DNA of 63,894 bases, counting the filler, from Octopus bimaculoides (Eukaryota): the NCBI RefSeq assembly GCF_001194135.2. It is 5 parts of 5 records of this genome, joined end to end, with 100 filler letters (N's around TTAATTAATTAA, not from the genome) between each part and the next. Parts side by side here need not be neighbours in the genome. Positions count along the whole stretch, not along the records: positions 16,621 to 30,747 come from NC_068995.1; 4 more parts are not named here. One strand, 5' to 3'. The notes beneath the pieces were generated by a model. The model saw nothing but the letters and a program-made list of their open reading frames with translations, was not told the DNA's origin and did no database searches. Both the position numbers and the translations under genes were made by a program. Below are positions 1 to 63,894 of the stretch, in pieces. The number at the start of each line of letters is the position of its first letter. Positions within the stretch are counted from its first letter, which is position 1.

Positions 1-399
1 GGCGGTGGTGGTGGCGGTGATGGTGTTGTTGTGGTGGCGGTGGTGGTGGTGGTGGTGTCAATGACAGTGGTGGTCTTTGTTGATATTAATGATGCTTATG
101 ATGGTGGCAATGTGATGTCGTTGCCAATGGCAGTGGAGTTGATGATGACAATAATGTTGGTCAGTTATAGCAATATTGATGATGATGATGATGTTGTTGT
201 GATGATGGTGGTAGAAATGCTGATGTTGATAATGATGATGATGGCGTTGGTGATGGTAAAGGTAAAGTGATGATGTAGATGGTGTTTTTGTTGATATTAT
301 TGATAGTGGGTGGTGAGTGATGGTGGTGGTGGATTAATATAAACAAATATACAGAAAAAAAAAACAGTGAAAAATCTAATTAAAGCAAAGAAAAATTAA

Positions 400-861
400 A
401 TGCTTTGACTTAGTCACAAAGTGGTGATGTCATGATGTTCATGCCTTTTCCCCTTGTGTATTAGCAGAGCATAGTGGAGTGAGAATGAGTATGGACTGAA
501 GTGAGGGTCAAGAGTGAGAGAAAGCAGAGTGAGAGCAGGATGGAGTGAGAGGTGAGTGGAGTGAGGGACAAGTGAAGTGGGAGTAAGGTAGAGTGTAGGG
601 AAGGTGAGAATGGAGTGAGAGAGAGAAGTGAAGGTAGAGTGAAGTAAAAGTAGTGTGGAGTAAAAGTGAAGTGGAGGGAGAGGTGATTCTGAGAGATGAA
701 AAACTGAGTGAGGTAAGGCTGGAGTATAAGTGAAGTGTGAGAAGTGAAAGTCAAGTAAGTGAAACAAGTCAGAGTAGAGTGAGAGAGAAGTGAAAACTGA
801 GTGGAGTAAGACTAGAGTGGAAGTGTAGTGTGAGAAGTGAAAGCCGAGTGGGAATTAAGGG

Positions 862-909
<48 letters not shown>

Positions 910-1030
910 TGAAAACCTAGTGAAGACCAGTGAGGGAATAGAGTGAGAAATAGAAAACCAAGTAAAGAAAGACTTAGAGTGGAGTGCGAGAGAAGTGCAG
1001 GTCAAATCAAATTGAAAGTGAAAGTAAATT
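400..1030. repeat. Purine-rich cryptic simple repeat built on GAGTG/AAGTG pentamers plus (GA)n
   Basis: Recurring gagtg/aagtg/agtga motifs and a (GA)n tract near 868-903; overlapping ORFs are compositionally biased. Confidence 0.8.
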
Positions 1031-1272
1031 TGAAATGGAAACCAATCTTTGACCAGGGATTGAAACCGTGTCCTCAACGAAAACTATAAAGGGTTGTGGC
1101 AGTTGCAGTGTTGTTCTACTCGGCAGGAGACGAGAAATAATTATAATAAAGATAGTAGAGTAATGATAATAATAATAATAATAACACAACAATAATAATA
1201 CTAAGAATAATATAAATGATAATAATAGTAGTAGTGATAATAGTGAGTTATTTAAAAGGGAGCGAACAAGAA

Positions 1273-1306
<34 letters not shown>

Positions 1307-1431
1307 ATATAAAGGGGGAAGGAGTGATGTAATGGCTTTCAACACTTTCCCTGACTGTAAAATGATAAGAATAAGAGAAATAGTAATTGTAGCGAGGTAG
1401 TATTATTTATGATACCAAGCTGCAAAGATAC

Positions 1432-1473
<42 letters not shown>

Positions 1474-2482
1474 NNNNNNNNNNNNNNNNNNNNNNNNNNN
1501 NNNNNNNNNNNNNNNNNNNNNNNNNNNNNNNNNNNNNNNNNNNNNNNNNNNNNNNNNNNNNNNNNNNNNNNNNNNNNNNNNNNNNNNNNNNNNNNNNNNN
1601 NNNNNNNNNNNNNNNNNNNNNNNNNNNNNNNNNNNNNNNNNNNNNNNNNNNNNNNNNNNNNNNNNNNNNNNNNNNNNNNNNNNNNNNNNNNNNNNNNNNN
1701 NNNNNNNNNNNNNNNNNNNNNNNNNNNNNNNNNNNNNNNNNNNNNNNNNNNNNNNNNNNNNNNNNNNNNNNNNNNNNNNNNNNNNNNNNNNNNNNNNNNN
1801 NNNNNNNNNNNNNNNNNNNNNNNNNNNNNNNNNNNNNNNNNNNNNNNNNNNNNNNNNNNNNNNNNNNNNNNNNNNNNNNNNNNNNNNNNNNNNNNNNNNN
1901 NNNNNNNNNNNNNNNNNNNNNNNNNNNNNNNNNNNNNNNNNNNNNNNNNNNNNNNNNNNNNNNNNNNNNNNNNNNNNNNNNNNNNNNNNNNNNNNNNNNN
2001 NNNNNNNNNNNNNNNNNNNNNNNNNNNNNNNNNNNNNNNNNNNNNNNNNNNNNNNNNNNNNNNNNNNNNNNNNNNNNNNNNNNNNNNNNNNNNNNNNNNN
2101 NNNNNNNNNNNNNNNNNNNNNNNNNNNNNNNNNNNNNNNNNNNNNNNNNNNNNNNNNNNNNNNNNNNNNNNNNNNNNNNNNNNATGTTATTATTAAAATA
2201 TTAATTCTTCCGTTTAACATTAAATTGTTTTGATATATAACTTAGCATAAAAACATATATATATATATATATTATATATACGAGAAAAGATGGCCAGCAA
2301 CATATGATGTTGTGGTGTGCAAACTTCCCACCAGAAAGGCTGTTTATTTAGCAAGCAGCATGAAGTAAAATCTCAGCAATTTATCTAATGAGGTGACAAG
2401 TGGGACTGAAACCCAATTGCTTGTATTTAGCTTTCAGCTAGCCAAACCACTGTTGTGCTATCTCTCTGTTGCTTCTCTGCAG

Positions 2483-2554
2483 CTTCTATGGAAGCTGATT
2501 TACGTCAAAATTTATTGAGAGATCAAATGAAAAAACAAAAAAAATTTCTTGTAG
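2483..2554 (+). CDS. Candidate isolated 72-bp coding exon (phase 1/1), xSMEADLRQNLLRDQMKKQKKFLV, product unknown
   Basis: Strong acceptor tctctctgttgcttctctgcag| and donor GTAG|gtaaga; symmetric phase, open frame, non-repetitive upstream flank; no homology recognised. Confidence 0.4.
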
Positions 2555-3409
2555 GTAAGATGCAAGAGAAAGAAGTGCGATGATGAGGAATAAGTTGAAA
2601 TCGTTCGTTCGGTCGGTCAAGGGAGACGAAGGAAGAGGGGGCGAAGATGTGACCTGAATGAACTTGTACTAAGACTGGCGAAAGAGGAAGTGGATGAGGA
2701 AGTGGAGAAGGACGAAGAGGAGAAGTAGGAGAGGAGCAGAAGGAGTGGGTAGAGGCGAGAGATGACGAGACTACTACTGCTGACGATGATGCTGTTGCTA
2801 CGAGATTTCAAACTGTTGTGATCCATTGCAGTGTAACAAGAACAAACACGTGGCGCCCTCTTCATCACCAGTATTGACGTTGTCATTACCGTGACAACGA
2901 GAAGAAGGATATGGTGTAATATGAAGATGACAACAAGGAAGAACAAGAGGTGAAGAGACAAAGAATAATAATAATAATAATAATAATAACGATAATGTTT
3001 TCTAATGCAAAATTTTTCAGATATACTGGGTGTGTATTGTTGAGTAAATCAATACCAATAGTCAGGCAACAAATAATAATAATAATAATAATAATAATGA
3101 GGAGGAGGAAGAGGGGATGGAAGGCTATTTGCAAGAATATTTCTGATAACGAAGAAGTAAGTTATCGAATGAAAAGATGATTCTGATAATGAATGAAGAC
3201 AATAATGAAGAAAATTCACAGAATCACAGAATAAATTAATGAATGAATGAATGAATGAAAGGCAAACAGACAGAATGAATGAATGAATTAATTAATGTTA
3301 TTTAATGAAAGAAATAATGAAAATATATCAAAATATATTTCTTTTCATAAATTTCTTAAAAATATCTTTAAAATACCATGGCGGAAAGAAAAAATAATCT
3401 CAAAAGATG

Positions 3410-3665
3410 TTTTGTCAATAAATTATTTTTGTCAAATTGTTGTCAAATTATGTCCGTCAGCAGATAATTTTTTTGTCAAATTATCTTTGTCAACAAAATA
3501 TTTTCATCAAATTAATTTTGTCAACGAAATCATTTTTGTCAAATTATTTTCATCAACAAATTATTTCCTCCCAATTATGTTTGTCAACAAAATATTTCTG
3601 TCAATAAAATATTTTTGACAATAAAATTATTTCTGTCAAATTGTTTGTCAACAAATGATTTTATG
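3410..3665. repeat. Degenerate AT-rich minisatellite, core AAATTATTTTTGTCAA(C)
   Basis: More than 10 imperfect copies of aaattatttt..tgtcaa visible in tandem. Confidence 0.75.
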
Positions 3666-5171
3666 AAATAAGAAGCAAAAATAAAATATCTTTTCAAAAT
3701 CATTAAGAAAAGAATTTGGCGTTTGTAATGATGTTGGTGCTGATGTTATTGGGGGGGTGGGGGTCCAAAGATACAAAGATGTTTTTTTTCTCTTAATTTT
3801 ACCAAAGGCTCTTTTACTGAGACAGAACTAAAGGAGAGAGAGTAAAACAGACAGAATCTGCAAAAGTCAGACAAGTAGAGATACGGAGAGAGACAGACAG
3901 ACAGATAGAGAGTAAGAGAGAGGAAAAGAGAAACAAAGAGAGACAGGGATACAACAAAAGAAAGCAAGATGAAAAGTGAGAGAGAGAGAGAGAGCAAGAG
4001 AGAACTATAAAAAGAGAGAGAGGGACAAAGAGTGGTGATTACAGTGACAGACAGGTTGATAGATAGAGAGAAAGCAAGAGAGAAATAGAAAGAGAGAGAG
4101 ATAAAGAGTGAAGAATATAGAAACAGATAGATAGATAGATAGATAGACAGATAGTCAGATATATAGACAGATAGTCAGATAGACAGACAGTCAGATAGAC
4201 AGATAGATAGATAGACAAAGAAAGAAAGACACAGGCAGATATTATGTCAGATTAGAAAGAGAAGAGAAGAGTAGCACCGAACCACACAAAAGAATTGCCC
4301 CAAGACAACATCAAGAAAACAACAGTGCACTCTTGTTTGTGTCTACAGCAAGCAACAGGTCTGCCTGTGTCACCAACACCACAATGATGATGGCAAGAAT
4401 TATGAATGCAGTAGGCTACAATGCTGCTGCTGCAGATGATGATGATGATGACAATGATGACGATGATGATGATGATGACGGGAGGTCAGAGTTTAAAAAT
4501 GGCTGTGATAGGATGTTAGATTGTGAGACTTCAGTGGCAGTCAATTCCAGGAGAGGATGGAGTGTGTGTGTGGTGGGGGAGGTTAGAAACGGGGGGGGGA
4601 CCACGGTGGAGCAGGGGGGTGGGGGTGAATTGGGTTTGCTGATGGGACAAAAGATGGAGGAAGAAGTTGTAGAGGTGGCAGTAGTGGTGGTGGTTGGTGG
4701 CAGTAGTGGTGGTGGTGGCAGTAGCGGCAGTGGTGGCAGCGGCGGTGGTGGTAGGAATATTGTTCTCAATAAGAGAAAATGATGGATGAATGGCGAACAG
4801 AGGGATGAATGGAGGGGATAGATGGATGCTGAGAGCAAATGGCAAAAACGGTGGAAACTGACAGAAAAATAAAAGAAAATGGATGTTCCTTTTCTGAAAA
4901 CAGATTACAGTATATCAATATCCAAATAATACTATGTATGCATGTGTATGCAGATGTTTATGTATATTATATCACATATATTATATATATATATATATAA
5001 TATATATATATATATATTGTATTATATATATTATATATACATATATATATTTGTTATTATATTAGCATATAATACATTTTTATTATAAATATATTACATT
5101 GTATATAATATATTAAACATGTATATTTATATTATCTATATCATATATATATTATATTATGTATACATACA

Positions 5172-5212
<41 letters not shown>

Positions 5213-6012
5213 ATTTATATTTACTATATGTGCATTAATTACAAATGCGTCGCTTTACATGTATATATACATATATAAATATAAATGCTCAGATGTGCAA
5301 AACAATATTGTAGTGCACTGAACACATGTAGCAACATGTGGGAGAATCACTGTGTTCGTGCGACCCAGATAGCATTCGCTGCTACTCCGAGTACACCAAT
5401 AGCTGCATCCAAAATGCTTTAAGGACCAAACACAATAAACACACTACAAATATACACACATGCAGACATTTACATAAATAAATGTATATATGTATATATA
5501 TATATATATATNNNNNNNNNNATATATATATAACACTATGTACAGAATAGCAAAAGGCACTGATCCTCTGTATCTTCAGATCAACAATGTTAACCCAAAA
5601 GGAAGTCAGATCATGGAGGTGTAGCAACTATAGTTAGTAGTTTTGAGCCCCTAAATCAGTCCTGATTGAGCAGACCTATGATCAAAAGGCAACCCAGCCT
5701 CGACCACCCCGTTGCATTTGTTTTTGTTCTGGCATAGTGCATCTAGGATTCACATTTTCCAAGACCCATCTTTTCTTTCCCTCTTGCATATACTTTTTAT
5801 TTATTGTTTTAATGACAGTTGGGTGCAGTACAGGCCGAGGGAGATCTCGCTATTATTTCTGATTGGTCGAGTGACCACCTAAGGGCTTCCAAGATGAGAC
5901 AGTTGAGCTTTGTACAGACATATAGACACACAGACAGACAGCTGATGAAGATGGATTTTCCTGCACTCCACCACTTTGCTATGTATGCTTGTAAATGTAC
6001 AATACATATATA

Positions 6013-6048
<36 letters not shown>

Positions 6049-7139
6049 GTCCTGTTCTGTTCTTGATTAAATATAAAAAGACTGATGGTGGTGAGTGATG
6101 GATTTCAAATAATGTTGAATTTGAAATTAGATGACGCTCTCTTCGTAATATTCTACTGTGTCCCTTTGGTGATGAGACTGACTGAGAAGATGATGACGAT
6201 GATGATGATGATGACAGAAAAGAAAATGGAAGAATTAGAAGATGACCATGGCAAGCAATGATGACAAGAAGAAGAAGAAGAAGAAGAAGAAGAAAGAGAG
6301 ACTGACAACCAAGACCGAGTCCAATTCACGTCGCAGCTACAAACTCGTCAGGCGTGGATGAAGCAATACGCATAAGTGATGCACTTGGCGTTGCAAGAAA
6401 TGGAGTAAAAACGGCACAACAGGGTACAACAATGGCAGGGCCACACGAGGCACCAAGGTGTGAATCGTGACACAATAAAAAAAAAATTTTTTAAACTTTN
6501 NNNNNNNNNNNNNNNNNNNNNNNNNNNNNNNNNNNNNNNNNNNNNNNNNNNNNNNNNNNNNNNNNNNNNNNNNNNNNNNNNNNNNNNNNNNNNNNNNNNN
6601 NNNNNNNNNNNNNNNNNNNNNNNNNNNNNNNNNNNNNNNNNNNNNNNNNNNNNNNNNNNNNNNNNNNNNNNNNNNNNNNNNNNNNNNNNNNNNNNNNNNN
6701 NNNNNNNNNNNNNNNNNNNNNNNNNNNNNNNNNNNNNNNNNNNNNNNNNNNNNNNNNNNNNNNNNNNNNNNNNNNNNNNNNNNNNNNNNNNNNNNNNNNN
6801 NNNNNNNNNNNNNNNNNNNNNNNNNNNNNNNNNNNNNNNNNNNNNNNNNNNNNNNNNNNNNNNNNNNNNNNNNNNNNNNNNNNNNNNNNNNNNNNNNNNN
6901 NNNNNNNNNNNNNNNNNNNNNNNNNNNNNNNNNNNNNNNNNNNNNNNNNNNNNNNNNNNNNNNNNNNNNNNNNNNNNNNNNNNNNNNNNNNNNNNNNNNN
7001 NNNNNNNNNNNNNNNNNNNNNNNNNNNNNNNNNNNNNNNNNNNNNNNNNNNNNNNNNNNNCGGGTACTAAAACATCACTGCCAAAAAAGATGGAAAAAGT
7101 GGAGAGGGATCCGTTGTTGGTCCAATACTCCATTAGCAT

Positions 7140-7843
7140 CTCCGAGGCAACAGGCTGCTGCTGTCGCTGTTAACAGTTGTAATTCCAGTTATATTCCTAT
7201 TGATGTTGTTGTTGTAGTCGCTGCTACTGCTGCTGCAGTTGATATGTGTATATCAGTGGTGGTGGTGGTGGCGACAAGGAGGGGGAACTACGAGACACAA
7301 CACCAGCTGCTGTTAAACTGCAACTACTACTACTAATGCTGCTGACGTTGCTGCTGCTGCTGCTGGTGATGATTATAATAAAGATGCTGCTGCTGTTGTT
7401 GTTGTTGGCGCTGCTGCTGTTCCTATCATTGCTGCTGTTGATGGTAATCCTGCCGCTGCTGCTGTTAGTGGCGATTATGATAAAGACGTTGCTGCTGCCG
7501 TTGGCGCTGCTGCTGCTGCTTGTGTTCCTGTTGATGACGATGACGACAACAATAGGGATGTTGTTGCTGATATTGCTGATGATGATGACGATGACAACAA
7601 TGATGGTGTAGTTGTTATTCCTGCTGCTGCTGCTGCTGCTGCAGTCTTGGTTAAACAATGTCTGTATGTGTACAACAGGAGACGACGCCTGCAGCAGATG
7701 CAGCTGCTGCTGCTAACACTGGCTTCGATGCTGCTAACGATGATAGTGATGGTAATGATGCTACTGCTGGTGCCGTTGGTGCTGCAGTAGTCTAGTGTAT
7801 GTAGAATGGGAGACAACTACAACTGCTGCTGCTGCTGCTGCTG

Positions 7844-7879
<36 letters not shown>

Positions 7880-8090
7880 AAACTGCCACTGTTCTTATTA
7901 TGATGGTGATGATCGTGAAGGTGATGGTGGGGATGGTGGCAGTGCCATTGTTGCTGAGTGGCAGCAACAGAGCAGCTGCTGCAGTTGTTGTTGCTGTTGT
8001 TGTTGTATGCACTGTTGCAGTCGATGATAGCTCGCAGAGTTTGGTGGTGGTGGTCGTGGTAGGAGGAGCAGTAAAACTGACAGAAATGCA
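7140..8090. repeat. Compound trinucleotide low-complexity block (GCT/GAT/GTT/ACT) with internal duplications
   Basis: Runs of (gct)n, (gat)n, (act)n; stops interrupt the frames inspected, so no single long ORF. Confidence 0.8.
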
Positions 8091-8112
8091 GACATGTATG
8101 TATGTATGTATG

Positions 8113-8158
<46 letters not shown>

Positions 8159-8662
8159 CAGAAAGGGAGAAAGAGACAGACAGACAGAGAGTGTGATGGA
8201 TAGACNNNNNNNNNNNNNNNNNNNNNNNNNNNNNNNNNNNNNNNNNNNNNNNNNNNNNNNNNNNNNNNNNNNNNNNNNNNNNNNNNNNNNNNNNNNNNNN
8301 NNNNNNNNNNNNNNNNNNNNNNNNNNNNNNNNNNNNNNNNNNNNNNNNNNNNNNNNNNNNNNNNNNNNNNNNNNNNNNNNNNNNNNNNNNNNNNNNNNNN
8401 NNNNNNNNNNNNNNNNNNNNNNNNNNNNNNNNNNNNNNNNNNNNNNNNNNNNNNNNNNNNNNNNNNNNNNNNNNNNNNNNNNNNNNNNNNNNNNNNNNNN
8501 NNNNNNNNNNNNNNNNNNNNNNNNNNNNNNNNNNNNNNNNNNNNNNNNNNNNNNNNNNNNNNNNNNNNNNNNNNNNNNNNNNNNNNNNNNNNNNNNNNNN
8601 NNNNNNNNNNNNNNNNNNNNNNNNNNNNNNNNNNNNNNNNNNNNNNNNNNNNNNNNNNNNNN

Positions 8663-8709
<47 letters not shown>

Positions 8710-8964
8710 GACAAACATATGAACAGATACATAGATGTACGTGTGTGTGTGAGGTTCTCCTGTCAATTTCAACATATGAGGGCCCTACAACCAATATTAT
8801 AATATTTAGGATTGCCACGCAGATGGTTTGCTTTTAGTAAGGAAGACTCATATAGGACCAGACACACTTAGGGGGAAATGTTGGTAGCAGAGAGTTGGGG
8901 CAAATGTTTGTCACAAACTCAATAAACAACACATCTCAGGTTTTCTTTTCTCCGAGTTCTTCTC

Positions 8965-9260
8965 CAAGTGAAGATTCCCGGACCAAGCTGTGTATTGTGT
9001 TCTTGAGCAAGACTCTTTATTTTACATTGCTCCAGTTCATTTCAGCTGTAGAAATGAGTTGCAGCATCACTGGTGCCAAGCTGTATCAGCCCCTTTGCCT
9101 TTCCTGTGGATAACATCGGTGGCATGGAATGGGGGAAGCTGGTATGCATGGGTAACTGCTGGTCTTCCATAAACAACCTTGCTTAGACCCATGCCTTGCA
9201 GGGGAACTTGCTAGGTGCAATCCTATTGGTCATTCATGACCAAAGAGAACTCTTACCCTT
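8965..9260 (+). mobile_element. tRNA-derived SINE body (family B; central tgtgttcttgagcaagac...ttgctccagttcattcagctgta domain)
   Basis: Central domain shared with the copy at 29855-30105. Confidence 0.65.
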
Positions 9261-9626
9261 CACCATTTCTTCTCCATCTCCTGGGTTAGTTGACTTTGCA
9301 ATTTCTAAGTTTTTGCGTGTGTGCATATGTAATCATCATCATCCTCATCATCATCCTTTAATGATCGCTTTCCATGCTGGCATGGGTTGGACAGTTTGAC
9401 CAGAACTGGGAAGCAAGGAGAGCTACACTAGGCTCCAGTCTAATTTAGCTAGGTTTGTTCATGTCCCTGTGAGTTAGCGGTTTGGCAAAAAGTGACCAAC
9501 AGAGTAAGTACCAAACCTTAAAAAAAAAGTTTTGGGGTCAATACATTCAACAAAAAGTTCTTCAAGGTGGTGCCCCAGCATGGCCACAGTTTAATGACAT
9601 TCATCATCATCACCATTTAACATCCA

Positions 9627-9869
9627 TTGTTGTTGTTGGCACTCCGTCGCTTATGATGTCGAGGGTTCCAGTTGATCCAATCAACGGAACAGCTTGCTCA
9701 TGAAATTAACATGCAAGTGACTGAGCACTCCACAGACACGTGTACCCTTAATGTAGTTCTCGGGGATATTCAGCGTGACACAGTGTGACAAGGCTGACTC
9801 CTTTGAATTACAGGCACAACAGAAACAGGAAGTAAAAGTGAGAGAAAGTTGTGGTGAAAGAGTACAGCA
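9627..9869 (-). mobile_element. SINE family E, 3' two-thirds, with (CAA)n tail
   Basis: Near-identical to 15161-15483 and 60480-60864; breaks off where the RLE LINE fragment begins. Confidence 0.85.
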
Positions 9870-10330
9870 GATATTATTATAAAAGATCAGACAAAGATGT
9901 GTTTATTAATTGATATGTGTATTCTTTGCGATCATAATATAGCGGTGAAAGAATTTGACAAGATCAGTAAATATTAAGACTTGCTAATAGAAATTGAAAA
10001 ACTGTGGCATCTCAAGGCAGCTACCGTACCAGTGATTGTAGGATCTCTAGGAATGATAAAAAAAGGTACTGAAACCTATTTGAAAATGATACCAGGCTTA
10101 CCATCCCTACAGGAAGTGCAAAAAATCGTGTTGACTGGAACGACTCAAGAGTATTATCGCTGTGAAAACAACATCCATTCATGAACTTATTTATTTATCA
10201 ATATTTTAAAATACATATTTTACCTGTGAATTTGCATGTGTAAACTGGGAATGCATACAATGACTTTCTCTGCCCTAGGTGTACGGAAAACACTCGGCGA
10301 GAAATGCAAGAAAATTTGAAGAAAGAAGAA
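9870..10330 (+). mobile_element. 5'-truncated RLE-type (R4/Dong-like) non-LTR retrotransposon 3' end
   Basis: Translates DIIIKDQTKMCLLIDMCILCDHNIAVKEFDKISKY*DLLIEIEKLWHLKAATVPVIVGSLGMIKKG, a restriction-like endonuclease C-terminus; followed by (CAA)n(TAA)n. Confidence 0.8.
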
Positions 10331-10801
10331 AAACAACAACAACAACAACATAATAATAATAATAATAATAANNNNNNNNNNNNNNNNNNNNNNNNNNNNN
10401 NNNNNNNNNNNNNNNNNNNNNNNNNNNNNNNNNNNNNNNNNNNNNNNNNNNNNNNNNNNNNNNNNNNNNNNNNNNNNNNNNNNNNNNNNNNNNNNNNNNN
10501 NNNNNNNNNNNNNNNNNNNNNNNNNNNNNNNNNNNNNNNNNNNNNNNNNNNNNNNNNNNNNNNNNNNNNNNNNNNNNNNNNNNNNNNNNNNNNNNNNNNN
10601 NNNNNNNNNNNNNNNNNNNNNNNNNNNNNNNNNNNNNNNNNNNNNNNNNNNNNNNNNNNNNNNNNNNNNNNNNNNNNNNNNNNNNNNNNNNNNNNNNNNN
10701 NNNNNNNNNNNNNNNNNNNNNNNNNNNNNNNNNNNNNNNNNNNNNNNNNNNNNNNNNNNNNNNNNNNNNNNNNNNNNNNNNNNNNNNNNNNNNNNNNNNN
10801 N

Positions 10802-11160
10802 CTCTGATCATGAGCAGAAGTAGTGGGGGAGCATCATAGCTATGTGCTGAGAGGAATTCTTTGGGGTTTGAATAATTCACCTTTGGAAACATGAGTGTTT
10901 TGCTCAACATCCTTAAACAAACCTTATTCAGGGACCTTTTGAGCAGGATGGGCTACTTGACCTGAAGAAAATTCTAACTGGGCCCCACCTGCGAGGTCAT
11001 GCGCTGATTATCTTGATATGAGATCACCATGTCGCGCACATATGGTTGTGATGCATGTGCCTGGTGTACCCTTATCAGACGGGTAGTCATGATGGGTATA
11101 ATGGGCTTCGTATATTTTACCCCAGTGTCACTTTGATGGCATGCCCTGCTCTCTCACTCA
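10802..11160 (+). repeat. Interspersed retroelement-like 3' segment ending in a (TAA)n tail
   Basis: Non-simple sequence ending ...ctctctcactc followed directly by (aat)n; class not determinable from this window. Confidence 0.4.
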
Positions 11161-11209
11161 ATAATAATAATAAATATAATAATGATAATAATAATATTAA
11201 TTAATATTA

Positions 11210-11428
11210 ATCCTTTCTGCTAAAGGGACAAGGCCTGAAATTTTGGTGGGAAGGGACTAGCCAATTACATTGACCTCCAGTGGGTCACTGGTACTTAATT
11301 CATTGACCTCAAAAGGATGAAAGGCAAAATTGACCCCGGCGGAATTTGAACTCAGAACACAGCAGCAGACAAAATACTGCTAAGCATTTCACCTGGCGTG
11401 CTAAAGATTCTGCCAGCTCACCGCCTTA
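11210..11428 (-). mobile_element. SINE family A (head AGGCGGCGAGCTGGCAGAA..., B-box-like GAGTTCAAATTC)
   Basis: Matches about 10 other copies in the window (12366-12585, 12900-12997, 13270-13440, 23375-23530 plus strand, 27000-27220, 27960-28125, 29455-29678, 46850-47020). Confidence 0.85.
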
Positions 11429-11451
11429 ATCATAATAATAATAATTAATTC

Positions 11452-12362
11452 GTTTTATTGGCCACAAGGGCTAATATCAATTAAAAACATATAAGGACAA
11501 AGACAGGACGAAGGTTACAAAAGGTTTTGTCCGAAAAGGTAGGAAAGTTTGTCTAAACAGAGGAAGAAAACGTATAAAGATATAATAAATAAATAGATAA
11601 ATAAATAAGTAGAACTCCCANNNNNNNNNNNNNNNNNNNNNNNNNNNNNNNNNNNNNNNNNNNNNNNNNNNNNNNNNNNNNNNNNNNNNNNNNNNNNNNN
11701 NNNNNNNNNNNNNNNNNNNNNNNNNNNNNNNNNNNNNNNNNNNNNNNNNNNNNNNNNNNNNNNNNNNNNNNNNNNNNNNNNNNNNNNNNNNNNNNNNNNN
11801 NNNNNNNNNNNNNNNNNNNNNNNNNNNNNNNNNNNNNNNNNNNNNNNNNNNNNNNNNNNNNNNNNNNNNNNNNNNNNNNNNNNNNNNNNNNNNNNNNNNN
11901 NNNNNNNNNNNNNNNNNNNNNNNNNNNNNNNNNNNNNNNNNNNNNNNNNNNNNNNNNNNNNNNNNNNNNNNNNNNNNNNNNNNNNNNNNNNNNNNNNNNN
12001 NNNNNNNCCATTCTTCCAACAGTCACCCATCTTTCAACGAATTTGCTATGAGACAGCACTTCCCTCTCTACTCTCATCTTCCTTTTCAAGTGGAACTTGA
12101 AAAAGTTGATGAGGCCTTGGCCAAAGAGGAAAGTGTCTGTCTTTAGCCCTTTCAAACGGGTCCACCATATCACCTCTTTCACTACAGCCACTAGGCATAG
12201 GAAAATTGCCTGCCCTCCTGGTTAAAGGAGGTCGGCGGGTCAATTCTGACGATGGATCCAGCTGATAGCCGGATCCGTCCTACACGTGGCAGTAGCTGTT
12301 CAATATAGACCCACAGGTCAGCAATGCTCGGGCACCGGACGAGTGCGTGCAGAACGGTTTCG
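11452..12362 (-). mobile_element. 3' end of a Tx1/L1-clade LINE (ORF2 C-terminus plus 3' UTR), partly in gap
   Basis: Minus frames give ETVLHALVRCPSIADLWVYIEQLL (zinc-knuckle-like C-terminal region) and AVVKEVIWWTRLKGL...KFVERW; 3' UTR ends agcccttgtggccaataaaacgaa. Confidence 0.7.
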
Positions 12363-12599
12363 AATAATGGTTTCAAATTTTATCACAAGGGTAGCAGTTT
12401 TGGGAGGAGGGATTAAGTCGATTACATTGACCCCTAGTATTCAACTGGTACTTGTTTTATCGACACTGAAAGGATGAAATGCAAAGTCGACCTTGGCAGA
12501 ATTTGAACTCACAACATAAGGACAGATGAAATGTTGCTCAGTATTTTGCCTGGCATGCTAACGATTCTGCCTGCTCATTGCCCTAACAATAATAATTAT

Positions 12600-12870
12600 C
12601 ATCATCATCATCGTCGTCGTTCAACGTCCACTTTCCATGCTGGCATGGGTTGGACGGTTTAACTGAAGGCTGGCAAGCCAGGATGTGTACCAAGCTCCAA
12701 TCTGACCTAGCAAGGTTTCTACAGCTGAATGCCCTTCCTAATGACAACCACTCCGAGAGTGTAGTGGGTGCTTTTTACATGCCACTGGCACAAGAGCCAG
12801 TCAGCCAGCACTGGCATCGACCACGCTCAAATGGCGCTTTTTACGTCCTACCAGCACGGGAGCCAGTCAG
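12600..12870 (-). mobile_element. RTE-type LINE 3' UTR or derived element with (GAT)n tail (family D)
   Basis: Same sequence at 9340-9470, 13036-13206, 50345-50552, 54505-54677, 59270-59425; all end ccatgctagcatggaaag.ggacgttaa(cgat)n; clade assignment is inference. Confidence 0.7.
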
Positions 12871-12995
12871 GAAGTAATGACAACGATCATGCTCGAAAGT
12901 TGACCCCAGAAGCATTTGAACTCAGAACATAGCGGCAGACGAAATACCGCTAAGCATTTCACCCGGCTTGCTAACAATTCTGCCAGCTCACCACC

Positions 12996-13039
<44 letters not shown>

Positions 13040-13210
13040 CATTTAACGTCTGCTTCCCATGCTAGCATGAGTTGGACGATTTGACTGGGGACTGGCGAAC
13101 CAGATGGCTACACCAGAATCCAATCTGATCTGGCAGAGTTTCTACAGCTGGATGCCCTTCCTAACGCCATAGGGATGCCCTTCCTAACGCCAGGATGCCC
13201 TTCCTGCCGC

Positions 13211-13257
<47 letters not shown>

Positions 13258-13775
13258 CAACAACAACAATAATAATGGTTTCAAATTTTTGCAGAAGGCC
13301 GGCAATTTCAGGGGCTTGAGTAAATCAATTATATCAACCCCAGTGTTCAACTAGTATTTATTTCATCAACCCCAAAAAGGATGAAAGACAAAGTCAACCT
13401 CAGCAGGATTTGAACTCGGAGCAGAAAGAGCCGGAAGGAATGCTGTAAAGCGTTTTGTTTGGCGACGGAATGATGGAAGCAGCTCACTGACTTACGGAAA
13501 AGGAATAACAGAAACGAAACGAAAATAGCTTGGGTGGGGGGAGGGTGGTTCACACCCCACCCCCTCCATACAAAAATGTTAACAAGAGTAGACGGTAGGG
13601 GTGGGGGAGAGAGCATTGCACTTCCTACTTAGCAATAAAAAAAAAAAAGAAAAAGAAAAACGGATAAAACAACAAATGTTTATCATAAAAAAAATAAAAG
13701 AAATAGAATAAGTTCCTTTTTTTTTTCTAAAGTTTTTAAAACTAGATCAAGCATTCTGCTTTTAACTACGATATG

Positions 13776-13807
<32 letters not shown>

Positions 13808-14539
13808 CACTGATGGAAAGACGGTGGGATAGGAATAGCTTGTGCCAAATTAGGTAACCATCATCATCATCACCATCATCACCACCACCACCACCACCAT
13901 CACCTCTGCTATCATCGCCATGGTCACCACTCTACCAAGTGCATCATCATTGCTAGCACCACCAACAACCACCACTACAACTACCACCGTCGCCGCTATC
14001 ATCATCATCAACCACCACTATCACCACTGCTACTGCTACTGCCACCACCACAACCACAACTACCATTCTCATCACCATAGGTACCACCACCATCACCCCC
14101 ACTACCACCACCACCACTACAATGACCACCACAATCGCCGCCATCACCACCACATCCCGCTACCATCACCACCACCACAATCACTCACCACTGCGACCAT
14201 CACCACCAACACCAACACCATCACTGCCCCCACCATGGTAGATGGGTTGTACAGGGTAGATAGACAGGCAGGTAAGTATTCTGGGTGACTCTTGTCCTAA
14301 ACTGGGTTACAATCCACCACGCCCACCACCACCACTATACTAGGGTAGAGAGTACAGTAAAGGGTGGATAGGGGCTAAGCTGGGTGGATCTGCCAGTGAG
14401 GGAAACTAATAAAAACGCCTCCATGTGCTTGTATGCCCAGCTAGAAATAGCAGCCAAATCTCCCTCAAATCACACAGACCCATCATAAATATGGTGGGCG
14501 AGGACGGCAGGGTGGGTATAGCGGTACAGGGTATAATGT

Positions 14540-15130
14540 ACCTGCTTAAGATAGGGTGGTCATGATTGGAAAGTCTTTGATTATAAGTCTGCTTGGTTAA
14601 GTCCGACCTGGGGCTAGACAGCAATGACTACAAGTAAAGGCACATTTGTTAATGTAGCCCTTGATACACTATGTCTGAATATAAGACAGGATGGTCACAG
14701 CTGGAACACTTTTGATCATAGGTCTGCTGGATCAGGAATGGCCCGGGGTTAAACGACATCAACGAGGAAGGACACATTGGATAATGTAGTCCTAGAAACA
14801 CTATGTCCGACTAAAAGATGGGATGGTCACAAGTGGAACATCTTTAATCATAGAGCTACTGATCAGGAGTAACCTAGGGCTAAATAACAACAAGCAAGGA
14901 GGGACACATTAGATAATGTAATCCTAGATACACTGTGTTTGAATAAAAGACAGGATGGTCACAACTGGACCACTTTCATGTGCTGGATCAGAACAACAAG
15001 CAACACACTAAATAATGTAGTCCTAGATGCGCTATGTCTGAATAGAAGACAGGATGGTCACAGCAGGAACTCCTTTAATCATTTGTGTTGTCTAAGACCT
15101 ATGATTGAAGACCTTGGGCTAAACAGCAAC
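14540..15130 (+). repeat. Tandem array of about 5 units of roughly 105-130 bp derived from a SINE 3' tail
   Basis: Repeating gataatgtagtcctagatacactatgtctgaa...gacaggatggtcacagctggaa...gggctaaacaacaac; related single copy in reverse at about 5650-5710. Confidence 0.8.
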
Positions 15131-15160
15131 AACAGCAGCAGCAGCCACCTATGTGACAAT

Positions 15161-15483
15161 GTTGTTGTTGTTGGCACTCCGTTGCTTACAACGTCGAGGG
15201 TTCCAGTTGATCCGATCAACGGAACAGCCTGCTCGTGAAATTAACGTGCAAGTGGCTGAGCACTCCACAGACACGTGTACCCTTAACATAGTTCTCAGGG
15301 GATATTCAGCGTGACACAGAGTGTGACAAGGCTGACCCTTTGAATTACAGGTACAACAGAAACAGGAAGTAAGAGTGAGAGAAAGTTGTGGTGAAAGAGT
15401 ACAGCAGGGTTCGCCACCATCCCCTGCCGGAGCCTCGTGGAGCTTTTAGGTATTTTCGCACAATAAACACTCACAACGCCCGG
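15161..15483 (-). mobile_element. SINE family E lacking the tRNA head
   Basis: Colinear with 60480-60864 up to tcacaacgcccgg. Confidence 0.85.
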
Positions 15484-16520
15484 GGAGGGGAGGAGGAATT
15501 GATGTAATCAACTTATCCCATCCTTCAAAATTACTGGCCTTGTGCTGACATTTGAAACCAACACTTTTCTTGGAAACACAATGGTAAAAGTAGGTTGGTG
15601 AGCTGCCACACTTCATGTTTGTCTGTGTGTCCCCCTCACCCCCGCACCTCGGCTTAACCCTGGTCCAATTCCAATGTTATACCACAACAATCTTATCTTT
15701 CCCTCTTTGTACCTCTCTTTTTATCTCTCTCTCTCTCTCCCTCTCTCTCTTTTACGCTCTTTTTGTCTCTTTGTCTTCCTGTTTCTTTCTCTCTCCCACT
15801 CTCTTACTCTTTCTCTCACACCACTTTCACTTTCTCTATCTCTCTCTCACTCACACTCCCTCTTCTCTTACCCTCTAACTTTGTCTATCCCTCTCTCTTC
15901 TCCAGCTCTCCCTCTCACACTTCTCTCTCTCCTTCTCCCTCTCTCTCTCATGTCTCTCTTCTCTATCTCCCTCCATACACACACACACACACACATTCTG
16001 TCCTGAACCAGTTATCTCCTGGATCTTTAGGGTGGTGGTAGTGGTGGTGGGGAGATTAACCTCATAGAAAGAAAACATTGGGTTAAGAGGTGAGATGTGG
16101 GGGTAAAGGGGAACGGTGGGGGAGGAGGGCTATCCTGATAAGAAATGTTAAATGTTTGTGCATCTGTATGTATATATATATATATATATAAACACTCACA
16201 TATATAGACCCACATATATACACACACACGTAGACAGTTGCACACACATATACATATATATACACACACACACACACACGTATATACACACGCAAACACA
16301 CACACACATACACAAACACACATATACTCACACACATATATATACATACACACATACATATATATATACACACATACTTATGCATACACACATGTATATA
16401 CAGAGACATATATATATACATACACACACACACACACACACATATATATAAATATATACACATCCACATATATATATACATATCCACATATAAAAACACA
16501 CACACATATAGATATATGCA

Positions 16521-16620
16521 NNNNNNNNNNNNNNNNNNNNNNNNNNNNNNNNNNNNNNNNNNNNTTAATTAATTAANNNNNNNNNNNNNNNNNNNNNNNN
16601 NNNNNNNNNNNNNNNNNNNN
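16521..16620. other. Assembly linker N44-TTAATTAATTAA-N44 (also 30748-30847, 34599-34698, 62408-62507)
   Basis: Identical 12-mer giving stops in all six frames, centred in a 100-nt gap, four times. Confidence 0.95.
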
Positions 16621-16673
<53 letters not shown>

Positions 16674-17005
16674 TACATATACACATATATATATACACTT
16701 ACATACACATACACACACACACATATATATACACACATACACGTATATGTCATATGCGAAAGTACTGGAGAAATACTAAGTTTGTAATCTAATAATTAGT
16801 ATGCGAATATGAGCTGAATAACAAAATGAGATTGAATTAGAAACATTATGATAAAAATGAGCAATACATTTTCTTGCCTGAATCTATAGCAACTTGAAAA
16901 ATTAATTTTGTCCATTCTAATTGAATATAATGCGGAAAGACAATTGAATGCTTCAAAATAGAAACCTTTGAATGCATACCGAAATTTGTACATTAAAATA
17001 TATTT

Positions 17006-17210
17006 ATTTCTTTATTGCCCACAGGGGGCTAAACAAGGACAGACAAAGCGATTATACCGACACCACTGCGCAACTGGTACTTAATTTATCGCCCCCAAAA
17101 GGATGAAGCAAAGACGACCTCGGCAGAATTTGAACTCAGAACTAAACGGCAGACGAAATCCCCTTAAGTATTTCACCCGGCGTGCTAACGATTCTGCCAG
17201 CCCGCAACCC
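17006..17210 (-). mobile_element. SINE family A, long-tail variant, with 19-bp TSD
   Basis: Flanked by tgtacattaaaatatattt (16987-17005) and tgtacattacaatatattt (17211-17229). Confidence 0.9.
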
Positions 17211-17692
17211 TGTACATTACAATATATTTTTTTACAATAATTTTTCCGGTGCATCGAGTTCCTAACCAGAACCGTTAAGAATCTCAGCTTTCACCAACAA
17301 ATGTATTAATTATATTGCTTATATAAATTGTATCTATAACTATGCAGTTATTTATTTTTATGTATAGAGAGTGAAAACAACTCACGCGTCAGCCATTATA
17401 AGCGTGTGATTTATTTTTCCCACGCGTATTAATACAGACACGCATGTAAAATAACAAACACCTTCGTGAAAATTATGTATGTATATAAATATGAGTGCAC
17501 TTACATACATACATACATACATACATATGTGTGTGTATGTGTGTGTGTACAGACAGATTGAGTGAGAGAGAGAAATTTATAGATGCAAATACACACGTAT
17601 ATACATATAAAAATGTAAGCATTTGTGCCTCTCTTTACATAACTACATACATGCATATATGTATACAGAGAGAGTGACAAAGAGGCATCTAG

Positions 17693-17729
<37 letters not shown>

Positions 17730-18101
17730 AAGAGAGATGTAGGTCAAGAAACAGACTAAACATATATGTGTATTTATGTGTGTGTACATGTGTGTGAGGC
17801 GCGTGCGTTTTTGTACATATTTGTGTATCTTGTCTGCGCGAACATTTGAACCTCCGTGTATGTGTGTGGATGTGTGTGTGTGTTTGTATGCGTGCATGTA
17901 TGCGAACGTGCATGTTAATGCAGGGGAAATAGAGATTACACGCTCAAATTGGCTGTCGTTCATGATCGACAGGACGATCGACCTACCGAAGCCTCACTCA
18001 CACAAATTTATGTATATAACGCTCTGCAAACATCCGGTAGTAATTGGTATTCTGCACACTTACGTCTTTGTACCATGACCTACAAAAACCAAACTGCGTA
18101 G

Positions 18102-18164
<63 letters not shown>

Positions 18165-18346
18165 ATATAAATACATAATATACATAAATATATATACATA
18201 CCTATACATACAATTAAGTAGGGTATTGTGCCTGTAATGGTGTGAACTTGCTCGGTAATAATACTACTTTATCTATATATATACATATATATATATATAC
18301 ACATATGTATACACATATATATCCAAATATATACACACATACATAT

Positions 18347-18458
<112 letters not shown>

Positions 18459-19166
18459 GCATATCCATGCACGCATACATATGTATATACAAAAATATTT
18501 TTCATGTGTGTGTACGTATATGTTTGCATGCTATCATGTCTGTATGCTTTTCGGATGTATATCCGAATCTATGTGTTTGTATGCATGTGGATGTGTATGT
18601 GTGTATACTACAAAAATCGGTCAAATCTATTATCTTACTTTATATTCATTTAACGTTGATATCTTATCAGAAGTTATCAAAACTGTATCAAAAATGTTTG
18701 TATCCATTCTGCCATACATACATATACTCACATGACTAAGTGTTCTAAAATATCTTCGATGTTCGTTGCCCGCCTTTGGCAATCTTATATAAATACAGCA
18801 AGCCCTTATCTTAGACATCGCGCCAGGCTAAACTTATTTTCAACATTTTTATCGTTTAATCGTGAATATTTAAGGAACTACATACGCACACCACGCGCTC
18901 ATCCATATTCATATACATAAGTACACATACGTGAATATATGTGTGTGTTTGTGTGTGAGTGGTGGTGCGTGTGTGCATAGATATGTGTGTATATATACAT
19001 ATATGCATGTATGTATGTAGGTGTGTATGAATGTATGTACTGTACCCACATACACATATGTAGATATCGAAAATAATAATGAAAACAAATCGACAAAAGT
19101 CAATAGGACGTATACAGTGCATATGTATTACGTTGACGCTCGATTGAAGATGGGAAAAAGGGTGGG

Positions 19167-19205
19167 TCTTTTGACGTTTCGAGCATGACTCTTCGTCAGA
19201 AAGAG
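19167..19205 (-). ncRNA. Minimal type I hammerhead ribozyme motif with intact core
   Basis: Minus strand reads tcttt CTGACGA A GAGT CAT GCTC GAAA C GTC aaaaga: CUGANGA core, stem II, GAAA, palindromic ACGU stem III, GUC cleavage triplet. Confidence 0.75.
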
Positions 19206-19232
19206 AAAGCAACAAAGGTCATATGCATACAC

Positions 19233-19279
<47 letters not shown>

Positions 19280-20069
19280 CATATATACACGTATGTATAT
19301 GTATGTATATGTATACGTATGCGTATTTGTGATTGCATAGATAGATAGATAGAGAGAGAGAGAGAGAGGGAGAGAAAGAGAGGGAGAGAGAGGGAGAGAG
19401 AGAGGGAGAGAGAGAGAGAGGGAGAGAGATGCCCAAGTGTATGTATGTATATAAGATACACACACTCAGGTACATTCAATGCCATGCATGCAAAGCTGAC
19501 AAGGAAGTAACTCCAAGTGCGATCTAAAATAATGTCTACAAGAAAACGACAGGCGCCATGGAGAGCGTTGTGCTTGAATTTCCTGATGCGAAAGCAAATG
19601 ATGGTACGGNNNNNNNNNNNNNNNNNNNNNNNNNNNNNNNNNNNNNNNNNNNNNNNNNNNNNNNNNNNNNNNNNNNNNNNNNNNNNNNNNNNNNNNNNNN
19701 NNNNNNNNNNNNNNNNNNNNNNNNNNNNNNNNNNNNNNNNNNNNNNNNNNNNNNNNNNNNNNNNNNNNNNNNNNNNNNNNNNNNNNNNNNNGAGAGAGAG
19801 AGGGGGAGGATGTTGGAGTTAAAATTTCTATTTCTAGATATGTTATCTAGGGCTGTTTGCCAAGAACGTAACAACTTTTTAGAACCGAACACGCGCCAAT
19901 ACATACACAGAGATTACAATATATATACATATATAACTATGTGTGTGTATGTGTGTATCTGTGCATATATGTGCTTTTGTGTGTCTGTATATAATTACGT
20001 ACGAATATCTACACCAATATTTTATGTAAAAAAATATGTGCTTATTAGTGTAATATATACGTATACAAC

Positions 20070-20102
<33 letters not shown>

Positions 20103-20316
20103 TACATGTAGACATGTGTGTGTGTGTGTTATATGAAGTATCTATTCATATATGATAAGTGTAGCCGATATCAATTTCTAACATGTTTGTATCTCAGTCC
20201 GTCATCACAGTATGTCGAAAATAATATTTTCATTAACAAGATTTCAATCGATAATTTATATATAATATGGGTGTGTATATATATATTTATATTATATATG
20301 CATACATATACACACA

Positions 20317-20392
<76 letters not shown>

Positions 20393-21126
20393 NNNNNNNN
20401 NNNNNNNNNNNNNNNNNNNNNNNNNNNNNNNNNNNNNNNNNNNNNNNNNNNNNNNNNNNNNNNNNNNNNNNNNNNNNNNNNNNNNNNNNNNNNNNNNNNN
20501 NNNNNNNNNNNNNNNNNNNNNNNNNNNNNNNNNNNNNNNNNNNNNNNNNNNNNNNNNNNNNNNNNNNNNNNNNNNNNNNNNNNNNNNNNNNNNNNNNNNN
20601 NNNNNNNNNNNNNNNNNNNNNNNNNNNNNNNNNNNNNNNNNNNNNNNNNNNNNNNNNNNNNNNNNNNNNNNNNNNNNNNNNNNNNNNNNNNNNNNNNNNN
20701 NNNNNNNNNNNNNNNNNNNNNNNNNNNNNNNNNNNNNNNNNNNNNNNNNNNNNNNNNNNNNNNNNNNNNNNNNNNNNNNNNNNNNNNNNNNNNNNNNNNN
20801 NNNNNNNNNNNNNNNNNNNNNNNNNNNNNNNNNNNNNNNNNNNNNNNNNNNNNNNNNNNNNNNNNNNNNNNNNNNNNNNNNNNNNNNNNNNNNNNNNNNN
20901 NNNNNNNNNNNNNNNNNNNNNNNNNNNNNNNNNNNNNNNNNNNNNNNNNNNNNNNNNNNNNNNNNNNNNNNNNNNNNNNNNNNNNNNNNNNNNNNNNNNN
21001 NNNNNNNNNNNNNNNNNNNNNNNNNNNNNNNNNNNNNNNNNNNNNNNNNNNNNNNNNNNNNNNNNNNNNNNNNNNNNNNNNNNNNNNNNNNNNNNNNNNN
21101 NNNNNNNNNNNNNNNNNNNNNNNNNN

Positions 21127-21184
<58 letters not shown>

Positions 21185-21213
21185 ACATACATATATACGT
21201 ACATACATAAGCA

Positions 21214-21678
21214 TACTTGTGGAATGCACCAGTGAAGACTTCAATAAAATGTAAGCACAACAGATCTGATATAAAGGCTTGGAATAGAGAAGAGAAACTG
21301 TGCACATTGGTAGAATTTAGTTGCCCAGCGGATGTTAACATAAAGCTGAAGATCAGTGAAAAAAAGAACACTCATGCTGAAATATTGAGAAATCTGCAGT
21401 TACTTTATCCAGATTACAAGTTCAGGTTTATACCTGTAATTATTGGGGACCTGGCATATGTAACACACTGCCTAAATACCAATCTTGAGAAATTAGGCGT
21501 CTTAAAATCCAGAAAGGAGAAAGCTAATTCGAAGACTACAGATCCAATCCATTAAAGGAACTGTGGAAATCTGTAAAACTTTCCAGAAGTTAATCATTTA
21601 AATATCTATGAGCATGTCTAGACATGTAGCTATATAACTATATGCATGGGAATACATACATAAAACATACAAATCTGC
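21214..21678 (+). mobile_element. RLE-type non-LTR retrotransposon 3' end, copy 1
   Basis: WNAPVKTSIKCKHNRSDIKAWNREEKLCTLVEFSCPAD...FIPVIIG; (acat)-like repeats on both sides. Confidence 0.8.
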
Positions 21679-21754
21679 ACATACATACATACATACATAC
21701 ATACATACATACATACATACATACATACGTACATACATACATACATACATACAT

Positions 21755-22225
21755 CAAAACTTCTATCAAATGTAAAAATAACAGGCCGGATATTGTTGTT
21801 TGGGACAGAGGGACAAAGGTATGTACCATCATAGAGGTCAGCTGCCCTGCAGATATAAATATCTCTTTGAAAATCAATCAAAGGAAAATATATCTATGAA
21901 CAACTGCTTCGAAACCTCGAGCTTCTATATCCAGACTATGAATTCATATTCATATCAATAATAATTGGAGCACTAGGCTTTGTTAGTAAATGCTTAAAGG
22001 ATAATCTGGATAAACTGGGATTTTCAGAAAGAGAAACCGACCGGCTAATTCGTATATTACAAATACAATCTATGAGTGGAACAGTAAAAATATGCAAGAC
22101 TTTTCTCAAGTTCCAAATGTGAATTTGTCTGTATTAAGTACATCCCAAAGATGGAGCCTTGTATCTCTGTAGGAAACTGGCTCCCTCCTCAAGGGAAGAT
22201 TTATCCCAATTAAAAATAGAAGAGA
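21755..22225 (+). mobile_element. RLE-type non-LTR retrotransposon 3' end, copy 2
   Basis: KTSIKCKNNRPDIVVWDRGTKVCTIIEVSCPAD, frameshift, ...IIIGALGFV...LQIQSMSGTVKICKTFLKFQM*; between two (ACAT)n tracts. Confidence 0.85.
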
Positions 22226-22300
22226 CACATACATACATACATACATACATACATACATACATACATACATACATACATACATACATGGATGCATACATAC

Positions 22301-22676
22301 AGCAGATGTGCATATCTCTTTGATTTTCAAAGAGAAAGAAGATAACTATGGACAACTGCTGTGAAACCTCCAGCTTCTGTATATTTGCATTTCTTCAAAT
22401 AATAATTGAAACACTTGTTTTCGTATATAAATGTCTAACTGTCAATCTGAAAGAGCTTAAATTTTCAGAAAAAGAAATCAACCAACTGACTCACACGTTA
22501 CAAATGCAATCTGTAAGTGGAACAATAAATCTATGCAAGACTTCTCTCGGGCTTAAAATGTGACATTGTTTTCGTTATCTTCATTCCAGTGATGGAGATT
22601 TGTATCTTTGTTGGAAACTAGCACTTTCTTCAAAGGAAGAATTTAAATGGTAAGAAAATAAAAGAATAGAAAAGAA
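22301..22676 (+). mobile_element. RLE-type non-LTR retrotransposon 3' end, copy 3 (most decayed)
   Basis: ADVHISL...YGQLL*NLQLLY...LQMQSVSGTINLCKTSLGLKM*; 3' UTR alignable with copy 2; ends in acatacatac. Confidence 0.8.
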
Positions 22677-23313
22677 ACATACATACGTGCACAGATGTGA
22701 GTGTTTGTTAGAAAGTATGTGTTTATCGATGAAAGTGCATATAACTACAATTCTTGTGTAATTTTGGTTTGTGTTTCTTTCCTATATGTCAAAGAGGACA
22801 TAAGAAATCAATGAATAAAGATACTTAAAATATATATTGCATAGTTTCTACAATATATAAATCATGTAGATAAACAGCCTTTGGTTGTAGGCAGGAAATG
22901 GAACTCTCTATGTGTTAAAACAACTTTAATGAACAACAGCTGCTGGCTTCATTCTTACAAAGCAAAATCTCTCCATTTTGAAAAGAACGTGTACATTGAA
23001 AAACGTCTTGACTGATAAAAAAAAAAAATACGATGTTACAAACATGTTCATATGGTGCTCCTGTAAAGCCGCTTTCCAGAAGATTGAAATCAGTAAATGA
23101 ACAAAAGATTGAAATAATAATGTTATTATCTTGGGAATAATTTTTATACAAAATACTGTATGCACGGAAAGTCATTGGAAGATGTTGTTGCTTTCTATTA
23201 AGGCTATGCTGCGCTGATGAGATTTATATGGCCGGAATGTGTACAGTGTAGTCTTTGGACTTAACAAAATCAGACCCTTTCTACATTACGTATTTTCATT
23301 TAATTTTTGTTCG

Positions 23314-23367
<54 letters not shown>

Positions 23368-26300
23368 CAGTGATAAGGCAGGGAGCTGGCGGAAGTGTTA
23401 GCACGCCGGTCGAAATGCTTAGTAGTATTCCGTCCGTCTCAGTTCAAATTCCGCCGAGATCGACTTTGTCTTTCATCCTTTCGAGGTCGATAAATTAATT
23501 ACTAGTGGAACATTAGGGTTCGATGTAATCGATTTACCCCTCCTGACTCAACACGGATCAAAACCTAAAATCAAGAACCAATCTAGATCTCATTCTAGAA
23601 CTTAATTATTTGAATGTGTTCTTCGTTTTTAAATACTTCCACGTTATTTTAGGATCATTCGTTGATATTGTTGTACAGTCCCAGTCCAACATGGACCAAG
23701 TAGACTTAAGTTCCAACGGTACTTCAATCGCGACCACCCGACCAGTCTGCAGCTGCATCATCTAAAATGTTGTTCCTTTCTCCTATTATCATGTGATTTT
23801 AGAGGAATTTGCTGATAGTTTTGCATAACTCTAGATCAGTACGAATCCAATAGACCCAAATAGAACGGGTGATCCAGTTGGGACCAAACTATTATTCTAG
23901 AGCTATATTATCTAATGAGTCCCTTCCTTTTTATGGTTACCATCTCAATATAGAGTAATCTGTTATTCCCAGCCGAACAAACCACTGCATCGAGGCTCTC
24001 CCTTTGACTCGTGACATAGACCTTTATATCGATTAAATAATTGTTAATCATTTCATTGACACCAAAGTGAGGAATGTTGATCCATATGGGTTTTAAGCAC
24101 ACAAGAATAGGTTTTGAGCACACAACAATAAAATACTGTTCGATATTCAGAGACGAAGAGTACCATTTCAGCTCTGCTATTACTTTACTTTGCCGTGAAA
24201 CGAAACTGCAAGGGGAGCTCACCAGTGATCGCGTGTGCAGTTAGAAAAAGCAGACAAATCTCTCTTAAATTACACAGAATAATCTTGGGGAAAAAAAATT
24301 ACACATTGATTAATGTCGTCAAAGATACCATCAGGAGAAGAGATGGGATTTTCCAGATTTGAACTCCTTTGGTCATAGCTCTCCTTGATCATTATTGATA
24401 TGTGGCTAAACAACCATCAGACAATCAATCAATCGAACCCTACTGCAAAATAAAAGCTTCCCTTTATCTCTCCATAGCTTTGGGGTTTGGCTGTCCTGCC
24501 ATCAATTTTTGTCAAAGCTATTCAATTCGTCCCACCATCATATTCTACCATCTTGTTTGTTGTCATCCTGTCTTTCTTTTGCCTTTTCTCTGAATCTAGT
24601 TTGTCAAGTTTTTCATCCATCATTTTTATACTTCCTTTTAACGTGTCTAGCTCAACTCTATTTCAATAATTTTATGGATTTCACTGTTCAAAATTCAACG
24701 GAATTATCAACGATAACTCGTAAAATAATTCCTTGTAACTTTCGCACAAAATAAGAAACAAAAACCGTTTGACAAAGAGATGCAGACGACTGTATTGAAT
24801 CCATTAGAATTAAATTCCAAATCTCCAGGATCCAGACTCAGAACCTAAAGAGACTCAACTATATGCATAATGCTTTTTATTTGACACCTTAGGGATTCTC
24901 CTAATTTACTCCCCTTTATTCTCCTATAAATTATTAGCAGCCATGATCCTAGTAAAAGTGAATCAATAAATATAAAGCAATACGTTTCACAAGAAATTGC
25001 AATTATTGATTAATTTTAGACACAAAGCCACAAATTATATTCAGAAAAGTATGACAATGAGAGTTTCAAGAATCGGCAATTTAATTGGATTGGTTCCGAG
25101 GAGACGAAAACTTTGGTGCCAACTTGGTTTACTGAAATCTTACTTCTGAATGTCTGATAATTGTACAGCCAAAGGTTCATTATGAGGCTGCTGAAAGGCG
25201 ATAGGATAGCAAAATGGTTAGGGTATCAGACAAAACTGCAATGGATTCAATGAATTCATTTACATCTCTTTATGTTCTGAGTTCAAATACCGCAGAGGCA
25301 TATATGATGCCGGGATCGATAATACGAAATAAAATAACAAACGCTTGGTTGGTAGATTTAATCAACCGCCTCCGCCTCTTCTCATTACAAAATCTTGTGA
25401 CCTTATGCTTTTCATAGAAGTTTTTGTAGAGGATCGGAGTAACAGAAACGTAGGATGTTGAGCACAATGATGTAGTTATATTGTTGCACCTGACCAAACT
25501 TAATTTCTGCGCTCAAATTATGACGAATTTCAAATTGACGTCCATCTTTAGGGTATCGATAAACTATATAGATTAGTTTATAAATTGGTTGAGTGGATAT
25601 AATTGACTATTCCGAGCATTCAATATTCCTGGTCCTTTTAGCGGCATTCTGTCTATCTTTATGTTCTCGGTCAAATTCTACCGAGGTCGACTTTCTTTTA
25701 TCCTTTCGGGGTCGATAAAATGAATACCAGTGGAGCACTGGGGTCGATGTTAGACACAGTTCCATCGCGCGGCACATTAGGAAAGTGTTTACTACAATAG
25801 CCTCGGGCCACCAAAGCTTTGTGAATGACTCCGGTCGAAGGAAACTGTGTAGAAAGCCATCACGCGATATGAAATCCCGTGTATGCACGCGCGAGCGTGT
25901 GTGTGTGTGTATTTGTGTTTCTGTTTGTCCCCCCACTCACTTGACAGCTTCTGTTAGTTCGTTTGTGTCCCTGCAAATAAGCGGTTCGAAGAAAAGAAGC
26001 GACAGAATAAATGATAGAGTTTAAAAAAGGAAGTGTAGAAGAGTAGGCCTGCGGCACTATAACAGAAGACACTTTCCCAATGTGCCGTACAGTGTGACTG
26101 AAACCGAAAACCAGGTGGCTTAAACGAACTTCTAAACCACACAGCCTTATCTACGCCTTCTATATTGTATTTCAAGATGATCAAATTATTCCCATCATTT
26201 TAAAATTTCCCCAACATCAACGCAACATGTTCTTCAATGGCAGATTTGTCCTTTTATGCTGATACACAGCATCGAGGTGGAAACATTTTTTTTTTCAAAC

Positions 26301-27221
26301 TATACTCGCTCGTGTAATTGTTTCATTTCATATTTGGCATTCCACTCATGACGGTTTTATTGACCTTTAAGTCATATTCCTATTGATTTTGCTATCGATA
26401 TTGAGAATTCGTATTATCATTATTGCTTTTATTCGCATTAATAATAAAGATTTTAAAAAAAAAAAACATAGGCGTAGGCGAATATCTGGTGTTGGGTGTG
26501 TGGCGATGTTGGGGGTTTTGGGGAAAGGTGAAATCAATTGAATCTGTATCGATTATTGATAGTGACTTCGTTTATCGACCCCGGAAGGATAAACGAGTGA
26601 GTTGATATCAGAGAAATTTAAAATCAGAATGCTAAAAGGATGGAACAAAATGCCGCAAAGCATTTTTCGTATTTAGTTGTGATCTTAATGCTCGACAGTC
26701 TACCGNNNNNNNNNNNNNNNNNNNNNNNNNNNNNNNNNNNNNNNNNNNNNNNNNNNNNNNNNNNNNNNNNNNNNNNNNNNNNNNNNNNNNNNNNNNNNNN
26801 NNNNNNNNNNNNNNNNNNNNNNNNNNNNNNNNNNNNNNNNNNNNNNNNNNNNNNNNNNNNNNNNNNNNNNNNNNNNNNNNNNNNNNNNNNNNNNNNNNNN
26901 NNNNNNNNNNNNNNNNNNNNNNNNNNNNNNNNNNNNNNNNNNNNNNNNNNNNNNNNNNNNNNNNNNNNNNNNNNGAGGAGGAGGAGGAGGAGTGTAATAA
27001 TAATCCTTTCTGTTGTTAAAGGCACAAGGCCGGAAATTTTTGGGAAGCGGGTATTTCGATTGCATCAACCCCAGTGTTCAACTGATCAATATTTAATAGA
27101 CTCCCAAAAGATAGAAATACAAAGTCGACCTCGGCGGAATTTGAACTCAGAGCGTAGCAACAGACAAAATATTGCTAAGCATTTCGCCCGGCGTGCTAAC
27201 GATTCTGACAGCTCACAACCC

Positions 27222-27272
<51 letters not shown>

Positions 27273-28358
27273 GTGTTTCCATTATAGGCACAAGACCTGA
27301 AGTTTAACCTCAGCACTTGACTTGAACTTCATATTATTTAACCTAGGGAACGAAAACAATTGACCTCGGTGAGATTTGAACTCAGGACATAAAGTGGATA
27401 GATGCAATTAAATATCGAAATATATCGACGAAGTTACCTATCGATGGAGGTCGTTCTTATTAACGATATTGATTTCTAGTTTTTAGAGTAGGCAATAAAT
27501 GTTTCTTGGAAGTGACTACTTGATTGAATCAATAATCAGTATACCATTGGTATTTATATTAATCATCTCTACTGACGACCGCAATGAAAGTCAACCGCGT
27601 ACCCTCTGTTCCATGTGGATAAATTACTCATTGGAACTTTCGATTACATAGAGATAAATGACAAACTCAGTCTCGCAACCCCATAGGGGTGAGTCAAAGG
27701 CAAATTCATGCGCCCAACTTCACAGGGATGGAAAACAAATCTGGGGATACAACTCCACAGAGGTAAAAATTGAAGCCTGGACTTCGATGTCTTAGAGATA
27801 AAAGACGAAATCGGTCGGACAGGGCAGAAGTTCAACTCAGACCTCAAAGATTAAATACCACAGTTGTATCTGTCACAACACTGGCCTCTAACTCTTATTT
27901 GAAACCATTCTCTCGGTGATATTACTTTCTACCATCGGCACAAGGTCAAGCGTTTTAAGAGACCCGAGAATTTCGTTTCAAATATTGACACAAGGCTAAC
28001 AATGGAAAGGAGGGTGAAAGGCAAAGTTGACCACGGCGGAATTTGAACTCAGAACGTAAAGACAGACGAAATGCCGCTAAGCATTTTATCCGGCGTGCTG
28101 ACGAATCTGCTAGCTCGCCGCCTTGCGTAACCCTAATATTTGAGTAGTAAATACTATATCGACTCAATAAGAACGCACTTAAGGACTGTGAATCTTCTCC
28201 ATTTGCGAAATTACTGTTTCTGCGAAATTATTGCTTGATACTTACTCGCGAATATTGATTAATATTTATTAAAATCGTGATTAATATGTCTTTTAGTAAT
28301 ATCGTTGCTCTTCTTATATACAGTCAATACACTCAAGCACATGTTCAATATGTGTATG

Positions 28359-28391
<33 letters not shown>

Positions 28392-28424
28392 GTAAGTATG
28401 TATGTACATATATATGCGAGCGTT

Positions 28425-28462
<38 letters not shown>

Positions 28463-29854
28463 AGCACAAAATTATATAAACATGCATACATAAATATGCA
28501 TGCATATTTACGCGCGCACGTCTGTGTGTGGGGATGATGTGTGTATGTGTGTGTGCTTTGGTTGTTATGAAATTTTACAAATAGTATACCACTCAATCTG
28601 ATAAGATTTTAAAGATATTATTGGAATGAAAACCACATTCAAACGCTTACTGAATCGAACGCAGTTTCTAAACCTTATTGTCTTTACAGCGAAATAAGTT
28701 AATATTTCGGCCAGGTAACTCTGGGTAATTTCACAAGGGTTTTTGAGATTTGTATATCATTGTAATTATATATGCTCACACATACACACACACGCGCACA
28801 CACACACATACACACACATATGTCTAAGTGTGCTTGTGTGTGCGCGTGTCTATGTGCCTGTGTGTGTGTGTGACCTGGGGATAGACAGCATGCGTAACAC
28901 CAAGCAGCCTCTATTGCGGTGGCTGATTTGTTGGAAAGAGTAGCTAAATTGCCTGGAACCAAATCGTACAATTTTTACAATCGAGCGACATATTGGTTCC
29001 AGATACATTATGAGATAGCCACGGTTGGAACGATTGTTACCATAGTTCTCTCCGATCAAAGCTGAAATAGAGTTAAAGAACGTCGAGTATAATAACGAAG
29101 ACAAAAGCGACAACAACCACAAGAACAACAACAACGACGACTATAACAATACGGCTTCAGTACAATGTAATTGAATATTAATACTAATTAATCTGATGAC
29201 AGAATACACAGGAACCGGGAAATTAGTTAATTACAAGGATTGTTTAGAAATAATTAAGCATTGTTATTAAACATGAAGGCTGTCATTGCAGCTATTGTGG
29301 CTTTCATCTATCAGCTAACAACTGCTTGAAGTAGGAAGTTATTAGAACCACGCACAGCTGTACTCCACCTCGCGCTGTACTACGGAGTATTGTTTTACAC
29401 GTATATAGAATTATATTGTTATATACGACATGTGGCGTATCACATCATTGCACTAGATTGGTTTCAAATTTTGGCATAAGCCCAGTAAGTTCGAGAGAGA
29501 AGGGGGCTAAGTCGATTACATCAATCCCAGTGCTCAACTGGTACTTATTTTATCGATCCGACAGGGATGAAAGGCAAAGTCGACTTCGGCAGAATTTGAA
29601 CTCAGAACATGAAGACAGGCGAAATACTGCTAAGCATTTCGCCCGGCGTGCTAACGTTTCTACAAGCACACTGCCTTAGTGGATCCCTGAGAGGAACAAA
29701 AGTTGAAAATAAACAGCTTTTATCCAACACCTGGCTACTTTCTCTCTCTCTCTCTCTCTCAGTTTGAATCAATGGATTTAGTTGAATCAGTACACCATAA
29801 GACAGAACGCTTTGTGGTATTTAACTTCATCTCTTCACGTTCTGATGAAAATGC

Positions 29855-30105
29855 GTAGCCCAGCAGTTCAGGTGTTGCACTTACGATCACAAGATCGCGG
29901 TATCGATTTCCGGACCGAGCTCTGCATTGTGTTCTTGAGCAAGACACTTCATTTCACGTTGCTCCAGTTCATTCAGCTGTAAATGAGTACTCCTGCAACA
30001 GAGTGGCGGCGTATCGTTCAAGGGGACGGTTGTGATCTCGCACACTTATGGGGCAATGAAATTGGGTGACCGGATTTACGAGTCCTAGGACTCGGGACAG
30101 TATTT
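29855..30105 (+). mobile_element. tRNA-derived SINE, family B
   Basis: tRNA-like head (gtagcccagcagttcagg...gtatcgatttcc) followed by the shared central domain. Confidence 0.7.
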
Positions 30106-30586
30106 ATATTTTATTTATTTTTTTTTTTTTTGCTTTCACTTCCAGATTTCTTGGATCGATAAAATAAAGTAATCCATCGTGTATTTGGGTCATTTTAATT
30201 TATCTGCTTCCACTCAAAATATTTGGACTTTACCGAAGAACCGAAAAGTGAGAAGAATAATGTAAATACGTACGACCTTCAGCAGAATTTATCCTACTTG
30301 CACATGAAGAAAGGGGATTGTTATGACAACAGAAAATGAGAAGATGAAAATAAAAAAGTAGACTTTTGCAAAACATAGCTTGACCATTGGCCAAGAGTGT
30401 AAGAAATATTGGTTTAAACATATTTGCCAATCAAACAAATTATTTGGCAGGAAAATAAGTTAATCTTCTGCGATGTCTGTGAGGGAGTTCTGTCAAAGTA
30501 TTATTTATTATAAAAACGGGAGGGAGAGATTGGAGTAGAGATGATACGACACCCTGGAATCTCTTTCTTCCTGCTTTCTTCTTTTT

Positions 30587-30685
<99 letters not shown>

Positions 30686-32831
30686 TATGACTAGCATTAG
30701 TTTAAAATGTTGGTACAAGGCCAGCAATTTTATGGGAGGGCTAAGTCNNNNNNNNNNNNNNNNNNNNNNNNNNNNNNNNNNNNNNNNNNNNTTAATTAAT
30801 TAANNNNNNNNNNNNNNNNNNNNNNNNNNNNNNNNNNNNNNNNNNNNTATATATATATATATATATATATATGAACACATCACCGGCATCTAACTTGGAA
30901 CGAAAACGAAATTTAAATCTTATGACTTTTGTGACATGTTGCATCACCTGATGCGGCGCCCAGCACTGTGTGATGCATGTGATGTCATTACATCGTTCCA
31001 CACCCACAAGGGAGCAGTGCGGAAGGAAGTCGAAACGATTGTTGTGCTAAATATAGCTTACACTCCGTCTTCCGTATCAATCATTTAAAATATGTGTGTG
31101 TATAGGTATGTGCGTGTGTGTGTGCGCGTGTGTGTGTATGTGTGTGTGCGTATGTGAGTGTGTGTGTGTGTATTATGTATGTATGTATGCATGTATATAT
31201 GTATAATGTGTGCGTATGCACATATATATACGTACACATACGCATATATATTTATTTAGGTACTTACATATAGGTATGTATATACACATAAAAGCATGTT
31301 TCTGTATGGATATATATGCATGTGTATATATGTATATATAGGTATATTTATGTGTGTATATTTATATATATGAATATATACAAACATGCACATATGTATA
31401 TATGAGTGTGTATGTATACATATGTATGTATATATATGTATTTATACATAAATATAGGCGTGTATATATNNNNNNNNNNNNNNNNNNNNNNNNNNNNNNN
31501 NNNNNNNNNNNNNNNNNNNNNNNNNNNNNNNNNNNNNNNNNNNNNNNNNNNNNNNNNNNNNNNNNNNNNNNNNNNNNNNNNNNNNNNNNNNNNNNNNNNN
31601 NNNNNNNNNNNNNNNNNNNNNNNNNNNNNNNNNNNNNNNNNNNNNNNNNNNNNNNNNNNNNNNNNNNNNNNNNNNNNNNNNNNNNNNNNNNNNNNNNNNN
31701 NNNNNNNNNNNNNNNNNNNNNNNNNNNNNNNNNNNNNNNNNNNNNNNNNNNNNNNNNNNNNNNNNNNNNNNNNNNNNNNNNNNNNNNNNNNNNNNNNNNN
31801 NNNNNNNNNNNNNNNNNNNNNNNNNNNNNNNNNNNNNNNNNNNNNNNNNNNNNNNNNNNNNNNNNNNNNNNNNNNNNNNNNNNNNNNNNNNNNNNNNNNN
31901 NNNNNNNNNNNNNNNNNNNNNNNNNNNNNNNNNNNNNNNNNNNNNNNNNNNNNNNNNNNNNNNNNNNNNNNNNNNNNNNNNNNNNNNNNNNNNNNNNNNN
32001 NNNNNNNNNNNNNNNNNNNNNNNNNNNNNNNNNNNNNNNNNNNNNNNNNNNNNNNNNNNNNNNNNNNNNNNNNNNNNNNNNNNNNNNNNNNNNNNNNNNN
32101 NNNNNNNNNNNNNNNNNNNNNNNNNNNNNNNNNNNNNNNNNNNNNNNNNNNNNNNNNNNNNNNNNNNNNNNNNNNNNNNNNNNNNNNNNNNNNNNNNNNN
32201 NNNNNNNNNNNNNNNNNNNNNNNNNNNNNNNNNNNNNNNNNNNNNNNNNNNNNNNNNNNNNNNNNNNNNNNNNNNNNNNNNNNNNNNNNNNNNNNNNNNN
32301 NNNNNNNNNNNNNNNNNNNNNNNTATATATGCATATATCCATACATATACGTACATACCTGCATCTATATGTATACATACATGCATATATGGGTACAGGA
32401 CATCGCAAAAAATCGTTAAACACAATGAGAAACGAAAACAGTAAACGAATATTTTTTGAAACATGCAACATAAAGAATATTTCCCTTTATCAGTTGTCCC
32501 TGTTCCATCTACTCCGCGTTTCGAATGCAAGGACAATACGCGACCTGTTTGTTTACTTTCATCGTAATTTGAATTTGATAATAATAATAATAATAATAAG
32601 TGCACCTAGCGAGCGCAAACCTCCACCAGGGCGACACCAACGTCCTCTCAACGATTAGCCAGAGATGATTTTTAAAATGAGAATATCTGAGAATATTTAT
32701 ATATATACACTAACGTTTTTTGATTCTTTATTACTGACAATGAGTCTTTGTGTTTGAAATATGAATGTTATTAAACTATTTCTCTTTTACATTGTAAGAC
32801 GTTCTCTGTCTTCACTACTTTATCATTTTAC

Positions 32832-32900
<69 letters not shown>

Positions 32901-33959
32901 ATATATGTATGTATGTATATATTTATGTATGTATGTATGTATGTATGTATATGCCATAAATATAGGGACATTGTTAATCTACTGCACTTAAAATAGGTAT
33001 ATATTTCAAAAGTTAAACGAACATAACTACATTAAAAAAAAATAACTGCATTTACTTCTGACAAAGAAGTTTATGATAGCGATAAAAAACAAAAAGAGCA
33101 ACATATAAATTTCGTTAATCAGGATATGTGCTTGTATATAGAATTGAATATACAAACACACGTGGATCATACGAAACAAGAACCTATGAGTAGCATCGAA
33201 AGAGATCATCACTTCATGCATATATATCTATATATATATATATATATATATATATNNNNNNNNNNNNNNNNNNNNNNNNNNNNNNNNNNNNNNNNNNNNN
33301 NNNNNNNNNNNNNNNNNNNNNNNNNNNNNNNNNNNNNNNNNNNNNNNNNNNNNNNNNNNNNNNNNNNNNNNNNNNNNNNNNNNNNNNNNNNNNNNNNNNN
33401 NNNNNNNNNNNNNNNNNNNNNNNNNNNNNNNNNNNNNNNNNNNNNNNNNNNNNNNNNNNNNNNNNNNNNNNNNNNNNNNNNNNNNNNNNNNNNNNNNNNN
33501 NNNNNNNNNNNNNNNNNNNNNNNNNNNNNNNNNNNNNNNNNNNNNNNNNNNNNNNNNNNNNNNNNNNNNNNNNNNNNNNNNNNNNNNNNNNNNNNNNNNN
33601 NNNNNNNNNNNNNNNNNNNNNNNNNNNNNNNNNNNNNNNNNNNNNNNNNNNNNNNNNNNNNNNNNNNNNNNNNNNNNNNNNNNNNNNNNNNNNNNNNNNN
33701 NNNNNNNNNNNNNNNNNNNNNNNNNNNNNNNNNNNNNNNNNNNNNNNNNNNNNNNNNNNNNNNNNNNNNNNNNNNNNNNNNNNNNNNNNNNNNNNNNNNN
33801 NNNNNNNNNNNNNNNNNNNTATATATATATACATATATATATATATTATAGAGAGAGGGGAGCAGAGAGGGAGACATACATATGTTAATAGAGACTTAGT
33901 TATGTATTTATTTTTATGCATATATACATACTTATGTGTGTGTGTATGTATATACATAC

Positions 33960-34015
<56 letters not shown>

Positions 34016-34249
34016 ATGTACGTACGTACAGGCACACACATACACACATAAATGCATACATGTATAATTTCGTATATACACGCACACAGAAATGCATGCA
34101 TGTGTAAATGCACACATACATGTGTACGCACATACACACACGTAAATATATACATATATATTTGCGAAAACACACATATATCTTAGAGATATTTGAATAT
34201 GTATGTGAGCACACATACACACACAAACACCCATACACACAAACATATC

Positions 34250-34283
<34 letters not shown>

Positions 34284-34528
34284 TACATATATGTTTACGC
34301 CTGTGAGTGTATGTGTGTGTGTGTGGTTTGTGTAATTGTATATGTGCTTATATGCGAAGGGTGTGGCTTGCAAAATGACTGACCCGATGGGGGTAACGAA
34401 CATTATAACATTAAAATACTGATTTGGTTGTAGCAATAAATTTCACAATTAAACGAAAGAAAACGAAATAGTCGTCAGCCATGTTTTGTTGTTATTTGTT
34501 ATTTCTATTTCAACATTTTATTTCAAAC

Positions 34529-34598
<70 letters not shown>

Positions 34599-35819
34599 NN
34601 NNNNNNNNNNNNNNNNNNNNNNNNNNNNNNNNNNNNNNNNNNTTAATTAATTAANNNNNNNNNNNNNNNNNNNNNNNNNNNNNNNNNNNNNNNNNNNNTA
34701 ATATAAATATATATATATATAATATAAATATATATATATATAATATAAATATATATATATATAATATAAATATATATATATATATATATATATGCATATA
34801 ATATAAATATATGCATATAATATGAATATATATATAATATATGCACACACACACACATATATATACATTTATATATACACACACACACATACATAAATAT
34901 ACATTTATATATACACACACATATACTTACACACACATATCAACCCAGCACTCTACTTCCCTCCTTCTTCACTAGGCCTATGCAAGAGACTGTATTGATC
35001 AACCCTGGTCAATCTACCTGTGTCCACCTTCTATCCTCCACCCACACCCAAATTACTTCAGTCCTGATCTTAGCAGACATATCTCTCACCTCACCACCTG
35101 TGAAGCTTGCTTGCTCACTGTTATCCTCCACAGCCCTCACCTCTTTTCTTCTCACTGTCCCCTCCCAACATCTCCCCTGCCTCAATACACTCTCATCTCT
35201 CCCTCTCTCGCTTACCCTCTATGGTCCCAACATCTCTCTTACCTTCAATGACTCTCTCTAGATCCTCACCATCCTAATTTTTCTTTTGCCCTTTCATTGA
35301 CCCCACCAAACCTATCAACATAATCCATTGCACCAATCCTTACCACTTTGTCCCTTCCTTTCTCAGTAACCACTTACCTCCCTCACCTATGTACCTGCCA
35401 TACGCCCTTCCCCTGTACCTGCCATACTCTCTTCCCCTGTACCTGCCATACTCTCTTCCCCAGTAATGGCTACTGTTACTCTCACCACAACCATACTCTC
35501 TCAACAATAAATCTGTTCCTCTCATCATCTTCCGTGAAATCCTTACGGAACCCTTCTCTGCTATTCTCTTGCAATTATGAGGGTCCCATTACATTACGCC
35601 CGTTAATTTTGCAGCTTGCAAGGTGACCTCACAAGTAATGGTGCAATAAGAAAAACACCCAGTACTCTCTGTAAAGTGGTTGGTGTTAGGAAAGGTATCC
35701 AGTTGTAGAAACAACGCCAAAACAAACGCTGGAGTACAACGTGTTCTGAATTGTCAGTTCCTGTAAAACCATCCAAACCATGCTAGTATGGAGAGCAAAG
35801 ATTAAATAATAGTCATTTA

Positions 35820-35851
<32 letters not shown>

Positions 35852-35964
35852 CACACACACAAATATGTATACGTCTGTACCCACACATATACATACTCAC
35901 CTACATACGTGAATTTACATCGATATCTACATATATACATGCATATGTATATTCACACACACAT

Positions 35965-36005
<41 letters not shown>

Positions 36006-37430
36006 CATACATCAACAAAAATACTTACATATATTAATGATTTCAAACTTTTGGCACATGAATAGGTATATGTACACATGCATAATAATAGAATAATATA
36101 AAACACACACACACAAATATATATAATTTCTGATTATTTAACGCTGCATTTCTCAGGAAAGAATTATAAAAATAAAAGTAGTTCAAATCGAATCAAGGTT
36201 ACAATGACATAAGTAAAACGATAGAAAATTTTGAGTCATTGATACCGCCCTTGAAATTCAAACAAGTTTAGTTATTTTAATTGAAATATTTATTCAGGTT
36301 TTTTTGTGGGGTGGGGTATGTTATTAAAGCTACTAAAATGGCCGAAATGTTTGAGTTTTCTGTTAAAATAAACAACCAATGCGCATTTATATAGTTAACC
36401 ACGCAGCTAGTATGGACCAAACATGTAGTTGACTTTGTATTGACATGGTAAACGAATATTTGAAGCAACGTTGAGGGATCAAATACAAATTTATTCCGAC
36501 ATTCTTTGGACCTGTTTTAATCATTTCCGGCATAAAATAACCCATCTAAGACATAAAAGAGAATATTTACATAGCTCAAATATTATTTTTTTTGCCTCTT
36601 TGTTATTTCTAACCTAAATATTTCGGAAATTAAATATTAAATACTGCCAGTATAACATCTGTAATTCGGAAGGAGGGAATTTTCAGCTAACACGGTCGTC
36701 ATGGAGGTTGATATAAGACATCAGTTTAGAATAAATATTACTAACAGCTGCACACTTTGTGTTTCTAATTCTTGTTCTTTTAGCTTTAAAAATCAAAGCT
36801 TAGCAAAGGTTACCGAGTTTTAACATTTCCCGAAACCTCAGAAGTAAACAGACAGGTTCCTTCCTTCGATCTTATCTCTCTGCAACTGTCATATTTTTGT
36901 TTTAAATGTTTATATTTACTTCGATCAACGAAGCTAAGGTTTATTATATTGAATTAAATTAGTAGTCGTCGATAATTTTACGTTCATAACAAAAACAACT
37001 GCAGTTTATTATACAAAATCCTGATCACTAAAGGATTATTTATATTTCTTTAAAGCGATTAGAAGAAAATACGGAAAAATAAATGTAAATATGTCTCTGA
37101 GAAGATTAATTAAAATCCCTGGAAATTCCCCCATCTTAGACGTCGAAAATATACTAAATTGTCATTAGTTAGTTAAAATAACAACATACTAAGATATTCC
37201 TTGTGAAAAATGCAACTGAATGATTTGGGAAACATTTTTCTTGCAATTATTTCCTCATCGCATTGCAAATAAAATGTTTCTAATTTACAAAGATATTTGT
37301 ATTTTCTTTTCTTTTTGTTTTTGCTCTTCAAGTAAAGGTGTTTTTTTCTTCTTTTGTTTCCAGATCTAATAAAAATGAGCTAAGGGATAAAAAAGACAAT
37401 ACAACACATTTGTGTTTTTTTTTTAATTAC

Positions 37431-37547
37431 CTTGTTGCTTTCCTTCCTTTTGTTAGCCACGGGCTTCTCTTTTGGGTCTTTCTTCATGCTTGAATCATTT
37501 CCCCCTTTGTTATTGTGTGGTGCTACTGAGGTTTGCTGGTCTGGCAT
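37431..37547 (-). CDS. Probable first coding exon of an unidentified minus-strand gene, MPDQQTSVAPHNNKGGNDSSMKKDPKEKPVANKRKESNK
   Basis: ATG-initiated 39-codon open frame ending AAG|gtaatt (phase 0); preceded by a GA/CT-rich UTR-like stretch; no homology recognised. Confidence 0.5.
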
Positions 37548-39129
37548 TTGACAGACATGAACGTTGTTAGCCAGACAAGAGAGAGAGAGAAACAGAGAGA
37601 TGTGTAGATAGAGACAGAGTGAGTCAGAGTGAGAGAGAGCGAAAGATAGGGAAAGGGAAAGAGAAAGAGAGAGAGTTGCGTGGGATCGTACCTACGAGCA
37701 GAGCAAGTTATTGCGAGATTGTCAACAAAACAGATGGTTTAAGTAGTAAATCATGCCAAATATTAGTCAGAAATATACATACATGCATATATATGTATGA
37801 ATGTATATATTTCAAAACGAAATGCAATCAGCTGTTTACAGTTTGAAGTGTCTACTTATTAACTGCAAGGAAGGGTTCATATTAAAGGCATTTCATAAGA
37901 CTCCTGAATATTAGCATATGTATGAATAAATACACATGCAAAAGCGACTCTTTATTGCCACAACAATGAATTGAAATTAACACCACTCTCAATTATAGAT
38001 TTGATAGTTATTATTATATATGTGTGTGTGTTTGTATGTATGTAACAAAGAAAACTAATCGATATATATATATTAAAAAAAAAGACTTTCCTTTCGCCTA
38101 AACGGAAAAAAGACACCAAACTATATTAATAGATATTTCTAATATTCTACCCGGCCTTGTTCACATAATGGTGTTTCCATTTTCTGGTTTTCACCCAGGA
38201 AACATTTTTTTTATGACTGTCGTAGTGAAAGTTGAAATAATGTAAATAAAGCCAGAAAAGAGTGAAATATGCTTCCCCTGTTCAGAAGTAGGTAAGTTCA
38301 GTGTATACAGGAGAGATCGATTTTATTCTTATGTTCAGAAATAAGCAGTTCAGCGTATACAGGGGAGATCGATCTTATGTCAAACCGAAGTTAAATTTGA
38401 CGAGGGATGATTGAACCACCATTTTAATGTTTTTAAACGGGATATATGGTTTATTCCACATAATAAATATGCATTTATAAAATTTATAGTATGCTTAAAA
38501 CTTTCATTTGAGACAAAAAAACGAAATGTTTCTTTCTTCTTTTGGTAATTCTGTCGTCAATATATAATCTTTAATATGTGTGATTAAAAGCCTCTCTATA
38601 TTGCATTTTGCCAATAAAAAAAATCTAAGCTTCTTTGTCGTCCATTCAGTCATAGATATCGTCCAAAGATTTTTGTATTTCTATTTGTCTTCCTCTATAC
38701 TGAACAGTTTCTCTGAAGAAGAATGAGCCAAACGCAACTTAGTAGCGATATATATAACCCTGCAGTTCTTTCTTTCTCTTTCACTCTTTCTGTAATACAA
38801 TTGATTTATGTAAACAGAAATCTGTCGCAAAACTAACTTGATTCTATAGATATGGTTTATATTTTAAGCAAAAGAAGTACTGCAATGATGTATAAATACA
38901 TAATGCTGTTTCTTCATAAATAGAAAAAGGTTGAGTCTTTCTCCCCTTAAAATAAACAAATGGAATTTTTTTCCACAAAAATTTTGAAATTAAAGAATCG
39001 TCGTCCAAGGTGTATTTTGTTTACAAAAGTATGAATCAAGATTGATATGCTTCCATGAACTCAAATTATTTGACATGGTGTAGGTTCCAGTTTTTCCTTC
39101 ACAAACGGATTAACATCTATTTGGCCATG

Positions 39130-40610
39130 TCATAAATGAGCAAGTCTGTGAAACAATCCTGAACCACACTGAACCCACAAAGACTTTCTCACAACGGATA
39201 TGAAAATAAGCTGAGATTGTATGGCCATGTGCCATATAAGAAGATCCAATGGTTTTGCAGAGGCCTGTTCTTAAAAAAACTGTAGTGGCGGGAGAGAAGA
39301 TGGACGATGAACAGGGAAATAATTAACGATGGCTCGAGGACTGTTGCAGATGGGAAAACGGTATGTCATTACGGTCTCTCTAAGACCCCCATCATGAGTT
39401 GAAGACTCATGGAAGGAAAGTTGAATTAACATTAGGTTGTTGTCTAATATACCTTTTGGATTATAATATACGGCATGCATTTATTAGAGCAGACCAGTTT
39501 GCCAAATATGTTTGATATAATAATTATGAAACATTATATACATTGCACAGGTGCGCTACAACTGAGGTAAAATGGGACAGAAAGTAGTAATAAGTCAAGT
39601 AGAGAAAGCAATGAAAGGCAAAAGTGCATAGAAGATGGGATAAAACGTAAGAAAGCAGAAATATGAACAGTGAAAAGGCCATAAACTGGAAATTGTACTT
39701 CAAAAATAAAATGTTGGTGAATTTCGTGAACCATGGAATTTTTCAAAGATACAATATCCTGACAGTTAACAACCGATGTGGGTAGTTTATTCTATGCTTC
39801 GACAATACTGAGAATGAAAAAGTGTTTCCAAAAGTCATGGGTGTTGCGCTGAGTTTTGATTTTATACGTCTGTCCACGAGTAATAGAAGTATTGAATTCA
39901 AAAAAGGTTAGATAAATAGTCAGTGGGCATTTGACGAAGGTCTTATTGAGTGATGCTAAGACACCTTCGGCCCTTCTTACGATTTTGGAAATGTAGTTTG
40001 TTCAATGCAGAACATTATTGACAATACTGTCAAGGTCATATTCGACACAGGCTTCATAAGGTTGGTGTTGTGGAGGGCGTGGTAAATTGTAGGGTTTCCC
40101 ACCAGAATGTATAATGGTGCACAGGTCTATAGCCAGCTTGAATTGTCAGTCAGCAATTCATTGCTGCATTGTGCTCAACTTAGATTGTGGCAAAGATCTA
40201 TAGCGAGCATATAGGATCCATTCTTTTTTTTTCTCCCTCGAAGTACTGCTTAAAGTCGTCTGGGCTTTCTAACACAGTAACATGCTTCAAGTTGGCGTCT
40301 ATTTCGTTAACATATGCAACAAACAACAGGAAACCAAGAACAGATCAGTGCGAAAATCCTGATGTCACCGCGCCGAGTGCAGAATGTTCTCGACTGAGAA
40401 TGACGGACTTCAACCAACTACAAAGATTAGCCCTCACACATATTGCAGAGGGTTTCAGTGGTGAGTAAGTCAAGATAAATAGCTTCCACCCAAGAGTCGC
40501 TATCCGTGATTCAAGTGATGTCTTCAAGAAATTTGACGTATTGGCCACAGTAGCTTGAGTTAGGGATAAATCCAAATTGTTAGGATTGAATAAGGTTATT
40601 AAAGTTGCAG
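39130..40610 (-). mobile_element. Decayed CR1/L2-type LINE, reverse transcriptase and 3' part of ORF2
   Basis: VTSGFSH*SVLGFLLFVAYVNEIDANLKHVTVLESPDDFKQY matches the RT motifs VTSGVPQGSVLGPLLF..Y.ND and FADD; many stops and frameshifts. Confidence 0.85.
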
Positions 40611-40682
40611 AATCTCTCTCTCTCTCCCTCTAACACAGGACTCTATCAATGGGACAATACAGCTAGTTAGATTGACCACATA

Positions 40683-40865
40683 CACTTTTACTTGTTTCAG
40701 TCATTTGACTGCGGCCATGCTGGAGCATCGCTTTAAAGGGTTTTAGTTGAAAAAATGCTCTTGATCTTTTTTATGCTGAACCGCTAAGTTTCGGGGACGC
40801 AAACACACCAACATTGGTTATCAAGTGATGATGGGGGAACAAACACAGACAGACACACACACATA
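40683..40865 (-). mobile_element. SINE family C 3' portion inserted into the CR1 LINE
   Basis: Matches the tail of 46586-46824 (gctccagcatggccgcagtcaaatgactgaaacaagtaaa). Confidence 0.8.
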
Positions 40866-40879
40866 TATATATTTGGAAT

Positions 40880-41325
40880 TTGATATCAGGAATGGTAAAG
40901 ATAATCCGTTGGTATTTTCAACAGTAAAAGTGCCAGCAGTAAGTTCTACACACTATTTGAGGTCACCAGTAATCTGATCTGGATGGAGATTGCAGAAAAG
41001 GCCGAGTGGAAAGTTAGACCTCTGTTTCGAACGCATGTATTTCCAGAACACTTTTACGCATTATCCGGGTTGGTTGCTATGCGTTGTTCTAACTAAGTAC
41101 TGCTTTTTAGTCAATTACTTCATGATGGTTTGACGCTCCTTTGCCCTTTCTACTATCCTCTGCTCAATGTAGTTTGTATTAACGCTCAACATCTCGTTCT
41201 CATTTGACAAAGCAAACTGATTCAGTCTCCCAAATTGCGCTTTTGGTATCTAATGCGTTTACGTAGTACTGATGTTTTGCTACGACCCAGATTGAATTGA
41301 GCAAATGCTAAAGGATAGTAATGAC
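40880..41325 (-). mobile_element. CR1 LINE ORF2 linker between endonuclease and RT
   Basis: LEQRIATNPD../KVFWKYMRSKQRS matches the CR1-type NPK.FWKY.RSK motif. Confidence 0.75.
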
Positions 41326-43343
41326 CAGTGGCGGCTCGTGTATAGGCACTGCGGAACTGCAACACCCCCTATTTCCACTCAATATTATCAGTAACATTCA
41401 ATATAATGAGTCCTTTTTCTTTAATTCTTTAAGCTTAATGTCAGTAGTCGTCCCCTATTTTATGAAAAAAAACAAAAAAACACAAAAGTCCTTGTATAGA
41501 ACTGTAAAGCACACAGTTTTACAATTCCAGCGACGCAGTGTTTAGCTGTTGTGCGCACGCTCACATGTCCGAGATAGGAAGCTTCACGCTAGGGAGAGAA
41601 GGCACTGGCGTTCACACAGTGCTGGTGAAAGGTAGTGTTTCTTTTTGACTCCGTGTGTTGTGCTTAAAAACGTGCTTATATTCTTGAATGTGATAAAGTG
41701 TAGAATTAGATTGTAGTAACGCCGTGCGCATGCGTAGTCTCACGCATGCGTGGAATTCAACATCCAAGCGTTCCCGCTTTATTCACTCTCTTTCGCGGCC
41801 GGCCGGCCATGAGCAAGGACGTGTCTAGCTGTCTTTCCGTCAATCCAACCCTGGGGACAGCTCACATCAACATTCCAACGTCTCAACAACCATGCTCACT
41901 CACAGAAGGCGTCTCAGCAACCAGACAATCACACAGAAGGCGTCTCAACAAACAAGATTAAAGCTGTATATTTTCCACCATGAATAAATATTGTTGTGTT
42001 GATAGTTTGGAGTTCTGCGTTCCGTTTATATTCTAATTTAATATAGGAAAGTAGGTGCACACCTAATGGTGTATAACCACTATTTCTATATAACTGGTGA
42101 CCCCGAGTACGAACGACCGCAGCCACGAAATCTGAACTACCAAGCAACGATGACCACCAACGCCGTCGACAACAACAACCACTACCAATTACGAGCATCG
42201 CCCCCCGACGTCGCCAAAAGTTTCAATAGGACATCATTACCACCACACATACAGAACACAGCTACAGCTATAAACCAGTTCCTGCGCCGCCGTCTTCACC
42301 ATCAATGTACTGTCTACCATAATGTCGTGCGCCAACAACCCCACCACCAGGGACACACCAGATCAACACACTCGGTTTTATCTTCACTGTATGAGTGGAA
42401 TATCCACTCACGCACAACAGTCAGAGCTAGCCGACTAGGATATTTAGTACCAGGTAACAGGTCGGCATTCGCATCGACGCTCTGCCAACTGACCACAACT
42501 TCCTGAGTACAGACATTCAACTTGTGTAACTCTTATACGAACTGGATTTTTTCTCTACAGACACTTTTACTATGTTCTGTGTTTTTTTTCTCTCTCACAC
42601 ACACACTTGTGCACTCATATATTTTCTTTCCTTCCAGAAACATTGCATGCATGTATCTCACAAGTGTACATTCATTTCTTTGNNNNNNNNNNNNNNNNNN
42701 NNNNNNNNNNNNNNNNNNNNNNNNNNNNNNNNNNNNNNNNNNNNNNNNNNNNNNNNNNNNNNNNNNNNNNNNNNNNNNNNNNNNNNNNNNNNNNNNNNNN
42801 NNNNNNNNNNNNNNNNNNNNNNNNNNNNNNNNNNNNNNNNNNNNNNNNNNNNNNNNNNNNNNNNNNNNNNNNNNNNNNNNNNNNNNNNNNNNNNNNNNNN
42901 NNNNNNNNNNNNNNNNNNNNNNNNNNNNNNNNNNNNNNNNNNNNNNNNNNNNNNNNNNNNNNNNNNNNNNNNNNNNNNNNNNNNNNNNNNNNNNNNNNNN
43001 NNNNNNNNNNNNNNNNNNNNNNNNNNNNNNNNNNNNNNNNNNNNNNNNNNNNNNNNNNNNNNNNNNNNNNNNNNNNNNNNNNNNNNNNNNNNNNNNNNNN
43101 NNNNNNNNNNNNNNNNNNNNNNNNNNNNNNNNNNNNNNNNNNNNNNNNNNNNNNNNNNNNNNNNNNNNNNNNNNNAGTGAACAAATTAAACACACTACCT
43201 GGCAGTGGCTAAAACGTGAACCGATCAAGTTCACGTATAAATATTCTTTTTATATGTTTGTTTCCTTTTACACAATATTAAAACAACAGCTGAAAATTTT
43301 CTGAAGCACCTCCCTAACTAATTCTATCTACGAGCCACCACTG
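41326..43343. mobile_element. Non-autonomous hAT-type DNA transposon, about 2.0 kb including a gap
   Basis: TIRs CAGTGGCGGCTCGT (41326) and ACGAGCCACCACTG (ending 43343); perfect 8-bp TSD GTAATGAC at 41318-41325 and 43344-43351. Confidence 0.9.
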
Positions 43344-43980
43344 GTAATGACATTGAAATCAAGCCAGTTTGTCTGCCGTAACTCAGTACTGTAACTGTTC
43401 CAATCAAAGCAAGCAGCTTGGTGGCTGTGAAAGCTTTTCTCTCAGCTAAGAAAGAGACAAATTGGCAATGATCACAGCGTAATCAGAGTTGCTTAACGGT
43501 AACTCAGTTGTAAAACCGATAGCAGTTTGAGATGTAGTGGTAAATAGCAGATTCAAAGTGCTGTTGTCTCTTGTAGGGGTGGGTTACTACTTAGGACCAG
43601 TTTGAATCCAGTACTAAATCAAAGAAATCATACGCACTTTGTAGCCAGTGAAAGGTTTCCCCATCATTAGATTTAGATAATTGAAGTCACCAGTGATGAA
43701 AACATAGGTGACTATTTTCCTAGATGCAGCTCTCAGGCTATTTTACTAGGTAAAGCTGTGTCTCAATGAGAGCTTAGGGTACAGTAAATAGCGCCAAGTA
43801 CAAGCATACATGTGCTTATTCGAATGTCGCAAAGAAATACCTCTTGTGGCGACTGCTTCTAATCTCCACACAGAACTGTTGAAATGCTTGAGCGGACAGA
43901 GACCATCACACCACCCGCTTTAGCCTTTGAGAAACAAGTTGTAGCCAGGCATGCGAGATCCCGTAACTTTTAACGTAAGA
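43344..43980 (-). mobile_element. CR1 LINE apurinic-endonuclease domain
   Basis: MPGYNLF..AGGVMVSVRSSIS, LGAIY, VFITGDFNYLNL, PTRDNSTLNLLFT, SNSDY: the ordered APE motifs (GGV, YRPP, GDFN, PTR..LDL, SDH). Confidence 0.85.
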
Positions 43981-46585
43981 ATAAAAGAAGTGGACCTTGT
44001 GTAAACTGCAGGTATTTAAAAACAGTAATTCGTAGTTTATCACGATTCATAAAAGATGGCATCGTTTTTGTTCTTTTTTTCACTTCCAGCTTTCCCGGGC
44101 TTTTTCATTGCTTCCCTTTGTTGGTTCGATATCCTCAGACCAGCTCTTTTCCAGGTGTCTCCAGATTTGACAAAGTTCCATATCTGTCCACCACCATGTA
44201 AGTTAAAAGTCACGATTCAAAGAAACTATAATATGTGGTATTGCGCTATATTGGGAAATAACCCAGGACTAATTCGAAACGATTCGATTTTCAAACCTAG
44301 CCTTATCGGTATATGCATACCTCGGTAGAACTCGAGAAGGATCTAGCTAGCTAACATGGGCTTAGATCCCGGTCGACCGCAGCGAAGGAACGAAGTCGTA
44401 TGTGTTCGCGCGCGCTACATAAATTTAAAAAAAAGAAAGACTTAATTATTTTTCAAAGCTCATAGAGTGACAAAAGGAAAAAAGTAATCGATTACATTTA
44501 AGTTGAAATAAATATGATCAAGGGGAGAAAACTAGGTGTGATAACATATTGTAATGATTTTTGGAAGTTCAGTATTCTGTGGATCAGAAGTTTGATAAAT
44601 TCAAGTAACAATTGGCTTGAAAAAAAATGTTTCAGATACTTACCCTTCCACTAAGAACTTTTTTATGGTCTTGTGGCTTTCGTTGTAAATTAAAAGAAAC
44701 TTAAAACAGGACTTGCTCAATTTCAGCGAAAATAGAGACCTGAAGCATTATTATTAAAGTAGTTCTTAAACAGTGATGAGGGAGTATTTCAGAATGCCAT
44801 GAACTTTTTAAAATATTATTGAAAGCCTTTTAGAAGATCCATGCTAATGCTTAAGCGTCGTGAAAAACCTGTTATTCATAATTTTCTTATACACAAACAT
44901 GATTAATAAAACAAGCAACGGCTTTGGGGAGGGTTTATCTCTCTTTTCTTTTTCAAACTTCCCATGCAAAGCACACTTGTGATTTTTCATCTCTGGTGTG
45001 CCATGGGGTTAAAAAGATTGAGAATCCAAAGAATGAGGAACACTGGCAAGATTTGATCTTAAAATATAGAGGGTTATATCAAAATAGTTCAAGGCATTTA
45101 GTTTAGCATTCTATGGCTTCTGTCAACTCCAGTAACACTATCTTCAAGATACATTCATGTCGGGCTAGCCAAGTGGTTAAGAAGCTTGCTTCTCGACTAT
45201 GTGATCTAAGCTTCCTTCCCACTTCAGTCAGAAAAGTTAGAGAAAGGAGATAGCATGCTGGTGGGCCAGAAGCTACAGCGTGCTTGTGTTTGATTTTATA
45301 CTGATCAATCAGGTTGCCTTTTTCTGAATGCAGGCAACAATGCTTATGTGCCCTAAAAGTGGCCCTGTATCAGTTACGACAATGAGGGTTCTACTTGATC
45401 CAATCAGTAGTACAGCCTGTCTAAATCCAACTGATGATGTTACAACTTTTCTTGGTGTCCCCATCTCTCTCTCTCTCTCTGTATAGATTCAATGTAACAA
45501 AGAACATTCTCTTCCCAATTCAACACCAGATTTTTTTCAACTAACTCGCATATATATAAAAGGCATAAAGTTTCTCTAAAAATATCAACCCTGATGAATC
45601 TCTGAAATGAGATGAAAGTGCTAAATAAAATGATTACCCAAAATTCTGACTACCTCCTTTATGCATGTGTGTGTGTGTGATGATTTTGATTTGTGTGCCA
45701 AGCACAGCATTGTGGTCTTGAGCAAGACACTCCTTGACATCATGCTATAGTTAGTGAAAAACAAAGATATCTATCCATGAAAAATCTGTCTCAATGAATT
45801 CTATCCAATCCATGCTAGAATGGAAAAGTGAGTGCTGAAACAATGATGATACATATATAACAGGATTCCACACAGTTTCTGTCAACCAAATTCACTTACA
45901 AATCATTGGCTGACCTGGTGTTATAAATGAAGACACTTGCCCAAGATGCTCCACCTTGGGAATGAACCTGAAACCTCACAGCTGTGAAGTGGACTTCTTA
46001 ACCACACAGTCAAATACAGAGGAAAAATAAAAGCAGCCTATGTTATAGGTTTCTTTTCTTTTTCCTCCATATTTAACAACTGAAGGTGTGTTGTGTCTCT
46101 CTTTAGGACTTTGTTGCAGTTAAAAAAATTGTCAATAAATTTTCACATTTACCATTAAATTCAAATTTTCAATAAAATCTATTTTTCACTGTTAAATAAT
46201 TTAGAGACAAGAATTTAATGATAAAGTAAAATTAGCTATATTAGCTACAGTTGTCACTCTGAACCGAAAATGACTTAGCATTCATGCTTTGTAAATTGTT
46301 TTAGGTGCTTATGTAAATGTGAGCAGACATTGATATCCTCTTGGCTCTATCCCCTATGATCCAGGGGAACATCTAGAATATAACAGCTGGAGTTTCAAGC
46401 GTACTATACAAGCACTTGGCTGGTACTAATTTCAGCTGAGTAAACTGGAGCAATGTGAAATGATGTGTCTTAATCGAGGACACAATGTACAACCCGTTCC
46501 ATGAATTGAGTCCATGAAATAATAATAATAAGACCAATACCCTAGCCACTAGTCTATGCATCTTCATATATGATAATTTAATAAT

Positions 46586-46824
46586 AGGCGCAGGAGTGGC
46601 TGTGTGGTAAGTAGCTTGCTTACCAACCACATGGTTCCAGGTTCATTTCCACTGCTTGACAACCGATGCTGGTGTGTTTACGTCCCCCGTAACTTAGCGG
46701 TTCGGCAAAAGACACCAATAGAATAAGTACTAGGCTTACAAAGAATAAGTCCTGGGGTCGATTTGCTCGACTAAAGGCGGTGCTCCAGCATGGCGACAGT
46801 CAAATGACTGAAACAAGTAAAAGA
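46586..46824 (+). mobile_element. SINE family C with internal deletion
   Basis: tRNA-like head AGGCGCAGGAGTGGCTGTGTGGTAAG...GGTTCATTTCC fused directly to the 3' half; longer copy at 59476-60012 (minus). Confidence 0.85.
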
Positions 46825-47536
46825 ATTCTTAATTTTGACCAAACGTCAGGAATTTCAAGGGAAAGAGTTTAGTTGATTACACTGACTGGAAATTTATTTT
46901 ATCAAATCCAAAAGGATGAATGGCAATGCTGACCTTGGTAGGATCTGACCTCAGAACCAGAACCAGAAAAAATGCTGCTAAGCATTTTCTCTTGTGCACT
47001 AACAATTCTACCAGCTCATTGCTGAAATTTAAAGGCAAAATATTCCCATTCAATATACATAAAGACACGAACAACATTTTACTAATATTGTTTTATTTTT
47101 GATAAATAGTATATCAGAGATGATTGAACTGTATTTTTCAGCAACACCCTTCTCTGTAGTGCCCCCTCAACCCCCACCCCCAATAATCAAATAAAGATTG
47201 TTAAAGAAAGTGTGCATATACTCAGTAATTATCTTTCAACATTACATTCATAAGTTAATACAATTACATCAAAATATTTTGATCATTTAATAATCAACAG
47301 AGATTGAAAACTTCAAAAATTACAAAAAGCTATTTCGGCTGTGATAAAAACAAGTGAAATGAAAAAAAAAATTAAAAAATAAAAACTTGAACTACGTTTG
47401 GTCAAAATCTTGATGGAATACTCTAAAAGTTATGGATAAAAAAAAAAAATTGCTGTTTCCAATCCCTACAAAAAGCATATTTCTTAGGATTAAAATTAGT
47501 AATCAATACTAGCTTCATTAACTCAATAGTAAACAA

Positions 47537-47573
47537 TTTATTAAACCAGTGAAAAGACACTAGTGACTTTATT
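47537..47573 (-). promoter_or_regulatory. Candidate polyadenylation signals for GDH (AATAAA at 47537-47542 and 47568-47573)
   Basis: Two TTTATT hexamers on the plus strand about 1.1 kb past the stop; AT-rich background makes chance hits likely. Confidence 0.35.
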
Positions 47574-48644
47574 CATTTCATCAATATCACAATAACAAGG
47601 TGCTGTTTCAAATTTTCTAAAACATGATTTTTTTTTATATATAAAAATTAATTGAACTAAGAAAATATTCATCTGATCCAATAAAGCACCTAGTTCTAAG
47701 ATGTCTTTGCAAAAATTAAATATTTAAAAAATAAAACATTAAAAGAGAGAAAAAGAAAAATTAAGTGCTTAAGATTTAGAAAATATAAAATATCTGAACA
47801 GAGTTACAGATTTTCACAGAAACCTGATGCAAAAAAACCAATTTCAATTTCATAAGTTCCAAAATTCCATAGCACACATTGCACAGGAATTTTCAAACTA
47901 AAGACAAACAAATGTTAAAATGGTGAATCTATTCAAAGACCAACTGAAATGTTTGTATAGATGCACCACATTAATTGTACTTCTGAGAATGAGAGTATTA
48001 CAAAAAGAAATTCAGATTTCTTTTGATATGGTTTGTACTGTTCAGAGTTAATTCACTCTTTAAAAAAAAATGGAAATTCAAGACAAAGACAGAAGATTAA
48101 TACCTGCCCAAAGGTTACAATTTAAATTAACAATGAGAATTAACATATTGAAATGTTAATAGACAGTGTGTGTGACAGACAGTGATTTGAAAGATGGTTG
48201 GTATGTGTGGAAAATAAAAAAATATTTTTAAAAAATACTCTCATTAAGTAAAGTAAAATAAAAGATAAGAAAGAAAGAAGATAAAAAAGAACCCCACTAA
48301 GCAGACATGTCTGCAACTTTTGTATGTTAATATGACTGAAGATCAACTGCAAAGGAAAACAAAATAAAAAGCCAGTTTTATTGCTTGGATTGGATTATCA
48401 ACTGTGAAAAAAATCTACACAATGGCAACTACAAATAAAGGGTCTACTGGTTGAAAGGTCTATCAAATATGAACTTAAATTGTTACACATAATTACACAA
48501 GATTAATTATCTAACTTATACAGAAATATTGCTTTTGTCGTATGTAATATCAGAGTATAAAACACTATACCTTTTCTCAAATATTTCTAAGTAATTTTTT
48601 TTGCTTCTCTTTTTTAGACCCCTAATGTTGAATAATTTAAAAAT

Positions 48645-48764
48645 TCATAAAAATGTCAATCCAGCATCTTCATATACTCTGAAGATTTTCTCTATTGAAG
48701 TTATGTAAGCTGCTGTCCGTAAGTCTAAGCCAAGATTGTACTTCATGGCAGTTCGCATGATATT
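48645..48764 (-). CDS. GLUD1: Glutamate dehydrogenase, last coding exon ([39 protein letters not shown])
   Basis: Recognisable animal GDH C-terminus; acceptor ttccag|, TGA stop; 120 bp, phase 0. Confidence 0.97.
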
Positions 48765-49379
48765 CTGGAATGCAAACAAATATATGCAAAAATAAGCAAA
48801 AAAGAATACATGATAAAAAATAAAAATAGAAAAAAAAATGACGTTTGAATACAAATAAGTAAATGAAATTCTGTGTAAAATTGCATCAGTTGTTTGTTTA
48901 AGGCTCTAACACCTATTTTGTGTTCAAAGGTAAAACACCCCCTATCTTGTGTCCTTTCATCTAGACAGTGTCAACTTAACTAGGAAACAAGATACTAACC
49001 ACAGTAAATGAAAGTTCAATATTGGCATAGTGTACCAATATTGGCATAGTGTACAACAGAGTGTACTGGACAATATTATAAAATAACCTTAGGTATTTGA
49101 GACTTGCACTATTTGACAGATCATAAGTAGAAACTTTTTCACTGAAGACATTTAAAAATCACACAAACTTGTTTTCTAACCACTTTTGTTTCATTTTGAG
49201 TTTTTACTATTAGATGTAAAAGAATAGTACAAGAAAAATTTGCATTCTCAAAATTGTATAACATCTTGAGAAATCATACTCTGAGATTCATGACCAAGAA
49301 CCGTATATTGAACTGCTACATCTACCCTATGTACACATACATTAGTATGCAAGTGAGGTATGGTCTATAACATCAGAAT

Positions 49380-49760
49380 CGAGGAGGTAAAGCTGTAAAA
49401 TGTGGTTCTTAAGGAGAATATTAAGGATAGCATGGACAAAATGTCTAATGGAAAAGTGATGACCTGGGCTGCAATATAGAGGAAACTGCTTCATGAGATA
49501 AGGGCCAAGCAACTGAGATTTCTTGGTCATGTAATGAGGAAAGAGGGCCTGGAGAATTTAGCAATGGCCAGAAAGATTGAAGGGAAAAAAAGCAGAGGAA
49601 GGAGAAGGATGATATAGATACGAAGCTTGATGAACAGGTAGGAAGAAAGAGGCGTAAAATATCAGAAAGTGGAACTGTTACAGAAAACAAAGAACAGAGA
49701 GTTGTGACAGGACATGATCACCTTGTCCTATATTCTGGACGTGGCATCTAAGGAAAGAAG
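49380..49760 (+). mobile_element. RTE-clade LINE C-terminal fragment in the last GDH intron
   Basis: MWFLRRILRIAWT...QLRFLGHVMRKEGLENL...IEGKKSRGRRR, typical RTE ORF end. Confidence 0.85.
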
Positions 49761-50057
49761 ACTATTACAAAATGAAAAGAAGAAAATACTTGTTTTAAAT
49801 AACCTTGAAGACTGTTTTTGAGAAAATGCTATGATTAATTGACAATATTCAATATTGACAAATACACTGAACCATTAAATTAATGCCCTAACAGCCTACC
49901 CTAATCAATCATAGAAATATGTTCAGGGAACACACAAGCAGTTAACTTATGTCAACATAGAAAAATGATCAAAATTGGAAATAAATTTACAACTGTTATT
50001 TGATAACTTAATACTTTATAATTTACAGTGTATTAAAATAATTGAAGGATTACTCAC

Positions 50058-50120
50058 TCTAGCTGACCTTTCCATGGTATATTCAAGGCCTGAATGAACA
50101 ATGTCTTTTTCAGATGCACC
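50058..50120 (-). CDS. GLUD1: Glutamate dehydrogenase exon (GASEKDIVHSGLEYTMERSAR), pivot helix
   Basis: 63 bp, ttgcag| and |gtgagt, phase 0/0; absent from the ORF track, read directly. Confidence 0.97.
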
Positions 50121-50869
50121 CTGCAATAGAAGGTAAGCAATTGTTTGTTAATCTTTCAATCGTTTCAGATTTATGCTTGGTGATAATAAAATAGAAATGC
50201 TTTAAATGTTTTCAAAAAGTGCTTCATTTACACTTACATACATACACACACACACATATATAAACACACAAGCATAACATACATACACATAACAAAACAG
50301 GAAAATGGAAATTTTTTGGTATTATTTATTTTCTATTACGCTGTCAGTACCGTGTGACTGGCCCTCGTGCCGGTGGCACGTAAAAGCACCCACTACACTC
50401 TCCGAGTGGTTGGCATTAAGAAGGGCATCCAGCTGTAGAAACTCTGCCAGATCAGATTGGAGCCTGGTGCAGCCATCTGGTTCGCCAGTCCTCAGTCAAA
50501 TCGTCCAACCCATGCTAGCATGGAAAGCAGACATTAAACGATGATGATGATGTGTTTCATTTGCTAATAAGAACTACAAAGATTTACATATTATATAAGG
50601 AGAATAAAGAATACCAAAAGATTTCCATTTTCCTGTTTTGGTGCACAATAACTCTGCAAATATTTCCATAATCCTCAATTTTAATATGCACTTTGATTAA
50701 CATACAACAGTCACTATGGATACGTATTGATTGTAATAATGGAATAAGCAGATGTGCTTCAAGAGGAAGCAGCTGGGATTTACCCTAACTACCTATATAT
50801 ATATATGTGCTGCATCAAACTACATGTGTTTTTCCACATGTCCACACAGTATCACAACAATCGGGATTG

Positions 50870-51450
50870 CTTCTCGGAGCGGGGGCGCTGCCTCCAGGCT
50901 AGTTCAGCAGCCTGGACTTGTTCATGCATGAAATGCACTAGTCAGACAATTCAATTTCAAAAAAAAGATCCTTCCAGACTAACATCACCTGGGCTGAATC
51001 GATCGCCCTTTGCGACCTCTGTTGCCACAACGACATCGTTGTCAAGCTGGCAGACAAAGGCGGCATAGTGGTGGTGTGGGGTGCAGACCTATCACCTCCT
51101 CTCCTCCAACCAACAGTGTGTGTCCTCCACCATCCATGATTTCATCACCTCTTCTGCCCTTGCCCCTACTGCCACCAACCTCATCATCCGAACACCTTAT
51201 ACGTCCACCATCTATTTCCTTCCCAAAATACATAAACCCGACAACCCTGGCTGCCCCATTGTTTCTGCCTGCAACTGCCACACAGAACTCATCTCTAAAA
51301 ACTTCAACCTCATCCCGTCTCCTTTAATTGCTGCCCTCCCATCCCATATACATGACACCAATCAAACCCCTCGCATTTTTAATTTCTTCTCCTTCCCTCC
51401 CAGCCCCTCACACCTGTTCACCTTGGACATCAAATCCCTATACCACCCCA
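50870..51450 (+). mobile_element. Penelope-like element, N-terminal part of the RT, decayed
   Basis: DIVVKLADKGGIVVVW, IYFLPKIHKPDNPGCPIVSACNCHTELIS, LFTLDIKSLY. Confidence 0.9.
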
Positions 51451-51810
51451 TTACACCCTGTAAAGTGGTTGGCATTGCGAAGGGCTTCCAACCATAGAAA
51501 CCATGCCACAGCAGGCAACAGCCTAGCACAACTCTCCAGCATGTCAGCACAGAAAACAGCTGTTAAATGATGATATACATGTGTGTGTGTAACTTCCACC
51601 ACGACTTAACAACCAGTGATGGTTTGTTTATGTCCTCCATAACTTAGCAGTTCAGCAAATGAAATGAAGAGAATAAGTACCAGACTTTAAAAAAAATAAG
51701 TACTGGAGTTCATTTGTTCAACTAAACCCTTCAAGGTGGTACCCCACAATGGCTGCTGTCCAATGACTGAAACAGGTAAAAAATAAAAAAACAATTTAAA
51801 AAATACATAC

Positions 51811-51902
51811 ATGAATCCTAGCTTCAAAAGCACTAGATGGCATAATAGGAATTTTGCCTCCATTTTTACCAAATTTCGATTCCAATGAATTCTGGACACT
51901 CT
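51811..51902 (-). CDS. GLUD1: Glutamate dehydrogenase antenna exon (ESVQNSLESKFGKNGGKIPIMPSSAFEARIH)
   Basis: 92 bp, tttatag| and |gtatgt, phase 1/0; joins neighbouring exons in frame. Confidence 0.96.
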
Positions 51903-52658
51903 CTATAAAAGATTAGAAAAAAAAAGTATAAAGTCACAAAGAAATTTTAACAATAGAGTGTAAAAATGTAACACAATTTTTTTCTTTTTCTAAACAAGTC
52001 ATATAAAATGTAATTAACTAGAATAAACAAAGAAATAAATTATATTATCATCTATCATTATTATTTAAGGTGGCAAGCTGGTAGAATGTCAGGGATTTCA
52101 AGCTGGTTGGATGGTTAGGGATTTCACTTCTCAACCATGTGGTTTTGAGTTTCGTCCTACTGCACAGCATCTTGGTCAGGTGTCTTTTAATGTAGCCTTG
52201 GACCAGCCAAAAGCTAGAAACTGAAAGAAGCCCATCATGTGTGTTTCTTTACATTTGCATGTCTCCGAAAATTATTCAGTTACAAGGTGACACTTCAGTG
52301 ATTTCCCTTTTCAACATCTGAAATATGATATCCCACATTTGAAAGACAGGTAAGAATTAGTGACAAAGAGGGCATCTAGCTATAAAACAAAGCCTCAGCA
52401 ACATAGTTATCTAATCTGGGCTAGCATGGAAAAATGGATGCAAATACATACAAAAAAAAAATACATATTTGGCTGTGCAGTTAAGAACCACATGGTTATG
52501 GATTCAGTCTCATTGTAAGTCACCTTGAGCAAGTGTCTTCTAATAAAGCCTTCAGTGGATATTTGCCTTTTGTAAGTGAATTTGGTAGAGAGAAACTATA
52601 TGGAAGCTCATCATGTGTGTGTATGTGTGTGTGTGTGAATGTCTTTATGCCTGTTCTT

Positions 52659-52880
52659 ATTTCTTATTTCTTTATTGCCCACAAGGGGCTAAACAAGGAC
52701 AGACAAACGGATTAAGTCGATTACATCGACCCCAGTGCGTAAATGGTACTTAATTTATCGACCCCGAAAGGATGAAAGGCAAAGTCGATCTCGGCGGAAT
52801 TTGAACTCAGAACGTAACGGCAGACGAAATACCACTAAGCATTTCGCCCGGCGTGCTAACGTTTCTGCCAGCTCGCCGCC
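52659..52880 (-). mobile_element. Young SINE family A, long-tail variant, with 15-bp TSD
   Basis: TTTATGCCTGTTCTT at 52644-52658 and 52881-52895. Confidence 0.92.
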
Positions 52881-53242
52881 TTTATGCCTGTTCTTGTCAC
52901 AACCCATCCAATCACTACTACCACCACTTGGCAACCGTTGTTGGGTTGTTTATGTCCCTGCTACTTAGACATTCAGCAGNNNNNNNNNNNNNNNNNNNNN
53001 NNNNNNNNNNNNNNNNNNNNNNNNNNNNNNNNNNNNNNNNNNNNNNNNNNNNNNNNNNNNNNNNNNNNNNNNNNNNNNNNNNNNNNNNNNNNNNNNNNNN
53101 NNNNNNNNNNNNNNNNNNNNNNNNNNNNNNNNNNNNNNNNNNNNNNNNNNNNNNNNNNNNNNNNNNNNNNNNNNNNNNNNNNNNNNNNNNNNNNNNNNNN
53201 NNNNNNNNNNNNNNNNNNNNNNNNNNNNNNNNNNNNNNNNNN

Positions 53243-53632
53243 TTGAACCTTGGTTCTCATTCCTAAGGTATTTTTCGATGTTATTATTATTATTATTATT
53301 ATTCAGGTCACTGCCTGGAATCGAACTCGGAATCTTGGGGTTAGTAGCTCGCGCTCTTAACCACTACACCATGGGTATATCACATAGTGGTTAAGAGCAC
53401 GAGCTACTAACCCCAAGATACCGAGTTCGATTCCAAGCAGTGACCTGAATAATAATAACATCAGAAATACCTTAGGATGAGCATCCAAGTTCGAAATTTC
53501 CCCAAGACACCTGATGAAGGCTGGAGGGTATATCAGCCAAAACATTGTGTTAACAACAAACAAGATTAGTACAAATATCCGTCAGATGTAAATAATGTAC
53601 ATAATTCCCCATCTCTTAAATATAGAACTGTA
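53243..53632. mobile_element. Palindromic element with two outward-facing tRNA-like heads; right arm carries a decayed hammerhead motif
   Basis: 53243-53367 is the reverse complement of about 53385-53495; B-box GAGTTCGATTCC in both arms; CTGATGA at 53511; right end ...AGAACTG-TA. Confidence 0.8.
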
Positions 53633-53646
53633 AAAATCATTCTTAC

Positions 53647-53770
53647 CAAGAAGATGATAATTTGAATCTTTTTCATACTTAAATGTCAATCTACCATAGC
53701 TTACATGGTTAAGGTTTTTCAACCACTCAAAATAAGAAACAGTTACACCACCAGCATTAACATACATATC
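53647..53770 (-). CDS. GLUD1: Glutamate dehydrogenase exon ([41 protein letters not shown])
   Basis: 124 bp, tttacag| and |gtaaga, phase 0/1; [12 protein letters not shown] signature. Confidence 0.98.
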
Positions 53771-54247
53771 CTGTAAAATAAAGAAAAAAAGTATTTTTAT
53801 TATTGTTCTGTTTGGATTTTTTTTTCTGTAAGTAAAAATTAGACAATGAAAGACATCTTGGTACAATTGTAGACCAAAAGTCATTATTTAAAATATCAAA
53901 GAGCCTAATTAGAACTTTTCTGGACTCGTATCTATTGATTAACAATTAGGATTTAAGATAATTCATTAAAAAAATCTTGCAAAATCTTAATCTAGATTGG
54001 ATCACACCACAGTTTTTGTATAAAGAGCTTTAATAATGACTAATGAATAAATATGATTGATCCTTTAATTCAATTTGTGAAGCTGATTGTCTTTGATTAG
54101 GGTCTTGTATAAAAGAATACAATACAACACCAGTAGCAGAGTGCTATCCTTGTTGCATCTTACTAACTCATTTTATAATTTATTCACTACCATGCAAGGT
54201 TACAAATAATACAGTTTTTAAAATATAGAAGATTCAAAATTAGATAC

Positions 54248-54328
54248 CGGAATAACAAGTTTCTTAGCTTCTAAAAAGTGTTCATAAGCACCAAGTGTAG
54301 TGGGTCCATTAGCAGCTTCAGCAATGAT
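54248..54328 (-). CDS. GLUD1: Glutamate dehydrogenase exon (IIAEAANGPTTLGAYEHFLEAKKLVIP)
   Basis: 81 bp, ttctag| and |gtatct, phase 0/0; E.ANGPTT motif. Confidence 0.97.
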
Positions 54329-54424
54329 CTAGAAAGAAAAATTAAAAATAGAAAAAAATTTTGTGGCTTCTTCAAAGCACTTCTTCACATGGAAACATAA
54401 AAGAAGATAGAATGAACTACACAC

Positions 54425-54460
<36 letters not shown>

Positions 54461-54742
54461 TGGCTTATGGCAGATGAATGAGAGACGTGTGCTCAATACA
54501 TGTACACTCTCAGAGTGGTTGGCGTTAGGAAGGACATCCAGCTGTAAAAACTCTGCCAAATCAGATTGGAGCCTGGTGTAGCCATCCGGTTTCACCAGTC
54601 CTCAGTCAAATCGTCCAACCCATGCTAGCATGGAAAGCGGACGTTAAACAACGACGATGATGATGATGATGATGATATGAGTATTTTTTTAAATATTACT
54701 AAACGTTCGTCTCATGACTTAAGCCTCACAGCACTGTGATCT

Positions 54743-54785
54743 TCTCACCTGAAGATTGCAGTGGCACAAAACTCAAGTTGTGAGA
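54743..54785 (+). ncRNA. Decayed type I hammerhead ribozyme motif
   Basis: TCTCAC CTGAAGA TTGC AGTG GCAC AAAA CTCAAGTT GTGAGA: perfect 6-bp stem I; two G>A changes at putative CpGs; AATAAA downstream. Confidence 0.6.
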
Positions 54786-55143
54786 CAAATTTTCAGTTTC
54801 AATAAAAGAAAAGCTATAAATATGTTTCTGTGTGCATGTGTCGTTAATGCACCTGACATTTCACATTCCCAAGCATTACACTGGATATGAATATATACAT
54901 ATAATAAAGAAAGTTGATAATCTGAAGCAGTTAAGTGATAAACTTTAAGGCTGATAAATGTAAGACAGTTTTTTAAATAATCTTTGAAGACAAGTATTAA
55001 GTATCAAAACCCTAAATTATTCACTCTCAGCAGTGACTAAGTCACTTTGTATAGGGACACTTTTTTAGGATTTAGTTGACAATAATTAAGACCACAAGAA
55101 TATATTTAAAATATAAGTAAAATACAACATTTAAATGATGTGT

Positions 55144-55626
55144 TTAATTCAAATTACGATAAACGTAAACAAACAAAGTTTGCTTTTAGAAGCGTTGAGA
55201 TGTCTTAGAAAGTTAAAGAAGTGATTTTAAATTCTCAAACGCAGGATAATGCTAATAATATAGCCTGAACAGGATAAGCTACCCCTATTTTGCAGAAAAA
55301 AGTGTAGGCGGCCAGCCATGAGACGCAAACTCACACCTCCGTGATTACGCATCGTGGTGCTCTCGACCAATTAAGCTAAACTGCCCCATCACAAGTTTTT
55401 CTGCAAATTTAAGATGTATAGAAATCTTGCTTTATGAGACGCTATCATATGTTAAATTCAAATTACGATAAGCGTAAACAAACAAACGAAGTTTGCTCTT
55501 AGAAGCATTGAGATATCTTAGAAAGTTAAAGAAGTAATTTTAAATTCTCAATCGCAGGATAATGCTAATAATATAGCCTGAACAGGACAAACTACCCCTA
55601 TTTTGCAGAAAAAAGTGTAGGCGGCC
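55144..55626 (-). repeat. Partial tandem duplication (about 170-bp unit twice) with a tRNA-like SINE head between the copies
   Basis: 55144-55313 repeats at about 55455-55626; minus strand 55386-55311 reads GGGCAGTTTAGCTTAATTGGTCGAGAGC... Confidence 0.75.
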
Positions 55627-55901
55627 ATAAGTTAATTATACAATCAGTGAGATTATTAATAAATAATCAATGAAATCTACAAGATGAAAATTAACAGAAG
55701 AGGACAAGAGGCATTATTGCACATTATCATGACTAGTTGAACTGTCATCAAATTTTCTGCCGATTCACTATCAATCACTAAACAATAAAATTCATTTCAA
55801 CACAAGATATGCATTCAATATTTCTATCTTGAAATCACTGAAATCAACCTCCTTTTATTAAGAACATAAAATATTAAGTGAAAAAGAAATAGTATATTCA
55901 C

Positions 55902-56042
55902 TTTAGCTTTAACTTTGTGAGCATTTTCCAAGGTTAATTGTTTCTCACCAGCAGCTGGTACAAGAATGTCACACTGTTCATATAAAATACTTTCTCCAAC
56001 ATATGGTTCAGCTTCAGGGAAGCCAACAATAGTTCCATGTTC
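55902..56042 (-). CDS. GLUD1: Glutamate dehydrogenase exon ([47 protein letters not shown])
   Basis: 141 bp, tttcag| and |gtgaat, phase 0/0. Confidence 0.97.
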
Positions 56043-56462
56043 CTGAAATAATGAACAGTACAGAACAGAATTAGCAAAGAAAAATCCCTTCAAATATTAA
56101 ATAACAAGAAAAAAAAATAGAAAGGACCTTACTTAAATTTTAAATATTAATTGCAACAAATAACAAAATTGTCTTCAGAGATGGAAAATGTTTCAATATT
56201 TACATCTAAACTATGTTTCCATCAGTTTGAACTCCGATCAGCATCAGGTGTTTTATTCATGGGTGTATACAGAATACCATAGTGGAATTGAACTAGGAAT
56301 CTTTATTTCTAAACTAAAGATAAAAATGTTCTTATCTACTAGGACACTAACACATAGGCAGACATTTCAACATTTAATACAAAAATCAATATTAATAAAT
56401 TCCTAAAATATTAATATTTATAACGAGAGGTATATTAAAATGACTGAAGATCAATAACTTAC

Positions 56463-56600
56463 TAGTTTATAATCTTCAAGTTTTCGGGGATCAATTCCAT
56501 TTGGATTATAGATAGCACCATCAATTTCCATGATTCCAACACATTTTGCACCAGCTCTGTGAAGATATCTCATTGTGTGGAGACCAACATTACCAAAGCC
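56463..56600 (-). CDS. GLUD1: Glutamate dehydrogenase exon ([46 protein letters not shown]), Rossmann GxGxxG
   Basis: 138 bp, tatttag| and |gtaagt, phase 0/0; most upstream GDH exon found. Confidence 0.98.
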
Positions 56601-58260
56601 CTAAATAGAAAGAAATTAGTTACTGATCATCAGTTCAATAATTTTCAAAATAGCTGATCAGGAGAGATTGGAGCAAACAGAAAAGGGCCAAACCAAAAAA
56701 GTATCCCTAATATTTTGATTACTAACACTCTGCTACTAATTTTATTTATTAGTGCCAAGAATGTTCTACCTATAACAGCAGCACTATACAAATGAAGCAG
56801 AACGAGCCAGTGCATGATCCTCTGTGGTTACTTACCCTGCTAGAAATAGCAGCCAAATTTCTCTTAGCTTGCACCAACCCCAAAATGGAAGTTGACATTG
56901 AATATATTTCAGTATACATTTATTAGAAAATAAGATGAAATGGTTGATCATAAACCTGCCCAATAAGAGCTGAACTGAGGCTAAAGAGCAACTAAAAGCA
57001 GGACATTAGTTCACTTATTTCCTGCCTGACAAAACTTAAGCTTTTCTGCAAAGGATATCATCTCATCTACTTGTACTTAATTCCTGAACCATCATTCACC
57101 ATCCTAGCATCACTCCACTTCTATCATGATGTCCATGTAACCAGATATGGCATTCATCTTTCTCCATTTCCTATGGGTCTCTTAGGTGACATCTTCAAAT
57201 ATTAACAGCACCATATTTGATGCTATCCATCACTCATTCTGACACAATTTTATTGCTATCCCTCATCAAGCTGATTGTAGGTTTTTCTATTTAACCAGCA
57301 ACTAGCTGCCAACAATCATTATATAGCTCTCTGCCTTCACCCTCTCTCCTGTTACTCCATTACATTCATACTAATACTCTCTCCTCTTTCTCAATTTGGG
57401 TCACAACTCACCTTCTGTTCACACTATTGGTCACATTTGCTTCGAAGGTTATGCAGAGGAGAAAGGAGACAATACAACCTCTCTGGTGCTGGTGTAACAA
57501 TAAAACATACCCAATATGCTCTGTAAAGTGATTGGTGTTAGGAAGAAACCATGCCAAAAAGGAACAAATGAACGAGACAGGGTCTTCTAATTGCCGAAGG
57601 GGGCAGTTACTCCTAAATAACAATTTACTTGGAGCATGAGGACTCACATGGAAAGCAAACTTAACTGTGTATGTTATTAAGAAGCTCACTTTGTATCCAT
57701 ATGGCTTCAGGTTCAGTCTCACTGTGTGGCATCTTGGGCCAATGTCTTGCAGACTAACTAATGTCTTGTGAGTGAATTTGATTGATGGAATTGTGTTCAA
57801 GTCCATTGTGTGTGTGTGTGCATGTGTGTTTGTACCCCCACCACATGACAACCAGTGTTGGTTTGTTGATGTCCCAGTAGCTTAATGATTTAGCAAAAAA
57901 CAAAAAAAAAGACCAATAGAGTATGCATCAGGCATAAAAAAGAAGTACTAGGATTGATTTGTTCAAGTAATCCCTTCAAAGAGGTGCACCAACATGGTAG
58001 CAGTCCAGGGACTGAGACAAGTAAAATGATATGTATTAACAAGTATTTATCAACATAGCTGATCATTCAATTAGGTCAAGGTAAAATAGATTATCTATTT
58101 TACATTGAATCAGATGGTCTGATTTACAACTTGGAGTGTGTGTAATAAAAATCTTTAAAACAGATGAAATCTAAGTACAATGGTGGTGTCTTTGACATCC
58201 TTTGGTGAGCATGTTTTTAACTCGCTGTAAAATATCTCTGGATAGTTTTTTTTTTTTTCT

Positions 58261-58320
58261 TTAACCCTTTAGCATTCGGATTACACTGTAAAATGTAATG
58301 CTTATTTTTTCACTTTATTT
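58261..58320 (+). mobile_element. Possible piggyBac-type MITE end
   Basis: TTAA followed by CCCTTTAGCATTC; partner end not found. Confidence 0.4.
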
Positions 58321-59475
58321 CGAACTAGCTGGCCCCGTGCTGTCAAAAATGATGGCTAGTTGTAGTATTTTATGTATAAATATGGATGGTAAATCAAATT
58401 AATACACTTGTCAATGTTATCTAGTGGTTGTCTTTTGAGATGTGACACTAATCATTGTTTCTTACTGAAAGAATGCTAGTTCACACATACATTCATATAT
58501 TTCCCTTGTACACACACATACGGCAATCTTTCGATACCAGTACCAAATATCAGCCTTTTCCGTATAAAGATCCAGCAACCCCTGTTAACGGAGACAAAAC
58601 CCAGATTTAAAACACTGGATGATGATGATCTACACACATAAATAAGAAATTTTAATTATATTTGTTATGGAAAATAGAGTAATTTTTATGATTACACAAA
58701 CAAGCACACACATCTGTACACCTAACCAAAGAAAACTTCACTGCAAAATGGAAAGCACGCAAGTAATAAGGTCTAAGAAAGTGAAGGTAAAACCTGACAC
58801 TGAGAGAAGAGTAGATTATGCTAACAATAGCTAAATTTTGCTTTCATGAGAAAGTCTTATTTTCGATGGCTTAGTAGCAATTAAAACCATTTCGATGACA
58901 AAGTTTGTTTAAAATCCTGTAAATAAGTAAATAAAATATAAAGGGAGGAAAAACATCACTAAGATATAATACATTTTGTGGAGGTTTCACTCCCACCCCT
59001 TCTCTCCTTCCATTCTTGAGAACTTCCTATTCACACACCCTGGCCAATCCTCTATCATTCCATTTATATTCACATCCATGTACCTTGAGAGTATGGCCCT
59101 AGCACATTACCACCCCCTCTCTCTCCCTCTGATTGGAGTAACCATGTATTTCCTCTACAGCAAGACACTTGTCTGTCCCTCCACTCATACTCTAACCTCT
59201 CAAAACAGACCTTCTTCAATACCCTCACCCCTACACCTCAAAGGATTCTTGTCTTGTGAGTCACCAAGCACCTATTGCACTCTGCTGGCATTGCGAAGAA
59301 CATCCAGCCATAAAAGCCATGCCAAAGCAGTGGAGCCTGGCACTGTCCTATGGCTTACCAGCTCCTGTGAAATTGTCCAACCCATGCCAGCATGGAAGAG
59401 GGACATTAAATGAGGATGATGATCATCATTTGTAAATAATATTTGCACTCAAAGTTTGAATAACTCAATAAACCT

Positions 59476-59701
59476 TTCTTTTACTTGTTTCAGTCATCTT
59501 GACTGTGGCCATGCTGGAGCAGCCCCATTTAGTTGAACAAATCAATCCCAGGACTTATTCTTTGTAAGCCTAGTACTTATTCTATAAGTCTCTTTTGCCA
59601 AACCACTAAGTTGTGGGAACGTAAACACACCAACATCAGTTGTCAAGCGATGGCGGGGGGTGGGGGTGGGGGCACAAACATGGACACAAAAACACACACA
59701 A

Positions 59702-59734
<33 letters not shown>

Positions 59735-60012
59735 AATTTAAATGAGAGTTTTGACGCTAATAGCCATTATTATTTAAAGAGATTGATCCATAAGGAGTCT
59801 ACTATAGACCTTTGTGGAGAAATTTTTGCTATTATGGTAGCGATTACATGTTTATCTCATCAACACATTGTGGAGATATCATTATATGAACAAATATATA
59901 TATATCCCGAGGCTATAGTAGAAGACACTTGTCCAAGGTGCTATGCAGTGGGACTGAACCCGGAACCTTGTGGTTGGTTAGCAAGCTACTTACCACAGTC
60001 ACTCCTGCGCCT
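59476..60012 (-). mobile_element. SINE family C, longer copy with an internal unrelated stretch
   Basis: Head aggcgcaggagtgactgtggtaagtagcttgc at 60012; tail gactgaaacaagtaaaaga at the left end. Confidence 0.8.
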
Positions 60013-60479
60013 ATATATGCTTAATATATTGTAAATAAAACATAGATCAGAAGCCAATATTCTGAGAAGAAAGTTTGAAATAAAATGTAATGTAGTCTTG
60101 TTTATCACTGATCCAGTGTAACATGGTACACTTAATTGTAACCTATGTCACACTTCTCACAGATTGATCTGTGATAACATGGGTCAGTGGTCAGTTGAAG
60201 ATTCTTCTTGCACAGCAAAAAAATGCATCACGGTAACCATCCACAATGCTCAGCTGCAAAGAATGCATTAACTATTGCTTGTGTTTACATCACCATGCTG
60301 TAAGGCTGCATATGTTTTTATAGATTTATGTACTAATGCCCAAAGACATGCCACCAACAAGCAGAAAAAATATGAAGGTGCCTGATCCTAACAAACAATA
60401 CAGATGAATGCATTCACTACCAGAAAAGGTTCTGATGATCAAGAAAATACACGATGGTAGAAGTTTCACTGCTGAGTCT

Positions 60480-60864
60480 GTTGTTGTTGGTACTCCGTCG
60501 CTTACAACATCAAGGGTTCCAGTTGATCCGATCAACGGAACAGCCTGCTCGTGAAATTAACGTGCAAGTGGCTGAGCACTCCACAGACACGTGTACCCTT
60601 AACGTAGTTCTCGGGGATATTCAGCGTGACACATTGTGACAAGGCTGACCCTTTGAATTACACGCACAACAGAAACAGGAAGTAAGAGTGAGAGAAAGTT
60701 GTGGTGGAAGAGTACAGCAGGATTCGCCACCATCCCCTGCCGGAGCCTCGTGGAGCTTTAGGTGTCCTCGCTCAATAAACACTCACAACGCCCGGTCTGG
60801 GAATCGAAACTGTGATCCTATGACTGCGAGTCCGCTGCCCTAACCACTGGGCCATTGCACCTCC
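60480..60864 (-). mobile_element. Full-length tRNA-derived SINE family E with 13-bp TSD
   Basis: A-box TGGCCCAGTGG, B-box GTTTCGATTCC, (CAA)n tail; CACTGCTGAGTCT at 60467-60479 and 60865-60877. Confidence 0.92.
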
Positions 60865-61583
60865 CACTGCTGAGTCTATCATTCATTCTATTTATAAAGT
60901 GAATGGAGATTATTCCTTTATCAGTTGGTTTTTTTTTGCTTTTGTTTTTTTTTTCTATCTTTTCGAAACTAAACCTCTGTGATAAATGAGGATAGATATT
61001 TATTGAACTCACAAACTCAAGAAACAATGACAATATAAAAAAAGTGACACATTCTAAATGATACAACGAAGTGAATATGATATCAATAATAGTCTTCTTT
61101 TGACATAATAAAAATAGAATTAACCAAACTAAATTTGGAAAATACCCACATACAATGCAAAACCATTATTTTCTTAACAATAATAGACAAATGATTTTAA
61201 TATTTATTTATTAATGTACAAAAATTACTCAAACATGTCTGGAATTTTCTAACAATAAAAGAAAACTTAGGAAAAATTTAGAAATGTAGTAAATAAAAAA
61301 AAAAATATTAATAAATGCAACAGAGCTGCTTTGCTTATTTTTGTTTTTAAACATCAATGGCAATATAAGTAAACATTTCTAAATATTCAGATATTTGCAT
61401 AGGACTGGTAGGAATAAATGTTTTATTATTGAGCAGCTTTTATCACACTAACTAATCAATCAGTAATCAAGTAAATCAATCTGTTTTGAGTCAGATTCAC
61501 TGAAATATTAAGATTGTACTGGCTATACTTTGTAGCTATAAGTATAAAACAATATATATTTGAAATTGTTGTTTGTATTTGTA

Positions 61584-62276
61584 ACTAGCAGAGATACCCA
61601 GCATTGCTTGGGATTAAAAGGGCAAAGTTTGTATATAAGAAGAGAAAGTGAACAGGACAGAGAGAGCAGGAAGTGAAAGATATATGCACATGTATACGAA
61701 ATGGACATGTGTGTGTGTGTGTGTGTATGTGTGTATGCGCATGTGAGTGAGTGAATGAGTGAAGGTGTATGTTGTGATGATTGATGTCTTAAGCTACACA
61801 CACATATAGAAAATGTGATGTCATTGTCGTATAAAATGTTTACGATAGTTCATTTATGGAAAAGATTATAATGTTAAATTTTTGAAATGCAAATATGTGA
61901 ATGTGAAAATTAAGTTTAGTTTGTAGCCAAAGTAGTACTGAATCTTTTGATACCCCATACATCAAAATCAGTAACTCAGTTTTGGAATGCATAAGGAATA
62001 GGAATAAATAAATAAATAAATATATATATATATAGGACAGACTTCTTTCAAACTGAAAGTATTATCTAACATTACAATAGAGATGTAATACTGAAATAGT
62101 GTAAGAGATAAGAGATTGCACTGGGCTCGCATTAGGCAAGAAGTTGAACATTTTTTTGGCCCATGACACTGCATGGACCCTAAGTAAGGCATGTGTAAAA
62201 TTTGAATGAAATTGGTTATGTAGTTCTCGAGTTTTAGGGATTCACACAGACAATATATATATATATATATATATAG
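61584..62276 (+). mobile_element. Non-autonomous Helitron/Helentron-like element
   Basis: Starts ACTAG with a subterminal hairpin CCCAGCATTGCTTGGG; ends aaatttgaatgaaattggttatgtagttctcgag...cacagaca(ta)n, the layout of DINE-1/Lep1-like elements. Confidence 0.5.
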
Positions 62277-63894
62277 TTTTAGGGAAAATAACCAATTTTC
62301 AAGAACTCATCGATGAAAATCCACTATCACATATAGAAAAATTAATAATTAAAAGCACAATAAATGAGTATAATATAAAGTAAAGTAAATATTATAAGAT
62401 AAATATANNNNNNNNNNNNNNNNNNNNNNNNNNNNNNNNNNNNNNNNNNNNTTAATTAATTAANNNNNNNNNNNNNNNNNNNNNNNNNNNNNNNNNNNNN
62501 NNNNNNNATATATATATATATATATATATATATACGTGATGGATTTATATATATGAGTATAAGCGTCGTTTCCGTCTACCTAATTCCTCTCACAAGATCT
62601 GATTTGATGAACTCGAACTAATCCACCAACTCAATATGGAAACACTCAGTGTACCAAAGTATTCAATGTACAGAACTTGTAGAATAGTCACCACTGCTAT
62701 CACCACTAGATTCGTTTTATGACAGATTTATAGATCTTAGTAAATAATGGCTTCTTCTTTACACAAATGGCCAACGATTTTGAGGCGAAGATTTAGTCGA
62801 CACCATCAACCCAGCACTTTATTGATACTTTATTTTACCGAACCCGAAAAATGAAAGGCAAAGTTGACCTCGGTAAAATTCGAACTTAAGAAAGTAATAA
62901 GCCGAAAGATATAAAGGAAAGCATTAGTTATCCGGAGTTGTTGCAAATCATACAATATACAATATTTTTGCTGATATTCAATTGGGTTTTGTCCGACTGT
63001 TTCAAAGAAATAATTATTAATCTCCTTCGCTCGTACGTTACTAGCTTAAGACCATGACTATCTGTGGTGTTAGACAATAAATAATTGTCCGAATATGTTG
63101 GTAGAGGTGCCCTACACTCAGATTCTGTTAAGATATTCAAATGAAAACCCTACAGCATCTCCAAATATCTAAATCCAGGTTTCACAAAACCAAAGCATCG
63201 ATGACTAATTTGAGTATGACATCAAGTAAAGTTAATAAAAAGTTTCTGCTTTTATTTTTCATTATTTCACATGATTTACGTCCTTCAGAACATTCAGGAA
63301 GACATAGACGTGACTATCTAATGTCTTCATTCCTAAATATTTAATCGTATATGCTAATGTATGAATCAATATTAAAGATTTGCATCAGTTAGAGAAACAG
63401 AAATAAAATTAAATGCTTAGAGATTTCATCCATCAAGATAATTAATTATGTAATTAAAAGATACATAAATTATTCATAATTCCTGCAAACTAACGATAAA
63501 TCATCTTTCACAATTTTTACTCGATATCGGTTTTCTTTAATGAAATTTTACAAGAAAATAATCAAGTCCCATTACATTTAATGGATCGTTGGACCACCTT
63601 TGACGATTTCCTGTTCATATAGTAAGCTGGCGGTAAGCTAGCTTCACACGATCTATTTTCGCTCTTAATTATAAGAGCCTAGCGAGGTGTAATTCCTTTA
63701 AACCTAAAATTAAAGTTTTGCAAACTCAACTTCCTACAAACGTACCCTCTCAGCACAATCACATATATTATGTGCATATATAGATTTAATATATGTATGT
63801 GTGAGTGTCTGTGTGTATTCCACCATTTTGAATAACAGAGACTTCATTGTTTCTTTATATTTACTGTATTACTTTTCTCATATATATATATATA

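What the first reader, a model, noticed from the sequence alone, without database searches (positions are those of the whole stretch)
21181..22690. Three tandem RLE retrotransposon ends each embedded in (ACAT)n: candidate tetranucleotide-microsatellite-targeting LINE lineage
Seen: three same-orientation fragments of one protein family (HNRPD-type restriction-like endonuclease end) are each truncated at a different 5' point. They are highly diverged, copy 1 has a different 3' UTR from copies 2 and 3, and every junction is (ACAT)n. Established: RLE-bearing R4/Dong elements can be specific for simple repeats (Dong: TAA). Inference: independent insertions of at least two subfamilies into one (ACAT)n tract, i.e. 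sequence-specific targeting of a tetranucleotide repeat. I do not recognise a described family with this target.
Basis: partly seen in the sequence, partly recalled or inferred. Interest (0 to 1): 0.75.

Follow-up and report, generated by a model that had tools for sequence, protein, structure and literature searches.

The report
Decayed Dong-like LINE ends, ACAT tails
Three broken tail-ends of one jumping-gene family sit head to tail, each ending in its own ACAT repeat, showing a known habit of such elements (landing in repeats like their own tail) with a less familiar four-letter repeat.

Summary
The three fragments are real. They are same-strand, 5'-truncated, decayed 3' ends of one non-LTR retrotransposon family (copy 1 ~21184-21651, copy 2 21755-22226, copy 3 22302-22676). 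Intact relatives encode one ~1150-aa protein with no APE domain. It has a Myb/SANT-like N-terminus, a reverse transcriptase, a CCHC knuckle and a C-terminal endonuclease that folds like the R2 restriction-like endonuclease. This matches the published description of R4/Dong elements. (ACAT)n is the family's own 3' tail: it follows all three copies and three relatives elsewhere (L008, L021, L022). Sister families end in (ACTT)n, (ACTG)n or (ACAG)n. "Every junction is ACAT" is overstated. Copy 1's left flank is (AG)27, its 25-nt ACAT-like stretch aligns with element coding sequence, and the rightmost tail has only about 4 units before unique DNA. Targeting of the tail repeat is nevertheless supported. 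A second copy of the copy-2 family has ACAT on both sides. Sister families show the same arrays and full-length copies embedded in stand-alone tracts of their tail repeat. One ACAT-tailed relative has a unique 5' flank. Verdict: a new member of the known microsatellite-homing RLE LINEs. Clade placement by RT phylogeny was not possible.

The parts
21127..21181 (.). (AG)27 microsatellite, the true left flank of the array; an assembly gap (N 20393-21126) lies directly upstream
21184..21601 (+). Copy 1 coding remnant: C-terminal RLE domain (HNRSD...EFSCPAD...K). One frameshift near 21500; the homologous frame stops at 21599-21601. The first 25 nt (ACAT-like) align with internal coding sequence of relatives
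21602..21651 (+). Copy 1 short 3' UTR, unrelated to the UTR of copies 2 and 3
21652..21754 (+). (ACAT)~25 tract: 3' tail of copy 1 and 5' junction of copy 2 (degenerate up to ~21678, then near perfect)
21755..22122 (+). Copy 2 coding remnant (KTSIKCKNNRPDIVVWD...EVSCPADINISLK...). Frameshift near 21885; stop at 22120-22122. 82% nt identity to L001 and 81% to L022
22123..22226 (+). Copy 2 3' UTR, shared with copy 3 and in part with L022
22227..22301 (+). (ACAT)~19 tract: tail of copy 2 and 5' junction of copy 3 (interrupted by ggatg at 22287-22291)
22302..22563 (+). Copy 3 coding remnant, starting inside the SCPAD motif (gcagatgtg). It has stops and an 11-nt deletion; stop at 22561-22563
22564..22676 (+). 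Copy 3 3' UTR (72% identical to copy 2 across coding remnant plus UTR)
22677..22692 (+). Short degenerate tail of copy 3 (acatacatacgtgcac), followed by unique DNA. The 8-nt cagatgtg at 22692-22699 repeats 22303-22310
   Evidence: direct reading

Best explanation
Window 21184-22692 is a decayed head-to-tail array of three 5'-truncated 3' ends of an R2-superfamily, most likely R4/Dong-like, non-LTR retrotransposon. Intact relatives encode a single ~1150-aa protein made of a Myb/SANT-like N-terminus, a reverse transcriptase, a CCHC knuckle and a C-terminal PD-(D/E)xK restriction-like endonuclease. The RNA of this family ends in (ACAU)n, so each DNA copy carries an (ACAT)n 3' tail. New copies are made by target-primed reverse transcription and usually stop short of the 5' end. 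They land preferentially in existing tracts of the same repeat, here the tails of older copies. This places them in the same orientation and builds the array. The likely order is copy 1, then copy 2, then copy 3. Shown: the homology, the endonuclease fold, that ACAT is the family's tail, that the copies come from at least two subfamilies, and that relatives repeatedly lie in tracts of their own tail repeat. Inferred: the order of insertion, and the means of repeat recognition. Recognition could come from pairing of the RNA tail with the nicked repeat strand, from the Myb-like DNA-binding region or endonuclease, or from both.
For: Three homologous fragments and their boundaries. Domain order of full-length relatives (no APE; RVT_1; zf-RVT; C-terminal domain). 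Best solved relatives by sequence are R2 proteins (E 5e-24). The AlphaFold model of the C-terminal domain (pLDDT 80.7) matches the R2Tg, R2Pm and R2Bm endonuclease regions (TM 0.65-0.70, E 6.5e-7). Invariant D, E and K of the PD...E...K motif. ACAT is the tail: all three window copies, L008 (CATA)59, L021 and L022. Sister families end in (ACTT)n (L002, L004, L005, L011, L012), (ACTG)n (L017) or ACAT-then-(ACAG)n (L007). Homing: L022, the same family as copy 2 (81% nt), begins element sequence at nt 23, directly after (ACAT)5.5, and ends in (CATA)n. L011 is full length with (CTTA)n on both sides. L012, L004 and L017 have 5' tracts of the tail-type repeat not preceded by any 3' UTR of the family. 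L005 is a three-copy array like the window's. Not a simple local duplication: 5' truncation points differ, and the copies are not each other's closest relatives. The N-terminal W..E..DL..CY...GY..RM...W.E.HPE...LRDQ motif without zinc fingers matches the published R4/Dong description (PMC7998251). Dong-R4 is abundant in cephalopods (PMC8967140, PMC13282606), and the window copies cluster with an Argonauta hians protein.
Against: The array's outer flanks are (AG)27 and unique DNA, so nothing shows a tract that predates the elements. L008 has an ACAT tail but a unique 5' flank. L002 copy A has a (CTTA)n tail but lies behind (ACAT)n(ATAG)n, which are other repeats. Other ACAT-type tracts in the same piece are unoccupied. 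Copies 2 and 3 (77% to each other, 82% and 78% to L001) could still derive from one local duplication. The assembly around the microsatellites could not be checked with reads. Clade placement rests on domain layout and literature, not on an RT tree. The sample of relatives is about 12 loci from several unidentified organisms, not a census of this genome.
Confidence: 0.6

Rival explanations
1. One insertion event with template jumping. The reverse transcriptase, primed once at the right-hand target, copied part of one RNA and then jumped onto the (ACAU)n tail of a second and a third RNA. This would make a three-copy array with no target preference. (ACAT)n would then be a tail only.
For: The outer flanks of the array are not ACAT: (AG)27 on the left, and unique DNA after a 4-unit tail on the right. 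L008 has a unique 5' flank. End-to-end template jumping is established for the R2 reverse transcriptase (my own knowledge; no paper was read on this).
Against: Full-length or solitary relatives lie behind stand-alone tracts of their tail repeat, with no upstream copy (L012, L004, L017). Jumping cannot explain that. Jumps are expected at RNA 5' ends, yet the three copies begin at three internal points. Copy 1 looks older than copies 2 and 3 (75% to its nearest relative against 78-82%), although those relatives come from other genomes.
Confidence: 0.15
2. Local tandem duplication. Copies 2 and 3 arose from one insertion by unequal exchange between ACAT tracts, and copy 3 later lost its first ~95 nt. 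Only copy 1 and one ancestor of copies 2 and 3 would then be true insertions.
For: Copies 2 and 3 share the 3' UTR and are 72-77% identical. Their mutual distance (0.23) is smaller than the sum of their distances to L001 (0.18 + 0.22).
Against: Their 5' ends differ. L001 and L022 come from other samples, so a shared same-genome source lineage explains the distances equally well. L022 shows that this family inserts next to ACAT independently. Copy 1 belongs to another subfamily with another UTR, so at least two independent insertions remain.
Confidence: 0.12
3. Strict protein-directed site specificity of the R2 or Waldo kind. Under this reading a genomic (ACAT)n microsatellite existed first, and all three elements were aimed at it by sequence-specific cleavage.
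For: Two of three window 5' junctions, and L022, lie in ACAT. Sister families are embedded in stand-alone tracts. A conserved N-terminal Myb-like region could read DNA.
Against: No ACAT lies outside the array. L008 and L002 copy A lie at non-cognate sites. Flanking repeats are sometimes a neighbouring motif rather than the tail motif: (ACTC)n against (ACTG)n in L017, and (CCTT)n next to (ACTT)n in L012. That fits loose pairing better than strict recognition.
Confidence: 0.15
4. Assembly artefact: separate copies from different loci were joined through their shared ACAT tracts.
For: The piece is full of gaps that abut microsatellites (N runs at 19610, 20393 and 26706). The tracts are 75-103 nt, close to short-read length.
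Against: Equivalent arrays occur in other assemblies whose contig names suggest long reads (L005, L012-L016). Even if the copies were mis-joined, each would still have ACAT at both ends, which would strengthen the targeting reading rather than weaken it.
Confidence: 0.07

Closest known systems
Dong / R4 clade (RLE-bearing non-LTR retrotransposons; RepeatMasker class LINE/Dong-R4)
   Same: A single ORF with RT, a CCHC knuckle and a C-terminal restriction-like endonuclease. There is no APE domain and no N-terminal zinc fingers, but there is a Myb/SANT-like N-terminal motif. The 3' tail is a simple repeat identical to the preferred target. Copies are 5'-truncated and lie in one orientation inside the repeat. 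The class is abundant in molluscs and cephalopods (PMC7998251, PMC3812793, PMC8967140, PMC13282606).
   Different: The published Dong target and tail is the trinucleotide (TAA)n in insects, molluscs and cnidarians. Here the repeats are tetranucleotides: ACAT in the window, and ACTT, ACTG or ACAG in sister families. Membership by RT phylogeny was not tested.
Waldo (R1 clade)
   Same: Published target is the (ACAY)n microsatellite, the same repeat class as here (PMC3812793).
   Different: Waldo is an APE-type element. Full-length relatives of the window family have no Exo_endo_phos domain and carry an R2-type endonuclease. Any resemblance is convergent choice of target, not relatedness.
Togen (NeSL-related, (TG)n) and microsatellite-specific HERO families
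   Same: RLE-bearing LINEs reported as specific for microsatellites (PMC4640811).
   Different: Their repeats differ. NeSL-type elements have N-terminal zinc fingers (my own knowledge), and none are seen here. The relationship could not be tested without reference sequences.
R2 (28S rDNA-specific)
   Same: Closest solved structures. RT similarity is E 5e-24 and the endonuclease fold matches at TM 0.65-0.70. The insertion mechanism is target-primed reverse transcription.
   Different: R2 inserts at one 28S rDNA site and has N-terminal zinc finger(s) plus Myb. This family has no zinc finger, ends in a microsatellite tail, and lies in microsatellites.

Membership tests
R2-superfamily (RLE-bearing) non-LTR retrotransposon | Reverse transcriptase in the same ORF, upstream of the endonuclease | tested here: met
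   RVT_1 is present in full-length relatives. The best PDB sequence matches are R2 proteins. The window copies themselves are truncated downstream of the RT.
R2-superfamily (RLE-bearing) non-LTR retrotransposon | C-terminal CCHC knuckle followed by a PD-(D/E)xK restriction-like endonuclease | tested here: met
   CCHC is found by regex and by zf-RVT. D, E and K are invariant. The model's top fold matches are the R2Tg, R2Pm and R2Bm endonuclease regions. Pfam has no model for this domain and was silent.
R2-superfamily (RLE-bearing) non-LTR retrotransposon | No N-terminal APE (Exo_endo_phos) endonuclease | tested here: met
   None was found in 11 full-length proteins.
R4/Dong clade | RT groups with R4, Dong and Rex6 in a phylogeny that also includes R2, NeSL, HERO and CRE | not testable with these tools
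   No Repbase or Dfam reference sequences were available. Only R2 is in the PDB.
R4/Dong clade | N-terminal Myb/SANT-like domain without zinc fingers (PMC7998251) | tested here: inconclusive
   The conserved motif W..E..DL..CY...GY..RM...W.E.HPE...LRDQ...I is present in 7 of 10 full-length proteins, and there is no C2H2 pattern. Pfam finds nothing even at E 10.
R4/Dong clade | Insertion into rDNA or a microsatellite, in one orientation, with the 3' tail equal to the target repeat | tested here: met
   Window copies 2 and 3, L022, L011, L012, L004, L005 and L017. Exceptions are L008 and L002 copy A.
Dong proper | (TAA)n target and tail | tested here: not met
   Tails are (ACAT)n, (ACTT)n, (ACTG)n or (ACAG)n. 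No copy ends in (TAA)n.
Waldo (R1 clade, ACAY-specific) | APE-type endonuclease at the N-terminus | tested here: not met
   No Exo_endo_phos domain, and the endonuclease is C-terminal and R2-like.
R2 proper | Insertion at the 28S rDNA site; N-terminal C2H2 zinc finger(s) | tested here: not met
   Flanks are microsatellites or unique DNA. There is no C2H2 pattern.
HERO clade | RT groups with HERO references | not testable with these tools
   No reference sequences. The literature says some HERO families are microsatellite-specific (PMC4640811), so HERO is not excluded.

The most novel reading that the evidence does not exclude
The window samples a radiation of R4/Dong-like RLE LINEs, seen in a cephalopod and in several unidentified contigs of metagenome assemblies. 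In this reading each sublineage has moved to a different tetranucleotide microsatellite (ACAT, ACTT, ACTG, ACAG) that matches its own 3' tail. Target choice would then be set largely by pairing of the RNA tail with the target, so it could be reprogrammed by changing a 4-nt repeat. That would be a natural series for asking how RLE retrotransposons choose targets.
Probability: 0.35. Interest if true: 0.55.

Novelty: new member of a known kind. Interest (0 to 1): 0.33.

Why it matters
Microsatellite-homing RLE LINEs are a known class, including Dong (TAA)n, Togen (TG)n and some HERO families. These elements also seed and interrupt microsatellites. The modest new point is that a large, apparently Dong-like group uses tetranucleotide tails and targets that differ between sublineages (9477 representative proteins at E <= 0.001). 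The repeat-rich sequence of this window also contains many microsatellite tracts. If the tail sets the target, this group would be a simple natural system for studying how R2-type retrotransposons are aimed, a topical question for gene-insertion tools built on R2. The window's own copies are dead relics with no function.

Tried and rejected
Pfam on the three fragments gave no meaningful hit. There is no Pfam model of this endonuclease, so the domain was identified through full-length relatives and by fold search.

It was rerun with database proteins only.

The metagenome contig scan returned only 3 loci. The bacterial/archaeal genome and viral collections were not scanned, being irrelevant to a eukaryotic LINE.

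The key classification paper (PMC2829327) is not held. No paper reporting a tetranucleotide-specific Dong/R4 element was found, but Repbase Reports are not searchable here.

Pfam on the N-terminal 120 aa was silent.

Other ACAT-type tracts in the piece (17502, 17646, 18982 on the minus strand, 28476) were tested for adjacent element remnants, and none was found.

A quick neighbour-joining tree of the ~125-aa C-terminal domain groups the window copies with L001, L006, L007 and the Argonauta protein. It does not cleanly separate ACAT-tailed from ACTT-tailed elements and has no support values, so it was used only as a hint.

Segmental duplication of all three copies was rejected on subfamily distances and UTRs. 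It was kept as a minor rival for copies 2 and 3.

Full report
**What is there**

The piece is AT-rich, packed with microsatellites and broken by assembly gaps. Between 21184 and 22692 the + strand carries three fragments of one protein family.

- Copy 1 reads ...LWNAPVKTSIKCKHNRSDIKAWN..EFSCPADVNIKLK..., with a frameshift near 21500. In the homologous frame it stops at 21599-21601.
- Copy 2 reads KTSIKCKNNRPDIVVWD..EVSCPADINISLK..., with a frameshift near 21885 and a stop at 22120-22122.
- Copy 3 starts inside the SCPAD motif at 22302, has stops and an 11-nt deletion, and ends at 22561-22563.

tBLASTn with database relatives finds exactly these three places and nothing else in the piece. Nucleotide identity is 68% for copy 1/copy 2 and 77% for copy 2/copy 3. 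Copies 2 and 3 share a ~105-110-nt 3' UTR. Copy 1 has a different UTR of ~50 nt. (ACAT)n tracts of about 25 and 19 units follow copies 1 and 2. Copy 3 is followed only by acatacatacgtgcac and then unique DNA.

**Correction to the observation**

The left junction is not an ACAT tract. Copy 1 abuts (AG)27 (21127-21181), and an N gap lies just beyond. The 25-nt ACAT-like stretch 21185-21209 sits where the intact relative L001 encodes EYIHTHEHKEYWWN (gaatacatacatacacatgaacacaag...). It is in frame and at the same 14-codon distance from WWN. The E-Y/F-I ... EYWWN block is conserved across the family. It is therefore most simply element sequence. A microhomology-guided 5' junction cannot be excluded.

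**What the element is**

Searches found a very large family: 9477 representative proteins at E <= 0.001 and 1117 clusters at E <= 1e-10. One member is annotated from the cephalopod Argonauta hians.

Full-length members (1050-1190 aa) contain RVT_1 in the middle, a CCHC knuckle (zf-RVT) and the C-terminal domain present in the window. None has an APE domain. By sequence the closest solved proteins are R2 retrotransposon proteins (E 5e-24).

An AlphaFold model of the C-terminal domain (pLDDT 80.7) matches the endonuclease regions of R2Tg, R2Pm and R2Bm best (TM 0.65-0.70 over 163-176 columns, E down to 6.5e-7). The D of (R/K)PD, the E of E(V/F)SCP and a downstream K are invariant.

The N-terminus has no C2H2 zinc finger. 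It carries a conserved W..E..DL..CY...GY..RM...W.E.HPE...LRDQ...I block. [quoted passage not shown] Pfam does not score the block.

Cephalopod genomes are reported to be rich in LINE/Dong-R4, with 5 recently active families and 1129 insertions in Octopus vulgaris (PMC13282606; also PMC8967140). I could not build an RT tree with R4, Dong, HERO and NeSL references, so R4/Dong-like is an inference and HERO is not excluded.

**Is ACAT a tail or a target?**

It is certainly the tail.

- All three window copies end in it.
- So do L008, with a 530-nt UTR and then (CATA)59, L021 and L022.
- L007 ends in acatacat followed by (ACAG)n.
- Sister families end in (ACTT)n (L002, L004, L005, L011, L012) or (ACTT)2(ACTG)n (L017).

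ACAT also behaves as a preferred landing site.

- L022 belongs to the same family as copy 2 (81% nt identity, including the start of the UTR). Its element sequence begins at nt 23, directly after (ACAT)5.5, and it ends in (CATA)n.
- L011 is a full-length element with (CTTA)n at both ends.
- L012 is a full-length element behind (CCTT)n(ACTT)36, followed by a second, truncated copy.
- L004 is full length behind a short ACTT tract.
- L017 lies between (ACTG)n(ACTC)n and an (ACTT)2(ACTG)n tail.
- In L012, L004 and L017 the upstream tract is not preceded by any 3' UTR of the family. These are stand-alone microsatellites, not tails of older copies.
- L005 is a three-copy head-to-tail array just like the window's.

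There is evidence against strict specificity.

- L008 has a unique 5' flank.
- L002 copy A, with a (CTTA)n tail, lies behind (ACAT)n(ATAG)n.
- Window copy 1 lies behind (AG)n.
- Other ACAT tracts in the piece are empty.

**Most likely history**

Copy 1 inserted at or next to the (AG)n tract and brought its ACAT tail. Copy 2, from another subfamily, inserted into that tail. Its 5' end joins at the shared "cat". Copy 3 inserted at the distal end of copy 2's tail.

An 8-nt cagatgtg occurs both at the start of copy 3 (22303-22310, where it is also element sequence) and just after its tail (22692-22699). This may be junction microhomology or a target duplication. I leave it open.

The copies are not each other's nearest relatives. 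Copy 1 is closest to L006 and L007 (74-75%). Copy 2 is closest to L001 (82%). A three-fold segmental duplication is therefore excluded. A duplication that produced copies 2 and 3 remains a minor possibility.

A single event with template jumping would also give non-ACAT outer flanks. It does not explain relatives embedded in stand-alone tracts.

**Comparison with what is known**

Microsatellite-specific RLE LINEs are established: Dong (TAA)n, including a snail Dong; Togen (TG)n; and some HERO families (PMC3812793, PMC4640811, PMC7998251). (ACAY)n itself is the published target of Waldo, an APE-type R1-clade element (PMC3812793).

What may be new is a Dong-like group whose tails and targets are tetranucleotides that differ between sublineages. 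I found no paper describing this. Repbase and Dfam entries could not be consulted.

**Verdict**

- The finding is a new member of a known kind.
- The window copies are dead relics.
- Interest is moderate to low.

Noticed in passing
window 22303-22310 and 22692-22699: The 8-nt direct repeat cagatgtg brackets copy 3 plus its short tail. The upstream copy is also homologous to element-internal sequence (gcagatgtg in L001). It could be 5'-junction microhomology or a target-site duplication.
   Followed up: partly
window 19610-19791, 20393-21126, 26706-26974: All three assembly gaps in the piece abut or lie near microsatellites, for example (AT)n at 20372-20392 and (AG)27 at 21127-21181. Tract lengths and adjacency in this region may therefore be unreliable.
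   Followed up: no
L008 2998-3327 and 4136-5462: The 3' UTR of the ACAT-tailed relative holds 22 copies of a 15-nt tandem repeat (ATATTGTCTGGGTCT). About 400 nt beyond its tail the contig runs into (TTAGGG)n and a 144-nt satellite that contains TTAGGG, which suggests a subtelomeric setting.
   Followed up: no
L012 2466-2520, 6757-6790 and 7552-7580 (same in L013-L016): A 55-nt fragment of the CCHC/YYLP coding region lies between the (ACTT)36 tract and the 5' end of the full-length element. It breaks at tattacttac, an internal ACTT-like run. The same ~30-nt string aattattc[a/c]caagtttttgctgcagata follows two successive tails. This points to nested insertion into an older copy at an internal ACTT-like site, or to local duplication.
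   Followed up: partly
L003 7998-8060 and 11450-11500 (Argonauta hians contig): The same (CAT)n-CCATTTAACGTCCGCTTTCCA... sequence lies on both sides of the RLE LINE copy. It is probably another short repeat family (SINE-like), and it is unrelated to the tetranucleotide tails.
   Followed up: no
L017 7780-7880 and L002 7229-7332: About 100 nt (aatttcagttaatcagtgaa...tacttactgt.ggccagttt.agagatactagcttga) is shared between the 3' UTR of the L017 element and the stretch that follows the (CTTA)21 tail of L002 copy A. This suggests a further truncated 3' UTR fragment in the L002 array.
   Followed up: no
L017/L018/L019 8550-11349 (minus strand) and 13801-14531: An unrelated APE-type LINE (Exo_endo_phos plus RVT_1) lies next to the RLE copy in inverted duplicate.
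   Followed up: no
window 17502-17527, 18982-19044, 28476-28506: Further ACAT/TATG-type tracts in the piece have no recognisable element end beside them. ACAT tracts therefore also exist independently of this family, or have outlived their elements.
   Followed up: yes
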